Shown: positions 1-64,000 of the stretch, in pieces
Layout: each line of letters opens with the position of its first letter
How positions within the stretch are numbered: the stretch's first letter is position 1
From: an uncultured Chitinophagaceae bacterium
GTDB lineage: Bacteria; Bacteroidota; Ignavibacteria; Kapaibacteriales; UBA961
NCBI GenBank assembly: GCA_964527785.1
Contig: CAZGNO010000003.1
Location: 7,974 to 71,973, forward strand
Direction: 5' to 3'
DNA: 64,000 bases
Notes under the pieces: model-generated
The model's input: only the letters and a program-made list of their open reading frames with translations
What the model was told of the DNA's origin: nothing
Databases searched by the model: none
Translations under genes and position numbers: made by a program

Positions 1-1412
1 CGTCGTTTATTCTCAATCCTGAGGTGTCGTTCCAATATTCGATCTTGAATGTTATTTCGGATGTTTCGTGGAAAGTAAATGCTCTTCGCGGCAGCATCGG
101 GCTGATGTATGTTCTCGAAGCCCCGAAAGCTCCTGCTCCGCCTCCGCTTCCCGAACCTCCTCCTTTGCCTGTTCAGGTTGTTTCTATTCCTCCGGCAGTT
201 GCCATGCTTGATATTCAGAATGTAAATTCTGACGGCAGTGCAGAAAATTACGCAGAATTAACGGTAAATAAACATCGAACGATGGATATTCTTCCGCTGC
301 TTCCGTATGTTTTCTTTGAAGCAAAAACTGATACAATGGTTAGCCGTTATCACGCTCTTACTCCTGCTACAACATCCGGTTTTACAGAGGAGCAACTGCC
401 TAATAACCAACTTACTGTTTATCATGATGTGCTGAATATTATCGGTTCACGTATGAAAAAACACCCTGAGGCAACGCTTAACCTTACCGGCTGCATCGAA
501 CCGTTAGATGATGGAAATGAAAATTCACTTGCCGCTAAACGTTCAGAAGCAATCCGCACATATTTGCATGATACGTGGGGAATAAGCAATGAGCGTATAA
601 CAGTTCAATCAAGAAAACTTCCGCAAATTGCTTCTAATCGCAATGTAACAGAAGGACGTGCCGAAAACAGGCGAGTGGAAATAACGACCAATGATGAGCG
701 GATTCTGGCACCCGTTTTTGTGAAAAATGCAAAAACGACCGTTACTCCAAGCGCACTTCGGATGAATCCGACCGTAATTTATCAAGGGAATATCAAATCT
801 GCAGAATACATTTTGAGCGATAACACAGGGCGCGTACTTTCTACGGTTCAATCCGCAAAAGCAGAAAGTGTATCTATAAATACTGCAACCGGGAATTTTG
901 CCGATTTGAAATCAAATCAAACAGTTACTGCAAAGATGAATGTTACCACAGACAGTGGTAATGTCATTAGTGTAGAGAGGGTAGTACCCGTTCGCAGAAC
1001 ATATACTTCTGCCCGCGGTAATGCCCAAATTGTAAAAGACACGCTCATCGAGCACTATAGTTTGATTCTCTTTAATTTCGACCGTGCTTCGACTATTTCG
1101 AGCGAGAATGACCAAATTATGCGGTTGATCCGCTCACGGGTACGCACTAATTCGGATGTTAAAATTGAAGGAATGACCGATTCCATCGGCAGTTCCCAAG
1201 GCAATTTACGACTATCGGAAGCCCGTGCTAAGATGTTTCAGGATAATCTCAATGCATTTGTAAAACCTCAATCGCAAACAATAAACGCGCTAGGGGAAGT
1301 TGACTTATTCGATAATTCATTGCCGGAAGGTCGCTTCTATAACCGGCGTGTATTTATAGAAATTGCTACGCCTCTCTTACCTGATATAGACGATGATGGA
1401 GGTACTCAATGA
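1..1412 (+). CDS. OmpA-family outer membrane protein with two OmpA/MotB C-terminal domains (5' truncated by window edge)
   Basis: Frame is open from window start (SFILNPEVSFQY...). Pro-rich linker. Two OmpA-like motifs: LAAKRSEAIRTYL...GRAENRRVEI and GMTDSIG...NLRLSEARA...GRFYNRRVFI. Confidence 0.85.
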   Translation, partial: SFILNPEVSFQYSILNVISDVSWKVNALRGSIGLMYVLEAPKAPAPPPLPEPPPLPVQVVSIPPAVAMLDIQNVNSDGSAENYAELTVNKHRTMDILPLLPYVFFEAKTDTMVSRYHALTPATTSGFTEEQLPNNQLTVYHDVLNIIGSRMKKHPEATLNLTGCIEPLDDGNENSLAAKRSEAIRTYLHDTWGISNERITVQSRKLPQIASNRNVTEGRAENRRVEITTNDERILAPVFVKNAKTTVTPSALRMNPTVIYQGNIKSAEYILSDNTGRVLSTVQSAKAESVSINTATGNFADLKSNQTVTAKMNVTTDSGNVISVERVVPVRRTYTSARGNAQIVKDTLIEHYSLILFNFDRASTISSENDQIMRLIRSRVRTNSDVKIEGMTDSIGSSQGNLRLSEARAKMFQDNLNAFVKPQSQTINALGEVDLFDNSLPEGRFYNRRVFIEIATPLLPDIDDDGGTQ

Positions 1413-4400
1413 AGGATATTAATAGCCCATCACGTCAGTTGCAGAGACGTTTGCAAAATAATGCAAAGACATCTAGAGTATTATTTACATATAAGTTAGA
1501 CAAGGGGGCATGCCCCCTTGTCATAAGACCTTTATCCATAAATGTCTCAAGTCTTACTTTGATAAAAATAACCAATGTCATTCTGAAGGAGTCCTCGACT
1601 GAAGAATCTCCATTTGAAAGTGAAAACCTGTTTGACGGATGCGCTAACGGAGATTCTTCGCTATCGCTCAGAATGACAAACAAATTACAGGATGTCATTC
1701 TGAAGGAGCCCTCGACTGAAGAATTCCAGTTTGAAAGTGAAAACCTGTTTGACGGATGCGCTAACGGAGATTCTTCGCTACCGCTCAGAGTGACAAACAA
1801 ATTACAGGATGTCATTCTGAAGGAGTCTTCGACTGAAGAATCTCCGTTAGAAAGTGAAAACCTGTTTGACGGATGCGCTAACGGAGATTCTTCGCTGCCG
1901 CTCAGAATGACAAACAAATTACAGGATGTCATTCTGAAGGAGTCTTCGACTGAAGAATCTCCGTTAGAAAGTGAAAATCTGTTTGACGGATGCGCTAACG
2001 GAGATTCTTCGCTGCCGCTAAGAATGACATTAGATGGCAAGGGTATGTCAGCCATATGGTTAAGTGCGAATCGCAAGATTGAATTAAGCGTTTTTCCATG
2101 GAAAAAAATGAGCTTGTTGTTGGCTGCTCTCATAGCCGTTATATTCAACTCCACACTCCTATTCGCGCAATCTTCCCTGACTATCAACGATGCACTTGTC
2201 CCCTACAAACTATCGCCTACACTGCTTAGTAACGGACACTTCTCTATTTCGACGAATTATACAGACCCGATTACAAAAGGGATTATTTACCGAGAAGACG
2301 GTACGAGCGGAAAACCGGTAAATTACACATCATTTTTCCATGTCAAGGTTGATAATATTGTGTTTCAGCAGTCGTACGAATCCGATACATCCGATTTTAC
2401 AATTCCTGCTAAAAATCCGATAAAAGTAACTTCAATCTTTCGGGATACAGTTGCCGGTGTGCCGCAGATAAATGCAAAGTCGTATGGAGTGCTGCCCGAT
2501 GGCGACACGATACGCTTCCTCTTTACAATGTTTCCGGTAAAACGGGCAAGCGGCGGGTTTATTCGTATGAGCGTAACAGTGCAAAATACGACAAGTAAAA
2601 AACATAGCGTAGGGGTTCTCATGCTTGTGGACACCAAAATTGGCGATAATGATCAAGCCCCGATTGCTACAACATTCGGCTACAGCACTATCGAACAGCA
2701 GTTTGATACAGGTATAGGGCAGGGTATCCCAGATTTCTGGCTAGGACTGGAAGGAACGCCCACAGCACCGGGACTGGTGGCAAGGGGCAATCTTCGTGAT
2801 GTAGGATTAGAAACCCCCGACCGGTTATTATTCGGAAACTGGACTGACTATACATCACAAGGTATTCGCGGACTTGGTTCGGTGATGTGGAAAGAGCGCA
2901 CAGCATCAACGAATCAATATACCGATAGCGGGGTACTCTTGATTTGGGATGAAGAAGATTTTGGAATTAGTCAGACAAAACTAAAAGCATCAACAGAAAT
3001 TGGAATTGTGGATTCGCTCAGTGTAGCAGTTGGCGGCCGAGGTGGCGGCGGAAGTGGAGGAGGAGGTGGTGGTGGATTTGGTCTGGCGGGAATAGGAACG
3101 TGCCTGAGTGTAGAGGTGCAGCTTGAAAATCCGTGCGGGGTGGCGGGATATACTCCTTACCTGCCCGACACACTCCAAGCGCTCTATCTTGTATCTAATC
3201 TTGATTCGCTGAAGAATGCGGATAATGTTCGCCTCGTGATTGAAAATCTGCCATCCGGAGTACTTGCGCCGACTACGACAAGCAATGTTATTCCCAATAC
3301 CCTGAATGCACTTCAAACAGGCGTTGTGACCCTATCACTGTATCCTATTCCGCGGCTCAATGCTACGTCATACCGCATTCCGATTGCAGTGGTGAAAGAT
3401 GCAGTAAATACAGTTGTAGTCCGTGATACACTCGAAGTTTGCGTACCGGGTCTGCTCGGAGAGCTTGTGGGGAATGACAAAACATATCCTCCTGTATGTC
3501 CTCAAACGGATGATACACTCGCTGTTACTTTTAAATTAAACGGCAAGCGATGTTTGCCTACAGTCAGAGCAATCCTTACAGGGAATCCAGTTGATACTGT
3601 TCAATTCAGTATCATTCTACCGATCCCTACCATTGCAAAAGCAGATTCGGTGATCACTATTTTAGTTCGATACGCTCCGACGATTAACAATACAACCCCT
3701 ACAATTGGGGTAGTACTCACACTGAGCGACAGCGAAACACTCGTTCAGGGCAATCCAACAACCGAACCGGTTTTTGATACTGCTTTTGTCACCGTTTCAA
3801 GCAAGGAAGCAGAGTTCTTATTTGCAAGAATAGAAAAAGACACGGTGGACTTTGGCAGAATATGCGTCGGTGATACTGCACGGGGTGATTGGGATATTCT
3901 GAATGTAGGCGGTTGCAGTGTGCAGATTCAAGGCGGGGCAACTGTCTCCATACTTGGTACGAATGCCTTTTCAATTGCACCTTCTACGGTGTTTCCTGAT
4001 GCAATTCCCAGAAGCGGAAGTAAAACTGTGGATTTGATTTTTACTCCGACAGTTCCGGGTAAATATACTGGGTATGCAATAGTGAACAGTCCTTCACTTC
4101 CGTTTCTTGATACGCTTTTATTGACAGGTGAGGCGGATATTCCTGCTATCTCTTCACTTGCTCTGTTAGTTGATTTTGATACGTTGTGTAAGGATCAATC
4201 TGTTGTTAAGTCTGTTGAACTAAAAAATGCCACTGCCTGTCCGATTGTGATAGACAGTGTTACATGGACAAATGCGCCTGATGGCTGGAACGTGCAGCCA
4301 AGGGGTTCTTTTACAATCCAGCCCAATAGGAGCGTATTTGTAAATATAACGGGAATATTCAATAATGAAGGGCAATTTGCAACTGATGTTGAGGTTCACT

Positions 4401-5809
4401 CTCCGAACGGAATAGTACAAACGAAAGCATCGGCGCGGGTGGTAACACGCATGGCACAAGTCATAGATTCGCTTATATATGGCGACGTTCATGTTGATTC
4501 TACAAAGCGTGATTCAATTATTATCCGTTCTACGGGGACTGCGCCAATTGTGGTGAATAGAATAGTACTTGCAGGATTATTTCCGAATGAATATACTATT
4601 ACATTGCCCGCAGGTGTTATATATCCCGTGACCATTAAACCAAACGACACGCTCCTTGCCTATATTGATTTCAAACCAAAGGACATCGAGCAGCGAAACG
4701 CAACTGTAGTGGTAACTCTCAATCATAATATGGCTTGCGGAGTAGTAAAACCGATTTCGTTGAAAGGGCGCGGAGTGCAGCCGCTACTTGATATTCGTTC
4801 ACGAACCGTAGCTCTAGGAAAAATCTGTGTAGGGACGGCAATTGAGTCAGTGATAGAAATTCGCAATCCGGGTAATGCACCTCTGCAAATTGACTCAATT
4901 ATCTCTAGTGGCGGAAACAGCTTTAGTTTGTCGCAGAATCAAACGTTAATTCCACCTGACAGCGTGTTCAAACTAACGGTAAGCTATGTGCCGAATACTC
5001 TTGCTGATGAAAAAGCAGTACTTACCTTTATATCAAACGGGAAGTGGATTACCCCGACCGATACGACTGTCTCGATTCTTGCTACAGGTATTGTTTGCGG
5101 TACAATCAGTGCCGATACTGTTGATGCCGAAGTCGGGAAACCGCTTGCTCTTACCCTGCGCTTTACACCCGAAAAAACTTCACTCAAGACAGCCGAAGAA
5201 TTGACTCGCATAATGAATCAATCCTCCAATAGCGCGATGAACGTCGGCGTTTCGTACAATAGCAATCTTGTTCGTGTGCGGTCGTTTGCTCCAAATATGG
5301 GAATGATTGGCAGGCAAATCCCCGCTGTACTGCAAGCAACTCCTTCTGTAGCAACAATTAGAACGCCTAATTCAACACTCGACGAAAGTAATATTCTGGC
5401 TGTATTGGAAGGTGATGTTCTGCTCAATTACACTTACGAGACACCTGTGTACATCCGTATTGATACATTTGCGAATGGTTTCAGTAGAATCAGTACGCGC
5501 GATGGCTTAGTGCGGGCGCAGTACTGCGCATTCAACAGCAGACAAATAAACACGTCACAAATCACAACATTCCTGAGCATAATAGAATCGCAGGATTATC
5601 CTATTTCACTCTACAGCAGTGAGGATACTCCCGTTCAATTATCACTCGTGAATGTACTCGGTGAAACGGTTGCTATAGTTTATAATGGAACTATTGCATC
5701 AGGTTCGCACAGATTTGCATTGCCCGACGGGCTGAATAACGGGCTTTATTTTGTTATGATGACAACTCCGAATGGGAGTGTTGGTGAGAAGTGTGTGGTG
5801 AATAGGTAG
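1409..5809 (+). CDS. Large secreted Ig-like/choice-of-anchor-D repeat protein with T9SS C-terminal sorting domain; N-terminus made of translated palindromic repeats
   Basis: ATGA overlap with upstream stop, preceded by GGAGG. Signal-peptide-like KKMSLLLAALIAVIFNSTLLFAQ at ~2102-2170. Repeated DFG..C/IRNPGNAPL Ig-like units. C-terminal LVNVLGE...GLYFV...KCVVNR. Alternative starts at 2045 or 2108. Confidence 0.8.
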   Translation: MKDINSPSRQLQRRLQNNAKTSRVLFTYKLDKGACPLVIRPLSINVSSLTLIKITNVILKESSTEESPFESENLFDGCANGDSSLSLRMTNKLQDVILKEPSTEEFQFESENLFDGCANGDSSLPLRVTNKLQDVILKESSTEESPLESENLFDGCANGDSSLPLRMTNKLQDVILKESSTEESPLESENLFDGCANGDSSLPLRMTLDGKGMSAIWLSANRKIELSVFPWKKMSLLLAALIAVIFNSTLLFAQSSLTINDALVPYKLSPTLLSNGHFSISTNYTDPITKGIIYREDGTSGKPVNYTSFFHVKVDNIVFQQSYESDTSDFTIPAKNPIKVTSIFRDTVAGVPQINAKSYGVLPDGDTIRFLFTMFPVKRASGGFIRMSVTVQNTTSKKHSVGVLMLVDTKIGDNDQAPIATTFGYSTIEQQFDTGIGQGIPDFWLGLEGTPTAPGLVARGNLRDVGLETPDRLLFGNWTDYTSQGIRGLGSVMWKERTASTNQYTDSGVLLIWDEEDFGISQTKLKASTEIGIVDSLSVAVGGRGGGGSGGGGGGGFGLAGIGTCLSVEVQLENPCGVAGYTPYLPDTLQALYLVSNLDSLKNADNVRLVIENLPSGVLAPTTTSNVIPNTLNALQTGVVTLSLYPIPRLNATSYRIPIAVVKDAVNTVVVRDTLEVCVPGLLGELVGNDKTYPPVCPQTDDTLAVTFKLNGKRCLPTVRAILTGNPVDTVQFSIILPIPTIAKADSVITILVRYAPTINNTTPTIGVVLTLSDSETLVQGNPTTEPVFDTAFVTVSSKEAEFLFARIEKDTVDFGRICVGDTARGDWDILNVGGCSVQIQGGATVSILGTNAFSIAPSTVFPDAIPRSGSKTVDLIFTPTVPGKYTGYAIVNSPSLPFLDTLLLTGEADIPAISSLALLVDFDTLCKDQSVVKSVELKNATACPIVIDSVTWTNAPDGWNVQPRGSFTIQPNRSVFVNITGIFNNEGQFATDVEVHSPNGIVQTKASARVVTRMAQVIDSLIYGDVHVDSTKRDSIIIRSTGTAPIVVNRIVLAGLFPNEYTITLPAGVIYPVTIKPNDTLLAYIDFKPKDIEQRNATVVVTLNHNMACGVVKPISLKGRGVQPLLDIRSRTVALGKICVGTAIESVIEIRNPGNAPLQIDSIISSGGNSFSLSQNQTLIPPDSVFKLTVSYVPNTLADEKAVLTFISNGKWITPTDTTVSILATGIVCGTISADTVDAEVGKPLALTLRFTPEKTSLKTAEELTRIMNQSSNSAMNVGVSYNSNLVRVRSFAPNMGMIGRQIPAVLQATPSVATIRTPNSTLDESNILAVLEGDVLLNYTYETPVYIRIDTFANGFSRISTRDGLVRAQYCAFNSRQINTSQITTFLSIIESQDYPISLYSSEDTPVQLSLVNVLGETVAIVYNGTIASGSHRFALPDGLNNGLYFVMMTTPNGSVGEKCVVNR
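1499..1522. repeat. Perfect 24-bp palindrome GACAAGGGGGCATGCCCCCTTGTC (REP-like)
   Basis: Sequence equals its own reverse complement; lies just upstream of the 117-bp array. Confidence 0.8.
1577..2028. repeat. Tandem array of four 117-bp units, each a ~101-bp imperfect palindrome GTCATTCTGA...GAAGAATCTC / GAGATTCTTCG...CAGAATGAC
   Basis: Units start at 1577, 1694, 1811 and 1928 (exact period 117 = 39 codons), with near-identical loops and linkers. Confidence 0.95.
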
Positions 5810-5847
5810 GGAAATGTAGAATAATTTACTATTCGTAATTTTAGAAT

Positions 5848-7428
5848 ATGAATAAAGAAACTTTCTTGCTTTCTGATAGAATAAAAGAGATAAAGTCATC
5901 TTTTATTAAAGATGGTTGGGTTACTATTTATGAGAATCTTCATGAAGATAAAAACGATGAATCTCTAATTTTTTGTTGTTTAGTTAGTTCAAAGGAGATC
6001 AAATCTTATAGGACTAACAACGAATGGGAGATTGTATGTGGAAGTGAAGGTAAGCCTACAGTCTGGGGTAATGGGAAATATCAAACATTTGAAAGAAAAG
6101 GAATTGAGCCTTTTCTTTTTTTTAAACGGTTCTGTGCTAACGATATAGAAGAATCTTATGTTGATATTTCTGAAGAGTTTGTTCTTTATTTTAAACTTTA
6201 TGAAACAGGGCAAAATAAACAGAACAGAAAGTTTTATTTTATTAATGAGGTTAATGATCTTGATGAAGTAATAAGAGTTGAACCAAATAGAATTAAAGTC
6301 AAAGTTAAGTATCTAAAGGAATATATATCTGTTAGGAAACTATACTTTTCTATATGCTTTGTCTTTGAGAGATTTGACTCGAAGACACTCAAAGAAATAA
6401 AACTGATAAAGACTGATAAGAATTTTCATGAAGATAATTATTTTTACAATCATTTTATCGAACCAACTTGTTTTGGACCAAATTCAAGTAAAATTATAAG
6501 CAAGATATATGGTAAATCAATAATCAACTATGATAAAAATAAAACTAAAGTTTATCATTTTGATGGTGAGAAGCAGCAGTACTTAGAATTTATCACTGGA
6601 TATAATGAAGATGGAAGTGAAAAACTTGAAGATTGCAAACAAGAAAACAAAAAATGGTTTACTGTAACATATTTCAAAAAAGAAGTATTGGATAAATACT
6701 ATAATAGTCCAAGCAAATATAAGGTTGACAGCCATAATGTAAGCTCGAATTTCTTTTCTTTGAAAATTGATAATAATGTTGATAATTATGTTCCGGTTTT
6801 TCTAATCGAATTAGGGAAAATTCCTTACAAAGAGCAATTACATTGGAAACAGTTTAACATTACACCACAGAATGGAATCAGCAACACTTATCGAAAGACA
6901 ATGATTGATGGGAGTTGGTCTGAACAACCTGAAACACCTGATCTTTTCTTTAAATTCAAATACAAAGAGTTCAATTCAAATTGGGAAAAGAAATTTGGTT
7001 GGAGATTCTATAAAAGTTTGGCTAAAGAAGATGAGCATAGCTTTACGTCATTACATATTCCAACAACAAACAATGTAAAATCATTTAAGGAGCAAATCTT
7101 ATCACTTGTAAAAGTCACCATTGATAGATTAAATGAAAAAGAACTGTCGAAGGATGTTGAAATAGAAAAGGGAGATAAAGGAATTAATAAGTTGGAGAAA
7201 TTTTTGAAATTAAATAATATTGAGCTTCCAGATTTGATCAGTTTTTTAAAAAATCTTTGGCATTTACGTTCCGGTTTATTAGCTCATAGTTTTAGTGAGT
7301 CAAATAAAGAATGTAAAAGGGCAATTGAGTATTTCGGATTAAGAGAAAATAATTATGTTGAAGTAGCAAAGGATATTTTTATCAAATCAATTATCACACT
7401 TAATACTCTTGAAAATAGATTCTTGTAA
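5848..7428 (+). CDS. AT-rich hypothetical protein with C-terminal HEPN-like Rx5H motif (possible defence RNase)
   Basis: 526-aa ORF, much more AT-rich than its flanks; LWHLRSGLLAHS in a helical C-terminal region. Confidence 0.6.
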   Translation: MNKETFLLSDRIKEIKSSFIKDGWVTIYENLHEDKNDESLIFCCLVSSKEIKSYRTNNEWEIVCGSEGKPTVWGNGKYQTFERKGIEPFLFFKRFCANDIEESYVDISEEFVLYFKLYETGQNKQNRKFYFINEVNDLDEVIRVEPNRIKVKVKYLKEYISVRKLYFSICFVFERFDSKTLKEIKLIKTDKNFHEDNYFYNHFIEPTCFGPNSSKIISKIYGKSIINYDKNKTKVYHFDGEKQQYLEFITGYNEDGSEKLEDCKQENKKWFTVTYFKKEVLDKYYNSPSKYKVDSHNVSSNFFSLKIDNNVDNYVPVFLIELGKIPYKEQLHWKQFNITPQNGISNTYRKTMIDGSWSEQPETPDLFFKFKYKEFNSNWEKKFGWRFYKSLAKEDEHSFTSLHIPTTNNVKSFKEQILSLVKVTIDRLNEKELSKDVEIEKGDKGINKLEKFLKLNNIELPDLISFLKNLWHLRSGLLAHSFSESNKECKRAIEYFGLRENNYVEVAKDIFIKSIITLNTLENRFL

Positions 7429-7498
7429 TATGATATCATTATATTGGTGCATAGAAAGAATATCAATAAAGTATAATTAAGTGAAAGATTATAAACAC

Positions 7499-7639
7499 AT
7501 GAAGAAACTGCTGTTGCTTATTATTGTAGTACTATCAAGTCAATCAAACGGTTATGCACAAACAGAACGGTGGAAATTAGTAAAATACGGTATCTTCGGT
7601 GAATCTGGGTCAAGTCGGTTGTATACCGCCGTGCATTGA
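7499..7639 (+). pseudogene. 46-codon ORF consisting mostly of a signal peptide; probably a truncated secreted-protein gene
   Basis: MKKLLLLIIVVLSSQSNGYAQ-TERWKLVKY...; A|Q cleavage pattern, early TGA at 7637. Confidence 0.45.
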
Positions 7640-7663
7640 TAAGTAATAAAATTATTTTTGGGT

Positions 7664-7688
7664 AAGGTTGGTTGTTGCAACCGACCTT
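7664..7688. terminator. Hairpin between convergent genes
   Basis: AAGGTTGGTTG-TTG-CAACCGACCTT. Confidence 0.45.
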
Positions 7689-7757
7689 CCTTCTAAACGT
7701 TTTTACGGAATTTTAATGCTCCCTCGAAATGAACGCAATAAATACAACACTCCACTC

Positions 7758-9137
7758 TCAAAGTTTCTCAAAATGCGCAGTAAAATGCCGTAGTAATTTC
7801 GGTTCTTTTGTAATTCTGTATCCTCTCGCCTGCGATTTGTTTTTCAGCAGTTCATCAAAAACTTCAACCACATAATCCACATGGCTTTGCGTATATACTC
7901 TGCGCGGTATAGCAAGTCGTACAAGCTCCATTGCAGCCGGAATTAGCTGTCCCTGTTCATCATATTTACCGAACATTACCGAGCCGACTTCCACACACCT
8001 GATACCGCCGATACGGTATAATTCACATACCAACGCCTGCCCGGGATACTCATGAAGCGGAATATGGTCGTAGAGTTTCGCCGAGTTGATATATACAGCG
8101 TGACCTCCTATCGGATACATCACAGGAACACCCTTTTCACGAATTTTCTCGCCCAAATACTCCGTGCTTTTAATCCGGTAATACAGATAATCCTTATCGA
8201 AAATTTCCCTGAGTCCGACTGCAATTGCTTCCATGTCCCGACCGCTCAACCCGCCATACGTCGTAAATCCTTCCGTTATAATGAGCAGGTTGGTACATGC
8301 ATCGGCTAACTGCTCATCTTTTAGAGCCAAGAAGCCGCCCATATTTACTAGGGCATCTTTTTTGGCACTCATCAAACATCCGTCAGCCAAGGCAAACATT
8401 TGTTGGGCAATTTCCTTGTATGTGTGATTTTCATAGCCCGCCTCCCGGTGCTTGATGAAATAACTGTTCTCGGCAATTCTGCAACAGTCAATGATAAACA
8501 GCACGTTGTGCCTTTTGCAGACATCTGCGACATCTTTTGCATTTTGCATACTTACGGGCTGACCACCACCGCTGTTGTTTGTTACGGTCAGTATCACCGC
8601 ACCAATATTTTCGGGCTTGTGTTCGGTGATTAGTTTCTCTAATTTAGTACAGTCTAAATTCCCTTTAAAAGGATAATAATTTTCGTGATTTTTCGATTCT
8701 TCTACCGGAATATCGTATGCGGTAGCACCGCTAAACTCAATATTCGCCCTGGTAGTATCGAAATGTGTGTTGCTTATGAATACCTTGCCCTCACCGCCTA
8801 AATGACCGTATAATATTCGCTCTGCGGCTCGTCCCTGATGAGTTGGTAAAATAAAAGGGTAGGACGTAAGGTCGAAAACTGCATCATAAAAACGCTCCCA
8901 ACTTTCTGCCCCGGCATACGATTCATCTCCTCGCATCATGGCTGCCCACTGCTCGTTGCTCATTGCAGATGTACCGCTGTCTGTCAGAAAATCAATAATT
9001 ACTTGTTTGCTTTTTAATAAAAAAGGATTGTAATGAGCCGCTTCCAAATACTGTATTCTCTCGGCTTCGGTGCTCATATGGATGGACTCTACCGATTTAA
9101 TTTTGAATGGTTCTATTATTGTTTTAAAGTTCATCAT
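7758..9137 (-). CDS. tnaA: Tryptophanase (PLP-dependent tryptophan indole-lyase)
   Basis: EPFKIKSVE, DFLTDSGT, THQGRAAE, PLP lysine motif MSAKKD, RLAIPRRVYTQSH. C-terminal LRHFTA has His as in TnaA, versus LRFFTA in tyrosine phenol-lyase. Confidence 0.88.
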   Translation of the reverse strand: MMNFKTIIEPFKIKSVESIHMSTEAERIQYLEAAHYNPFLLKSKQVIIDFLTDSGTSAMSNEQWAAMMRGDESYAGAESWERFYDAVFDLTSYPFILPTHQGRAAERILYGHLGGEGKVFISNTHFDTTRANIEFSGATAYDIPVEESKNHENYYPFKGNLDCTKLEKLITEHKPENIGAVILTVTNNSGGGQPVSMQNAKDVADVCKRHNVLFIIDCCRIAENSYFIKHREAGYENHTYKEIAQQMFALADGCLMSAKKDALVNMGGFLALKDEQLADACTNLLIITEGFTTYGGLSGRDMEAIAVGLREIFDKDYLYYRIKSTEYLGEKIREKGVPVMYPIGGHAVYINSAKLYDHIPLHEYPGQALVCELYRIGGIRCVEVGSVMFGKYDEQGQLIPAAMELVRLAIPRRVYTQSHVDYVVEVFDELLKNKSQARGYRITKEPKLLRHFTAHFEKL

Positions 9138-9233
9138 GATTATTTGTGTAATGTTGAAAATAACCGAAATGAGAAGATAACCTGATTTAATAACTCATCG
9201 TTCTGGTGTTTATTCCGGCGACGAAAATTTGCC

Positions 9234-10766
9234 TCACACTTCTTCTGCATAATGAGTTCCTCGGTTTTCTGTTCTATTCAGTGCAAATGAAGTGATAAGC
9301 ATTGCAGTTTCAACCATATTTAGTAACTCAAATGCCTTATAAGTTCTTCCATGAATTTTAATTTCTGATATAAGCAATTTTCGCCATACGTTTAATTGAT
9401 TTTCAGCTAATTTCATTCTAATAGGATTTCTTACTATACCTAAATTGTTCCACATCAGGTGTTGAATATCTGATTTGTAAACTGAAGAAATATCTGACTC
9501 AATACTTAGTAATTTTTCATGATAATATTTGTGTAATGCACTCTTTGTCTGTTTCGGAATTTTTATGTTTTCTTTAATGGATGCTGCGGCAGCATCAGCA
9601 AATACAATTCCTTCAAGTAAGGAATTGCTGGCAAGTCTATTTGCACCGTGTACACCTGTACAAGCTACTTCGCCAATGGCGTACAAACTATTAATAGAAG
9701 TTTTTGCATCAATACCGGTTGCTACACCTCCGCAGATATAATGTGCCGCAGGAACTACCCTAATCATTTCAGTACCAATATCAATATCGTAATTTTTACA
9801 AGTATTATAAATAAACGGAAACTCCTCTTGTAGTTTTTTTTCACCAATCGAAGTTGCATCTAAATACAAAAAATCACTTCCTTCACATAACATTTCTTTC
9901 ACCATACAGCGTGCAACAATATCTCGTGGAGCTAATGAACCCATAGTATGATATTTATACATAAACTGTATACCCTTTGAATCTTTTAATTGTGCACCGG
10001 CTCCTCTCAGTGCTTCACTTATTAAAATATTATCTTCACGGTTAGGAAGATATAGCATCGTAGGGTGAAATTGAATGAACTCCATATTCATCATAGCTGC
10101 ACCCGCCCTGTGAGCCAATGCATACCCGTCACCTGTGGCAGATTGAGGGTTAGTATTGAACGTATATAGATTGCCGCCGCCGCCGGTGGCTAAGACTATT
10201 ATTTCGGCGTAGTGATTTTCAATTGATTGCAACTGAGTATTCAATATACTTGCACCTATTGCCGAATTATTCTCAATTATCAAATCTAAAACAAAGTGAT
10301 GTTCTTTGATTGTAATATTTGGGTGATTTCTGACAATATGGATTAATTTGTTTATTACTTCTTTCCCTGTTTCATCTTTGATATGCACAATCCTATTATG
10401 ACTATGTCCTCCTTCTCTTGATAAATCAAATTGCAGGTTTCCATCTTTATTAAATTCAGTTCCGAAGGTTGTCAAATCTTCTATACAACGAAGTGAATTT
10501 TGAATCATGTATGTAACTGCTTTTTCATTGCATAATCCGGCTCCGGCTAATAGAGTATCCTGAATATGACATGATATTGAATCGTTATCACCAAAAGGTG
10601 CGGCTATTCCCCCTTTGGCTTGATAAGAATTTGACTTTGATAGCTCATCTTTGGTATAGATTGTTACGGTAGCAAATTCTGCTGCTTTTATTGCAAAATA
10701 TAAACCGCTTATTCCTCCACCAATGCAGATAATGTCTAAGTTTGAAGTTTCTGATGAAGTATACAT
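9234..10766 (-). CDS. nadB: L-aspartate oxidase
   Basis: FAD motif GGGISGL, SREGGHSHNRIVH, EFIQFHPT, LISEALRG, LAPRDIVAR, GVHGANRLASNSLLE; adjacent to nadA. Confidence 0.93.
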   Translation of the reverse strand: MYTSSETSNLDIICIGGGISGLYFAIKAAEFATVTIYTKDELSKSNSYQAKGGIAAPFGDNDSISCHIQDTLLAGAGLCNEKAVTYMIQNSLRCIEDLTTFGTEFNKDGNLQFDLSREGGHSHNRIVHIKDETGKEVINKLIHIVRNHPNITIKEHHFVLDLIIENNSAIGASILNTQLQSIENHYAEIIVLATGGGGNLYTFNTNPQSATGDGYALAHRAGAAMMNMEFIQFHPTMLYLPNREDNILISEALRGAGAQLKDSKGIQFMYKYHTMGSLAPRDIVARCMVKEMLCEGSDFLYLDATSIGEKKLQEEFPFIYNTCKNYDIDIGTEMIRVVPAAHYICGGVATGIDAKTSINSLYAIGEVACTGVHGANRLASNSLLEGIVFADAAAASIKENIKIPKQTKSALHKYYHEKLLSIESDISSVYKSDIQHLMWNNLGIVRNPIRMKLAENQLNVWRKLLISEIKIHGRTYKAFELLNMVETAMLITSFALNRTENRGTHYAEEV

Positions 10767-10775
10767 ACTATGTAC

Positions 10776-11777
10776 TTAATTATATTGGAGCATTCGCCTA
10801 ACCGGTATTGAAGCTGCCTTGATGGTATTGTCATCTAAGGTGATTTCATAGGAATGCTCGTCTGCCGTTCCTATTGACTGGAGTGTTTTAAGAATTGAAT
10901 CCAACGTTATCATTTTCATGTAAGGGCATTTTATACATGGAGTTATAAATTCTTTGCCGACAAACAACCTTTTTAAGGTACTTCCCAAGTCACATTCTGA
11001 CGCTAGAATAAATGTATGATCTTTACTCTGAGAAACATAATTGATAATATCATTTGTACTCCCCAAAACCCCTCCCATTTCACTTATGTTTTCTTGTACT
11101 GTTTGGTCAGGTACTTCCCAGTGTAATAACATTTTCGCATCGGGATGCTCTGCTTTCATTGAAGCAAAAGAATCCGATTTGAATTGCTCATGAACCTCAC
11201 AATAGCCATTCCATAGTATGAGTTTTTTTCCTGTTTCAGAATGTATTTTGTTCCGAAGATTTTCGCCCATAAATTTGTCAGGCAGAAATATCAAGGTGTC
11301 TTCTTCAAAAGATTTGGCAATGGAGAGTGCATTACGGGAAGTGCAACAAATATCACATTCCGCTTTAGTTTCGGCATACGTGTTTACATAAGCAATAATC
11401 GGTACTCCCGGATATTGCTTCCTAAGATTTAGTACATCCTCCTTTGTAATACTCGAAGCAAGCGAACAACCGGCTAACTTATCAGGTATATACACATTTT
11501 TGGCCGGGTTTAAAATCTTAGCAGTTTCTGCCATGAAATGTACCCCGCAAAAAACAATATTCTGTTGTTCTACCTTCGTTGCTTCGATACTTAACCCCAA
11601 AGAGTCACCTAAAAAATCTGCAATTCCATCATCGTGAATCAATAGCTGAATCTCAGGTGCCATATAATAATGGGATAGAATAACAGCATTCTTTTCTTTT
11701 TTTAAAAGACCGATTTGATGATAATATTCTTGGGTGGTAAGTGTATGGGGTACATTTTTTTGCCGTGAATCATCCAT
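10776..11777 (-). CDS. nadA: Quinolinate synthase ([4Fe-4S])
   Basis: ILSHYY, GDSL, FCGVHFMAETAK, AGCSLA, YVNT, CTSRNA, YCEVH, CPYMK; likely ATG at 11777 (track starts at 11816). Confidence 0.93.
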   Translation of the reverse strand: MDDSRQKNVPHTLTTQEYYHQIGLLKKEKNAVILSHYYMAPEIQLLIHDDGIADFLGDSLGLSIEATKVEQQNIVFCGVHFMAETAKILNPAKNVYIPDKLAGCSLASSITKEDVLNLRKQYPGVPIIAYVNTYAETKAECDICCTSRNALSIAKSFEEDTLIFLPDKFMGENLRNKIHSETGKKLILWNGYCEVHEQFKSDSFASMKAEHPDAKMLLHWEVPDQTVQENISEMGGVLGSTNDIINYVSQSKDHTFILASECDLGSTLKRLFVGKEFITPCIKCPYMKMITLDSILKTLQSIGTADEHSYEITLDDNTIKAASIPVRRMLQYN

Positions 11778-11920
11778 AAAATACTTTATTACTTTCTTAA
11801 TACGTATAGAAATCAAAAAAAGACCAATTGCATCGTTTACTTAATAGGCAACAGCTGAAACCTATAAAAAAACAATAGGGTTTTCATTTCGATTACATAC
11901 AGATTCATATCCTAAATCCA

Positions 11921-12184
11921 CTACCAGATATCAAACTTGTGTGTAGGGGGATATGTCTTGGATTTCGGTAGGGCATTTAGCGAATATTCAGTAGTATCAC
12001 TATAAATAGTATGCTGATTACACCATGATTCGAATGTGTCGTTTATTTTCTCATTAATGAACTTCTGCAGTTCATCGGTTGCAGGTTCTGCACGTTGAGT
12101 TACAATTCTTTCCATTCTTTGATAAATTTGGTTTGGAATTTCTATTGTCAGTGTCATTGTATTACCCTTCCTATATGTATGCAA
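11921..12184 (-). CDS. Small hypothetical protein with ribbon-helix-helix-like N-terminus
   Basis: MTLTIEIPNQIYQRMERI pattern typical of RHH/antitoxin-like proteins; co-oriented with nadA. Confidence 0.45.
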   Translation of the reverse strand: MHTYRKGNTMTLTIEIPNQIYQRMERIVTQRAEPATDELQKFINEKINDTFESWCNQHTIYSDTTEYSLNALPKSKTYPPTHKFDIW

Positions 12185-12253
12185 AAAATAGTTTCATGAC
12201 TTTTTTGTGAAATTCAGTATTCAAACTCAATCGGAATTGGCGATTCTACAGTT

Positions 12254-12517
12254 CTATATGACAATGTCAATCCCAAACTGTGTTATTTTTATAGCGCTTA
12301 TGTCGTTATTTGGTATGTACGAATGTTGGAATTCAACATCTACCATCGTTGCATCTATAAGTTGCAAAATTACCCTTTCAAAATCTTCTCGAGGAAGATC
12401 GTATGCACCTTCTACAATATCAGTTCTTAGATAGAATGAGGTCATTATGCCTAAATCATATAATGTTTTTAATACAATCCCACGTAAGGTAACGTCTGAT
12501 AATGTAGAATCAAACAT
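12254..12517 (-). CDS. Small hypothetical protein, winged-helix-like
   Basis: IVLKTLYD...FERVILQLID...KITQFGID (ITxxG wing motif). Confidence 0.5.
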   Translation of the reverse strand: MFDSTLSDVTLRGIVLKTLYDLGIMTSFYLRTDIVEGAYDLPREDFERVILQLIDATMVDVEFQHSYIPNNDISAIKITQFGIDIVI

Positions 12518-12600
12518 ATCAACATATAATATTATATAAACTTAACTGCTTCCCTTTAAAAATATCAAATCAAAATTAACAGGTAATATCTTTTAAAAAC

Positions 12601-12614
12601 ATGACAAATATCAC
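12601..12614. promoter_or_regulatory. CRP/FNR-type palindromic site (TGA-N6-TCA)
   Basis: ATGAC-AAAT-ATCAC ~85 bp upstream of the 12517 ORF; similar site at 28873. Confidence 0.4.
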
Positions 12615-12753
12615 GTTTCGTTTTTTTATTTATATTTCGGGGTTCTAAAGCAGTTTTGCGTTTGGAAGCAATAGAACAGAATTCTGAGTTTCATACTACT
12701 CTGGGTTTTTGTTCATAGATGCAGTCAGCCCCAAAAAATCAAATGAGTAAAAG

Positions 12754-13197
12754 TCATGTAATGATATTATGTATAAATACATTACCGTTGTTTGTATCCT
12801 CTGCCATCTGTTTTATGGTTTTTGTCTCAAATAATTGTACCAACTGTTGTTTTATTGATTTATATCCTTCGTGCAGAGGGCATGGATTAGCAGAAGAGCA
12901 TTTTTTTAATCCAAGTAAACATTTTTCGAGCGTTTCATTCTCACCGGTAACGATTAAGACAGACCAAATCGGCAAATGCTTTGCTTCCTCTGTTATATAA
13001 AAGCCACCATTCGGACCGCGAATTGAACTAATTATACGATTTTCCTTAGTAAGCAGTTGTAGTATTTTGGCTGTAAATGATTTAGGCGAATCAATGGCTT
13101 TTGATATTTCCTCGATTCCTAATTTACAGTCAAATGAACTTTTTTGAGCGATATAAATAGTTGCCCTTATCGCGTATTCCGTTGTTTTTGAGAACAT
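12754..13197 (-). CDS. Rrf2-family transcriptional regulator
   Basis: MFSKTTEYAIRA, SFTAKILQLL, SIRGPNGGF, Cys cluster CLLGLKKCSSANPCPLH (Fe-S ligands). Confidence 0.93.
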   Translation of the reverse strand: MFSKTTEYAIRATIYIAQKSSFDCKLGIEEISKAIDSPKSFTAKILQLLTKENRIISSIRGPNGGFYITEEAKHLPIWSVLIVTGENETLEKCLLGLKKCSSANPCPLHEGYKSIKQQLVQLFETKTIKQMAEDTNNGNVFIHNIIT

Positions 13198-13270
13198 AAG
13201 ATTTTTAGAGAAATGAAACTATACAGTTTTACCAGAATCCTGATTTAGATTGTATGTATTGATTTTATAA

Positions 13271-14626
13271 TTACTTACTAAGATTTCCATTGAAATAGGA
13301 GTTGAATTGATTTTTTAAAAGTGGATAGATAATTATCATGATTCCTACAGTCAGTAGTAAGCCGGAAACAAAGAACGTAATAAAAAATGGCTGTAATTGC
13401 AGCATCATAACGTTAAAAAGTATCCGTTCTGAACTCATTTGCCATTTTGCTTTTATCACTCCTGCCGATATAAGACTTAACCAAAAGATAAGTAAAGCAA
13501 TATTTGCCAGCCAAAATGCTTTGTTGAATAGTTTATTAAATTTTTTATGACTTTGAATAGAATCAAAAAGAATATCATAAGCAATCCCAAGTAAAAGAAA
13601 ACAGTTTATACCAATAGTTGCACCCATAGTATGTGCAACAGTAATATGAGTCCCATGGGTATATACATTAACTGCCGGAATTGACATTGCAATTGCCAAT
13701 GCCAGAGTTAAAAATACCCACGCGTCTGCGGCAACAAGAAATCGGTATGCTATATGGTGTATGTGTTTCCTGGCTGTAGTTACTGATGTTTTCCATTTAT
13801 AAAGTATTCTGTCGAATATGAAAAGTTCAGTCATGCTCACCGCGTAACTTATATGCTTAATAAAATCGTGGGTTGGCAATGTGTAAATATGATGTCCCCA
13901 GTTGAACAACAAATTAAATAGACCAAGAAAAAACAATAAGAAAGCAATGAATGAATGGCTGTAGGTTTTGTCACTACTTATTTTTTCCATCAGAAATAGA
14001 CTGCATCCATAAATAAGCATATTCCACGAGCCGACCATCGAACCATACGCTTTCCATTGTACAGTCATGTCGTTGATAATATTGTCCCTAAAGTATGGGA
14101 ATATCCATAAGTATGATTCAATAAATGTGAATAGAAAGAATATTACACCGGTTGTCCACATCCAAACATATACCGGTTGTTTCGTAAAAGTTCCTATTGA
14201 TTTAAAAAAGTTGATTATGAATAGTATCCAACTCACAATGATCGGTAATGCCAGAATCGGGTTAAACTCCCAATACTCTCTTCCGCCAAATACACCTACA
14301 CAATAAGAAACCAAAATTGCAATAATGGTGCCTATGAAAATGATCAATTGGATTTTCATAAGATTCAGAGAATAGATATTCCTACCCGTATGCTGCTGTA
14401 AATATATCAGTACGCTTCCTACAGCTCCCAAAATTATCCAAAAAACCACTGATGAAACGTGCAAAGGTCTAATTTTTTCAAAGGAAAGAAAATGCTTTTG
14501 GAACCCTGGCACAAGATATTGAAGTGCACCTGTCAAACCAAATATCACTCCAATCGCCAGAAGCATTAGACCTGTGGTTAAAAATAACTTTGCAATAACC
14601 AGCTGCTTATTGTTTAATTGTTCCAT
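13271..14626 (-). CDS. Divergent heme-copper oxidase superfamily subunit I (NorB-like) with non-canonical active site
   Basis: ~12 TM segments; RPLHV, GREYWE, WGHHIY, THGTHITVAHTM. Lacks the helix VI HLWVE motif. Probable start 14626 overlaps the cytochrome c stop (track start 14665). Confidence 0.8.
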   Translation of the reverse strand: MEQLNNKQLVIAKLFLTTGLMLLAIGVIFGLTGALQYLVPGFQKHFLSFEKIRPLHVSSVVFWIILGAVGSVLIYLQQHTGRNIYSLNLMKIQLIIFIGTIIAILVSYCVGVFGGREYWEFNPILALPIIVSWILFIINFFKSIGTFTKQPVYVWMWTTGVIFFLFTFIESYLWIFPYFRDNIINDMTVQWKAYGSMVGSWNMLIYGCSLFLMEKISSDKTYSHSFIAFLLFFLGLFNLLFNWGHHIYTLPTHDFIKHISYAVSMTELFIFDRILYKWKTSVTTARKHIHHIAYRFLVAADAWVFLTLALAIAMSIPAVNVYTHGTHITVAHTMGATIGINCFLLLGIAYDILFDSIQSHKKFNKLFNKAFWLANIALLIFWLSLISAGVIKAKWQMSSERILFNVMMLQLQPFFITFFVSGLLLTVGIMIIIYPLLKNQFNSYFNGNLSK

Positions 14627-14996
14627 TACCATTGATTTTGAAAGTTCTTGGGTCAGATTTTCCACTTCGGTCTATAGTATTCAGGTAAGCGAGTAAGGAG
14701 ATTATTTCTTCGTCTGTTAAATTGAAATTGGGCATAATATCCGTTCCATTTTTAAGAAATGCCTTGATGAAGTTACTGTCTCTATAAGAATATTCATTAG
14801 TAAGATCAGGAGCAAGATAGCCACCAAGTCCATAAATTTGATGACAGGCATTACAATTATACTTTTGCCATATTTGTTTTCCTATAACTGATTGATTGTC
14901 AATAGTATAATCCTTCACAGGAAGAGATGAATACAGAAAGCAGGTATAGAATCCAAAAGCAAATACCAGAGAAAGTACTGCTGATATTTTTAACAT
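14607..14996 (-). CDS. Membrane-anchored monoheme cytochrome c, NorC-like
   Basis: N-terminal TM helix, GKQIWQKYNCNACHQIYGLGGYLAPDLT, distal Met in IMPNF; start at 14996 or 15008. Confidence 0.88.
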   Translation of the reverse strand: MLKISAVLSLVFAFGFYTCFLYSSLPVKDYTIDNQSVIGKQIWQKYNCNACHQIYGLGGYLAPDLTNEYSYRDSNFIKAFLKNGTDIMPNFNLTDEEIISLLAYLNTIDRSGKSDPRTFKINGNGTIKQ

Positions 14997-15024
14997 TTCA
15001 ATCACCATAAAAAATTTTCTAAAC

Positions 15025-15089
15025 AATAAGGACAAGATTGTCTTTATTTTATGTATTTTTGCATAAATAAAGACAAAATTATCCTTTTC
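15025..15089. promoter_or_regulatory. Two imperfect palindromic operator boxes (probable Rrf2 sites) flanking a -7 promoter box
   Basis: AATAAGGACAAGATTGTCTTTATT (15025-15048) and AATAAAGACAAAATTATCCTTTTC (15066-15089), with TATTTTTG (15054-15061) between them. Confidence 0.65.
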
Positions 15090-15133
15090 TCGGATTCTTA
15101 CCTAATTTTTTTTCAAAATCTTCAATCAACATT

Positions 15134-17434
15134 ATGAAAAGTTACCTGCTCAATCCTAAAAATTGGTGGCTGCCATTACTTCTGATTTTCGTTATTAGTG
15201 CTACAGGTGTCACAGTAATAGGTATTCATACTTATACAGAAGCTCCACCCATCCCGTTGTATTATTCCTCTAATAATAATGCAGTGTTTACAAAAGATGA
15301 TATATTGAAAGGGCAGGAGGTGTTTCAAAAATATGCTCTGATGGAATATGGCAGTATGTTTGGCGATGGGGCATATAGAGGTCCTGATTTTACCGCGGAA
15401 GCATTGCATTATGTTTCTCGGTATATGAATGAGTATTACCAGTCTCAAGTGAAAACCGGAGCAGGAACAGAATTGCTTACAAAAGGTATTTCCGAGCAAG
15501 TTAAAGCAGAAGTAAAAACCAATCTTTACTCTGAAAAAAATAACAGCGTATTGCTGTCTGATGCTCAAGAGTTTGCTGCAAAAGAGTTGATTACCTATTA
15601 TTCGAAAAAATTTACTGACCCTACCCTTGCCGATGCATTTAAGCCGGGAAATTATATTTCCAATGGTGAAGAAATACGATGTCTTACTGCTTTTTTCTTC
15701 TGGGGTTCATGGGTATGCGGAGTTGAAAGACCCGGCGAGAAATACAGTTATACCCATAATTGGCCTTTCGATCCTGAAGCAGGCAACACCCCAAGTTCTG
15801 CCGTTATTATTTGGAGCATTATCGGCTCATTGGCATTAATCTTCGGACTGGGAATTGTCTTATATTATCACGGAAAACTTGATAAATTAGACAATAATGT
15901 CTATACAAACAAAGCACAGCCATTTATGTCGAGGGAAGAAATAATGAACTTCCAACCAGACGCAGTTCAGCGTTCTACCTATAAGTTCTTTTATACTGCT
16001 ATGCTTCTTTTCGGCGTACAGATTTTGGCAGGTATATTAACCGTTCATGATTTTGTCGGTTTCACCAACTTTTTTGGATTTGATATTTCAATATCGTTAC
16101 CTGTTACTATAACAAGAAGTTGGCATGTGCAATTATCCATTCTATGGATTTCGGCGTGTTGGATTGGTTCTTCATTTTTTATGATGTCGCTTGTTTCACC
16201 AATACAATCTAAAAGTCAGTTAAAACTAATAAACACCATTTTTTGGCTTACGATTGTATTAATTGCAGGGGCTTTTACAGGTATGCTTTTAGGCCCACAC
16301 GGACTTTTGGGCAACAACTGGTATTGGCTCGGTCATCAGGGGTGGGAATATGTTGAATTAGGGAAACTTTGGCAAATATTACTCGGCATTATATTTATAT
16401 TTTGGGCAGTTACATTATATCGTGGCATTAAACCAGTAATGAAACTGGGGCAACCGTGGGCTTTGCCTAACTGGTTGGTGTATTCAACATTCAGTATTAT
16501 CGTTCTGTTGGTCTCCGGCTTTATTGCAACTCCAAAAACCAATTTTGTCATAGCCGATTTCTGGCGATGGATGGTTGTACATATGTGGGCAGAAGCGTTT
16601 TTTGAAGTTTTTACAACAGTATTAATAGGTTACTTTATGGTGTTGATGGGACTGGTAAGCAGACAAGCAGCAATTCGCGTTATTTATTTAGCCACTTTAT
16701 TGTTTCTAGGTTCGGGACTACTTGGTATTTCTCATAATTTTTATTGGAATGCAAAACCTGTAGGAACAATGGCTTTGGGGGCTGTATTTTCTACTTTACA
16801 GGTAATTCCATTGATACTACTTACCTTAGAAGCGTCACGATTCAGTCGGCTTCCCAAAATATTGGAGAGTAGCAATAAGGTGAATGGAGATATAAGTAAA
16901 CAATTCGGTTTTTCAGAAGTATTCCTTTTTTTAGTTGCAGTGAATTTCTGGAACTTTTTTGGCGCAGGGGTGCTTGGTTTTATCATCAATCTTCCCATTG
17001 CCAACTATTATGAGCATGGTACGTACCTAACAGTAAATCATGGTCATGCTGCATTGATGGGTGTATATGGGAATCTCGCTTTGGCAGCGGTTTTGTTTTG
17101 CTGTCAGTTACTTGTTAAGTCTGATTGGTGGAAACCGAGAATCATAAAAATTGTTTTCTGGTCAATCAATATCGGATTGCTGTTAATGGTGTTTTTAGAT
17201 TTATTCCCCGCAGGAATATTTCAATTTACGTCAGTAACCGAACATGGACTTTGGTACGCCCGCAGCAGTGAATTTATTGAAAGCAATACATTTCAAAACC
17301 TTACATGGCTTCGGCTTATCGGAGGATCGCTGTTCACCTTAGGAGGTGTACTGCCGTTGATTTGGTTCATCGTCCGAAGCAGAAGAGGGTTAAAACTAAA
17401 AAAGCTATCAGAGGTTGCTCATAAATCCAAGTAA
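15134..17434 (+). CDS. norZ: qNor-family nitric oxide reductase large subunit with NO-dismutase (Nod)-type substitutions
   Basis: GDGAYRGPDFTAEALH, YTHNWP, RSWHVQ, QGWEYVELG, VHMWAEAFFE, GISHNFYW (HH->HN), FSTLQV (E->Q), NHGHAA. Confidence 0.9.
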   Translation: MKSYLLNPKNWWLPLLLIFVISATGVTVIGIHTYTEAPPIPLYYSSNNNAVFTKDDILKGQEVFQKYALMEYGSMFGDGAYRGPDFTAEALHYVSRYMNEYYQSQVKTGAGTELLTKGISEQVKAEVKTNLYSEKNNSVLLSDAQEFAAKELITYYSKKFTDPTLADAFKPGNYISNGEEIRCLTAFFFWGSWVCGVERPGEKYSYTHNWPFDPEAGNTPSSAVIIWSIIGSLALIFGLGIVLYYHGKLDKLDNNVYTNKAQPFMSREEIMNFQPDAVQRSTYKFFYTAMLLFGVQILAGILTVHDFVGFTNFFGFDISISLPVTITRSWHVQLSILWISACWIGSSFFMMSLVSPIQSKSQLKLINTIFWLTIVLIAGAFTGMLLGPHGLLGNNWYWLGHQGWEYVELGKLWQILLGIIFIFWAVTLYRGIKPVMKLGQPWALPNWLVYSTFSIIVLLVSGFIATPKTNFVIADFWRWMVVHMWAEAFFEVFTTVLIGYFMVLMGLVSRQAAIRVIYLATLLFLGSGLLGISHNFYWNAKPVGTMALGAVFSTLQVIPLILLTLEASRFSRLPKILESSNKVNGDISKQFGFSEVFLFLVAVNFWNFFGAGVLGFIINLPIANYYEHGTYLTVNHGHAALMGVYGNLALAAVLFCCQLLVKSDWWKPRIIKIVFWSINIGLLLMVFLDLFPAGIFQFTSVTEHGLWYARSSEFIESNTFQNLTWLRLIGGSLFTLGGVLPLIWFIVRSRRGLKLKKLSEVAHKSK

Positions 17435-17466
17435 TAAATGGAAAGATATTGAGAGAAGTTGTACTG

Positions 17467-17512
17467 CGTCCAAATTAGGTTCATTCAGTAATAGTCAACC
17501 TAATTTAGGACG
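17467..17512. terminator. Long hairpin downstream of the qNor/Nod gene
   Basis: CGTCCAAATTAGGTT...AACCTAATTTAGGACG; no clear U tract. Confidence 0.45.
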
Positions 17513-17525
17513 TGATAACTAAACG

Positions 17526-17549
17526 AAAAAAGCCCCTAAAAAGGGGCTT
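17526..17549 (-). terminator. Rho-independent terminator directly after the tRNA CCA end
   Basis: Minus strand AAGCCCC-TTTTTA-GGGGCTT-TTTT. Confidence 0.7.
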
Positions 17550-17626
17550 GGTGGGCGGTGAGGGACTTGAACCCCCGACATCCTGCTTGTAAGGCAGGCG
17601 CTCTGAACCAACTGAGCTAACCGCCC
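17549..17626 (-). tRNA. tRNA-Val (anticodon TAC)
   Basis: Reverse complement GGGCGGTTAGCTCAGTTGGTTCAGAGCGCCTGCCTTACAAGCAGGATGTCGGGGGTTCAAGTCCCTCACCGCCCACCA folds as a cloverleaf, with encoded CCA; TATTTTTG promoter box at 17647-17654. Confidence 0.97.
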
Positions 17627-17703
17627 TTTTTCCGCAAAGGGGAACACAAAAATACGATTCTTTTTTGAATGAACAAAAAAATATTAAAATTTTGGTGCAA
17701 ATG

Positions 17704-17964
17704 TTAGAATACGGATTCGACCCTGCGGATTTCCTTCACGGCAGCAATCAGAAACCTTTCAATGCCTCCGCGCAGTGTCATCATAGACATCGGGCACGTT
17801 TTGCACGCACCGAGCAATCGAATCTCTGCAACTCTTGTTTCAGTTTCAAAACGCACAAATTCTACATCGCCTCCGTCTTCCTGTAAATACGGACGAATAT
17901 CTTGAAGAGCACCGATAATACGCTGCTCTATTGAATACGAATATTCTTCTGATATGTGTTCCAT
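17704..17964 (-). CDS. NifU/NfuA C-terminal domain Fe-S carrier
   Basis: IRPYLQEDGGDVE...LLGACKTCPMSMMTL. Confidence 0.92.
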   Translation of the reverse strand: MEHISEEYSYSIEQRIIGALQDIRPYLQEDGGDVEFVRFETETRVAEIRLLGACKTCPMSMMTLRGGIERFLIAAVKEIRRVESVF

Positions 17965-17976
17965 AGAAATTTTCGG

Positions 17977-19077
17977 TTAGAGTGAAATCTGAATGACCGG
18001 CTGTTCGCCTTTGCGTAAATTAGCTAAACGAACCTGACTGACTAATCGTGCAGTAATATCACGCAATAGCTCGCCCTGGGTGAATTCTTCGGGATTCAGA
18101 ACTACAGGCAAACCTTCATCGCCACCTTCACGTGTACCGAGTGTAATCGGCACTTCTCCCAAAAGCGGAACATCATTTTCATCTGCTACTGTTTTCCCGC
18201 CACCCTTGCCAAATATGTAATATTTGTTTTCGGGTAATTCAGGAGGTATGAAATAACTCATATTCTCAATAATTCCCAGTATCTCCACATTCACACGGCG
18301 GAACATCGAAATACTTCGACGCACATCCACCATTGATATTTCTTGTGGTGTGGTTATGATGACTGCACCTGTAAGCGGAACTCTCTGTGTGAGCGTAAGC
18401 TGAATGTCACCCGTACCGGGTGGTAAATCAAATATCAGAAAATCTAATTCTCCCCAATTGATTTGCTCTACCAGTGTGTTAAAGTATCCGGCTAGCATTG
18501 GCCCGCGCAAAATTGCAGCTTGGTCACGCTGCATTACAAATCCGATGGAGGCGACTTTCACGCCGTAGCGTTCGTTTGGCTGACCGATTATTCTGCCATC
18601 GGGAAGTTTTTCAGCTTCCAATTGTTCGCCTGCCATGTCGAACATCGTTGGTGCGCTTGGTCCATAAATATCGGCATCCAAAAGTCCGACCTTGGCACCC
18701 CTCATTGCTATTGCCGCTGCGATATTGGCTGCGATTGTTGACTTACCCACACCACCCTTACCCGAAGCAACAGCAATAAGGTTTTTTACTGTAGGGAGTA
18801 CACTTTTCGACCCTGTACGGTGTGTTTCTTTCTCGCTAACCATTACAGTCGGCTGAAGCTCAGGGGCAATAGCCAGTACCGCCTCGCGACAGGCACGGTC
18901 AATCGAAGCAGCTATCCAATGAAGGGGAGGGACAAGCTGCAATAATATCTCGACGATACCGTCCTTTATTGTAACAGAGTGTACAGCATTCAGTTCATCC
19001 AATGTTTTGTTGAAATCACTATCAATCACCGCACCAATGGCGATTTTGATTTGATTTTCATAATTTTCCGCATTCAT
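17977..19077 (-). CDS. mrp: Mrp/ApbC/NBP35 Fe-S cluster carrier ATPase
   Basis: ASGKGGVGKST, DADIYGPS, DLPPGTGD, TTPQ, GIIENMSYF. Confidence 0.93.
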   Translation of the reverse strand: MNAENYENQIKIAIGAVIDSDFNKTLDELNAVHSVTIKDGIVEILLQLVPPLHWIAASIDRACREAVLAIAPELQPTVMVSEKETHRTGSKSVLPTVKNLIAVASGKGGVGKSTIAANIAAAIAMRGAKVGLLDADIYGPSAPTMFDMAGEQLEAEKLPDGRIIGQPNERYGVKVASIGFVMQRDQAAILRGPMLAGYFNTLVEQINWGELDFLIFDLPPGTGDIQLTLTQRVPLTGAVIITTPQEISMVDVRRSISMFRRVNVEILGIIENMSYFIPPELPENKYYIFGKGGGKTVADENDVPLLGEVPITLGTREGGDEGLPVVLNPEEFTQGELLRDITARLVSQVRLANLRKGEQPVIQISL

Positions 19078-19284
19078 AATTTTCTAGTTTGAGTTACTTT
19101 ATTTGTTAAAATTGTGGCTTTCTAGGTACGAAATTACCAAAACTTAGCCACTTTTTACCGTTTTCTTCCAATTTTTACAAAAAACCTTTGTCCAAATTGT
19201 AACCAAATCGTAGATTTGTTAGTCTATGTAATTAATGTTGATTTTAATATTTATCCAATCCATTTTACTTTAGGAGTAATCAAA

Positions 19285-20574
19285 ATGAAAAAGTTTACAG
19301 TTTTTCTCGCTCTTCTTGCCGCTATTGTATCCGTTGGAACGGCGCAAGTAAAGAAAAGAGTGAGTATGTCTACGATTCCAAGTGCTCGTACCGGCATTGA
19401 GGCAAGTGTACAAAGTCTTAGCACGGCAGCTCTATCAACCAGTCTTCCTGTTGTAAATAAACTTACCTATGGTGTTGGAGTCCCTGTTATGCCGGACTAT
19501 ATGGTAGCAGAAACTCAGTATGTTGTTTTTGATGCTCCTCGTGATACTTCAGATTCAGGGTTTGCACTTACGAGTCGTGTTGATCCTCAAAGTCGTGTTA
19601 CTACAGGTCTTTATGATATTCCAACGGTTGTGAATTTCTCGGATGCAAACAACAATATAACCCCAAATGCAATTTTCGGTTATGCTCAATTTTTTCCTCC
19701 TTTCGGAACATCAGGTTCGTTAACAATTGATACGGTTGTATTCCAACTGTTTCAATATTCACGTGACAACCAGCATATTACTCCTATTAAAAGGGACGTA
19801 TTGCTTATCCCATATGGTATAAAAGCAAATCTTCAAACAAGAACTCCTGGTGCAGAATTTTCTCTTGATGATCCGGGATTACGTCAATTAGGTGACGAAA
19901 TTGAAATTTCTGCAGCAACTATAAATAGTGCCTTGGATTTAACTACTACTCCTGCTACAATAAACAACATCGTTCTTAGAGTACCGGATTGGAAAGTAGA
20001 AGCAGGTGAAACTTTTGGATTTGTATTATACTCACAAGGTCCAACCGATACAATGCGTCTTTTCGGGACATATATGTGGGGATTAAAGGACAGTACACAA
20101 ACTCTTGGCTATGTATTGCGTCGTACTCCTGCCGGTGATGAATTTGCATTAAAACAAGCTGGGATTGGCTTCTTTAATCCGTCAGCTGAATTTGCTACTG
20201 CATTCCCTTCTTTGGTTAATCGCGGTTTGCGCATAAACTACTTCTTTGTGGTTGGCGGCATTCTCGAAACTACTGGTACTGGTGCAGTCGAAACCCTCAC
20301 AAACGATGCTAAGAACTTCTCGCTTGAACAAGTAGCTCCTAATCCTGTTGTAAATGCGACAAAGATTCAGTTCTCATTGCAAGAACCTTCTACAGTTTCC
20401 CTCCGTGTCGTTAATTCACTCGGTCAGGTTGTACAAGAACTTGCAAGCGGTGCTATGACAACCGGTACATATGCTGCTGATTTTGATGCAACAAATCTTC
20501 CTGCCGGAATGTACTACTATACATTGACAGCAGGTACTCATTCGCTCACACGCTCGATGGTTGTTGTAAAATAA
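19285..20574 (+). CDS. Secreted protein with T9SS type A sorting domain
   Basis: AGGAG then MKKFTVFLALLAAIVSVGTAQ signal; C-terminal APNPV...VVNSLGQ...LPAGMYYY...MVVVK. Confidence 0.85.
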   Translation: MKKFTVFLALLAAIVSVGTAQVKKRVSMSTIPSARTGIEASVQSLSTAALSTSLPVVNKLTYGVGVPVMPDYMVAETQYVVFDAPRDTSDSGFALTSRVDPQSRVTTGLYDIPTVVNFSDANNNITPNAIFGYAQFFPPFGTSGSLTIDTVVFQLFQYSRDNQHITPIKRDVLLIPYGIKANLQTRTPGAEFSLDDPGLRQLGDEIEISAATINSALDLTTTPATINNIVLRVPDWKVEAGETFGFVLYSQGPTDTMRLFGTYMWGLKDSTQTLGYVLRRTPAGDEFALKQAGIGFFNPSAEFATAFPSLVNRGLRINYFFVVGGILETTGTGAVETLTNDAKNFSLEQVAPNPVVNATKIQFSLQEPSTVSLRVVNSLGQVVQELASGAMTTGTYAADFDATNLPAGMYYYTLTAGTHSLTRSMVVVK

Positions 20575-20601
20575 TTCATTTGGTAGGCGGCTATTATTTT
20601 C

Positions 20602-20637
20602 AGGGCGTTCCCGCTTCAAGCGAGTTCGCCCTTTTTT
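20602..20637 (+). terminator. Rho-independent terminator-like hairpin
   Basis: AGGGCG...CGCCCT followed by a T run. Confidence 0.55.
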
Positions 20638-20659
20638 AATCCAAACAAAAGGAGAATCC

Positions 20660-22021
20660 ATGAAATTCCGAATACTATTTGTACTGCTTGTTCTACTGGT
20701 AAGCACCGCCTCGGCACAAAATAAATGGCGGCGTTTGATTGATGCTCCTACCTTTGGTTTTGCTGCAAATCCGCATAACCCGCGAACTCTCATAGTAGGA
20801 GGATTCGGACGCACGATGTACCGTTCTGAGGATGCAGGAATGACATGGAGGATTGATTCTATTGATTTTAGGAGTGGAACTTCTCGGCTCTCTAATGTTC
20901 TGATACACAGACAGGATACAAATGTGGTGCTTGCGGGAGGGATTTTTGGAAGTATAGTTCGCAGCACAGACGGTGGAATCTTGTGGGAAACTGTATTTGA
21001 TCCCGAAAAGCCGACACGCTTTCAGATGTCCGGTGAGGCACTGCTGAGCCACCCAACGAACCCGAATATCATGTTTACTGCAGATAATATATCTAATCGA
21101 ATTTTTGAAAGTTATGACTCAGGTCTTACGTGGGATACTATTGCTAGATTGAATCTTTCCGGTCAGCAGCTTTGCGCCATAGCCATCCGACCCGACAGTG
21201 CGAACATAATGCTTGCCGGGGCAACATCGGGATTAATTTTAAAATCGGTTGATACAGGTCGTACTTGGCGGCAAACAGCGAAGCTAAGAGGATTTAGTGA
21301 TACAGAAGTCCCACGTTTTGTATTCAGTCCCAACAACCCATTAATCGGATATACAATTGTTGCTTATTTCTTCTATAAAAACCGACCTAACGGTGGTGTG
21401 TTTAAAACCATTGATGGCGGTGAAACATGGAATCCCATAGGATTTCAAGACACAAGTTTTTGGTCAGTAGAGGTGAGCCGTTTTCCTGGGAAAGAGGAAG
21501 TATATGTCGGCGGCTTTACTGATGACCTTGCCGATAGTATTCAGCACACAATATACGGACCGGGTATGGTGAGGCATTCACCGGATGGCGGGGAATCGTG
21601 GACAGCAATTGATGATAATATTCAGTGGCTTCCACCTACTCAGATAGATTTAGCAATGAAAAATGTATGGATGATAAAACTTGTAGGCAATTCACGAGAA
21701 ACTGAAAAACTCTATATGGCTACCGATGCAGGTTTCTTTATTTGGGATAATTCAATCGGTGTTGTCGAATCAGAGCCGCAAGTAAATACTCCAAGTATGT
21801 ATGTAAAAGGAGGACGGTTAGTAGTAAAAGCTAATGAAGCTATTTCATCAGTAAATATATTTTCTATTCAGGGTAAGAGGGTTTTTTCATCTTCTGCGCC
21901 TGTTTCACAGTCACAAGGTGAGATTATATACAATCTCCCCGAAACTATGTCATCAGGTGTGTATTACTGTATGATTATCACTTCGCAGAGGATTATTAAT
22001 CGAGCAATTTTGGTGGAATAA
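20660..22021 (+). CDS. BNR/Asp-box beta-propeller protein with T9SS sorting domain
   Basis: Signal peptide; repeated S/T-x-D-x-G-x-T/S-W boxes (RSEDAGMTW, STDGGILW, SYDSGLTW, SVDTGRTW, TIDGGETW); C-terminal FSIQGK...SGVYY. Confidence 0.85.
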   Translation: MKFRILFVLLVLLVSTASAQNKWRRLIDAPTFGFAANPHNPRTLIVGGFGRTMYRSEDAGMTWRIDSIDFRSGTSRLSNVLIHRQDTNVVLAGGIFGSIVRSTDGGILWETVFDPEKPTRFQMSGEALLSHPTNPNIMFTADNISNRIFESYDSGLTWDTIARLNLSGQQLCAIAIRPDSANIMLAGATSGLILKSVDTGRTWRQTAKLRGFSDTEVPRFVFSPNNPLIGYTIVAYFFYKNRPNGGVFKTIDGGETWNPIGFQDTSFWSVEVSRFPGKEEVYVGGFTDDLADSIQHTIYGPGMVRHSPDGGESWTAIDDNIQWLPPTQIDLAMKNVWMIKLVGNSRETEKLYMATDAGFFIWDNSIGVVESEPQVNTPSMYVKGGRLVVKANEAISSVNIFSIQGKRVFSSSAPVSQSQGEIIYNLPETMSSGVYYCMIITSQRIINRAILVE

Positions 22022-22109
22022 ATGGATGGTCTAAGAGCGTGTGTGATTGTTGACTTGTTACTATTTCATTAAGAGTTATGCCTTTTAACGAAGAAACTCT
22101 GTAAAGCAC

Positions 22110-22163
22110 GCCATCCCGAACGGTTGATAAACAATGAAGATTCTTCATTCAGGTTTGAATGAC
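22110..22163. repeat. Degenerate remnant of the GTCATTC...GAATGAC palindromic family
   Basis: GCCATCCCGAAC...AGATTCTTCATTCAGGTTTGAATGAC. Confidence 0.35.
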
Positions 22164-22268
22164 AAATATATGAATGTAACTGTTTGTTCTGTCCATTGTC
22201 ATACAATACATTTTTAGCATCAAGCCAAATTTATTAAAATTCAGTTCGGTAATTTCAGAGAAAAACCG

Positions 22269-22276
22269 TATTTTTG
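22269..22276 (+). promoter_or_regulatory. Bacteroidota-type -7 promoter box (TAnnTTTG) for ffh
   Basis: TATTTTTG 36 bp upstream of the ffh ATG; the same box precedes tRNA-Val, mlaE, hup and the atp operon. Confidence 0.55.
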
Positions 22277-22311
22277 TGTTTTCGTAATCTGCAACCCCTA
22301 AGAAATCAGCA

Positions 22312-23649
22312 ATGTTTGAGAATTTACAATCAAAATTAGAATTTGCTCTCAAGAAGATTCGCGGACAAGCCAAAATCAGCGAAGAGAATATCCAGGAAGC
22401 ACTTGGCGAGGTTCGCCGTGCACTTTTGGAGGCAGATGTTAATTTCACCGTGGCAAAAAACTTCATAGATGAAGTTACACAAAAAGCACTTGGTGTAGAA
22501 GTAAAAGGAAATTTGCAGCCGGGGCAAGTCATCATTAAATTGATTTATGATGAACTTGTTTCGTTAATGGGCAGCAATAAAAGCGATTTGATACTGGCGC
22601 ATGGAGGGCCTACCGTCGTTATGGTTGCCGGATTGCAAGGTTCAGGTAAGACTACGTTCTGCGGTAAATTAGCTTCAAATTTGAAGAAAAAAGGGAAGCA
22701 ACCCCTTTTAGTTGCCTGTGATATTTATCGTCCTGCAGCGGTTGCACAGCTTAAGATGCTTGCACAGTCTCTCAATATACCGGTCTATGCCGCAGAAGGA
22801 AAGAACCCTGTTGAAATTGCAACCGATGCTCTTATTTACGCAAAGAAATATGCTCGTGATATCGTCATCATAGATACAGCCGGGCGTCTTACGATAGACG
22901 AGGACATGATGCAAGAGGTTCAGAATATTCGTGACCAAACCAAGCCGAATGAAATTCTCTTTGTGTGTGATTCAATGACCGGGCAAGATGCCGTTAACAC
23001 AGCAAAAGCATTTCACGAACGCTTGAGCTTAACCGGTGTTGTCCTCACAAAATTAGACGGCGATACACGCGGAGGTGCTGCTCTTTCCATCCGCAAAGTA
23101 GTTGGTCAGCCGATTAAATACGTAGGTACAGGAGAGAAGCTAGATGCTCTCGAACCATTCTACCCGGAAAGAATTGCGTCGCGTATTTTAGGAATGGGTG
23201 ATGTTGTGTCACTCGTTGAAAAAGTACAATCTCAATTTGACGAAGAAGAATCTGCAAAACTGGAAGCAAAACTTCGCAAAAATGAATTTAATTTGCAGGA
23301 TTTCTTGGATCAACTGCGCATGATTAAAAAGATGGGTTCGTTGCGTGATTTGCTCGGAATGCTTCCGGGGATGGACAAAGCAATGAAAAACGTTGAGGTG
23401 GACGACAAGGCATATGGCAAAGTGGAAGCAATTATCCTTTCGATGACCAAACACGAACGCACTAATCCAAAAGTACTGAACGGATCACGCAGACGCAGAA
23501 TTGCTCTCGGCAGCGGCACAACCGTGATGGAAGTGAATCGCCTGCTCAAGCAATTTGAAGATATGCAGAAAATGATGAAAACTCTCTCTAAAGGAAATTC
23601 GTCGCAACAAATGCGGAATTTCAAAATGCCCACCGGCTTCAAACACTGA
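22312..23649 (+). CDS. ffh: Signal recognition particle protein
   Basis: ALLEADV, GLQGSGKTT, DIYRPAA, DTAGRL, TKLDGDTRGGAAL, Met-rich M domain, SRRRRIALGSG. Confidence 0.98.
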   Translation: MFENLQSKLEFALKKIRGQAKISEENIQEALGEVRRALLEADVNFTVAKNFIDEVTQKALGVEVKGNLQPGQVIIKLIYDELVSLMGSNKSDLILAHGGPTVVMVAGLQGSGKTTFCGKLASNLKKKGKQPLLVACDIYRPAAVAQLKMLAQSLNIPVYAAEGKNPVEIATDALIYAKKYARDIVIIDTAGRLTIDEDMMQEVQNIRDQTKPNEILFVCDSMTGQDAVNTAKAFHERLSLTGVVLTKLDGDTRGGAALSIRKVVGQPIKYVGTGEKLDALEPFYPERIASRILGMGDVVSLVEKVQSQFDEEESAKLEAKLRKNEFNLQDFLDQLRMIKKMGSLRDLLGMLPGMDKAMKNVEVDDKAYGKVEAIILSMTKHERTNPKVLNGSRRRRIALGSGTTVMEVNRLLKQFEDMQKMMKTLSKGNSSQQMRNFKMPTGFKH

Positions 23650-23690
23650 AGTACCGGATTTTTCTATAACTAACCGGAGTATGGTATCTC

Positions 23691-24086
23691 ATGGTAAAAT
23701 TACGCTTGCGCCGCAAAGGTCGCAAAAAATCGCCTTCTTATGATATTGTTGCAGTTGACAGCCGCGAAAAACGCGATTCTGCATTCATCGAACGTCTCGG
23801 ATATTACAACCCGATGACAGCTCCTTCTACCGTTTCCATCAATGCAGAACGTGCGATTTATTGGCTCAATGTTGGCGCGCAACCCACTGATGTTGTCCGT
23901 GCATTTCTAAGTTATGAAGGTGTAATGCTTCATCGCCATATGCAATTCAAAGGCAAAACTGCCGAAGAAATAGCTGAAGCAGTTGCAAAACATAAAGAAA
24001 CAGCCGCTCGTCGCTATGTACGCACTAAATTGAAAAACGCTCGTAAAAAAGAAGCAGCTGCGAAAGCCGAAGCTAAGGGCGAATAA
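23691..24086 (+). CDS. rpsP: 30S ribosomal protein S16
   Basis: MVKLRLRRKGRKKSPSYDIVAVDSR...IERLGYYNP...GAQPTD. Confidence 0.97.
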   Translation: MVKLRLRRKGRKKSPSYDIVAVDSREKRDSAFIERLGYYNPMTAPSTVSINAERAIYWLNVGAQPTDVVRAFLSYEGVMLHRHMQFKGKTAEEIAEAVAKHKETAARRYVRTKLKNARKKEAAAKAEAKGE

Positions 24087-24218
24087 TATGTATTTCTAGT
24101 GAAAAACTTTTAAAAAGTATTTCTTTTGAAATAAACAACCATGAAAGGCAAGCAGTGTATTTCGGCTTGCCTTTCTTATTATATATATCATTACCGTACA
24201 TTATTTCTTATCGAAAAA

Positions 24219-24680
24219 ATGAGTGTACCCTCAATTCAACCGGAACTTGCAGTACTGTTCGAGCCGCAAAGAAAGTTGCTTCGCAAAGTATTGATGTCAT
24301 TTTTTTCGATTGCCGGGTTATCGTGGTTTCTGCTCCTATTGCCTAATTCTACAATAGACCAAGCTAAACACGATATATTCAAAGCAAACCAATATCAATT
24401 GTACCTGTTACTATTGACACTTTGGGGATACGATTTCCGCCGTCAAGCCAAACGGTTGGAGTGGCTTATAGATTTCTCTGCATCTCAAGGGGTATCCATT
24501 AGTAACGCAAGTAAGGAGGATATTATCTCTGCCGGTAAATTATCTTTGTTTGAAGTTTTTACGAAATACAAAGGTTCGTCGGCACAGTATTTTCATATCA
24601 TATTTACATGGTTCTTACTTGTTGTTTCAGCCGTTCAGTTCATCAGGCAAATGATTTTACTGTTCGAAAATCAGGGCTAA
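24219..24680 (+). CDS. Hypothetical membrane protein
   Basis: Three hydrophobic segments; likely ATG at 24219 (track start 24141). Confidence 0.55.
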   Translation: MSVPSIQPELAVLFEPQRKLLRKVLMSFFSIAGLSWFLLLLPNSTIDQAKHDIFKANQYQLYLLLLTLWGYDFRRQAKRLEWLIDFSASQGVSISNASKEDIISAGKLSLFEVFTKYKGSSAQYFHIIFTWFLLVVSAVQFIRQMILLFENQG

Positions 24681-24771
24681 GAAAAATATTTGGCATTGCT
24701 AATTTATTATAACACAAGTATGTTTACGTAGTTTTTTCGTGTTCGTTGACCAAATTTGGCAAGTAATTGAA

Positions 24772-24848
24772 CCCTTCCGGGCGGGCTCAGGATGGCGTAA
24801 CTTCATTAAAAAAGAAACAAATATGTCATGCTGAGCCCGTCGAAGCAT
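24772..24848. repeat. REP-like inverted repeat pair (CTTCGA..GGCTCAGGATG / GTCATGCTGAGCC..TCGAAG type)
   Basis: Arms CTTCCGGGCGGGCTCAGGATGGC and GTCATGCTGAGCCCGTCGAAG are near reverse complements; GC-rich in an AT-rich spacer. Confidence 0.65.
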
Positions 24849-25105
24849 CGTACACTTACCTATTTTTATATACTTATCTATAAAGCTATACTTAAATAGC
24901 AATGCCAGATATTTTAGTAACAGCTGTAACAAATGTGAAATTGTAGGGTTTCTGTCGTCATAATGCCAAGCTCCCATAAAATGAGCATGATAACAGTTTC
25001 GGCATTCTTTTTCTAAAAGGATTAAACCTTTATAATTATTCAGGAGCTCAAATGTTGAAAATTTCCTTACAATTTTATTTCTTACATTTCTTATAGGATA
25101 CATTT

Positions 25106-25807
25106 ATGAAAAAGCAATTGGCAAAATTCTTCTTGCCTATACTTGGTTTGGGGGCTATTGTTGCTCTCATTACAGTGGTAGGTTGCTCTGATGCAAACTC
25201 TCCTACGACCTCTTACAATGACACTCCTGACGCTCTCGTAGCGCAGAATTATTCTACATCTGCAGATTTTATATCTTCTTTTGGAGAAACTGCGGATTTT
25301 TCTGCACTCGAAGGCAATCCTACCGGCAATGTCAAAGATGGTGCCGGCAGAGACCGCAATCTACGTCTCATTATCCGTTGTCTCGAATTGAATAAAGATC
25401 AAATGAGAAAATTCAACGAAATAATGACAGCATTTGAAGATTGTAATAAAGCAGCCAGAGAAGCATACCGTGCAGCCGAAAAATCAATCCGCGAAAGAAC
25501 AAAAGCTGCCGAAAGAGAAATCAAAGCTCAAGTTGAAGCAGGTACACTTACCAGAGACGAAGCTCGTGCAAAAATGAAAGAAATTATTACTGCTGCCCGC
25601 GCAGCCCTTCAAGCAGCTAAGGAAGAATATGCAAAAGCGATAAGAGCATGCAAAGAAACACTTTTTGCTGCATTTGAAGAAATCCTCAGTTCTAATCCCG
25701 CTACCGGTGTAAGACAGATGGAAATCTGGAAACAATGGTTAGAAACAGGTAAAGTACCATGCAAAGATGCTAAGGGACGCGAACCACGTGATTCTGTAAA
25801 AAGATAA
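25106..25807 (+). CDS. Hypothetical helical lipoprotein (Spy/CpxP-like coiled coil)
   Basis: Lipobox VVGC; LELNKDQ motif and A/E/K/R-rich helices. Confidence 0.7.
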   Translation: MKKQLAKFFLPILGLGAIVALITVVGCSDANSPTTSYNDTPDALVAQNYSTSADFISSFGETADFSALEGNPTGNVKDGAGRDRNLRLIIRCLELNKDQMRKFNEIMTAFEDCNKAAREAYRAAEKSIRERTKAAEREIKAQVEAGTLTRDEARAKMKEIITAARAALQAAKEEYAKAIRACKETLFAAFEEILSSNPATGVRQMEIWKQWLETGKVPCKDAKGREPRDSVKR

Positions 25808-25841
25808 TCAAATTCCGGTTCTGAATATAAATATTCTTTAC

Positions 25842-25882
25842 AAAAGAACCTCTGTCCTGTATGGGCAGAGGTTCTTTTTTTT
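25842..25882 (+). terminator. Rho-independent terminator
   Basis: AAAAGAACCTCTGTCC-TGTAT-GGGCAGAGGTTCTTTTTTTT. Confidence 0.85.
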
Positions 25883-25981
25883 ATAGGTATCACGACTAAA
25901 TATCATGTGATCCTTTGTCAGCCGTCGCTAAGGTCGTAATTTTGTAGAAAATTTTGTCGGCGGTCCAACTAATACTTTAGT

Positions 25982-26761
25982 ATGCTTACTTTTATTGCTC
26001 GTATCGGCAGAGACACCATTCACTTCTTTGCAGAATTCGGTCAGATTATCATTCTATTGAGAAATGTGATTCGATATCTGCCCAGAATCTTCAAAGATCG
26101 CCATTTGGTTCTGGAGGAAATGTCAATCGTAGGGTCGGATTCTTTGCCGCTTGTTATTCTTATCGGTGCATTTACGGGTGCTATAGCTGCGCTCCAGGCA
26201 ACTAATTTATTTGCGAAGTTCAATCTTGTAGGAATTGCCCGCCCATTTATAGGCGGCTCGATTGCGACCGTTGTTTTTACTGAGCTTACGCCTGTTCTGA
26301 CGGCACTTGTTATTGCAGGGCGGGTAGGAGGTGCAATTGCAGCACAACTGGGCACTATGAAGGTTTCTGAGCAGATTGACGCACTAGAAATGATGGCAAT
26401 TGACAAAGACCGTTATCTGGCTATGCCACGTGTACTTGCCGCCCTGACGATGATGCCTGTACTGGCAGTGTTTTCTAACTCTGTTGCGTTAATCGGTGCT
26501 TTTTTCCTTACTACACTTAAATTCGGTTTTACTGCAGAAATATTTTTTGATTCAGTGCAACGGTTTTTTACAATTCATGAAATTTTTGTGTGCATGACCA
26601 AATCTTTTGTTTTTGGTGGCATTACTGCTCTTATCGGTTGCCATGTTGGTTTTGCTACCGAAGGCGGTGCAGAGGGTGTGGGTAACAGTACCGTTCGTGC
26701 GTTTACACTTTCAGCCGCCTCTATCCTTATTTTTGATGCAATTTTCGGGTATTTACTCTAA
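25982..26761 (+). CDS. mlaE: MlaE-family ABC transporter permease
   Basis: ELTPVLTALVIAGRVGGAIAAQLGTMKVSEQIDALEMM...GGAEGVG. Confidence 0.92.
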   Translation: MLTFIARIGRDTIHFFAEFGQIIILLRNVIRYLPRIFKDRHLVLEEMSIVGSDSLPLVILIGAFTGAIAALQATNLFAKFNLVGIARPFIGGSIATVVFTELTPVLTALVIAGRVGGAIAAQLGTMKVSEQIDALEMMAIDKDRYLAMPRVLAALTMMPVLAVFSNSVALIGAFFLTTLKFGFTAEIFFDSVQRFFTIHEIFVCMTKSFVFGGITALIGCHVGFATEGGAEGVGNSTVRAFTLSAASILIFDAIFGYLL

Positions 26762-26804
26762 AATTTCTTTTTTGTTGTTATTGTCTGACTTCTAACGGTT
26801 ATCT

Positions 26805-27896
26805 ATGTTCTTCGACGCCTTTCGTATCAGTTTGAAAAATCATCTTTTGGAATTTTCCCTCTCCATTGCTGTTTTCATTTTCGCTACTACTTTTACTTCT
26901 GCGCAAATTACAGGATTATCACCCGTTGACACGTGTGATGCAGTTCATCTATATGAAGCGGGTTATTCCGAACCGGTAATTGACAGTTCTGTGGTAAACA
27001 GCAAGAGTACAACTGATACAGTATCAGCGACAAGTCTTGATGATGTACCTCCGGTAGCCGACAGCAGTATTATTCCCCGATCAATAACAAAAGATTCACC
27101 GCACACTCTCGGCGTTTTCGATATGTTTACCAATCTTCCCGGTGATTGGTATCGTTGGTCGAAGAAAGCATTCACCACCGACAATATTCCGCTTATTGCT
27201 GCTCTCGGAGTAATGACAGCCGGAATGGTCGTTACCGATTACGAATTATGGCAACCCGCAAAAAAAAGCTATGAGAGGTCTCAAACTGTAAGAGATATAA
27301 GCGATGCATTCGTAGGTGTGGGCGACGGTAAATTTCAGTTTGGGCTGGCTATAGGGTTCGGATTGTATGGAGTGATTTTCAGCGATTCTAAGGCACTGAG
27401 AACAGCAAGCCAAGTAACGGAGGTAATACTGGCGTGCGGTGGTGTGGTACAGCTTTTAAAACACCTTACAGGACGTGAAAGCCCGGTAGTTGCAACAACC
27501 AGAACTGGGGCATGGGCATTACTTCCTAATCAGATTGAATATCACAAGCACGTTCCGCATTATGATGCTTTCCCGTCAGGGCATATTGCTACTGCTATGG
27601 CAACTATGATTGTAATTTCAGAGAATTATCCCGAGCAAAAATGGATACGGTATATCGGCTATCCTGCGGTAGCATTGGTAGGGGTGGGGCTGACCACCAC
27701 CAGTATTCATTGGGTTAGTGATTTTCCGCTTGGGATTGCGTTGGGGTATAGCTTTGGTATGCTAATCGCGCATCAATTTGATACTCCACAAGAGTCGACT
27801 GCTTCAAGCAGCACTTCGAGCATTCTAACACCTACGGCGGGATTGACTATGATGGCGAATGGTGCTCCCGCTTTGCAATTGTCTTGGCAGTGGTAG
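26805..27896 (+). CDS. PAP2-family phosphatase
   Basis: KHLTGRESP, FPSGH and HWVSD motifs. Confidence 0.82.
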   Translation: MFFDAFRISLKNHLLEFSLSIAVFIFATTFTSAQITGLSPVDTCDAVHLYEAGYSEPVIDSSVVNSKSTTDTVSATSLDDVPPVADSSIIPRSITKDSPHTLGVFDMFTNLPGDWYRWSKKAFTTDNIPLIAALGVMTAGMVVTDYELWQPAKKSYERSQTVRDISDAFVGVGDGKFQFGLAIGFGLYGVIFSDSKALRTASQVTEVILACGGVVQLLKHLTGRESPVVATTRTGAWALLPNQIEYHKHVPHYDAFPSGHIATAMATMIVISENYPEQKWIRYIGYPAVALVGVGLTTTSIHWVSDFPLGIALGYSFGMLIAHQFDTPQESTASSSTSSILTPTAGLTMMANGAPALQLSWQW

Positions 27897-27952
27897 GAAA
27901 TACTTCAATAACTTGAAAGATTTATGTTACATTTACAGCTTAAATGTATTCC

Positions 27953-28660
27953 TTATTTTTCATATTTTTCTACAATATCGTACGCTCGTTCACAACCTAG
28001 CGCACCCGCCTTTATCCAATCAGTATAGGCATCATCAGTCTCACCTATCGTCTCTTTTGAAAACCCTCTGTAATAATATATTTCACAGTTCATTGGTGAG
28101 AGCTCAATTGCTTTATTATAGTCATCAATTGAACCATAATAATCTTTCTGCCTAAATCTTGCGAATCCCCTATTCAGATATGCCCAGCTCGCTTTTGAAT
28201 TAATCTCAATTGCTTTATTATAATCTAGAATTGCCCCTTCATAATCTTCTAAACTTCCTTTTGAGTTACCTCTACTTATATATGCCCACACATATTTTCG
28301 ATCTCTAGTGATAGCATCAGTGTAATCAGCGATAGCGGCGTGATGTTTCTCTACTGCTTCATTTGCCAAACCTCTATTATAATACATATATGCTGTCTTT
28401 GGTGATAGTTTTATCGCTGTGTTGAAGTCCTTAATCGCCTTGGAGTAGTTTTCCAGTACAAATTTGGAGTACCCTCTGTTGTTATATGCTTCTGAAAATT
28501 TTGCATCATATTCAATTGCTTTCGAATAGTCCTCTATCGAACCCCTATAATCACCTTTCATAGCTTTTCCGTATCCACTGTTATAATATTGAATGGAGGG
28601 CTGGCATCCATTGAAGCTAATAGAAATAATAAAAATTAGAAATAAAAACACCTTTTTCAT
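27953..28660 (-). CDS. Tetratricopeptide repeat lipoprotein
   Basis: MKKVFLFL...FNGC lipobox; repeated AYxNRG...AIxDYxKAI TPR units. Confidence 0.88.
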   Translation of the reverse strand: MKKVFLFLIFIISISFNGCQPSIQYYNSGYGKAMKGDYRGSIEDYSKAIEYDAKFSEAYNNRGYSKFVLENYSKAIKDFNTAIKLSPKTAYMYYNRGLANEAVEKHHAAIADYTDAITRDRKYVWAYISRGNSKGSLEDYEGAILDYNKAIEINSKASWAYLNRGFARFRQKDYYGSIDDYNKAIELSPMNCEIYYYRGFSKETIGETDDAYTDWIKAGALGCERAYDIVEKYEK

Positions 28661-28872
28661 TTTTTCACTCGGTGAATATTTGATGAATTTTAGAATAAAT
28701 AATACATTCTGAGATGAATGAACCCCACAGTAGAATCTCATAATCCGCAAAATACAATAACGAACTGAGATCACCAAGACCTCAAATCCGATAATAAAAC
28801 GATTAATCCTGCTTATTCAGATTAAGTATTAATAAAGACTTAATGTTACATACAAAAAAATTGCAAATTTCC

Positions 28873-28888
28873 TATGACATAGGTCATA
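28873..28888. promoter_or_regulatory. Perfect 6-4-6 palindrome TATGAC-ATAG-GTCATA (CRP/FNR-type geometry)
   Basis: Lies upstream of a TAATTTTG box (28910) and the 926-aa gene, in a divergent intergenic region. Confidence 0.55.
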
Positions 28889-28965
28889 TGACACGAACTT
28901 TATTACCGCTAATTTTGAATTGTTCAGGGAAAAGTCTTTCAATTTATTATATATGAGGTTTGTAT

Positions 28966-31740
28966 ATGAACAGGCAAAAGGTATATTTCCGCATGGCATT
29001 TTTTGCTTTGTGGATGATTGTAATAAGCACGACCGTCGCTCTAAGTTCTGAGAATGGAATTACGGGCAGAACGACAAATGGGTGTAGCGGCAATGGATGT
29101 CATGGTAATCAAAATTCGGCGACGAGTGTAAGTGTGCAAGGCGTAAGTGGAACTTCAATATCAATGTCCCCGAATGAAACACGAACATTTACAGTTTTGG
29201 TGGCGCACGCTACCCTGCCAAAAGCAGGGGTGGATATTTCAATTAAGAATTCGGGTGGGGGAAATGTCGGTACTCTTGCTCCGGTAGCTTCGTTGAAAAC
29301 GCAAGGCGGAGAATTAACACATACAACAGCTCATCCGAATATTACGGGTGCAGGTGCTCCATTCACATTTACATGGACTGCTCCTGCAACTCCGGGCGAT
29401 TATTTACTGCGTGCAGCAGGAAATGCGATTAATAATAATGGTAATGAATCGGGTGACTCATGGAATTTTATGAACACCATTACTATTTCTGTTTCTGCCC
29501 CTTCAATTACACTGAACACTCCAAATGGAGGCGAAACTTTGTGCAGAGGGTCACAAACAAACATTACGTGGACGTCTACAGTAAGTGGAAATGTGAAGAT
29601 TGAAGTTACAAGCGACGGCACGAATTATACACAAATAGCAAGTGTTCCTGCAACACCAGCAAGCTATACATGGAGTATTCCGGCAGCACAAGCAACCGGT
29701 AACACCTATAAAATAAGAGTTTCGGATGCTTCCAATGCTGCGGTAAATGATGTATCTAATGCTAATTTCTCGATTCTTTCAACCCCTTCTATTGTTACTC
29801 AACCAAAGTCTGATAGTATTTGCGTAGGCAGTGCAATTGCCCTTAGCGTTACGACGGATAACCCGACCGGTTATACCTATCAATGGCGTAAAAATGGAGC
29901 AGTGATTTCGGGTGCTACAGAAACTACGTATTCGATTCCAACGGCAACTGCAGCCGATGCTGCAAATTATGATGTGGTTATTACAAGTTGTTCTCCACTG
30001 ACGAGTAGTGCCGCGACGATAGTAATAGGCGCAGCACCGTCAATAACTTCACAGCCGAATGATGTGACAGTTTGTCCCGGAAGTGAAGCTACGTTTACTG
30101 CTACAGCAACAGGTACAAACCTTACCTATCAATGGAGACACAACAACACAAATATTAACGGAGCAACAAGCGCAACCTTAGTGATACCGACTACAACGAC
30201 AGCCGACACAGGTAGCTATGTTTTGGTAGTAAGCGGCAAATGTAATCCGCCGCAAACTTCAAACGTAGCAATGCTTCACTTTACCTCTCCGCCGACGATT
30301 AGCAATCAGCCAAGCGATACAATGGTATGTTTGGGTGCTTCAGTACAGTTCTCGGTTACCGGAACTGGTAACGGACTGACTTACCAATGGCAGAAAGACG
30401 GGGTGAACATTGAAGGTGCACTGGCAAGCAATTTAATTATCCCTGCTGTTAGTGCATCGAGTCTGGGAAGTTATACTGTGATCATTAAAAACTCATGTAA
30501 TCTTTCTACAACAAGTGCAGCAGTAGTACTACGAGTACGCGAGTCGGCTGTTATTACTACGCAACCCGGCGACGTAACAGCCCAAACCAATCTGACAGTA
30601 ACTTTCAGTGTTGGCGCAACCGGAACAGATTTGAAGTATCAATGGATGAAAAACGGTGTAAACCGTCAGGGGGATACACTCGCCACGCTATCAATCGCAA
30701 ATGTAAAACTGTCCGATTCGGGTAATTACAAATGTGTTGTCAAGAATGTTTGTGGAAGTGTTGAAAGTGCAGTTGCTAAATTGACAGTTACCGCACCTCC
30801 TGCCGGTGCTGCTCTGGCTCTCAGCATCGGGTTAGTTGATTTTGGATGCAACAAAGTACTGACAAGCAAAGATTCTACGCTGACGAATGTGGTGTTTAAC
30901 GGAGGTGGTCAGCCGCTTAATGTTACAGCAGTATCGGTGACAGGCAGCGATGCTGCTGATTTCTCAATTGTAAATGGTGGCGGTGCTTTCACACTTGCTC
31001 CTGACGAGAAGAGAACAATCTTAGTTCGCTTTACTCCTTCGACTAAAGCTACTAAGACAGCAACACTTGAATTTACAAGCAACAGCACAACAGTTGCTCC
31101 AAAACTTACATTATCAGGAAAGGGTTGCGCAGGAATAATTCCAACATCAATGCAAAACATGGGCATAGCAAAGGTTGGTGAAAAACATGATTCAACGGTA
31201 AAAATATGCAATACAGGTGATTTCAATTTGGTATTGTCGGCAGTCTCAATTGGAGGTACAAACATATCTGACTTTACTCTTGGAACACTTCCAACGTTGC
31301 CAACTACACTAAAACCCGGTGATTGTCTAACCGTAGGAGTAAGTTTTATTGCAACAGCTGAAGGAAAACGCACAGCCGAACTTTCAGTTAAAACTGACGG
31401 TGGTGATTTTGCAATTGCATTGGAAGCAACCGGAACTCCATCAACCGGGGTTGATGAACTGACATCTTTTACAAATGGTGTTGTTGTCTACCCTAATCCG
31501 TCAAACGGCAACGTGATGTTTACCGGCGAAGTTACAATGCCGATGCCTATAAAAGTACGGTTGTTCGACGGCTTGGGTAATGTAATTTACCAAACAACTG
31601 TAAGTGCAACCTCAGCCGGAACTTTTAGTTTCGCATGGAATGGCACGAGCAACAGCTATCGGGTTGCAAGCGGAATGTACTCAGCACTACTTACAATCGG
31701 AGCGGAAACAGTACGTGTACCGTTTATGGTTGTACGATAA
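28966..31740 (+). CDS. T9SS-secreted multidomain protein: N-terminal CX4CH/Reeler-like domain, Ig (I-set-like) repeats, choice-of-anchor-D domains
   Basis: Signal peptide; GCSGNGCHG; FTFTWTAP; four YQW(R/Q/M)xNG/DG-type Ig repeats; C-terminal VYPNP...LFDGLG...ASGMY. Confidence 0.85.
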   Translation: MNRQKVYFRMAFFALWMIVISTTVALSSENGITGRTTNGCSGNGCHGNQNSATSVSVQGVSGTSISMSPNETRTFTVLVAHATLPKAGVDISIKNSGGGNVGTLAPVASLKTQGGELTHTTAHPNITGAGAPFTFTWTAPATPGDYLLRAAGNAINNNGNESGDSWNFMNTITISVSAPSITLNTPNGGETLCRGSQTNITWTSTVSGNVKIEVTSDGTNYTQIASVPATPASYTWSIPAAQATGNTYKIRVSDASNAAVNDVSNANFSILSTPSIVTQPKSDSICVGSAIALSVTTDNPTGYTYQWRKNGAVISGATETTYSIPTATAADAANYDVVITSCSPLTSSAATIVIGAAPSITSQPNDVTVCPGSEATFTATATGTNLTYQWRHNNTNINGATSATLVIPTTTTADTGSYVLVVSGKCNPPQTSNVAMLHFTSPPTISNQPSDTMVCLGASVQFSVTGTGNGLTYQWQKDGVNIEGALASNLIIPAVSASSLGSYTVIIKNSCNLSTTSAAVVLRVRESAVITTQPGDVTAQTNLTVTFSVGATGTDLKYQWMKNGVNRQGDTLATLSIANVKLSDSGNYKCVVKNVCGSVESAVAKLTVTAPPAGAALALSIGLVDFGCNKVLTSKDSTLTNVVFNGGGQPLNVTAVSVTGSDAADFSIVNGGGAFTLAPDEKRTILVRFTPSTKATKTATLEFTSNSTTVAPKLTLSGKGCAGIIPTSMQNMGIAKVGEKHDSTVKICNTGDFNLVLSAVSIGGTNISDFTLGTLPTLPTTLKPGDCLTVGVSFIATAEGKRTAELSVKTDGGDFAIALEATGTPSTGVDELTSFTNGVVVYPNPSNGNVMFTGEVTMPMPIKVRLFDGLGNVIYQTTVSATSAGTFSFAWNGTSNSYRVASGMYSALLTIGAETVRVPFMVVR

Positions 31741-31760
31741 GATAGAATTGGTTAAAGTAC

Positions 31761-31795
31761 AAAGCTCTTCCGATATTAGAATCGGAGGAGCTTTT
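31761..31795. terminator. Bidirectional terminator
   Basis: AAAGCTCTTCCGAT-ATTAGA-ATCGGAGGAGCTTTT. Confidence 0.75.
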
Positions 31796-31868
31796 ATTTG
31801 TTCAACAACGGATAGGGGATAGGGCGTTACAGCATTCCTTTTTCAGTCTTATCTACTGCAAATCATAT

Positions 31869-32525
31869 TCACACCCTCTCGACTAAAGTGTAATAGTCAT
31901 GAATACTATCGGTATGAATATTCAGAACCCCTGCCCGAACAAGTCGCACAAGCAGCCGCGCTGCACGACGTTCGGAGATATTCACCAATGCGGCAAAATC
32001 TTTTACCGTAGCACGTTTATTCTTTTCGATGAATGCAAAGAGACCGCGCTCCTTATCACCAATACTTAATGTGAGCGGCTTTGCGTCAGGATTTCTGCTT
32101 TGGAGGATTCGCACCATTTCACGGCTGGCAGTGACCGACTCTTCGCCTTGGCGGATATACACTTTCTGCTCGTGCAGCTTCTCTTCTGGCGAACTTAGTG
32201 TTCTGTGTGGTTTGTAATCACTTTCCGGAATATGAACAACCACAACGTCTTTGTATTCAATTTCGACAATTTCAATAAAAGGTTCGATTAACGGCTCTAT
32301 GAAGAATGTGCACGCGTGCTCGATTTGCGCTATTTCTTCTTTTTCGCTTTTTACGCCGATAATACGTTTATCATCATCTACACCAATAAGTAAAAAACCA
32401 CCTTTAGTGTTGGCGAATGCAGCAATTTCTTTGGCAATTTTCTCGGGTGAGGTAAATTTTCGCTTAAATTCGACCGTCGTGGATTCACCGCCATAAATCA
32501 ATTCTCTTAATTCGTTTCGGTGCAT
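31869..32525 (-). CDS. Schlafen/AlbA_2 domain protein with C-terminal HTH
   Basis: GESTTVEFK, AAFANTKGGFLLIGVDD, YIRQG; C-terminal winged helix. Confidence 0.88.
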   Translation of the reverse strand: MHRNELRELIYGGESTTVEFKRKFTSPEKIAKEIAAFANTKGGFLLIGVDDDKRIIGVKSEKEEIAQIEHACTFFIEPLIEPFIEIVEIEYKDVVVVHIPESDYKPHRTLSSPEEKLHEQKVYIRQGEESVTASREMVRILQSRNPDAKPLTLSIGDKERGLFAFIEKNKRATVKDFAALVNISERRAARLLVRLVRAGVLNIHTDSIHDYYTLVERV

Positions 32526-32613
32526 CGGGATATGCTTTCGGGATGTTGAGAAAAGATTATTTTCAACATTTGGAACGCAGTGAGGTGTTCTTTATTGTTG
32601 AAATCAGTAAACG

Positions 32614-33186
32614 TTATTGTTGAATCCGAAAGCTATTCGACTCAGGTTTTTCGAGCCATTCTGATAATGTTTGTGCAGAGCGGTCTTTTTCAGAGAGAAT
32701 GGGGTCGGAGATTCCCCACTCAATTCCAAGAGCAGGGTCATTCCACCGTATCCCGGATTCAGTCGAAGGATTATAAATCGCAGTACACTTATACTGTATT
32801 TCCATATTATCGGTTCTTGCCAGAAAGCCGTTGGCAAATCCGGGAGGAACCCATACTATTCTTTTGTTTTCTCGTGATAATTCTATTGAACACCATTTTC
32901 CAAGAGTCGGCGAATCAGGACGAATATCAACTTCTACAAGTAATGCCTCGCCATTCGTAACACGGAGCAGCTTTCCCATCGGTACATCCCATTGAAAATG
33001 CAAGCCGCGTAACACACCCTTAGCCGAGCATGAATGATTCTCTTGTAAAAATTCTACGGGCAAGTCAAGTTGTGCAAATTCATCTGCTCGAAAGGACTCC
33101 ATAAAGAAACCTCTCTTATCTGTATATACATCCGGCACAACGACCTTTATCCCGTTTAGATATTCCGCTTCAATTCTAAAGCCCAT
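32614..33186 (-). CDS. rfbC: dTDP-4-dehydrorhamnose 3,5-epimerase
   Basis: DKRGFFME, GVLRGLHFQ, VDIRPDSPT, WVPPGFANGF, ILSEKD. Confidence 0.95.
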   Translation of the reverse strand: MGFRIEAEYLNGIKVVVPDVYTDKRGFFMESFRADEFAQLDLPVEFLQENHSCSAKGVLRGLHFQWDVPMGKLLRVTNGEALLVEVDIRPDSPTLGKWCSIELSRENKRIVWVPPGFANGFLARTDNMEIQYKCTAIYNPSTESGIRWNDPALGIEWGISDPILSEKDRSAQTLSEWLEKPESNSFRIQQ

Positions 33187-33238
33187 AGTGTTTTCTGAAA
33201 AATTGATTCGCAGAGCTTGAGGTTAAAATAACTATAAA

Positions 33239-33415
33239 TAAGTTCTGGGACAGATTAATTTTAATTTTATATTTCTGTCATTCTGAACGCTAGTGAAGAA
33301 TCTTAGCAAAGCTGTTTAAGACCTTTATGTGTATTACTTTGCGGAGTTTTTCGGTCTAAGAATCCCTCAGAATGACAGCATTCTGATTTTTCAATTAATT
33401 TTGTCCAAGTACTTA
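33239..33415 (+). mobile_element. MITE-like composite element, copy A: outer terminal inverted repeats around a GTCATTCTGA...CAGAATGAC palindrome
   Basis: TAAGTTCTGGGACAGATTAATT ... AATTAATTTTGTCCAAGTACTTA; inner palindrome 33277-33376; inverted homolog at 40510-40680. Confidence 0.7.
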
Positions 33416-33420
33416 TAAAT

Positions 33421-34296
33421 TTAAAAAATCACCTGAAATCCTGTCCCGAAGTATGCATCATCCTGATTAAAGAACATACCGTGAACGCTGCGTCCTCGAT
33501 AGGCATAAAGGGAAAGGAGATAACCTTTGTTATCTGATGTTTCAAGGAAAATTCCCGCTTGAGCAGCATGAACACCTGTATAAACATCATTTATACATAC
33601 AATTTTGAAGTCGTAACCGAAATTTACAGATAATGATGTAGAAACTTTGTGGTTACCGTCAAATCCGATTTGTGGGATAAGGCGGTTAGCACTTCTGGGC
33701 TGTGTGGACCAAACGTAGGTAAGTCCACCATACAAGCGAAGGGAATGAGAAAATTCTGTAGCTACAATCCCTTCTGCAAACTCTCGGCTATATACGAATG
33801 GTTTCTGACGGATGAACACACTGTCATTTGCGTATCCATCCACTAAATGCGATGAAATGTGTGCAACTCTGAGTCGTGCTGAACCTTCTACTGTTTCACC
33901 TATCTGTTTTTTAACAGCTCCGTTTATACCAAAGTAGAAGTCTGCAGTCTCGACAGGGAATTTGAGTCGTCCTTCACTGCGAAGTCGTGTGAGGGTAAAG
34001 AATTCTGTACCAAGTGTCAACGGTAATGAATCTGTGAGGTGAATGGTTTGCAAATCAATACTGTTTCCAATATCGAGACGGAGTTTGTTATCACCGAATT
34101 GATACATTGTTCCTACACGCGCTTCGAGGGGATTGGATGTGAGTGGTTTAAAGAAAAGATTACTGAGCGCGAAGCAGGAAGTATAGGATGAAAATGCAAT
34201 TACAACAACAAATAAGAAGAGTTGGCAAATATAATAGTTCACAGATACTTTGCTAATGGAGACAACTGAGGATTTGTTCATAAATCCAGAATTCAC
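33421..34296 (-). CDS. Putative outer-membrane beta-barrel protein (DUF1207-like)
   Basis: Signal-like N-terminus, FKPLTSNPLEAR, HISSHLVDG, C-terminal Phe. Confidence 0.65.
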   Translation of the reverse strand: MNSGFMNKSSVVSISKVSVNYYICQLFLFVVVIAFSSYTSCFALSNLFFKPLTSNPLEARVGTMYQFGDNKLRLDIGNSIDLQTIHLTDSLPLTLGTEFFTLTRLRSEGRLKFPVETADFYFGINGAVKKQIGETVEGSARLRVAHISSHLVDGYANDSVFIRQKPFVYSREFAEGIVATEFSHSLRLYGGLTYVWSTQPRSANRLIPQIGFDGNHKVSTSLSVNFGYDFKIVCINDVYTGVHAAQAGIFLETSDNKGYLLSLYAYRGRSVHGMFFNQDDAYFGTGFQVIF

Positions 34297-34298
34297 AT

Positions 34299-34592
34299 TT
34301 AGTAACTGATGTTACGCAATAATAAGTTTAATTTGAAGAATTACAATACGAGTTTTACATTAAATCCCGGAGGGATGCAATATTGGTAGAGAATGGAAGT
34401 AACTTTACAAAATCCCGGAGGGATGACATATCGGTATGAGGATGAATCTTCTTTGTATTTTACCGATATGCTGTTCCTACGGAACCCCTGCATAGTTTGT
34501 GTACTTGTTTCTACCTATATGCCGTTCCTACGGAACTATAACATTTTAATTCTATTTAGTAATTTATTCTTGTACAACATCATATTAGTAAG
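34299..34592. mobile_element. REP-cluster/MITE-like element, copy 1
   Basis: Ends ACTGATGTTACGCAA / TTGTACAACATCA; two AAATCCCGGAGGGATG units then two GTTCCTACGGAAC units; homolog at 58474-58770. Confidence 0.75.
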
Positions 34593-34603
34593 TAATTAAA
34601 TAG

Positions 34604-34650
34604 AGACGGACTCAGCGCGACCTAATTTGTTCGTCGCAATGAGTCCGTCT
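34604..34650. terminator. Stable hairpin downstream of wbaP
   Basis: AGACGGACTCA..GCGAC / GTCGC..TGAGTCCGTCT. Confidence 0.5.
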
Positions 34651-34738
34651 TTGTTTAACTAATTACCATTTTTTAGGTTAATATTTATGAACTAGTAAAA
34701 TACAACAGTACTGAGCATTAAGAGTTCTAGTTCACTTT

Positions 34739-36232
34739 TTATGAACCGCCCTTACCGAACAATACTACACCGATAGTACGCGCAATGATATAAATATCAA
34801 GGAACATAGACCAGTTACGGATATAATAAATATCAGTATGTACCCGCTCTTCAAAACCTGATTCGCGGTTTGTGACTTGCCACAAACCCGATACACCCGG
34901 ATGGACTTTGAGAATCATATCGTCGTGACCGCCCATTTTGGATTTTTCGCGCGGCATATACGGGCGTGGTCCTATTAAGCTCATATCACCTTTTAGCACA
35001 TTCCAAAACTGTGGGAGTTCATCGAAACTAAATTTACGCAAGAGGCGACCGATACGTGTTACACGAGGGTCGTTTCGTAATTTATGGTAAAATTCATATT
35101 CGGCACGAAGTGCTTCGTCTTGTTGGAGGAGATATTCAAGGCGTTGCTCTGCATCATTGTGCATTGTACGGAATTTTAATACTTTAAATCGTTTATCCCC
35201 GCGTCCCATGCGTTCCTGACGGAAGAAAATAGCACCGCGCCATTCCTCAACCATAATAAGGAACGAAATTACAGAAATAAGCGGAAGAGCAAGAACTCCA
35301 AGAAGTACGATAAGAGTAATATCCAAGGCACGTTTAGTAATATACGATGATTTCCTCAGTAGTTTTTGCTGCACTTCCAAACCCAAAATACCACCTAAAT
35401 CACGAACAGATACCCACAGACTGGAAAGTCCGAACATATCGGGAATAACTGTCAAATGTGAAAAATGCTGCTCGGATTGATTGATAATCTGATGAATTCG
35501 CTCACGCTTTACACTCGGCATGGCAATAATTGCATGGTCTATTTGGAGCTTGTCACCAAGAACGGGTGCAAGTTCCAAGCCGCCAACTACCGGAATAGTA
35601 TTGATATAACCCCAACGGTTGGCATCGTCATCAAGTGCAATAATAGGACGGAGACCTATTTGAGAGTGTTTTTGCAGGGCATGGATAATTGCTTCGCCGG
35701 CTTTGCCTGCGCCGATAATCATAACAGGAATTCCCCACCAGCGTTTATCGCCGCATACTTTACGTACAAAAGCACGTCCGAGCGGTACAGCCGAAAGAGA
35801 GAAAAGCCATGCAGTAATAAAGAGCGGCTGCGCATAAATGAGAGGTTCATTTACCAGTAACGTAGCTGCTGCAAGCAAGAGGAAAACAATTGAGGTGCAG
35901 TATGTCAAGCTGCGCAACTCTTCCACTACTCCCGTTCCGAAACCGGGGTATAAGCCCCGTAGCAGGTAGGAGAACGGAAAAAGTGCAATGGCGAACGGAA
36001 TAACCGACAAGTAATGTGCGAAATCAATGGAAGTAGCACCGATATACTTGTGTAGGGCAATAGCAACCGTAATTGAAAAGAAAAGAACTGTTATATCGGT
36101 AAGGGCGAATAATGCCGATGCAATTGCTTTACGGAAAATTATATTGCTTTTGCTATGGGAAGTCGGTGTAGTATCCTTAACGAGCGCGGTTATATCTTTC
36201 AGGTTGAGCGTGTTTGATTGCTTTATACTCAT
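34739..36232 (-). CDS. wbaP: Undecaprenyl-phosphate sugar phosphotransferase (WbaP/WcaJ family)
   Basis: KRALD, FFRQERMG, KFRTM, NDPRVT, DELPQFWNVLKGDMSLIGPRP, PGVSGLWQV; likely ATG at 36232. Confidence 0.88.
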   Translation of the reverse strand: MSIKQSNTLNLKDITALVKDTTPTSHSKSNIIFRKAIASALFALTDITVLFFSITVAIALHKYIGATSIDFAHYLSVIPFAIALFPFSYLLRGLYPGFGTGVVEELRSLTYCTSIVFLLLAAATLLVNEPLIYAQPLFITAWLFSLSAVPLGRAFVRKVCGDKRWWGIPVMIIGAGKAGEAIIHALQKHSQIGLRPIIALDDDANRWGYINTIPVVGGLELAPVLGDKLQIDHAIIAMPSVKRERIHQIINQSEQHFSHLTVIPDMFGLSSLWVSVRDLGGILGLEVQQKLLRKSSYITKRALDITLIVLLGVLALPLISVISFLIMVEEWRGAIFFRQERMGRGDKRFKVLKFRTMHNDAEQRLEYLLQQDEALRAEYEFYHKLRNDPRVTRIGRLLRKFSFDELPQFWNVLKGDMSLIGPRPYMPREKSKMGGHDDMILKVHPGVSGLWQVTNRESGFEERVHTDIYYIRNWSMFLDIYIIARTIGVVLFGKGGS

Positions 36233-36345
36233 TGCTTGAAATATCCCTTTTGTGTGTTTAATTACCAGCATCAAAAAAAACTCGTGAATTATACTTCTCT
36301 TAGCGTCAATAAGTTCCAAATTTACGCAAAAAATTTAACTTTTAC

Positions 36346-37119
36346 TTAACGTACCACACCTTTTTTTGACGAACGGATAAATTCTATCAGTTGTTGTACT
36401 TCTTTGACCGGTTTATTTACCCTCAAAAATTCTTCTATCCCCTCTGTAGTATTGAATTTCCCGAGAAACACGGTGTCAAAGAATTTTTCGATTTCGGTGA
36501 TGGTTTCATTGGAGAAACCGCGTCGTCTAAGCCCTATTTTATTAATACTCTCGATTCGTGCAGGGTCACGTCCTACAAGTGCGTAGTCCGGTATATCCTT
36601 TGTTACCTTTACTCCTGCGCCAATCATTGAATGTTTCCCGATACGGCAGAACTGCACTACCTTGACCATTCCGCCTAAAATTGCCCAGTCATCTATCGTT
36701 ACATGACCGGCAAGTTGCGAAACATTTGATATGATTACATTATTCCCTACTACACAATCATGGGCTATATGTGCGTATGCCATTATCAAGCAATCATTTC
36801 CTACGCGCGCTTCGCCGGAGTATGTTGTGCCTCGATTGACTGTAGCGGATTCTCTAATTACCGTTCGCTCACCGATAATTGCAAGGGTCGGTTCACCTTT
36901 GTATTTCAAATCTTGCGGTTCAGCTCCGATGACTGCATTCGGATAGATTGCTGTATCTGCTCCTATTCTGCTGCCGTTACAAAGCACTGCATGGGTACGA
37001 ATGTCTGCTCCGTTACTAATTATTACGTCGTCCTCTACAACGGCAAATGCACCGATTTTAACGGAATTTCCAATAGTCGCTTTGGCAGAAACTACTGCCG
37101 TTGGATGAATCATACTCAT
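36346..37119 (-). CDS. lpxA: UDP-N-acetylglucosamine O-acyltransferase
   Basis: IHPTAVV, PQDLKY, IRESATVNRGT, AHIAHDC, LAGHV; hexapeptide repeats. Confidence 0.96.
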   Translation of the reverse strand: MSMIHPTAVVSAKATIGNSVKIGAFAVVEDDVIISNGADIRTHAVLCNGSRIGADTAIYPNAVIGAEPQDLKYKGEPTLAIIGERTVIRESATVNRGTTYSGEARVGNDCLIMAYAHIAHDCVVGNNVIISNVSQLAGHVTIDDWAILGGMVKVVQFCRIGKHSMIGAGVKVTKDIPDYALVGRDPARIESINKIGLRRRGFSNETITEIEKFFDTVFLGKFNTTEGIEEFLRVNKPVKEVQQLIEFIRSSKKGVVR

Positions 37120-37151
37120 TTTAGGTCTATATGGGGATTATCGTACAATGT

Positions 37152-38549
37152 TCATTTATCAACAATTGCTGCCAATAGTTCTGCTTCGGCTACCAAATTG
37201 CCGTCCACGTATGCCTTGGCATCAAGTGTGAAGGTATTAAAGCGTTTTTTAACAAGGGTTATGTCCATCATTAGCTGATCACCCGGGATAACCGGTTTTC
37301 TGAAACGTACTTTGTCCATCCCTACAAAAAAAACAAGTTTGTTTTCGTCGAAAGTACCGTTATTGAGCAGCAGCATCCCGCCTGTTTGCCCCATTGCTTC
37401 CAAAATCAATACACCCGGCATCACGGGACGACCCGGGAAATGCCCGTTAAAAAAATCTTCGTTAATCGTTACGTTCTTATAGCCGCGTATTCTGGAGGTT
37501 TCAGCATCATATTCTACTATTCTGTCCACAAGCAGGAAAGGGTAGCGGTGCGGCATTATCTTCAAAATCGCATTAATATCATAGACTGCGTTTTCACCGC
37601 GTTTGATTTGATATTTTTTCTGAATTTTCTTGTTTTCATAGAGCTTACGGATTTTTCTGGCAAATTCTATGTTGGAAGCGTGTCCGGGACGTGCAGCAAG
37701 GATTTGCGCTTTCATCGGAACGCCTACGAGGGCTAGGTCACCCAACATATCCAAGAGCTTGTGTCTGGCAGGTTCGTTCTTGAAGCGTAGGTGATTGTTA
37801 TTCAATATTCCCGAATCACCCAAGATGGCTTCGTGGGCATAGCCGATGCTTAGCAGCATTTTCGACAGCTCGTTTTGACTCATTACCTTATCTACAATGA
37901 CAACAGCATTATCGAGAGAGCCACCCTTGATAAGCCCCTGCTTATGAAGCATTTCCACTTCAGTTAAAAAACAGAATGTTCTCGATGGAGCAAATTCTGT
38001 CAGGAATTCTTTTTCAAGGTCGAATAGTCCTGAATGCTGTGAACCGAGAGCAGGATTATGGTAATCCACCATAACGGTTATCCTAAAATCGTCATTCGGA
38101 AGAGCGACTATCTCAACACCTTTCGATTCATTTACATAGCGAACGGCTGAGTCAATGACCAGATAGTCTTTGGGTGCTTTTTGCTCTTCAAACCCGACCG
38201 ACAACATTGGTGTTGTAAAGGGGAGAGCCGAGCCGTCACCTACAGGCGGTTCATTATTATCAATTTCAATACGGCAATTATCAATTTCCAAGCCAACTAG
38301 CGCTGCAAGCACATGCTCAACAGTATGTACAGATGCATTGTCGTGGGTAAGGGTTGTTCCTCGGGCAATATCCGTTACATAATCAACAATTGCCGGAATT
38401 TCCGGTGCGTGCTGGAGATCTGTACGGACAAATTTGAAGCCGTAGTTTTCTGGGGCTGGGCAAAAAGTGATAGTACCTACATTTCCGGTGTGAAGACCCA
38501 CACCCGAAACTGATACTTTTTCACGAAGTGTACGTTGATTTACGAGCAT
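37152..38549 (-). CDS. lpxC/fabZ: Bifunctional LpxC deacetylase / FabZ dehydratase
   Basis: GVGLHTG, TVEHVLAA, SRTF, RHKLLDMLGDL; then MPHRYPFLLVD, GHFPGRPVMPGVLILE. Confidence 0.96.
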   Translation of the reverse strand: MLVNQRTLREKVSVSGVGLHTGNVGTITFCPAPENYGFKFVRTDLQHAPEIPAIVDYVTDIARGTTLTHDNASVHTVEHVLAALVGLEIDNCRIEIDNNEPPVGDGSALPFTTPMLSVGFEEQKAPKDYLVIDSAVRYVNESKGVEIVALPNDDFRITVMVDYHNPALGSQHSGLFDLEKEFLTEFAPSRTFCFLTEVEMLHKQGLIKGGSLDNAVVIVDKVMSQNELSKMLLSIGYAHEAILGDSGILNNNHLRFKNEPARHKLLDMLGDLALVGVPMKAQILAARPGHASNIEFARKIRKLYENKKIQKKYQIKRGENAVYDINAILKIMPHRYPFLLVDRIVEYDAETSRIRGYKNVTINEDFFNGHFPGRPVMPGVLILEAMGQTGGMLLLNNGTFDENKLVFFVGMDKVRFRKPVIPGDQLMMDITLVKKRFNTFTLDAKAYVDGNLVAEAELLAAIVDK

Positions 38550-38633
38550 ATCAGTAAAATTATGTTTGAATTAGCAAAGCAAACGCAAATAAACCAAAAG
38601 CAAAATAGGGAAAAATTCTCAAAATAAGATTGA

Positions 38634-39689
38634 TTACTCAGTGTTTGATTTTCTTTGCAGTTCATTTACCTGACGTATTAAATCGGGTAATTGCCTGAGA
38701 GCAGCCAGAATTTTCAGTTCTTCGCTATGATTTTTTGCCGGAGAGCCAAAATAATGACCACCGGAGGTTATAGATTTTGCTACACCTGATTGAGCATGAA
38801 CAATCACATCGTCAGCAATTTCCAAATGTCCTACCACCCCTACCTGCCCGGCAATTCGATTTCTGTTGCCGAGTTTGGCACTGCCCGAAATTCCTGTCTG
38901 AGCAGCAATAGCAGTATTATCACCGATAATAACATTGTGCGCAATATGTACAAGATTATCAATTTTCACGCCGTTTCCGATAATTGTAGAGCCGACCATA
39001 GCTCGGTCAATCGTACAGTTCGCTCCAATTTCCACATCATCACCAATAACAACATTTCCGACCTGCGGTACTTTTGAAAAACTGCCGTCTCTGTTCTCAT
39101 CATATCCAAAACCGTCAGAGCCAATAACAGTTCCTGCATGGAGAGTCACTCTGTTCCCTATGGAAGTGTCATGGTAACATACAACCCCAGCATGAATCAT
39201 GCAACCATCACCTATCGAAACTGAATCATAAAGGGTAACATTTGCCGTAAGAACAGATGATTCACCGAGTATACAATTTTCACCAATAACGCAACCTGCT
39301 CCGATATATGTTGTTGGCGCTACGATTGCTGTCGGGTCTATTACTGCAGATGAATGAATAAATCCTTTAGAGAATTCTTTTTCAGGTACAAATACCCTCA
39401 GCAATCGGACAAATGCCGAATATGGATTGTCCGAACGAATGAATGTTGAAATCTTTGTTTCGGCAGGGATTTGAAAATCCTGTGGAACAATCAGGCAGGA
39501 ACAAGCAGTTGTATCCAGAAACTTAGAGTATTTCCGACTTGAAAGAAAACTGACATCACCTTCTACTGCAAACTCAATGCGTTGCAATCGTGAAACGATA
39601 ACGGACGTATCACCAACGACTTCACCGCCAATAATTGACGCAATATCTGCAATAGTCTTACGAACTTTTAGTTTAGGAGGTTGCTGCAC
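38634..39689 (-). CDS. lpxD: UDP-3-O-acyl-glucosamine N-acyltransferase
   Basis: IGSDGFGY, KVPQVGNV, GANCTIDR, KIDNLVHIAHNV. Confidence 0.96.
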   Translation of the reverse strand: MQQPPKLKVRKTIADIASIIGGEVVGDTSVIVSRLQRIEFAVEGDVSFLSSRKYSKFLDTTACSCLIVPQDFQIPAETKISTFIRSDNPYSAFVRLLRVFVPEKEFSKGFIHSSAVIDPTAIVAPTTYIGAGCVIGENCILGESSVLTANVTLYDSVSIGDGCMIHAGVVCYHDTSIGNRVTLHAGTVIGSDGFGYDENRDGSFSKVPQVGNVVIGDDVEIGANCTIDRAMVGSTIIGNGVKIDNLVHIAHNVIIGDNTAIAAQTGISGSAKLGNRNRIAGQVGVVGHLEIADDVIVHAQSGVAKSITSGGHYFGSPAKNHSEELKILAALRQLPDLIRQVNELQRKSNTE

Positions 39690-39700
39690 AAGTACATTCT

Positions 39701-40360
39701 TTAGCGTGGAATTTCTTTTGATGGCGCATCGTCTGTCGTTCGACTTTTTGTCCGTTGTTTTGTCGAAGCAGGTTTTTCTTTCTCTTTGTTTCTTGGATCG
39801 CTTTTCACTGCTGCTTCTTGCTGTTTCTCTAAATCTTCTACGGAGATACCAAGTTTTTTCATAACCTTAACAGTCATGTCGTACTTAGGGTTAATAAAAG
39901 TAAGCGGTTGTGAAGATTTATCCCACACAATATCAAAATTTTCTTCGATGGATACTTCCTGCACTGCAGCAAAAATTTTATCTTCAACCCCTCTAAAAAC
40001 CAATCCGATAGCACCGTCGTATTCGCCATTCGGACCGAATTTTTTGGTTGCAAACTCTTCACGCTCTTTTTTCTTGCGCTCCATAAGGGTTTCTTTTTCC
40101 TGACGTTCAAGATCAGTCCAAATTAGACGATTTTTCTTGATTTCATTTTCAAGGTCAGAGATTACTTTTTGCTGGTCGTCGAGTTCGCGCTTCCAATCAT
40201 CTACCATAGATTGGAGACGCTGCTGTGCCTGCTGAGCTTCGGGGAATTTCTCGCGGATGGTTTGCGAGGAAATGTACCCGATTTTTTGGGCAGAAAGCAT
40301 ACTTGGTAAGCCCAAAATTACTCCGACTACGAAACATATTGCCAAAAGATACTTTTTCAT
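39701..40360 (-). CDS. skp: OmpH/Skp chaperone
   Basis: Signal peptide, QKIGYI, coiled coil, FDIVWDK; located in the bamA-lpxD cluster. Confidence 0.88.
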   Translation of the reverse strand: MKKYLLAICFVVGVILGLPSMLSAQKIGYISSQTIREKFPEAQQAQQRLQSMVDDWKRELDDQQKVISDLENEIKKNRLIWTDLERQEKETLMERKKKEREEFATKKFGPNGEYDGAIGLVFRGVEDKIFAAVQEVSIEENFDIVWDKSSQPLTFINPKYDMTVKVMKKLGISVEDLEKQQEAAVKSDPRNKEKEKPASTKQRTKSRTTDDAPSKEIPR

Positions 40361-40453
40361 AAGAAAACGTGTTGGTTGAGATAAACGAAAATTATGTAGG
40401 TAGCAAAATTGGCAATAAGCAAAAAAAAACAGTTTGAAAATATGACAGACAGA

Positions 40454-40489
40454 ATAAAGCGGTCAAGGTTTTTGGCTTAACCGCTTTAT
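40454..40489 (-). terminator. Intra-operon hairpin between the two skp genes
   Basis: ATAAAGCGGTCAAG...CTTAACCGCTTTAT. Confidence 0.5.
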
Positions 40490-40509
40490 GAACACTCTCT
40501 TGAAAGACG

Positions 40510-40680
40510 TAAGTAAGGGTATTAATTTACATTTTCAAGGATTGCCATTCTGAGGGGTTCTTTGACCGAAGAATTTCCACAAAGCACTACAAAAATAGTA
40601 CTTAAACAGTATGCGGAGATTCTTCACTGCGTTCAGAATGACAGAGCTAATATTTCGATTTAATTTTGTCCCTGTAATTA
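40510..40680 (-). mobile_element. MITE-like composite element, copy B (inverted relative to copy A)
   Basis: Reverse complement of the inner part (40544-40642) aligns with 33277-33376, including the loop; end TTTAATTTTGTCCCTGTAATTA matches the copy A terminus. Confidence 0.7.
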
Positions 40681-41202
40681 CTTGCGTTTAATTTTATCAA
40701 GTACCTTGAATGTAATGTCAGCTTTTTCTTCTGCATAAAGCAAGCCGGGGTTTGTTTTATCGAAGACGAAACTGATTTTTTCTTCTTTTGAAACTTCTTT
40801 GATTGTTGTCAAAATTTTCTCGCGGATTGGGGTCATAAATGTTTCGCGCATACGTGCTACTTCACCTGTCTGACCAAATTTTTCTTCTTGGTATTGCATA
40901 TATACCTGCTGAATTCCTTTGAGTGCATCTTCTTCTTTTTTCTTTGCATCGGCGGTCATCATGGCTTCTTGCTTTTTATATGCTTCGTATCTACTCTTGA
41001 GGTCATCTTCAAATTTTTTGAGGGTGTCCTGATATTTACTGGCTACATCTTTGAGCTTCCTGTCAGCTTCGAGTGCATCGGGGAGTTGTTTGAGTATTGT
41101 TTCTGTGTCTACATATCCTAATTTCAACGCTTGAGCGTTGGCTGTTCTGGTACTAATGCAGCAAGCCATAACAACTGTAAAAAAAACTACTGCTTTTTTC
41201 AT
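40678..41202 (-). CDS. skp: OmpH/Skp chaperone
   Basis: LKLGYVDTETIL, coiled coil, FVFDK...ADITFKVL. Confidence 0.9.
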   Translation of the reverse strand: MKKAVVFFTVVMACCISTRTANAQALKLGYVDTETILKQLPDALEADRKLKDVASKYQDTLKKFEDDLKSRYEAYKKQEAMMTADAKKKEEDALKGIQQVYMQYQEEKFGQTGEVARMRETFMTPIREKILTTIKEVSKEEKISFVFDKTNPGLLYAEEKADITFKVLDKIKRK

Positions 41203-41269
41203 TAAAAAAACCCTTGATAAATAATAAAATTATAAAAATAAACAATGTACGTTAATAGTTGGACGGCTA

Positions 41270-43654
41270 TCATCGTCCGAATTGAAAGTGAAAACGCCAG
41301 CCGGATTTATCTCCGACAGAACCTATCGGATCGAATCCATAGCCATAATCAAACCCTAAGAGTCCAATGGGGTTGAGTAGTAGCCGTACACCAAGTCCTG
41401 CAGACCGTTTTAAATCAAACGGGTCTGCGTTTTGCAGACCTTCCCAAACATTTCCCGCTTCGGCAAAAGCCAGCAGATAAATCGGCATTGGATTGAGTGA
41501 AAGAGCAAACCGCAGTTCTAAATTATGGCGCATCATTAGTCTTCCACCCAAAATAGAACCATCGGAAGAAATCGGGCCTAACGAATTATCAGGGTAGCCG
41601 CGTAACGGTGTAAGATTAAACCCGCCCAAGCCGTTACCACCCATATAGAAACGTTGATTAGGCGGAATATTTATTGTATCAGTACCAAGAGTCGTAACGT
41701 ATCCCATATCTGATGTCAGATAGAGAACTAACCTCGTATTCCCGTCCACTTGGAGTAACGGATTGATAAATTCCAATTGAAGTGAATTTTTCCAATAATC
41801 GGTTGTTCCAAGCCCAATTGACCCAAGAGCAACCTGTGAAGAATATACAAACTTCGAGCCGCTTGTCGGGAAAACAAGATTATCAACACTGACACGAGAA
41901 ACACTGCTTCCCAAACTGATTTCGCTTGACAACCCTTCGGCAAACCCTCTTGCGCCGCGATTATTCAAACTTTGAATACGCAAAGAACCATCCACACGAA
42001 AATAATCATCAGGCCAGCGTAAGCGTCTGCCTATATTAATCTGACCACCGATTTGCTCAAGATCGTAGGTATATCTTTGTCTGGTTCGGTACAGATTTAC
42101 ACCGAGTGTCGTCGGCTCATTATTAAGCCACGGCTCGGTAAATCCCATTGATATCGTCTGATACGTGCTGCCCTGACCGATCTCTGCATTGATATTAAGA
42201 ATCTGTCCGCCTCCGCCACGCAGAGGTTCGCTGATTGAAAAGTTATTAAACGTAACACCCACCGAACCTGTCAAGCCGAGAGAACCTGCTACTCCAAGCG
42301 AAGCATTGAAAGTGTCTGTAGAACGCTCTTCTACTTTATAGATGACATCTACACGAGTATTATCTACCGGCTTAACCAAATCCTTATGTTGAAGCGCCTC
42401 GGGGTTAAAGTAATTAAGAACACCCAATGCGCGAATACTGCGAATAATTGCAGAACGACTAAAATAGTCACCCGGACGAGTGTAGAGTTCTCTACGGATT
42501 ACCTTGTCTTTAGTTTTAGTATTGCCGATAATTTCAACTCGGCGGATTGTAAAACGGTCTTTTTCAAACACTCTAACCGTAATATCAACAGAATCCTTGC
42601 CGATCTTTGTTTCTTCCTTCACTCCTTGATAGCTCAAATATCCGTTATCAAGATAAAGCGATGCAACGTCTGTTTGATCTTCGTTAGCACTTAGATTTTT
42701 ATCGAAACGCTCCACATCGTAGGGTTCGCCTGTGCGTACATTCAGCCGTCGAAGAAGAAGCTCTTCGGGATAAACCGTATTGCCTTCGAAATGAACGTTG
42801 CGAAGTATATATTGATTACCTTCTCGGACGTCAATTTGGACAGCTACTTGTTCATTGGGAGCATCGAATTTCAGGGTGTCGCGTATTATTTCAGCTTCTA
42901 TAAATCCACGTCGTTTATATTCTTGAAGAAGTTTGATTTTATCTTCTTCGTATTTATTCTTGTCGAATTTGGACGAACTCCAGAATTTCCACCATGGTTT
43001 TGAATGTGTATCTTCCAATGTACCCTCAAGATCTCCGGATGAAACCTTAGAATTACCGGTGAAGGTTACTGATGAAACATGGAACTCCACTCCTTCTTGA
43101 ATGGTAAGCACGAGTCGTGAGTATGATGCAGTATCGGTAGGTACAATTTCAGGTGTTACCGTAGCATACATCATTCCTTCCTTTTCGTAAAGGGTTTTGA
43201 CTGCTTTTGCAGCAAGATACCCGTCATACGGAGAGAGAATATCACCGCGAGAGTGTCCTACTGCCTTTTTAATATCAGAATAGGATACTTTGTCGCTGCC
43301 TATCACTTCGAGCCAACTAAAGCGTGAAAACTCTTTGACTTTGATTGTAAAAAAGATACCGAGAGACGTAGCTTTTTCTACGATAATATCTACATCCGAG
43401 AATTGATTGCGAGACCATAATGATTTAATCGCATCCTGCAATTCACGCCCCGGAATATCAATTTCGCTTCCGACGCGCAGTCCTGAAAGTGAAATTATTG
43501 TCTGCTCATCCGAGAATTTATTACCTTCGACACTTACGCCTGCAACCTTGTATTTGCGTGGCGGTTGCTGCTGCTGGGCATACCCGATAGTCGAAAGTAT
43601 AACAAATACAATTGCAATGAGCCAACCGGTTTTTTTAGAGGGAATTAATCGCAT
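41270..43654 (-). CDS. bamA: Outer membrane protein assembly factor BamA
   Basis: POTRA repeats (VEGNK, IIGNTKTKDKVIRREL), FTEPW, LRGYPD, FHFQFGR. Confidence 0.96.
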   Translation of the reverse strand: MRLIPSKKTGWLIAIVFVILSTIGYAQQQQPPRKYKVAGVSVEGNKFSDEQTIISLSGLRVGSEIDIPGRELQDAIKSLWSRNQFSDVDIIVEKATSLGIFFTIKVKEFSRFSWLEVIGSDKVSYSDIKKAVGHSRGDILSPYDGYLAAKAVKTLYEKEGMMYATVTPEIVPTDTASYSRLVLTIQEGVEFHVSSVTFTGNSKVSSGDLEGTLEDTHSKPWWKFWSSSKFDKNKYEEDKIKLLQEYKRRGFIEAEIIRDTLKFDAPNEQVAVQIDVREGNQYILRNVHFEGNTVYPEELLLRRLNVRTGEPYDVERFDKNLSANEDQTDVASLYLDNGYLSYQGVKEETKIGKDSVDITVRVFEKDRFTIRRVEIIGNTKTKDKVIRRELYTRPGDYFSRSAIIRSIRALGVLNYFNPEALQHKDLVKPVDNTRVDVIYKVEERSTDTFNASLGVAGSLGLTGSVGVTFNNFSISEPLRGGGGQILNINAEIGQGSTYQTISMGFTEPWLNNEPTTLGVNLYRTRQRYTYDLEQIGGQINIGRRLRWPDDYFRVDGSLRIQSLNNRGARGFAEGLSSEISLGSSVSRVSVDNLVFPTSGSKFVYSSQVALGSIGLGTTDYWKNSLQLEFINPLLQVDGNTRLVLYLTSDMGYVTTLGTDTINIPPNQRFYMGGNGLGGFNLTPLRGYPDNSLGPISSDGSILGGRLMMRHNLELRFALSLNPMPIYLLAFAEAGNVWEGLQNADPFDLKRSAGLGVRLLLNPIGLLGFDYGYGFDPIGSVGDKSGWRFHFQFGR

Positions 43655-44486
43655 CCATTACTCTCTGAAAATAGTTTTTTGGTGAATTCCCGCCCGATTG
43701 TTCGGCAAGGATTTGGGCTGATGTTTTTCCGAAACGACGTTCACGGCACATAAAGTTATGGACAGCATGATAGAGATCTTTACGTCGAAAAGCAGGCCAA
43801 AACTGTTCGGTAATATAAATTTCCGAATATGCGGTTTCCCACAATAAAAAGTTGCTCAGACGCATTTCACCGCTTGTTCGGATAAGTAAATCGGGATCTG
43901 GAACATTATTTGTGACTAAATACGATGAAACTTTCTCTTCTGTTATGTCTTCAGGAGAGAGTTTGCCTCTGCGTACATCCAAAGCCATCATTTGCATTGC
44001 CCGCACAATATCCCAGCGACCGCTGTAGCTGAGTGCCAGAGTCAGGGTCAGTCCGGTGTTGTTTTTAGTACGTTCAATTGAAGTCAATAATAATTTATGT
44101 ATACTTTTTGGCAACGCATTGAGTTTGCCGATTGCCAGAAGTCGCACATTATTCAGGTGTAATTCATCAATTTCTTGTTTTAAATAAAACTCAAGGAGTT
44201 TCATCAGGATATTAACTTCGGTTCTGGGGCGTTTCCAATTTTCCATTGAGAACGCATAAAGAGTAAGATATTGTACACCAAGCTGAGATGATGCTTTTAC
44301 AATATCACGAACACTGTTGATACCTTCTTCGTGACCCGCAGTACGAGCGCGTCCGTTTTCAACAGCCCATCGCCCGTTGCCATCCATAATAATAGCTATA
44401 TGACGCGGAATAATGCCGGAAGACCGAATGCTCTCTTGGAGAGTCTTATCGTCAGAAGATTGGCTTTCAATCCAATTGCGACTCAT
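43635..44486 (-). CDS. uppS: Undecaprenyl diphosphate synthase
   Basis: PRHIAIIMDGNGRWA, YAFSMENWKRP, DPDLLIRTSGEMRLSNFLLW, RERRFG. Confidence 0.97.
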   Translation of the reverse strand: MSRNWIESQSSDDKTLQESIRSSGIIPRHIAIIMDGNGRWAVENGRARTAGHEEGINSVRDIVKASSQLGVQYLTLYAFSMENWKRPRTEVNILMKLLEFYLKQEIDELHLNNVRLLAIGKLNALPKSIHKLLLTSIERTKNNTGLTLTLALSYSGRWDIVRAMQMMALDVRRGKLSPEDITEEKVSSYLVTNNVPDPDLLIRTSGEMRLSNFLLWETAYSEIYITEQFWPAFRRKDLYHAVHNFMCRERRFGKTSAQILAEQSGGNSPKNYFQRVMDAINSL

Positions 44487-44803
44487 ATCAAAACCCTTCG
44501 ATTGTGTTAAACAAAACCATGAAGCAGGGGTATAGAATATTCATCAAAGGTACATAAAACAATGATTGAGGACGATAATTCGCAGTAGCTGTCCAGATAG
44601 TACTGCTAATAAAAAAAGCAAATTTACGCCTAATCGCGTTAAAATTCAAAGAATCATCAATTTTTACACGAAAAAGATGGTTTTTTTCGTAAAAACATTG
44701 ATTTTGAATAAAATTTGCCCACATTAATTTGCTACTTATTTCAGTTTTTGTATTTTTGTATTCGTAAATAGTTCATTATGTTCATATTATAGAGAAAAGT
44801 ACA

Positions 44804-45166
44804 ATGACAAAAGCAGATATTGTAGAGTCAATTGCAAGCCAAACAGGTTTGACAAAGGTAGAAACCAAAGCAGTAGTAGAAGGTGTATTTACAAGTATAA
44901 AAGATGCTCTAGCAGAAGGTCAACGCATTGAATTACGTGGTTTTGGAGTTTTCACGGTAAAAAGCCGCAAATCACGTCTTGCACGTAACCCACGTACAGG
45001 AGCTCCCGTATCACTCGAAAAAAGATATGTACCTGTATTCAAAACTTCACCGGAATTCCAAGACCGCGTAGATGCAGACATGAAAGACCCTAAGCCAAAA
45101 GCTGAGAAAGCTCCTAAAGCCGCAAAAGCTGCAAAAACAAAAAAAACTAAAAAAGCAGCAAAATAA
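44804..45166 (+). CDS. hup: HU/IHF-family DNA-binding protein with Lys/Ala-rich tail
   Basis: MTKADIV, IELRGFGVF, ARNPRTG, PVFK; TATTTTTG promoter box at 44751. Confidence 0.93.
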   Translation: MTKADIVESIASQTGLTKVETKAVVEGVFTSIKDALAEGQRIELRGFGVFTVKSRKSRLARNPRTGAPVSLEKRYVPVFKTSPEFQDRVDADMKDPKPKAEKAPKAAKAAKTKKTKKAAK

Positions 45167-45205
45167 TTTTGCCGGTTCGCTTGTTAAACAACGTTTTCAG
45201 ATACA

Positions 45206-45739
45206 ATGAGTCCCAAAAGCCGCCGCAGCAATGCGCAGCAGGCAGTAGCCGCTGATGAGAATCTTCCCAAAAAGCGGGCAATCGGAGGTCTAATCCTGAT
45301 ACTTGGAATAGTTGTAATAGTTGCAGGGCTTTCCTTCGGAATCTCACAATATGTCATTGAGCAATCAAAACCGAATAAAGAACAAACCTTTACTCTTGCC
45401 AATACAAATTACGATAAAGGGGATTTTGTAACGGCAGCTGCACTCTACAAGCGATACCTCGAAAAATTTGATGCTGATAATGTATCCGTAAAAATTGACT
45501 ACGGGTATGCACTGTTCAAAACGAATAAACAAGATGAAGGCATCCAAGTTGTGAAAAGTGTGATAAATGACGATCCACAACAAGCCATTGCAATGTATAA
45601 TCTTGGCGGAATGTTTCTAGAGCAGGGAAATTCCGAAGAAGCTGTGAAATGGTTCAAAAAATGTGCTGTTTCACAATCGTATCCCGACATAGCTGCCAGA
45701 GCACGGGACATTTTGAACAAAATTTCTGCTAATCCATAA
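45206..45739 (+). CDS. Membrane-anchored TPR protein
   Basis: One TM helix followed by TPR-like helices (AMYNLGGMFLEQGNSEEAVKWF). Confidence 0.8.
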   Translation: MSPKSRRSNAQQAVAADENLPKKRAIGGLILILGIVVIVAGLSFGISQYVIEQSKPNKEQTFTLANTNYDKGDFVTAAALYKRYLEKFDADNVSVKIDYGYALFKTNKQDEGIQVVKSVINDDPQQAIAMYNLGGMFLEQGNSEEAVKWFKKCAVSQSYPDIAARARDILNKISANP

Positions 45740-45767
45740 TTTCTCATTTAATTTCACGAGGTATCTC

Positions 45768-45863
45768 ATGCCGTGCGGAAAAAAACGCAAACGCCATAAA
45801 ATGGCTACTCACAAAAGAAAGAAACGCCTTCGCAAAAACCGTCACAAAAAGAAAAGTCGGTAA
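45768..45863 (+). CDS. Small basic ribosomal protein bS22 (AURKAIP1/COX24/mS38 family)
   Basis: GAGG RBS; MPCGKKRKRHKMATHKRKKRLRKNRHKKKSR; below the ORF-track length cutoff. Confidence 0.9.
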   Translation: MPCGKKRKRHKMATHKRKKRLRKNRHKKKSR

Positions 45864-45884
45864 ATAACAGGCAGTTAAGTATGC

Positions 45885-45927
45885 AAGCACGCTTTTACAG
45901 AATAACAGTAAAAGCGTGCTTTTTTTT
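45885..45927. terminator. Rho-independent terminator
   Basis: AAGCACGCTTTTAC...GTAAAAGCGTGCTTTTTTTT. Confidence 0.85.
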
Positions 45928-45954
45928 GGGGGGACTGAGAATAATTAACTAGGT

Positions 45955-46299
45955 TTACTTAATTTGCACTATCGAACTCATTACTCCCGAAAGTATCGAG
46001 ATAATAATTGCTCCCAGCATTGCCCACCAAAATCCCCGTATCTCAAATCCGTCCAAAAATCCTGCAGAAATCCATAACACTACAGCATTGATTACCAGAG
46101 AAAAGAGTCCGAGTGTAATGAAAATTAACGGGATTGAAAAAAATGAAAGGATAGGTTTAAGTATAGCATTGAGCAACCCCAATACTATTGCTGCCAAAAG
46201 TGCTGTCTTGAAATTTTTAACAACAATTCCGGGCAGAATTGCAGCCGTTGCATAGATTGCAACTGAATTTATCAGCCAGACGAGCAGAAGGTTTATCAT
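45955..46299 (-). CDS. YvlD/DUF360 four-TM membrane protein ('phage holin family' annotation)
   Basis: LGLLNAILKPIL...ITLGLFSLVINA...GFWWAMLGA. Confidence 0.88.
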   Translation of the reverse strand: MINLLLVWLINSVAIYATAAILPGIVVKNFKTALLAAIVLGLLNAILKPILSFFSIPLIFITLGLFSLVINAVVLWISAGFLDGFEIRGFWWAMLGAIIISILSGVMSSIVQIK

Positions 46300-46426
46300 A
46301 AAAAGGTTCTCCTTTAAAGAAAAAGTGCCATTTTGATTGTTCAAATTTAATAACATCTTCACTTATTCGTCCTATACAATATTCAAGTTGCTATAAATAT
46401 TTTTAACAATAGTGAAAGATAGTATT

Positions 46427-46855
46427 ATGCCTTACGATCCTATGATAGTGAAGCCGATGAGAGAAGAACTTACAGCCGTTGGTTTTGAAGAATTACTCAC
46501 TCCCGAAGAAGTAGATGCTGCTGTGAAGCGTTCGGGAACATCGCTTGTGGTTGTTAATTCAGTATGTGGTTGCGCGGCAGGCGGAGCGCGTCCCGGAGTA
46601 GCAATGGCGGTAAAACACGAAGTGAAGCCGGATCATTTATTTACTGTTTTTGCAGGTCAAGACCTTGAAGCGGTTCAACGTATGCGAGAGTATTTCGTAG
46701 GGCAGCCACCGTCTTCGCCATCTATCGCTCTTTTGCGTGACGGACAGCTAATCGGCTTTATGCCCCGTCATGCAATCGAAGGGAATATGCCTGAAAGTAT
46801 CGCTCATGCACTTACGACTGCCTTCGATAAAGTATGCGCTAAGCAGGTTGCTTAA
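46427..46855 (+). CDS. Bacilliredoxin BrxA/BrxB (YphP family)
   Basis: PMREELT, VNSVCGCAAGGARP, TVFAGQD, PPSSPSIAL, RHAIEG. Confidence 0.93.
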   Translation: MPYDPMIVKPMREELTAVGFEELLTPEEVDAAVKRSGTSLVVVNSVCGCAAGGARPGVAMAVKHEVKPDHLFTVFAGQDLEAVQRMREYFVGQPPSSPSIALLRDGQLIGFMPRHAIEGNMPESIAHALTTAFDKVCAKQVA

Positions 46856-46894
46856 AAATAAAGAATAATAATCCTACGGCTTTTGGTAAATTTG

Positions 46895-46926
46895 CGGCGT
46901 TCAAGTAGTATTGAACGCCGTTTTTT
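46895..46926 (+). terminator. Rho-independent terminator
   Basis: CGGCGTTCAA-GTAGTA-TTGAACGCCG-TTTTTT. Confidence 0.8.
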
Positions 46927-46958
46927 ATTAGCGAACTATAAACTTTACCTAGTCAGTC

Positions 46959-48203
46959 ATGGAAAATCCTCCTGTATTAAGATTCCCGATTGTTGCAGTT
47001 GTTGCTGTCAGTTCCATAGCTTTGGGTGTTTTTCTGTATTTGACGGGGATGGCATTCAATCCCCTTATTATAAGTGGGGCTGCATTCTTTTTGCTGTATC
47101 CTTTCAGGCATGAATCAACCCTTATACGGAGAATGCTTGCACTGACGATTATTCTTTTTAGTATGTGGATTCTTCAAGATTTGGGGATTACACTGCTGCC
47201 GTTTGCTGTAGCAATGCTTATTGCTTACTTACTCGATCCGGTCGTTTCTTGGTTGGAACGAAAGAAAATCCCCCGTTGGATTGCGGCTCTGTTTATTATT
47301 CTATGTATGGGTGGAGGAATAAGTTTAATTTCTATTTTTATTTTTCCTATTGCATTTTTACAGCTTGATGATGTGATCCGCCAAATATCCACGATGATAT
47401 CGTCTGCAACATCTTTTATTGAAAGTAGGAAATTTTATAGAATGCTAGAGAGTGTGGGGCTGTCTCAAAACACAATGAAAGGAATCGTCCAAAACGAACT
47501 AATGCCTAAAATTGAATCAATTTACAAGGTGATGCTTGGGGCACTGCTTTCTGTTTTTACAAGTCTTTCAGGAATTGCTTCGCAATTACTTAACGTTATC
47601 CTTATCCCGATTCTTTCGTTTTATTTTGTGAAAGACTTCCCGAAAATGAGGGAGTTTATACGGAGGATGGTTGAACGTAACAACAAGCAGACATTTAGTA
47701 ATTTGATACGTATGAGTGATATACTCAAAGCGTATATCGGATGGCAGATTATTGCTGCGATTATGGTAGGAACAGTAACCTCCATTTTGTTTTCACTATT
47801 TGGAGTGCCATATCCGGTAGTTTTGGGAGTACTCTGTGGTTTCTTTAATCCGATTCCTCTCTTTGGCGGGATTGCAAGTATGGTTATAGGGATTATAACT
47901 GTACTTTTGGTCAATCCGTCGGGGGCAGGTGGTAATATTATAACAATTATTTTGGTGATAAACGGACTTCACTTCTTTAATGCCTATTTTGTTGAGCCAA
48001 GAATTTTGGGCAAAAGAGTGGGGCTTCACCCGATTATATTACTTGCATCATTATTTGTATTTGGGCATTTCTTCGGGTTTTTTGGGCTTTTGATTGCAGT
48101 ACCGACTACAGCAATACTTATGATGTTTTTGCGAGATTGGGAAGAAAAACAGGACAGTCAAGCCACTAAAATTATTAGTATAGGAGAAGAGCCGATAACA
48201 TGA
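46959..48203 (+). CDS. AI-2E family transporter
   Basis: LIAYLLDPVVSWLE, NPIPLFG, EPRILGKRVGLHP, GLLIAVP. Confidence 0.92.
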   Translation: MENPPVLRFPIVAVVAVSSIALGVFLYLTGMAFNPLIISGAAFFLLYPFRHESTLIRRMLALTIILFSMWILQDLGITLLPFAVAMLIAYLLDPVVSWLERKKIPRWIAALFIILCMGGGISLISIFIFPIAFLQLDDVIRQISTMISSATSFIESRKFYRMLESVGLSQNTMKGIVQNELMPKIESIYKVMLGALLSVFTSLSGIASQLLNVILIPILSFYFVKDFPKMREFIRRMVERNNKQTFSNLIRMSDILKAYIGWQIIAAIMVGTVTSILFSLFGVPYPVVLGVLCGFFNPIPLFGGIASMVIGIITVLLVNPSGAGGNIITIILVINGLHFFNAYFVEPRILGKRVGLHPIILLASLFVFGHFFGFFGLLIAVPTTAILMMFLRDWEEKQDSQATKIISIGEEPIT

Positions 48204-48244
48204 TGTATTGAGATATGAATGATGTACCGGAATACAGCAAAAAT

Positions 48245-48288
48245 AAAAGCGGCAAGCAATGATTAATTGCTTGCCGCTTAAGTTTTTT
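48245..48288. terminator. Bidirectional terminator
   Basis: AAAAGCGGCAAGCAAT-GATTA-ATTGCTTGCCGCTT. Confidence 0.8.
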
Positions 48289-48306
48289 ATAGTCGGACAG
48301 TATTGC

Positions 48307-49233
48307 TCAATACCGTGTAACTTTAAGTTTTGAAACACCGATATCAAAATCCATTGTTAGCTTCTTTGCCGCCGATTCGTAGTTTGCCGTTTGAAAAGTA
48401 TTTTCGTCAATCTTTTCAAATCCTATAAGGTCGGTTCCATTGAGTCCCGACTCATCCACTTCAATCCTGCAGCCGGAACTCGTTGGGATTTCTAGTTCGA
48501 TAGAGCAAGCACCGCCTTCAAAATCCAAATGGGTACTGTCTGCTTTGTCACCGAATTTTACTTTGACTGAAGCAGCACCTACATCCATCGAAAGAGTACC
48601 TACGCGGTATTTGGAAAGGTCGAATTGTGAAGAGGATGCCCCAAGTTCGGCATTAATATTCCAAAGCGGGGTAGTATTAAGATGAATTTCTGCACGATTT
48701 CTGAAATTGTTATGCCCAAACAACCGGAAATGATTGTGTTCTTGCATTGAAACCACTACGGAACGTGCTGAATCATGACGGGTAGTTTCATAGGAATATT
48801 GTCCGATGCTTGATTCGGTGTACCCGTCAAGTAATTGTACCGATGTATCTCCGATTGTGAAATTACCGGCACCTGCTTCGAGGGTAAAGTTATACACAAG
48901 TGCTGTGCTGTCATACGGTTCACTGATTTGCTGAACTGTATGTTTTCCCGACGGTGTATCGCAATTGTCATTACATGATTCCTTGATGGCATTAACACCT
49001 GTAAATATACCGGAAAACAACGAAACACCAAGTAATATACCTCCTAATGCCGACATAACACCTCTGAGGGTTTGGTCTTGAACAAATGCTCTGGCACCAA
49101 TAAGGACGAGGGCGAGAGGCCAAAGTTTCCAAATGTCTTCCCAGTAGACATTTACCAAACCATAATTACCTAAGAGTAAAATAATACCGGAGCTTAAAAG
49201 AAATGCCCCCCAAAATATACTTCTAGCTTTCAT
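48307..49233 (-). CDS. LiaF/DUF5668-type membrane protein with beta-solenoid-like extracytoplasmic domain
   Basis: FWGAFLLSSG...WKLWPLALVLIG; repeated GAG/GAS beta strands. Confidence 0.75.
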   Translation of the reverse strand: MKARSIFWGAFLLSSGIILLLGNYGLVNVYWEDIWKLWPLALVLIGARAFVQDQTLRGVMSALGGILLGVSLFSGIFTGVNAIKESCNDNCDTPSGKHTVQQISEPYDSTALVYNFTLEAGAGNFTIGDTSVQLLDGYTESSIGQYSYETTRHDSARSVVVSMQEHNHFRLFGHNNFRNRAEIHLNTTPLWNINAELGASSSQFDLSKYRVGTLSMDVGAASVKVKFGDKADSTHLDFEGGACSIELEIPTSSGCRIEVDESGLNGTDLIGFEKIDENTFQTANYESAAKKLTMDFDIGVSKLKVTRY

Positions 49234-49721
49234 AATTGTTCTTCCGGTTTGTTAATAGTTGGGGATTGAGTTTGTTTGTTTGAACGTTGCATTGAATTGT
49301 AGATAGTTGTTGCTCCGATAGCTACCAGAATCAGGGGCCATAGATTCGAGAAATCAATATCGGGAATATAATTTCCGGCAAGGAATATCACGCCAAGCGT
49401 AATTAGAAGTATTCCGCCCATAAGATTACGCTTTGATTTCTTTGCAGCCGGATCATAAACGTATTCATTCTCTATGGATGAAGGTTGGTTTTCTTGATCA
49501 TCAGTTTTTTGTGAATATTCTACGATTTCATCTTTGTATGGCAGAGCAATCATCAGGATGAGATAGAGTAAAAAACCCGTTCCATAAACAAAAAAAGAAA
49601 CGGCAAAACCAATGCGGAGGAGGACGGGGTCAATGTCGAAGTACTCAGCGATTCCTGCGCAAACCCCGCCAACTACTTTGCCTTTTCTGAGGCGATAGGC
49701 ACGTTGCATAGTGTTCTCCAA
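49230..49721 (-). CDS. PspC-domain protein with DUF5668/LiaI-like C-terminus
   Basis: VVGGVCAGIAEYFDIDPVLLR...LYLILMIALP; GILLITLG...LWPLILVAIG. Confidence 0.88.
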   Translation of the reverse strand: MENTMQRAYRLRKGKVVGGVCAGIAEYFDIDPVLLRIGFAVSFFVYGTGFLLYLILMIALPYKDEIVEYSQKTDDQENQPSSIENEYVYDPAAKKSKRNLMGGILLITLGVIFLAGNYIPDIDFSNLWPLILVAIGATTIYNSMQRSNKQTQSPTINKPEEQL

Positions 49722-49928
49722 TTAAATGTTAATAAATGTGAAATTCATAGTGAAGTACGCAGTTGTAAAATTAAAAGTTTCATTTTAATTTTATAAAGTT
49801 GTATATGAAGGGTAGGGGAGTGGCTGCTGATTAGCTATGTTACCTGTGTATATTATGAGGTACCGGCTTGTTTTATATGGGCATATCAGTAGGATGGCAT
49901 ATCGTCCTGTTCAATTTGGAGCATTTAT

Positions 49929-50062
49929 GTCAAGGCAGGTGTTCACCTGCTTTCTGCTAAGATACCTTTTTACGAGACCATACTCTCAAAGTTATTGCAG
50001 GATTTACACTTACATATATTATTGGGCATTTAATGAAAGTCAGGTGTAGCACCTGCCTTGAC
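49929..50062. repeat. Inverted pair of REP-like hairpins (BIME-like)
   Basis: GTCAAGGCAGGTGTTCACCTGCTTTC (49929-49954) and GAAAGTCAGGTGTAGCACCTGCCTTGAC (50035-50062) are near reverse complements, and each is a hairpin. Confidence 0.7.
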
Positions 50063-50112
50063 TGACCAGAGATTTACTTCCAATAATTGTAAATATTTAC
50101 TAGACTTTATAT

Positions 50113-50143
50113 AAAAAAGGCGTAGAGTAATATCTACGCCTTT
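50113..50143 (-). terminator. Terminator of the atp operon
   Basis: Minus strand AAAGGCGTAGA-TATTAC-TCTACGCCTTTTTT. Confidence 0.8.
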
Positions 50144-50173
50144 AGAAAGGATTAGTCGTGATTGCACGATACG

Positions 50174-51073
50174 TTATTTTCTGAGAGCTTCTGCTCCGCC
50201 CACGATTTCGAGCATTTCTTTGGTGATAGATGCCTGGCGGGCTTTGTTGTATTGCAATTGGAGTGCCTTAATGAGGTCACGGGCGTTCGTAGTAGCATTA
50301 TCCATTGCCATCATTCTTGCTGCCTGTTCTGCTGCATTAGAATCGAGCAGCGCAGTCCATACTTGGATATTGAGAAACTTAGGCAACAGCTCATTCATGA
50401 TATCGCCGCGTGACGGCTCGAAAATATAATCATTGTTCATCTCGCCGTCGTGATGTTGCTTTGTCTGTTCTGATTTGCTGCGATCGAGCGGTAACAGCGA
50501 ATGAAATTTAACTTCTTGTTTTATGATAGATTTGAATTCATTGCCGAATATTTCAACCTTGTCATACTTCTCATTAATAAACCCGTCGGAGATAATCGAG
50601 GCAACGTCAAAGGCAGTACTAAAGTCAAGTTTAGCAAAAATATCAGGGAATTCTTGAATAACCGGTGTGTTTCTCTTGCTGAAATATGATACAGCACGCT
50701 TGCCAATCGGCAAAACGGAAACTTTTACACCGGGAAATTGAGAAGGGAGCGACTTTTCAATATGATACGTTGCCGCTTTAAGGAGATTCGCATTGAAACT
50801 GCCGCAAAGACCTCTGTCAGAAGAAACCACAACGACTGCAATTGATTTCACAGTTTTAGGTTTGCGCAGAAGCGGATGGAAAAAATCTTCATCCGACGCT
50901 GTAGCCAGATTAGTGAGAATTTCCGATAGTTTGAGCGTATATGGACGTGCAGCCATAATTGCTTCCTGAGCACGGCGAAGTTTTGCAGCCGCAACCATTT
51001 TCATTGCAGAAGTAATTTTTGCCGTGTTTTTTACCGCGCTGATGCGATGGCGTATGTCGCGTAAAGTTGCCAT
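50174..51073 (-). CDS. atpG: ATP synthase F1 gamma subunit
   Basis: KITSAMKMVAAAKL, SDRGLCGSFN, ARMMAMDNATTNA, YNKARQASITKE. Confidence 0.98.
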   Translation of the reverse strand: MATLRDIRHRISAVKNTAKITSAMKMVAAAKLRRAQEAIMAARPYTLKLSEILTNLATASDEDFFHPLLRKPKTVKSIAVVVVSSDRGLCGSFNANLLKAATYHIEKSLPSQFPGVKVSVLPIGKRAVSYFSKRNTPVIQEFPDIFAKLDFSTAFDVASIISDGFINEKYDKVEIFGNEFKSIIKQEVKFHSLLPLDRSKSEQTKQHHDGEMNNDYIFEPSRGDIMNELLPKFLNIQVWTALLDSNAAEQAARMMAMDNATTNARDLIKALQLQYNKARQASITKEMLEIVGGAEALRK

Positions 51074-51137
51074 AATATTCTATAAACTGACGTTATGTTT
51101 TTTATTCTGATGTATTAAATTCAAAAAGGAATGAGAG

Positions 51138-52103
51138 CTACCAGTATAATTCCCCCGGCATCAAGTAATTAACTACATAGTCTTCGATGCTTTTTTCAAG
51201 TGTCTGAAATTCAAGATGAATTCCTGTGCCGTGAAGATTCGTCAAATCTGCCTCTGTAAAGTTCTGATATTGCGAGCGGATTGAATCAGGCATTTCCACA
51301 TATTCAATGTTCACTTCACAATTCATTGCTGTAAAAACAGCAGCAGCCAAATCATTCCACGTTCTTGCTTTACCTGTACCTAGATTGTAAATGCCGGCAA
51401 TGTTCTTGTTTTGTAACATATTCCACATTACGTTGCAAACATCTTTCGTATAGACAAAATCACGCATTTGGTATCCGTCGGCATATTCGTCTGAGTTTGA
51501 TTTGAAAAGGCGGATTTTCCCGGTTTCTTCAATCTGACGGAATGCCTTTACTACCAAACTTGCCATTGCATTCTTATGATATTCATTCGGACCGAATACG
51601 TTAAAATATCGAATCCCGATGAACTCATTTTGAAGATTGTTATTCAAAACCCATGTATCGAACATCAGTTTTGAATAGCCGTACATATTCAAGGGACGCA
51701 GTGTCCTGCATAACGAATCGGAATATCCTTGTTCACCAATGCCATAGGTTGCTGCGCTGCTTGCGTAGATAAACCTAATGCCTTTTTTGTGAGCGGCAGA
51801 CGCAACATCAACACTATATCGGTAATTATTATCCAGAAGATAGTCTGCATTGCGTTCGGTAGTTGCCGAACAAGCTCCAAGATGTATGATTGCTTCAATG
51901 TTGTCCCCGTACCCGTCGGATACAAGTTTTTGACGGAAAACATCAGGATGGGTTATGTCGGTATATTGTTTGCCGACAAGATTTTTCCATTTGATTCCAT
52001 CGCGGAGCTGGTCAACAATGAGAATATCATTAATACCTTCATCATTGCATTTCCGTACAAATCCGCTGCCAATAAATCCTGCGCCGCCGGTTATTACCAC
52101 CAT
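51138..52103 (-). CDS. hldD: ADP-L-glycero-D-manno-heptose 6-epimerase
   Basis: TGGAGFIGS, HLGACSATTE, YASSAATYG, PLNMYGYSK, RYFNVFGPNEYHK, YQNFTEAD. Confidence 0.93.
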   Translation of the reverse strand: MVVITGGAGFIGSGFVRKCNDEGINDILIVDQLRDGIKWKNLVGKQYTDITHPDVFRQKLVSDGYGDNIEAIIHLGACSATTERNADYLLDNNYRYSVDVASAAHKKGIRFIYASSAATYGIGEQGYSDSLCRTLRPLNMYGYSKLMFDTWVLNNNLQNEFIGIRYFNVFGPNEYHKNAMASLVVKAFRQIEETGKIRLFKSNSDEYADGYQMRDFVYTKDVCNVMWNMLQNKNIAGIYNLGTGKARTWNDLAAAVFTAMNCEVNIEYVEMPDSIRSQYQNFTEADLTNLHGTGIHLEFQTLEKSIEDYVVNYLMPGELYW

Positions 52104-52163
52104 TTGACACTCTAGTCCGCTAAATATGTGGCAAGAAACAACCCTTATACAGAGTCGTGATAT

Positions 52164-53714
52164 TTAAATTGTTGCTTTGAAACGATCGGTAAATTGCTTG
52201 ATAGCTGTGTTCAGCATACCCTTTACCTCGTCATTCAAATCCTTGATTTCAATGATTGCATTCAGGGCTGCCTTATGAACTGATTCCATAAAATCCATAA
52301 ATTCAGTTTCATAGCGTTTGAGATGCTCAAGAGGAATTTCATCCAGATAGCCGTTTGTAGCTGCAAATACTAAAGCAATCTGACGCTCAACAGGAATCGG
52401 GCTGTACTGAGATTGCTTAAGGATTTCTGTAAGACGAGCACCGCGAGTAAGCTGTTGCTGTGTAGATTTATCAAGGTCAGAACCAAACTTTGCAAATGCT
52501 TCCAATTCACGGAACATGGCAAGCTCTAATTTAAGAGGACCTGCTACTTTTTTCATAGGTTTGATCTGAGCATTACCACCCACACGAGAAACGGAAATAC
52601 CGACGTTGAGCGCTGGGCGAATACCTGCATTAAAGAGATTCGGCTCTAAGTAAATCTGACCGTCGGTAATCGAAATAACGTTTGTCGGGATATATGCAGA
52701 AACGTCACCTGCTTGGGTTTCGATAACAGGAAGAGCAGTCAGCGAACCGCTACCCAATGCAGTAGAAAGTTTGGAAGCGCGTTCCAGCAAACGGCTGTGG
52801 AGATAGAAAATATCACCGGGATATGCTTCACGTCCCGGTGGACGGCGAAGCAAAAGGGATACTTGGCGATATGCAGCGGCTTGTTTGGACAAGTCATCAT
52901 AAATTACCAACGCATGGCGACCTGAATCACGGAAATATTCACCCATCGAGCAACCGCAATACGGCGCTACGAATTGAAGCGGGGCAGGGTCGGAAGCATT
53001 TGCAGTAACAATGATTGTATAGTCCATTGCTCCTTGTTCCTGAAGCGTATGAAGCACATTCGCTACTGTAGAACCTTTTTGTCCGATAGCAACATACACG
53101 CAAAATACCGGCTCAATGCCAAGTTTTTTAGCTTCTTCGGTATGTGTATATTTTTGGCTGATGATAGTATCAATTGCAACAACTGTTTTACCTGTTTGGC
53201 GGTCACCAATAATCAACTCACGTTGTCCGCGACCGATTGGAATAAGTGCGTCAATTGCCTTAATACCTGTTTGGAGAGGTTGTGTAACCGGTTGACGGTC
53301 AATAACACCCAACGCTTTGCGTTCGATAGGTAATGTCTTTGTAGTATGAATCGGTCCCTTACCGTCAATAGGCATACCAAGCGGATTAACAACACGACCA
53401 AGCAATTCCTCCCCTACAGGAACGGATGCAATCCGTCCTGTACGGCGAACCGTATCACCTTCTTTTACCAAACGGTCATCACCGAAAAGCACAACACCAA
53501 CGTTGTCTTCTTCCAGGTTAAGAACCATTCCCATAACACCGTTAGGGAATTCAACAAGTTCCGAAACCATAACCTTTGTTAAGCCATAAATACGTGCCAC
53601 ACCGTCACCTACTTGTAGCACAGTACCTACTTCATATACGTCAACTTCGTTTTCATAACCGGAAAGTTGGCGACGCAAAATCGCGGAAATCTCTTCAGGA
53701 TGAACTTCAGCCAT
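52164..53714 (-). CDS. atpA: ATP synthase F1 alpha subunit
   Basis: [38 protein letters not shown]. Confidence 0.99.
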
Positions 53715-53827
53715 ATTCTTACCTTTGTTTAATAATATTTACAAGTTTAAATTCTTTTTTACTATCAGCTTGATGATAATCAGATTTTGATGCGGCTATT
53801 TCGAAATTGTTTCAACGTAATTTCAAA

Positions 53828-54403
53828 TCAACTAACCGCTAAAGTCTTTTGAAGTGATAACGGCATATCAACACCCGAAAGCTGTTTGTAAAGCATTTCG
53901 AGATGATGACGGACGCTACCGTCATATACTAAATCGTCAATTTTAACAACAGCACCGCCACGTAGGTCAGGATTAACTTTGAACTGGGAAATAACAGATT
54001 TTTGAGTGATATTCGCGATTGTTTGTGCCAGTTTTTGTTGCAATTCCGCCTCTAACTCAACCGAAGTTGTAAAGTCAACAGGCAATAGATTCATCCGTGT
54101 ATTGTACAAGTCTTGGAAAGCATCAATAATTTCAATCATCATACTTTCACGGCGTTTCTCGGCAATCAACATTAGAAAATCAAGCGTAGTTTGGTTAATC
54201 ATCGAGCCGTAAAGCTCTTTGAAAATTTCTTGCTTTTTGTTGTGTGGGACAACAGGACTGCTCAGGAAGGTACGTAAATCTTTGGACTGATGTATTGTAG
54301 CTTGAACGGCGAGTAAATCTTGGTACACTTGTTCTATTTGTTCAGTTTTTAAGGCACCGAAAAGTGCTTGGGCATATCGTTTTACAATGCGGGTATTAAT
54401 CAT
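53828..54403 (-). CDS. atpH: ATP synthase F1 delta subunit
   Basis: RYAQALF, LSSPVV, VNPDLRGG...DGSVR. Confidence 0.95.
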   Translation of the reverse strand: MINTRIVKRYAQALFGALKTEQIEQVYQDLLAVQATIHQSKDLRTFLSSPVVPHNKKQEIFKELYGSMINQTTLDFLMLIAEKRRESMMIEIIDAFQDLYNTRMNLLPVDFTTSVELEAELQQKLAQTIANITQKSVISQFKVNPDLRGGAVVKIDDLVYDGSVRHHLEMLYKQLSGVDMPLSLQKTLAVS

Positions 54404-54430
54404 GGCTGATAGTTTGCGAAAATAAAAATA

Positions 54431-54925
54431 TTAGTTTTTCGATACTTCATCAATATATGATTCAATCAGTGCACGATGACTCTCAGCATTCATTGAACTT
54501 CCTAAAATCTTAGCGGTAGCTTGTACAACGAGTGAAGCTGTTTCTGAGCGCAATGATTGGAGTGCAGCTTCTTTCTCACGCTCTATTTCACGCTGTGCTT
54601 CGGTAATCTTTGTATGCTTTACACGTTCAGCTTCTTCGTGGGCTGCTTGGATTAATACTTCTGCCTGATGCTTACCTTCTTTTACAAGGTTCATCATATC
54701 TTGTTGGGCCGAAGTGATTTTGGCTTGGCTTTCTTTTAACAAAGCGCGGGCTTCGGCGTTAATGCGGTCAGCTTCGCTGATTGAGTTTGAAATGCCCTCT
54801 TGTCTGGATTTAAGTGAATCGAGCAATGGCTTGAATCCAAATTTCCCAATAATACCAAGAAACAGCAAGAAATTGAAAACAGTCCAAATAATCAGACCGG
54901 GCGAAACATTGAGTAGATTTTCCAT
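54431..54925 (-). CDS. atpF: ATP synthase F0 subunit b
   Basis: PGLIIWTVFNF TM helix followed by a coiled coil; operon position. Confidence 0.95.
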   Translation of the reverse strand: MENLLNVSPGLIIWTVFNFLLFLGIIGKFGFKPLLDSLKSRQEGISNSISEADRINAEARALLKESQAKITSAQQDMMNLVKEGKHQAEVLIQAAHEEAERVKHTKITEAQREIEREKEAALQSLRSETASLVVQATAKILGSSMNAESHRALIESYIDEVSKN

Positions 54926-55025
54926 TTTAATTTATTTAAGTATCAAACAGTACATGAAGAAATAAAGTTGAAATTCTTTGTATTTGGTTAAAAAAAATCC
55001 CGGCTTCGTGCCTTCATAAAAATGG

Positions 55026-55057
55026 CGTGCTTCCACTCTATGAAGAGCGGAAGCACG
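55026..55057 (-). other. Hairpin just after atpE (likely an mRNA stability/stoichiometry element)
   Basis: CGTGCTTCC.CTCT / AGAG.GGAAGCACG. Confidence 0.45.
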
Positions 55058-55068
55058 TCACGAAGAAT

Positions 55069-55296
55069 TTACTTAACAGCAAGAAGAATACAGATAACCA
55101 TAGCGAAAAGTGCAACACCTTCGATAAGTGCAGCACCGATAATCATAGTTGTACGTGCGTCTTTTGCTGATTCGGGCTGACGGGCACCTGCTTCAAGAGC
55201 AGCAGCTACGAGTGGTCCGATTCCTGTTCCTACACCAAATACTGTGATACCTACGCCAAGACCGGCGGCTAACCATGCTAAACCTTGAGGATTCAT
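55069..55296 (-). CDS. atpE: ATP synthase F0 subunit c
   Basis: GxGxGxG motif, ARQPE, ALIEGVALF. Confidence 0.97.
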   Translation of the reverse strand: MNPQGLAWLAAGLGVGITVFGVGTGIGPLVAAALEAGARQPESAKDARTTMIIGAALIEGVALFAMVICILLAVK

Positions 55297-55358
55297 TTTT
55301 CTATCCTTTTATGAATGTGAAATAAAATAAAAACAATAATTGATAACTATATCAGAGA

Positions 55359-56396
55359 TTAATGAGCGTGTTCTTCGTGAACATGGTCACCGAGAGCCAG
55401 CCCTACAAATACAGCAGAAAGCATAGTAAATATATATGCTTGTAAGAATACAACCAGTGTTTCAAGACAGTAGATGAACACAGAGAAACCAATTGAAACA
55501 GGTGCTACTAATAATGTTTGGAAAAAGAAAATCAATCCAACCAGCGAAAGCAAAACAATGTGCCCTGCCGACATATTAGCAAAGAGACGAATCGTGAGAG
55601 CAAACGGCTTTGTAAACAGACCGATTATTTCAATCGGGACCATGATTGGGGCAAGAAACACAGGAGCACCGCCCAAAAGGTGATGCAGCCATGCTTTTAC
55701 GCCCGCTTCTTTGAATGCGGTATAGTTTACTACCAAAAAAGTAGTGATCGCAAGCCCGGCTGTCGTACCGATTGCAGCTGTCGCAGAATGTCCGCCGGGG
55801 ATAAGACCAAGTAAATTTAAAATCAGGATAAAGAAAAACAGTGAAAGGAAATAGGGAGTAAGTTTGTCAACGAGTTTATTGGTAGGGAGGTTGGGGCGAA
55901 CTACTTCTTCACGGATAAATACTACAAGTGCCTCCAACATATTTTGAATGCCTTTTGGAGGGGCTGTCGGATTTTTCTTCGCTCGACGACCGGCTATCGC
56001 AAACATAATAAGCATAATTGCAAAGCCAAGCCATTGGAAAGCCACAAAATTTGTAACAGATAAGTCTAATGCAGGTCCTTTGTCGTCGTTAACACGTTTT
56101 GGGTGTCCGTGATGGAGGGTATATTTCCCCGATGCTTCAACTTTTTCGGGAGATGAGTAGATGTTTAGTCCATTATCTTTATCATAAAAGATAAACGGTA
56201 AATCAACAACTTTCTGGGAGAAGATATAGAATCCGTGATGGTCACCAAGTTCACCTAAAAGATGCGTAAATACTTCCGCAGGGGGTACATTTTCTGAATG
56301 CCCGTTTGCAGAGCCGTGTTCTGCATTTTCGGTGTGAGCGGTTTGAGAATGCTCGGAATGATGTTCTGTACTGTCTTGATTCATTGTGTATATCAA
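55359..56396 (-). CDS. atpB: ATP synthase F0 subunit a
   Basis: NLLGLIP, PFALTIRLFANMSAGH, LQAYIFTMLS. Confidence 0.97.
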   Translation of the reverse strand: MIYTMNQDSTEHHSEHSQTAHTENAEHGSANGHSENVPPAEVFTHLLGELGDHHGFYIFSQKVVDLPFIFYDKDNGLNIYSSPEKVEASGKYTLHHGHPKRVNDDKGPALDLSVTNFVAFQWLGFAIMLIMFAIAGRRAKKNPTAPPKGIQNMLEALVVFIREEVVRPNLPTNKLVDKLTPYFLSLFFFILILNLLGLIPGGHSATAAIGTTAGLAITTFLVVNYTAFKEAGVKAWLHHLLGGAPVFLAPIMVPIEIIGLFTKPFALTIRLFANMSAGHIVLLSLVGLIFFFQTLLVAPVSIGFSVFIYCLETLVVFLQAYIFTMLSAVFVGLALGDHVHEEHAH

Positions 56397-56455
56397 TCAA
56401 ATAATAGGCAAGCGTGAGGAATGTTTAGGTTCAACTAAAAGTATAAAAACAGTAT

Positions 56456-56779
56456 CTATTTTTTAGGGGCACGTTTCATCTCAGGCGAATCGGCTAGAGA
56501 ATGGAAATACAAGATTTCTACGAACAAAAAAACAAACGTACCGATGCAAAATGAAATTGAAAATCCGACATTATTGACTTTTACTACCGATATGCAAAAC
56601 CAAACTATAATTGCAGCCACAATGAGCCGTGCTGCCATACTTCCAATGACAATCCCGACAAACTTCTCAAATTTCCTGTGAAATGTGAGCCGAGCTATCA
56701 GGCAGCCGAGGAGTACATTTACCAAGCAGATGGCTTGCGCCAGCCCAACCGACAACCAAAGTGAGTTGCTGAAGTCCAC
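56456..56779 (-). CDS. AtpI-like membrane protein
   Basis: Hydrophobic, GSMAARL; position upstream of atpB. Confidence 0.65.
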   Translation of the reverse strand: MDFSNSLWLSVGLAQAICLVNVLLGCLIARLTFHRKFEKFVGIVIGSMAARLIVAAIIVWFCISVVKVNNVGFSISFCIGTFVFLFVEILYFHSLADSPEMKRAPKK

Positions 56780-56819
56780 GTATTAGTTCCATGAATTCAA
56801 CTGAATTATTCTACGTAAT

Positions 56820-57047
56820 TTATTTTGCTTTGAGAGCGGTTCTGATAAACCCCACCATTGCTACAATCGCACCGATTACAAGCAATATGACTAGCCAAGT
56901 CGGCGATGTTTGGAATTCACTGTCTATCCACCAACCAAGTAAACCAAATACGACCAGCGTTGCCGTCATCTGCGAGCCGAGTGCCATGTATGGCGCAAGT
57001 TCTCGGTAAATCTTCTTATCATCGTGAGGAGAACTCGGGATTGCCAT
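56820..57047 (-). CDS. AtpZ/AtpI-family protein
   Basis: LGSQM...GLLGWWIDSEFQTSPTW; ATG at 57047 lies downstream of a TAATTTTG box (57077-57084). Confidence 0.88.
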   Translation of the reverse strand: MAIPSSPHDDKKIYRELAPYMALGSQMTATLVVFGLLGWWIDSEFQTSPTWLVILLVIGAIVAMVGFIRTALKAK

Positions 57048-57187
57048 AATTGCCTGCCTTTTCAAAATTTCAATCACAAAATTACCCTTTTAAGCAAAGA
57101 TAACCAAAAACTTTTCTTGGTAACAGACAGATAGTTACGCTTGACTAACAAAAAGAACAAGTAGAATCCGTCTTGTTATCTCTGTTT

Positions 57188-58306
57188 TTATTTCGTTTTA
57201 TTTGGATAGACACCCGCTTGTGCCGATATATTAAGCAATGTTCCTACAGCAGCAGCAGAAAAAAATACAGAACTCCCGCCGTAACTTATAAACGGCATCG
57301 GTAAGCCCGTAGTAGGTAATACTCCGCACGTTACTCCTGCGTTAATAAATGCATAAAGTGCAAGAGTTACGGTAATTCCGACTGCCAGAAGACGACCGAA
57401 AAGATCCGGGGCTTTTTTTGCAACATTTATTCCTCGCCACAAAATTATTCCAAACGCAGAAAGAATTAATAAAACTCCTATAAAGCCATATTCTTCGCCT
57501 ACGACAGCAAAAACAAAATCACCATAGCTCTCCGGCAAAAAGAAATCTCTTTGCAGACTCTGTCCCGGTCCAACGCCGAATATCCCTCCGCTGCCAAAAG
57601 CAATAACTGCTTGTTGAAGCTGATAATTTATTACTTCTGATGCTGTCCCTTCTCCATAACCAATAAAGGCAAGTATCCGTTTCAGACGGTAGGGTGCTGA
57701 AACTGCATAGATTGCTGCTGTTACAAATCCGCCTGCAGCAATTAATCCGAGTTTTTTCAGTGGTGCATTGCCCACAAACATGATAATTGCGGTTATTAAA
57801 AAAATGACCGATGCAGTCGAAAGGTTTGGTTGTGCAGCTACCAAACCGCACGTAACCAAAATCCAGATGAGCAATGGTAACATACCTGTTCTAAAGTCTG
57901 AAATATAATCTTTTGCTCTGGCAGCTAGAGCAGAAATATGAAGGACTAACGCAAACTTTACGAATTCTGACGGTTGGAAATTGATAAACCCAATGTGAAT
58001 CCACCGAGCCGCTCCCTTCACTTTTATTCCGGTCACAAGCACATAGACCAGACAGCACAATGCAAGAATTAATATCGGTGTTGTAAACTTTTCCCATCGG
58101 TGATAGTCTATTCTTGAGAAAAGTATGATAGCCGCCAAGCCGATTAAAACACGGAAAGCATGATTCCAAAACAGTTTCTCGCTCGAACCAAATTTAATCA
58201 TTGAGAATGAAGAGCTTGCGCTATAGACAAATGCAACGCTGAACAGCATTAGCCCGACGACTGACAGGAGAATGAACCAGTCTATATGCCCCGATGTTTT
58301 TGTCAT
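57188..58306 (-). CDS. ftsW: SEDS peptidoglycan polymerase FtsW
   Basis: FVYSASS, GAARWI, FQPSEFVK, QPNLST, GVGPGQSLQ, LPESYGDF, PTTGLPMPFISYGGSS; likely ATG at 58306. Confidence 0.88.
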   Translation of the reverse strand: MTKTSGHIDWFILLSVVGLMLFSVAFVYSASSSFSMIKFGSSEKLFWNHAFRVLIGLAAIILFSRIDYHRWEKFTTPILILALCCLVYVLVTGIKVKGAARWIHIGFINFQPSEFVKFALVLHISALAARAKDYISDFRTGMLPLLIWILVTCGLVAAQPNLSTASVIFLITAIIMFVGNAPLKKLGLIAAGGFVTAAIYAVSAPYRLKRILAFIGYGEGTASEVINYQLQQAVIAFGSGGIFGVGPGQSLQRDFFLPESYGDFVFAVVGEEYGFIGVLLILSAFGIILWRGINVAKKAPDLFGRLLAVGITVTLALYAFINAGVTCGVLPTTGLPMPFISYGGSSVFFSAAAVGTLLNISAQAGVYPNKTK

Positions 58307-58473
58307 ATCTTTGCTGTAAATTGACAGGATAGTAGTAATTTGCGCTTTTAAATAATATGCTAAATTACAGAGAAGCTCTCCGTAAACCAAAAAGTAAATC
58401 GTATTGATTGATTGATGCTGACGGTTGCCTCTTATATGTATGTATTATAGTACTTCATTGCTCACTTTTGCTG

Positions 58474-58770
58474 TTAGTAACTGATGTTACGCAAGAATAA
58501 ATTTAATTTGAGAATTTCAGTTATGATTGTCTGCATTAAATCCCGTCAGGGGTGCTATATCTGTAGAAGATTGAATCAACACATAGAAAAATCCCGTCAG
58601 GGATGTCATATCGGTTAGCGAGACACTGCCGTTTTTAACCGATATTACCTTCCTACGGAACTCCGGTACTTTTTATGGTCACTTCTACCGATATTACGTT
58701 CCTACGGAACTATTCTAGACTGAATTACAAATAATATCTTGTTCTTGCTTGCGTAATATCACTTAGTAAG
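58474..58770. mobile_element. REP-cluster/MITE-like element, copy 2
   Basis: ACTGATGTTACGCAAG ... CTTGCGTAATATCACT inverted ends; two AAATCCCGTCAGGG units and two TTCCTACGGAAC units; same layout as 34299-34592. Confidence 0.75.
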
Positions 58771-58785
58771 TTCACTTCTTCCTAA

Positions 58786-59394
58786 ATGAAAATAACAATT
58801 GAACCATATAGTCCTGCTTGGTCAAAGCAATTCATCCATGAGTCGGAAGGTATTTTGAATGTTCTCAAGAGCTTAAAGCCGATTATCCATCACATTGGCA
58901 GTACATCGGTTGCAGGTCTGAGTGCAAAGCCGATTATTGACATTATGATAGGTCTGAACTCAATCGAAGAACTGAATATAATTATCCCGTCAATGCAGTC
59001 CCTCGGATATTCGTATGTCTCTCGATATGAAGTCCAAATGCCTTACAGGAGATACTTTGTACGGTATTCAAGTTCTAAAGGGCTAGAATATGTTCCTGTT
59101 GTTGATTCTTCTACGCAGAATATGACAGAAGCCGGATACCAATCACTGGTTCATGTTCATTCAGTGGTCATTGATTCTGAATTTTGGGAGCGACATTTGG
59201 CTTTCCGTGATTATTTGAGGCAATATCCAGTCGAACGGGACAAATATGGAGCATTTAAACTAAATCTGGCGAAGGAGGAATGGGAAAACGGCTTGGAGTA
59301 TAGTGCAGCTAAGCATGATTTTATCCAGGCAATGCAGCGAAAAGCACTTGAGTGGTATCGTGAAATAGGGGTGTATCAATCAGAGACAAAATAA
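58786..59394 (+). CDS. GrpB-family protein (nucleotidyltransferase-like fold)
   Basis: HHIGSTSVAGLSAKPIIDI, HVH, HLAFRDYLR, YSAAKHDFI. Confidence 0.92.
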   Translation: MKITIEPYSPAWSKQFIHESEGILNVLKSLKPIIHHIGSTSVAGLSAKPIIDIMIGLNSIEELNIIIPSMQSLGYSYVSRYEVQMPYRRYFVRYSSSKGLEYVPVVDSSTQNMTEAGYQSLVHVHSVVIDSEFWERHLAFRDYLRQYPVERDKYGAFKLNLAKEEWENGLEYSAAKHDFIQAMQRKALEWYREIGVYQSETK

Positions 59395-59481
59395 AATCGC
59401 CACTTTTTCGCCAATTAGAAGCGCAGAGAAAATATAGTACCAGTGCCTATTGCTTTTTTCTTGTCAAATCAATTTCTTACA

Positions 59482-59817
59482 ATGCCCATGAGTTCAGAAT
59501 TATCAGTTTTAATTGACAACGAGATGGCAATGGCAAGGGTTGCAATTTCCGAAATGAATGACGGAAAAGCACGAGTATGTGCGCGTCGTGCAATTGTCCT
59601 GGTAGTACAGGATTCCATGAAAAATATTCAATCGCACTGGAATTCAAGGTTAGCACTTGAACATCTTTCTGAGAATGATAAATTTCCTGAGCACATTGCT
59701 TCTGCTGCCAAACGTTTACAAGGCGGATTGCGTGCACAGATTCAAGGAGAAGTATATTCTGAAAATCCTATCGAAGATGCTGAAATAATTATCCGCTATT
59801 TCGTAGATTTGCCGTGA
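59482..59817 (+). CDS. Hypothetical helical protein
   Basis: Open frame with NDGKARVCARRA and PIEDAEII motifs; start uncertain. Confidence 0.6.
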   Translation: MPMSSELSVLIDNEMAMARVAISEMNDGKARVCARRAIVLVVQDSMKNIQSHWNSRLALEHLSENDKFPEHIASAAKRLQGGLRAQIQGEVYSENPIEDAEIIIRYFVDLP

Positions 59818-59926
59818 ATTAATTAATGCAAATAATCTTCGTTTGCTGTTCAGAGAAATATGATCAGTGCATAAACAGTATTTTTGGAGTGAGTGCATTA
59901 TCCTAACCTTCAATTTTTAATGTTAA

Positions 59927-60415
59927 ATGAAAATTCTTTCCATCTCTATTATTGTCCTTCTTTTTAGTGTCGCTGCATTCGCAAGCGAAGCCAAGAAGCC
60001 GCTCCTCAGTCTTTCTGCTGCATCTGTCAAGGTGAAGCAAGGGGGAACTGTAACGGCAAAACTGACAATAAAAGTTCCTAAAAAATGGCATATTTACGGT
60101 GTTATTCCTAAAATCAACAAAGATGGTATCGGACCTCAAGCAACGGAAGTAACATTAAAAGACTCGACCAAATCAGTAACACTTGGCGAAGTCAAATCAC
60201 CCAAACCACACATAGAGTATGATGACGGCTTTGAAATGGATGTAGAGTCCTTAGAAGGTACGCTTAATTTTACACTACCGATAACCGCAGAAAAAGCTGC
60301 AGTACCCGGAAAATATAAACCTACAATCAGTGTGTATTTTCAACTGTGCAACGGGAAGACCTGCCTTACTCCGGAAGAAAAAACAATAGTGATTCCAATT
60401 GAGATTAGTAAGTAA
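59927..60415 (+). CDS. Stand-alone DsbD N-terminal (Ig-like) domain protein
   Basis: Signal peptide, WHIYG, QLCNGKTCLTP. Confidence 0.85.
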   Translation: MKILSISIIVLLFSVAAFASEAKKPLLSLSAASVKVKQGGTVTAKLTIKVPKKWHIYGVIPKINKDGIGPQATEVTLKDSTKSVTLGEVKSPKPHIEYDDGFEMDVESLEGTLNFTLPITAEKAAVPGKYKPTISVYFQLCNGKTCLTPEEKTIVIPIEISK

Positions 60416-60465
60416 AATTCGGTGGTGCGAAGTATTACAGTTATGATTATTACAAAGAGATTTCC

Positions 60466-62520
60466 ATGAAAAAATATTCGATTCTTATTCTCATATTTCT
60501 TGCATCTTCTCTCTCAAGCATTGATGCCTTTGCAGAAATAATTGAGCGCGCCAAATTCTCTCTTTCGGAAAAAACTCCAAAAGAATTAAAACTCCGCGCC
60601 GGTGATACTATTACTGTCCCTCTTACAATCACAATTGATAAGGGGTGGCACGCTTACGACTTGCTACAAGCCGAGAGAAATAAAAAATCGGGAACCGGTG
60701 CCGGACCTCAGGAATTAAAGATTGATTCCCGTAATTCACTATATTTTAAGATTGGCAAAGTAAGTGCTCCAAAATCTGAAATTAGTTACGATTCTACTTT
60801 TGAGGTAAAAATTGGTGAATATCATGGAAAAATTTCACTTCAAATTCCAGTGACTGCCAAGCGCAAACTTAAAATAGGTTCGTATAATGATTCAATTGAA
60901 GTGAGCATTCAGGTATGTAATGTTGAAGGTATATGTACTAACTTGGAAAAATTGTTTCCTGTAAAGATTGTTATTACAGCTGAAGCTATTGGTGCAACAA
61001 ATGAACCGGAGGAAACAACTGTTCCTCAAATTGCATCAGCAAAAAATACTTCAACTAATAATGACATAAAAACGGTAGCTACTGAAAAAAACACCTCTAC
61101 CCAAGGTAGCACCAATACTATTGAAACATCATCATCAAAGGAAATTCTGAAGGAAAAGAAAAAAGGGATTTGGTCTTTTCTATGGTTTGCAATGACTGCA
61201 GGTGCTGCCGCACTCCTAACGCCATGTGTATTCCCTATGGTGCCTATTACAGTGTCGTTTTTCACAAAGCGTTCCGAAAAAGAAAAGTCAAAAGGTCTGC
61301 GTGATTCGATTGTTTACGCGATTGGAATTATTGGAACTTTTACTGCTTTGGGGATTATTCTTGCAGTTGCTTTGGGGGCATCGGGAATATCAGATTTTGC
61401 TGCTAATCCATGGGTGAATTTGGTGATTGCACTTGTTTTCTTGGTGTTTGCAATGAATTTGTTTGGTGCCTTTGAAATTCAGATCCCAACGAAAATCCTG
61501 AATAAACTCAATATGGCATCATCGGGTAGCGGCGTTTCAAGTGTCCTCTTGATGGGACTAACGTTTTCGCTTACCAGTTTTACATGTACTGTTCCATTTG
61601 TTGGCTCGGCATTAATTTCAGCAGCAGACGGTGAGTGGTTCTATCCGATAATCGGGATGCTGGGCTTCTCGGCAACATTTGCAATTCCTTTCTTTTTACT
61701 TGCTCTGTTCCCGTCACGCTTATCAAAATTACCCAAAGCGGGCGGCTGGATGAATAATATGAAAGTCGTCATGGGGTTTTTGGAAATTGCTGCAGCAATG
61801 AAATTTATCAGCAATTTCGAAATGGCGTGGAAATGGGGGATTCTTCCCCGAGATTTGTTTCTTGCAATTTGGATTGGATGCAGTGCACTCGTTGTAATTT
61901 ATGTACTTGGCTTGTATCGTTTGAAATTAGACTCACCCGTATCGAATGTAGGCGCGTTTAGGGTGATATGGGCAATATTGTTTGCTTCTATTACAATGTA
62001 CTTGATGACGGGACTTTATGGGGGGAAAACGCTGGGTACTCTCGAAGCATTCCTTCCATCGCCTGATTATGAGTTGATTATCAACGGTGACGAGGTAAAT
62101 CCATCTGATAAAAAAACGGTAAGCTCCATATCAGTTGTGGGAAACCAAGCTAAACATGAAGATGAGTGGTTCTCGGATTATAACACCGCTCTGGCAGAAG
62201 CCAAACGGTTGAATAAACCAATATTTATTGATTTTACAGGAGTATTCTGTACCAATTGCCGTTGGATGGAAACAAATATATTTCCTAAGCCGACGGTAAA
62301 AAACTTAATGAGCGATTTGGTGCGTGTCCGACTTTACACCGACCGTAAATCAGAAGCCGACAAGTGGAATAAAAACATGATGACTTCAAGATTCAACTCG
62401 ATAGAGCTTCCACTCTATGCAATCATCAGTCCTGACGATAAGATACTTGAAACGCAATCATTTACAAGGGATCAATCAGAATTTGTTGATTTCATCAAAA
62501 AAGGTACTGAACAAAAATAA
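60466..62520 (+). CDS. dsbD: Thiol:disulfide interchange protein DsbD
   Basis: N domain QVCNVEGIC, TM domain LLTPCVFPMVP and SFTCTVP, LPKAGGWM, thioredoxin domain DFTGVFCTNCRWME. Confidence 0.93.
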   Translation: MKKYSILILIFLASSLSSIDAFAEIIERAKFSLSEKTPKELKLRAGDTITVPLTITIDKGWHAYDLLQAERNKKSGTGAGPQELKIDSRNSLYFKIGKVSAPKSEISYDSTFEVKIGEYHGKISLQIPVTAKRKLKIGSYNDSIEVSIQVCNVEGICTNLEKLFPVKIVITAEAIGATNEPEETTVPQIASAKNTSTNNDIKTVATEKNTSTQGSTNTIETSSSKEILKEKKKGIWSFLWFAMTAGAAALLTPCVFPMVPITVSFFTKRSEKEKSKGLRDSIVYAIGIIGTFTALGIILAVALGASGISDFAANPWVNLVIALVFLVFAMNLFGAFEIQIPTKILNKLNMASSGSGVSSVLLMGLTFSLTSFTCTVPFVGSALISAADGEWFYPIIGMLGFSATFAIPFFLLALFPSRLSKLPKAGGWMNNMKVVMGFLEIAAAMKFISNFEMAWKWGILPRDLFLAIWIGCSALVVIYVLGLYRLKLDSPVSNVGAFRVIWAILFASITMYLMTGLYGGKTLGTLEAFLPSPDYELIINGDEVNPSDKKTVSSISVVGNQAKHEDEWFSDYNTALAEAKRLNKPIFIDFTGVFCTNCRWMETNIFPKPTVKNLMSDLVRVRLYTDRKSEADKWNKNMMTSRFNSIELPLYAIISPDDKILETQSFTRDQSEFVDFIKKGTEQK

Positions 62521-62550
62521 TATTTATTTCATATCAAATAAGGAAAGCCG

Positions 62551-62859
62551 ATGACAGATATTTTTAGCTCGCTAAGTACTCATATCGAGATGATATACAT
62601 AATCATCCTTTCGATTTTTGTGGGAATCGAAGTAATTTCCAAAGTTCCGGCTGTTCTGCATACACCGTTGATGTCGGGTGCTAATGCAATTCACGGAGTT
62701 GTTATTATCGGTGCCATTATCGTAATGGGTCACGCTGAAAGTCATAATATGCTTGCAATTGTGCTTGGATTTTTAGCAGTAGTTCTCGGTACGCTTAATG
62801 TGGTTGGCGGGTTTGTGGTAACAGATAGAATGCTTGAAATGTTCAAGAAGAAGAAATAA
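62551..62859 (+). CDS. pntA: NAD(P) transhydrogenase alpha subunit, membrane part (PntA C-terminal / PntAB)
   Basis: SKVPAVLHTPLMSGANAIHG, NVVGGFVVTDRMLEMFK. Confidence 0.92.
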   Translation: MTDIFSSLSTHIEMIYIIILSIFVGIEVISKVPAVLHTPLMSGANAIHGVVIIGAIIVMGHAESHNMLAIVLGFLAVVLGTLNVVGGFVVTDRMLEMFKKKK

Positions 62860-62876
62860 ATTTGTCAATTGAAAAT

Positions 62877-62917
62877 AAAAAACCTCACTTCTTGTAGGAA
62901 TGTGAGGTTTTTTTTTT
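62877..62917. terminator. Bidirectional terminator
   Basis: AAAAAACCTCAC...GTGAGGTTTTTTTTTT. Confidence 0.8.
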
Positions 62918-62929
62918 GCTTGAATCAGT

Positions 62930-63538
62930 TTATTTCTTTGACTTGAGGAGTAGTTCTTTTATAGCATCAATATTCTTTTTATCATCCTCTTTATAGGTCT
63001 TGGGGATGACCTGTTGCGGCATTACTGAGGATTTTGGTTGGGAACCCATATAAGACTCTTCTAGTGATTTGATAAGGTTTGATGTCGGCTCTTGAGCAAT
63101 AGGGTTGTCTTCTGAGGTAAAGTCGTTTGCCTTTGCTTTTAGTGCTGCTTGTGAAAGAACATCTTTATTCACAACGTCACGAATTTTTTCGTAAATAGTT
63201 GTTCGAGTAAACGGCTTGCCAACAAATCCTGCAGCTCCAGATTTCATAGCCATACCAATATTTTCTATATCAGACACAGCCGTAACCATAACGATAGGAA
63301 TTTCCTTAGTAGATTTTATGTGCTTTAGTGCTTTCAGTGTTTGATGTCCGGAAAGTTCGGGCATCAGAACATCCAGCATTATGAGTGCAGGGTGATGTTC
63401 TACAGCTAGAGCAATTCCATCAAAACCATTAGAAGCAAGGAACGGATAAAACCCGAAACTTTGTATAATCTTGGACAGGATTCTCTGCATCCATATATCA
63501 TCATCTATTATTAAGACAGGAATTTCATTCATTACCAA
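62930..63538 (-). CDS. Response regulator receiver-domain protein
   Basis: VLIIDDD, IMLDVLMPELSG, IPIVMVTA, FVGKPF. Confidence 0.9.
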   Translation of the reverse strand: MVMNEIPVLIIDDDIWMQRILSKIIQSFGFYPFLASNGFDGIALAVEHHPALIMLDVLMPELSGHQTLKALKHIKSTKEIPIVMVTAVSDIENIGMAMKSGAAGFVGKPFTRTTIYEKIRDVVNKDVLSQAALKAKANDFTSEDNPIAQEPTSNLIKSLEESYMGSQPKSSVMPQQVIPKTYKEDDKKNIDAIKELLLKSKK

Positions 63539-63562
63539 ATACCCTTTCAGAATATATCATGT

Positions 63563-63859
63563 TTATTTCTGTTTTTTATCGGTGGTAAGGATAAGCATAT
63601 CGGTTTGTAATCCATTATCGGCTGTCGGTCTGTTAATATCAAGTCCTATCAATGCTTTTTTGAATGCTGATATATTTGTTTGTGCTGCTTGACGATTCAT
63701 TTCGATTATTTTGTCATATACTTCTTTTCTGTGGACAGGAATATCTCGCGGAGCTTCAATTCCTAAGCGAACAATTCCTCTGTCATTACCTAAAATTGTG
63801 ATAGTTATGGCGTTTCCAATTGTTATTACTTCGCCAATTTTTCGTGAGAGTACCAGCAT
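63563..63859 (-). CDS. csrA: Carbon storage regulator CsrA
   Basis: MLVLSRKIGE...VRLGIEAPRDIPVHRKEVY with a C-terminal extension (N--AA) of FliW-binding type. Confidence 0.95.
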   Translation of the reverse strand: MLVLSRKIGEVITIGNAITITILGNDRGIVRLGIEAPRDIPVHRKEVYDKIIEMNRQAAQTNISAFKKALIGLDINRPTADNGLQTDMLILTTDKKQK

Positions 63860-63885
63860 ATTAATAATGAAAAAATTGGGAAATA

Positions 63886-64000
63886 TTATTTAGAATTAAC
63901 GGAAAACTCAGGAGAATACTTATCGGAAGAGAGGATGATTTGTTCACCGAGTTGCTTTACAACATCAATAATCAACGGTGCCTTCATATTTGCAGTCATA
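63886..64000 (-). CDS. fliW: Flagellar assembly factor FliW, C-terminal part (truncated by window edge)
   Basis: ...MTANMKAPLIIDVVKQLGEQIILSSDKYS...; directly upstream of csrA. Confidence 0.85.
   Translation of the reverse strand, partial: MTANMKAPLIIDVVKQLGEQIILSSDKYSPEFSVNSK

Follow-up and report, generated by a model that had tools for sequence, protein, structure and literature searches.

The window, a 64,000-nucleotide stretch of DNA, carries a NOD-type gene of the qNor family and, facing away from it, an operon encoding a NorC-like cytochrome, a NorB-like oxidase and an Rrf2-family regulator. A 98-bp divergent control region lies between the two arms. The features discussed here are as follows.

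12754 to 13197, minus strand: regulator of the Rrf2 family (147 aa; C-x6-C-x5-C motif), at the end of the divergent operon
13271 to 14665, minus strand: NorB-like subunit of a haem-copper oxidase (464 aa), site rebuilt; divergent operon
14607 to 15035, minus strand: NorC-like membrane-anchored mono-haem cytochrome c, 142 aa, with CNACH; first gene of the divergent operon
15030 to 15084, no strand: two 14-bp palindromic boxes, GGACAAGATTGTCT (15030-15043) and AGACAAAATTATCC (15071-15084); candidate Rrf2 operator
15134 to 17434, plus strand: NOD-type qNor-family gene, 766 aa; open, intact reading frame
Catalytic-core residues of the 766-aa protein: H331, H483, H534, N535, Q556, H636, H638
Quinol-site residues of the 766-aa protein: H305, G309, F313, W725, R727, G731

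The 766-aa protein consists of an N-terminal transmembrane (TM) helix, a haem-less cytochrome-c-like domain (residues 45-211) and an HCO core (282-732), with Pfam matches to PF22085 (E 4.8e-46) and PF00115 (E 1.8e-50). No CxxCH motif occurs in its translation, and NCBIfam assigned it no family. On the other arm, the small cytochrome matches PF13442 (E 1.4e-9) and NorC chain 3O0R_C (E 3.2e-7), and the 464-aa oxidase matches PF00115 (E 2.1e-30) and 4XYD_A (E 4.1e-18). The site of this oxidase is rebuilt, with Gly at the first FeB His, Val and Asn at two Glu positions, and AHTMG in place of HGH, which exchanges a haem b ligand His for Met. These motifs were retained in all eight of the homologues that were extracted (of 12).

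The regulator gave E 8e-20 with PF02082 and 77.8 bits with TIGR00738 (cut-off 73.3), the Rrf2 superfamily being the sole NCBIfam model that it passed; the NsrR equivalog NF008240 scored 36.6 bits against a cut-off of 182. As NCBIfam does not make the protein an NsrR equivalog, it is genomic context that suggests a role in NO sensing. The cysteines of its C-x6-C-x5-C spacing are presumably cluster ligands.

The divergent control region

The AGACAAAATTATCC box lies about 63 nt before the ATG of the NOD-type gene. Across 80 related loci (765,270 bp in total), the pattern RGAY[AT]ANNT[AT]RTCY matched 36 times, 29 of them within 250 bp upstream of the NOD-type gene. The box is thus present at 29 of the 77 loci whose upstream DNA is long enough, against an expectation of 0.9. 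Nearly all of these boxes stand at one fixed offset, and the other 48 loci lack the box at the stringency used. In the window's own genome, the box RGAYAANNTTRTCY had 8 matches against 7.3 expected from base composition. Two lie in the divergent promoter and two within MetH-like and EF-G-like genes, identified by eye from their translations; around the other four, no reading frame of at least 80 aa that starts with ATG occurs within about 230 bp. We found no wider regulon in this genome, where only the two promoter boxes look functional.

An Rrf2 gene lies divergently upstream at 27 of 43 loci (at least 68% identity and at least 1200 bp upstream), in keeping with the report by Elbon et al. that Rrf2 regulators adjoin Bacteroidota nod genes. 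The NorC-like/NorB-like pair is less regular. It occupies the same divergent position at 12 of the 80 related metagenome loci and, when 3 kb or more of upstream DNA and 68% identity or more are required, at 8 of 34; it is absent from all four genome loci (L112-L115). Among 80 Nod-proper loci, cytochrome c/HCO neighbours were found only at L021, by a weak match. A QueD/PTPS-like gene sits in 7 of the 14 gaps inspected between the Rrf2 gene and the NOD-type gene (5 distinct sequences). Since it takes the place of the pair there, the link between the NOD-type gene and the pair is one of shared regulation rather than obligate partnership.

Catalytic and quinol-site residues

A HMMER alignment to G. 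stearothermophilus qNOR 3AYF (E 3.2e-154, covering 10-749) equates H305 with H328, H483/E487 with H508/E512, H534-N535 with H559-H560, Q556 with E581, and G731 with D746. F336 is retained as F313, and E332 is lost, with G309 in its place. In an alignment to A. xylosoxidans (Ax) qNOR 6QQ5, in which the quinol-site residues His328 and Asp746 are numbered His305 and Asp724, W725 corresponds to Trp718 and R727 to Arg720, and the Trp/Arg electron-entry pair is therefore retained. The ligands of haem b and haem b3 are all present, as are two of the three FeB histidines. The NOD signature consists of the change of the remaining FeB His to Asn (N535) and of the channel Glu to Gln (Q556). E487, the equivalent of Ax Glu490, which has been called essential, and E491 are both retained. 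Identity to the solved qNORs decides the fold.

These alignments bear out most of what the initial annotation had read from the locus. All nine of its residue calls (H305, H483, E487, H534, N535, Q556, H636, H638, G731) were right in position and motif, the matches that it gave to H560, E581, D746 and H328 of Geobacillus qNor agree with the 3AYF alignment, and its half-retained quinol site is what we found, four of the six positions being kept (H305, F313, W725, R727) and two substituted (G309, G731). Its label "paralog" was wrong, because a search of the whole genome (98.7% complete) with the 766-aa protein returned only the protein itself and its 464-aa neighbour (E 1.2e-5), and no canonical qNor.

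Compared with canonical qNOR (3AYF/3AYG, 6QQ5, and N. meningitidis 6FWF), the protein shares the fused haem-less cytochrome-c-like domain and 12-TM HCO core, the haem ligands, H328 and F336, and, in Ax numbering, Trp718, Arg720, Glu490 and Glu494, but has N for H560, Q for E581 and G for both E332 and D746, and is 33-39% identical. It resembles Methylomirabilota/HdN1-type Nod (Ettwig et al. 2010, 2012; here locus L064 and the P0125 group) in fold, in both haem sites, and in having the His-Asn pair, the Gln, Gly at the D746 position, a D306-F307 motif, and Met at 480 and 484. Identity to these is 42-48%, and they form a sister clade rather than the same clade. Of 17 positions that tell qNor and Nod proper apart, the 766-aa protein is Nod-like at 8 and qNor-like at 4.

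Whereas the 766-aa protein has H305, Nod proper has lost this quinol-site His, with Thr, Met, Glu and others in its place (12 or more different residues when redundant sequences are counted). It also mostly has Tyr (59 of 102) where clade A retains Trp. The loop after the His is of qNOR length in clade A and 3 residues shorter in the Nod-proper rows inspected, but longer at the Methylomirabilota locus L064.

Placement and clade-wide conservation

Two trees, both quick searches with SH-aLRT support and without bootstrap, place the protein in a branch whose members all carry the Asn and the Gln (N/Q branch; SH-aLRT 100 in both), with the qNor groups outside it. Support was 98-99 for the Bacteroidota-type clade and 100 for Nod proper, including the Methylomirabilota MAG locus L064. 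The sister of the clade that holds the 766-aa protein contains the Methylomirabilota MAG sequence together with proteins annotated by JGI as 'nitric oxide dismutase'. The alignment and tree that had been proposed as a check thus set the protein apart from canonical qNors.

Close matches of the protein are named Ferruginibacter, Sediminibacterium, Hydrotalea and Flavihumibacter; those labelled Flavihumibacter fluvii (from a species genome) and Sediminibacterium sp. (from a MAG) are 78-79% identical to it. Sediminibacterium is listed among NOD holders by Ruff et al. (2024, PMC11549561), according to whom Bacteroidota account for more than half of genomic NODs. Bacteroidota NOD subclades are published in that paper and by Ettwig et al. 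(2012, PMC3413370; a Muricauda ruestringensis sequence), and Elbon et al. describe 'unknown Nor-related' Bacteroidota sequences, so the remark in the initial annotation that such sequences occur in this phylum is borne out. What the published subclades and this locus have in common are the FeB His-to-Asn and Glu-to-Gln changes, the taxa, the adjoining Rrf2 regulator and, at times, other nor-like genes nearby; as far as can be told, there is no essential difference. By its sequence, the gene is an ordinary member of a large, very common, published Bacteroidota branch of putative NO dismutases. The earlier description of it as an intermediate between qNor and Nod is not supported; the quinol site is partly retained, but in a whole published Bacteroidota NOD group and not in a lone intermediate.

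The same residues, H/G/N/Q/G at H305/G309/N535/Q556/G731, occur in all 119 full-length close homologues (76-90% identity), and a pattern common to all of them is not due to chance. We compared non-redundant sets cut at 85% identity, namely clade A (to which the 766-aa protein belongs; n = 82), clade B (n = 6), Nod proper (n = 102) and qNors (n = 37). N535 and Q556 are invariant across clade A, clade B and Nod proper (190/190 N/Q-branch sequences), whereas canonical qNors have H and E at these positions in 37/37. The qNOR quinol-site states, H-x3-E and Asp at the D746 position, are found in 29/37 and 36/37 qNors, respectively. Clade A has its own conserved set: H305, R727 and G731 in 82/82, the Trp (W725) in 80/82, and G, N or D at the E332 position in 82/82. 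H305 has an entropy of 0 bits in the 82 clade-A sequences vs 2.47 bits in the 102 of Nod proper, and T303 and W725 show the same contrast in constraint, although overall divergence is alike (mean column entropy of 0.74 bits for the TM domain of clade A and 0.88 for Nod proper). Such position-specific conservation of H305, T303 and W725 suggests that the electron-entry site is still in use, which would fit a reductase as well as a priming role. The predicted partial quinol site is, then, a trait of the whole clade and not of one intermediate gene. As defined by Ettwig et al. (2012, PMC3413370), Murali et al. (2022, 2024) and Ruff et al. (2024, PMC11549561), a NOD has one FeB His changed to Asn, the catalytic-site Glu changed to Gln, and no proper quinol-binding site, and it falls with M. 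oxyfera-type sequences rather than with qNors. The text of Ettwig et al., Ruff et al. and Elbon et al., figures and supplements aside, describes the quinol site as lost from NOD and makes no mention of the retention of His328, Phe336, Trp718 and Arg720 in this clade.

Two candidate readings of these data were dropped. A quick tree hinted that the Bacteroidota clade lacking the His branches from within the lineages that have it, with the His lost twice, but an AU test did not support this: the tree that keeps all 58 His-bearing rows together had a log-likelihood 19.9 higher (p-AU 0.70). The His-less and His-bearing Bacteroidota clades are best treated as sisters. Two losses of the His cost the same number of changes as one loss and one regain, and the retained His is only possibly the ancestral state. 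The other reading, that E332 is already Gly or Ala in Bacteroidota qNors and G309 hence no NOD trait, was withdrawn as a MAFFT artefact in an indel-bearing loop. Bacteroidota qNors in our sample have H-x3-E in 25/25 when the raw offset is counted from the His, and in both trees the letters given for 332/336 in the row labels can be relied on only within clade A.

Proposed function and alternatives

The genome (98.7% complete) has a NosZ propeller and two other HCO genes, but no other qNOR and no canonical cNOR. Searches of it gave no match to NirS, NrfA or NarG, and scores far below cut-off for NirK (34.9 bits vs 296) and NapA (24 bits vs 930). With NosZ present and no nitrite, nitrate or NrfA-type reductase found, this pattern points to the scavenging of external NO. 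The role of the enzyme would accordingly be NO scavenging or detoxification rather than a step of the cell's own denitrification.

The explanation that we favor, and judge probable if only by a little, is of an intact Bacteroidota-type gene of the NOD branch, under Rrf2 control, whose product scavenges external NO without stoichiometric quinol oxidation at the classical site. The Rrf2 protein would bind the palindromes and release both arms once NO damages its Fe-S cluster, and the enzyme would then consume NO from outside the cell. As the catalytic substitutions are identical, its chemistry may be whatever all NODs do. NO turnover would not depend on such quinol oxidation, and the conserved His/Trp/Arg path would do no more than reductively prime the metal centre. 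Dismutation of NO to N2 and O2 is the standing, unproven hypothesis for such turnover; no NOD has been isolated (PMC13386854, 2026) or characterised biochemically, and none in purified form has been seen to convert 2 NO to N2 + O2 (PMC13386854). The 766-aa enzyme may release either O2 or N2O; the genome has no recognisable nitrite reductase that would supply an O2-producing enzyme.

Alternatively, and this we regard as possible but doubtful, the protein could be a working NO reductase that draws electrons from the quinol pool through Trp725/Arg727/His305 or from another donor and makes N2O, which NosZ would pass on to N2; the His-to-Asn and Glu-to-Gln signature would then be no marker of O2 formation in clade A. 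The conserved H305, W725 and R727 of clade A and its loop length are what one would expect of such an enzyme, particularly as Nod proper varies at these points, and the W718A and R720A mutations, which lower AxqNOR activity by about 85% (PMC13087809), indicate that the Trp and Arg matter for electron entry. E487 and E491 are in place, NosZ would use the N2O, and both of these also count against the explanation that we favor. The genome offers neither another qNOR nor a canonical cNOR, and no second qNor-family match was found in any of the five genomes of the phylum sample that have an N/Q-type gene (0/5). Set against this, Glu332 and Asp746 are both replaced in 82/82 sequences of clade A, and mutation of the equivalent His, Arg or Asp abolishes the activity of P. 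marina qNOR (as cited in PMC13087809). Bulkier residues line the pocket (Ax G301 to I and A304 to V), and the Gln at Ax Glu559 and the Asn for one FeB His are shared with Methylomirabilota-type enzymes; N2O production by the hosts of these is low (Ettwig 2012, PMC3413370). A further proposal, that the NOD-type protein, the NorC-like cytochrome and the NorB-like oxidase form one module in which one enzyme makes N2O or an intermediate that the other consumes, seems improbable to us. The control region with its two boxes is common to both arms, the pair recurs in the same divergent position, and 'unknown Nor-related' Bacteroidota genes are described on operons with other nor genes (Elbon et al.). 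Murali et al. (2024) describe a putative 'N2O red' family related to cNOR, which they propose may reduce N2O and to which the 464-aa protein might belong. Most related loci nonetheless lack the pair (26/34, and all four genome loci), and half of the inspected gaps hold the QueD/PTPS-like gene instead. The idea of a qNOR relic, in decay or without catalytic function, is already disfavored and strikes us as very unlikely: a metal ligand and three conserved acidic positions have changed, but the reading frame is unbroken, members of the clade diverge little, and all 190 non-redundant sequences carry the same substituted residues. A scan of 185,579 species genomes with two patterns, just one of them specific to the His-Asn motif, matched at least 598 stretches, of which 584 were confirmed relatives.

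NOD genes serve as markers of light-independent O2 production. In clade A, four of six compared quinol and electron-entry residues are under clear constraint, yet the NOD catalytic substitutions are present; as the clade also occurs in cultured, non-pathogenic genera, it allows a direct test of whether the signature stands for dismutation or for a variant reductase. We suggest only tentatively that the His-bearing Bacteroidota clade, maybe a large share of all genes called 'nod' in genomes, may still take in electrons along the conserved Trp/Arg/His path and reduce NO to N2O at an FeB site modified by Asn. If so, the His-to-Asn and Glu-to-Gln signature would by itself be no marker of oxygen production, claims made from metagenomes for a 'dark oxygen' potential of Bacteroidota would need revising, and the catalytic site would have been remodelled before electron input was given up. 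The conserved candidate operator, together with the Rrf2 gene, provides a handle for inducing a NOD-type gene. The sequencing runs listed as containing this stretch are three DNA runs of one study, with no RNA run among them.

Active-site residues and distribution

The studied gene encodes an intact, conserved NOD-type (putative NO dismutase) enzyme of the qNor family:

15134-17434, + strand, NOD-type gene, open reading frame of 766 aa

Pfam placed the qNOR-specific heme-less cytochrome c-like domain PF22085 at residues 45 to 211 (E = 4.8e-46) and the heme-copper oxidase core PF00115 at residues 282 to 732 (E = 1.8e-50), and an NCBIfam search of the protein gave no family name. Its best solved relative was G. 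stearothermophilus qNOR (3AYF; E = 3.2e-154). The active-site residues singled out in the initial annotation were all recovered by script, namely, H305 (TVHDFV), H483/E487 (VHMWAE), H534-N535 (GISHNFYW), Q556 (FSTLQV), H636/H638 (NHGHAA), and G731 (RLIGG), and those compared with qNor fall on the expected positions of 3AYF: H305 on H328, H483/E487 on H508/E512, H534-N535 on H559-H560, Q556 on E581, and G731 on D746. Not mentioned there are that the second quinol-site acid, E332, is G309 here, with F336 kept as F313, and that W725 and R727 align with Trp718 and Arg720 of A. xylosoxidans qNOR (6QQ5). An alignment in which E332 was already Gly in Bacteroidota qNors proved to be a MAFFT artifact, and that reading was withdrawn.

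The description of the gene as a paralog did not hold. The protein was searched against six frames of its own assembly (4.09 Mb in 186 contigs; completeness, 98.7%), which yielded the gene itself, a weak match in a 464-aa neighbor (E = 1.2e-5), and nothing else. A PF00115 search of this genome found four heme-copper oxidase genes: these two and two oxidase-like genes on other contigs.

The residue pattern is common among relatives. A word-index search gave 120 proteins at 76 to 100% identity among the matches listed, with source names that included Ferruginibacter, Sediminibacterium, Hydrotalea flava, Flavihumibacter fluvii, Chitinophagales, and Sphingobacteriales; all 119 full-length close homologs had His/Gly/Asn/Gln/Gly at the positions of H328/E332/H560/E581/D746. 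An exhaustive search of 50%-identity representatives had 21 near-full-length proteins among the matches listed, 2 with Asn/Gln/Gly and 19 canonical. The 2 with Asn/Gln/Gly are P0123 (57% identity), in which the quinol-site His is kept, and P0125 (42% identity), in which it is replaced. Relatives of P0125 include two proteins named "nitric oxide dismutase" by JGI, as well as proteins from metagenome-assembled genomes (MAGs) of Alpha- and Gammaproteobacteria, Myxococcota, and Acidobacteriota. Scanning 185,579 species genomes with the patterns SYTHNWP[YGF] and G[IV][SAG]HNFYW matched at least 598 stretches, 584 of them confirmed relatives; the best 80 of these 584, ranked to P0125 and including a Candidatus Methylomirabilota MAG (locus L064), had Asn/Gln in 80/80 and the quinol-site His in 0/80. 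Among 401 genomes drawn evenly from the phylum of the window, 37 matched at E ≤ 1e-30. Five of these, the window's own included, were at least 56% identical and of the Asn/Gln type (of four loci typed, two had His and two had Asn in its place). The other 32 were 31 to 37% identical, and the 25 with loci fetched were canonical qNors (7 were not typed).

Phylogeny and constraint on the quinol site

In a tree of 62 rows (IQ-TREE quick search, LG+C20 PMSF, SH-aLRT supports only), a branch supported at 100 separated the 40 Asn/Gln proteins, ours among them, from canonical qNors. Fifteen of these rows formed a Bacteroidota-type clade (support, 98), and the other 25, the Methylomirabilota sequence included, made up Nod proper (support, 100); the neighboring group comprised qNors, including the sampled Bacteroidota qNors (support, 97). 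A second tree of 81 rows (LG+G4, quick search, qNor outgroup) recovered the three main splits with supports of 99 to 100. Both are quick trees without bootstraps, with several long outgroup branches and a root assumed from the literature (Murali 2024). The second tree put the His-less Bacteroidota (clade B) among His-bearing lineages, a placement that would mean the quinol-site His was lost twice independently, but an AU test gave it no support; the tree with the 58 His-bearing rows as one clade beat the free quick tree by 19.9 in log-likelihood (p-AU = 0.70). Because the test did not back this nesting, we treat clade B and the His-bearing Bacteroidota-type proteins (clade A) as sisters. For the history of this His, two losses and one loss with a regain cost the same.

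We compared conservation in sets cut at 85% identity (clade A, 82; clade B, 6; Nod proper, 102; qNor, 37).

Residues at quinol and electron-entry positions (qNor equivalents in parentheses)
Position 305 (His328): clade A, His 82/82, 0 bits; Nod proper, 2.47 bits (Thr 49, Glu 15, Met 13, others); qNor, His 36/37
Position 303: clade A, Thr 82/82; Nod proper, 2.11 bits
Position 725 (Trp718): clade A, Trp 80/82; Nod proper, Tyr 59, Trp 16; qNor, Trp 31/37
Position 727 (Arg720): Arg invariant in clade A, Nod proper, and qNor
Position 731 (Asp746): clade A, Gly 82/82; Nod proper, Gly 98/102; qNor, Asp 36/37

Mean column entropies across the membrane domain were similar (0.74 bits in clade A versus 0.88 bits in Nod proper), and the contrast at the His is thus position specific. 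By raw offset from the His, clade A reads H-x3-G/N/D, and FFG or YFG follows at positions +8 to +10, spaced as in qNors. The Nod-proper rows inspected were mostly T-x3-R in a region three residues shorter, which agrees with a published Thr/Arg pattern of environmental nod sequences (PMC10286720); unlike these rows, the Methylomirabilota locus L064 has a longer loop. A fixed difference separates qNor from Nod proper at 17 positions; clade A agrees with Nod proper at 8 of them (N535, Q556, G731, M480, and M484 among them) and with qNor at 4, and shows a third state at the remaining 5. Additional signature positions of the Asn/Gln branch are Asp306-Phe307, immediately following the quinol-site His position, and Met480 and Met484, flanking the first FeB His; both NOD clades fix or almost fix these residues, and qNors do not.

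"Half-retained" is therefore an accurate term for this site: two acids are gone, and His, Phe, Trp, and Arg are kept under constraint. The initial annotation saw in this an intermediate between qNor and Nod; its observation is confirmed and its interpretation partly supported, as the half-retained site is a trait of the whole clade and not of one gene. Bacteroidota NODs have already been published. A flavobacterial sequence was grouped with the M. oxyfera and HdN1 proteins by Ettwig et al. in 2012 (PMC3413370), four NOD subclades, two almost exclusively from Bacteroidota, were described by Ruff et al. in 2024, with this phylum contributing more than half of GTDB NODs and Sediminibacterium among the holders (PMC11549561), and the clade was found again in a 2026 mSystems paper. 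The gene therefore joins a known group. NOD is described in the literature as lacking a quinol site; retention of His328/Phe336/Trp718/Arg720 by a Bacteroidota subclade was not mentioned in the accessible text of these sources, although figures or supplements may show it. The value of the clade lies in offering a workable system for testing the disputed chemistry of NOD, and not in the gene being new.

Catalytic chemistry and host physiology

No NOD had been isolated as of 2026 (PMC13386854). Since the catalytic substitutions are identical in 190/190 nonredundant sequences, we expect no difference in chemistry between clades. Because both quinol-site acids and the channel Glu are gone, we favor turnover without stoichiometric quinol oxidation, and the retained His/Trp/Arg path would serve priming. 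Alternatively, the enzyme may work as an NO reductase with retained electron entry. Trp718 and Arg720 are reported as part of the qNOR electron-entry route in a 2026 cryo-EM and mutagenesis study, W718A and R720A each costing ~85% of activity, and His305 and Asp724 (A. xylosoxidans numbering) are described there as hydrogen bonding quinol beside heme b (PMC13087809). In our protein, His305, Trp725, and Arg727 are strongly constrained and Glu487 and Glu491 are retained, and the genome has NosZ, all of which would suit a reductase. However, the quinol-site acids are lost, and P. marina qNOR became inactive when the equivalent Asp was mutated (cited in PMC13087809). We consider a reductase unlikely, although well short of negligible.

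In the host's own genome, NirS, NrfA, and NarG were not found and NirK and NapA had no match above threshold, so its own production of NO from nitrite cannot be shown; the NosZ propeller was clearly matched. This inventory suggests an N2O reducer that does not denitrify and that carries an NO-handling island, with NO supplied by neighboring organisms. The enzyme would then scavenge external NO, and its induction would respond to NO. Sequencing runs with this DNA are labeled groundwater metagenome, with no RNA run among them.

Divergent neighbors and promoter

Within 13271-15035, - strand, NorC-like cytochrome c, 142 aa, CNACH motif
Within 13271-15035, - strand, NorB-like oxidase beside it, 464 aa
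Divergent, upstream of the NOD-type gene, Rrf2-family regulator, 147 aa, C-x6-C-x5-C
15030-15043 and 15071-15084, two 14-bp palindromes of the form RGAYAA-NN-TTRTCY in the 98-bp divergent control region

The regulator passes the Rrf2 superfamily model alone (NsrR equivalog, 36.6 bits versus a cutoff of 182). In the 464-aa protein, the first FeB His is Gly, Val and Asn replace the two active-site Glu, and AHTMG stands in place of HGH (His-Thr-Met versus the His-Gly-His of cNOR). These rebuilt-site motifs are kept in 8/8 homologs extracted, and the protein is a possible member of the cNOR-related putative "N2O red" family (Murali et al. 2024).

We surveyed neighbors at 80 metagenome loci of relatives with 57 to 81% identity. 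The Rrf2 gene adjoins the NOD-type gene in most close relatives, lying divergently upstream (≥45% identity) at 27/43 loci of the ≥68% identity class with at least 1,200 bp upstream. The cytochrome-oxidase pair held the divergent position at 12/80 loci (8/34 in the ≥68% class with at least 3 kb upstream); at the four genome loci L112 to L115, the pair was not found and the Rrf2 gene was present in one. A gene of 144 to 155 aa resembling QueD/6-pyruvoyl-tetrahydropterin synthase (PTPS), named by eye from motifs, replaces the pair in 7 of 14 Rrf2-to-gene gaps inspected (five distinct sequences; loci L142, L149, L154, L155, L156, L159, and L182). Both kinds of neighbor, Rrf2 regulators and further nor genes in an operon, are described for Bacteroidota by Elbon et al., who read them as a role in nitrosative stress.

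The promoter palindrome is conserved. A degenerate pattern matched 36 times in 765,270 bp of related loci, 29 of these within 250 bp upstream of the NOD-type gene (29/77 evaluable loci versus 0.9 expected) and almost all at one offset; the downstream palindrome is the conserved one. Across the host genome the pattern showed no overall enrichment (8 matches versus 7.3 expected); two of the eight sit in this promoter and two others lie inside genes resembling MetH and EF-G (translated and named by eye). The palindromes are a candidate operator for the Rrf2 regulator.

Further along on the strand of the Rrf2 operon, window positions 7758-11816 (-) hold a beta-eliminating lyase of the tryptophanase/tyrosine phenol-lyase family (PF01212; E = 4.9e-71), NadB, and NadA. 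The protein encoded at 19216-20574 (+) carries the C-terminal sorting domain of type IX secretion (PF18962), which fits a Bacteroidota host.
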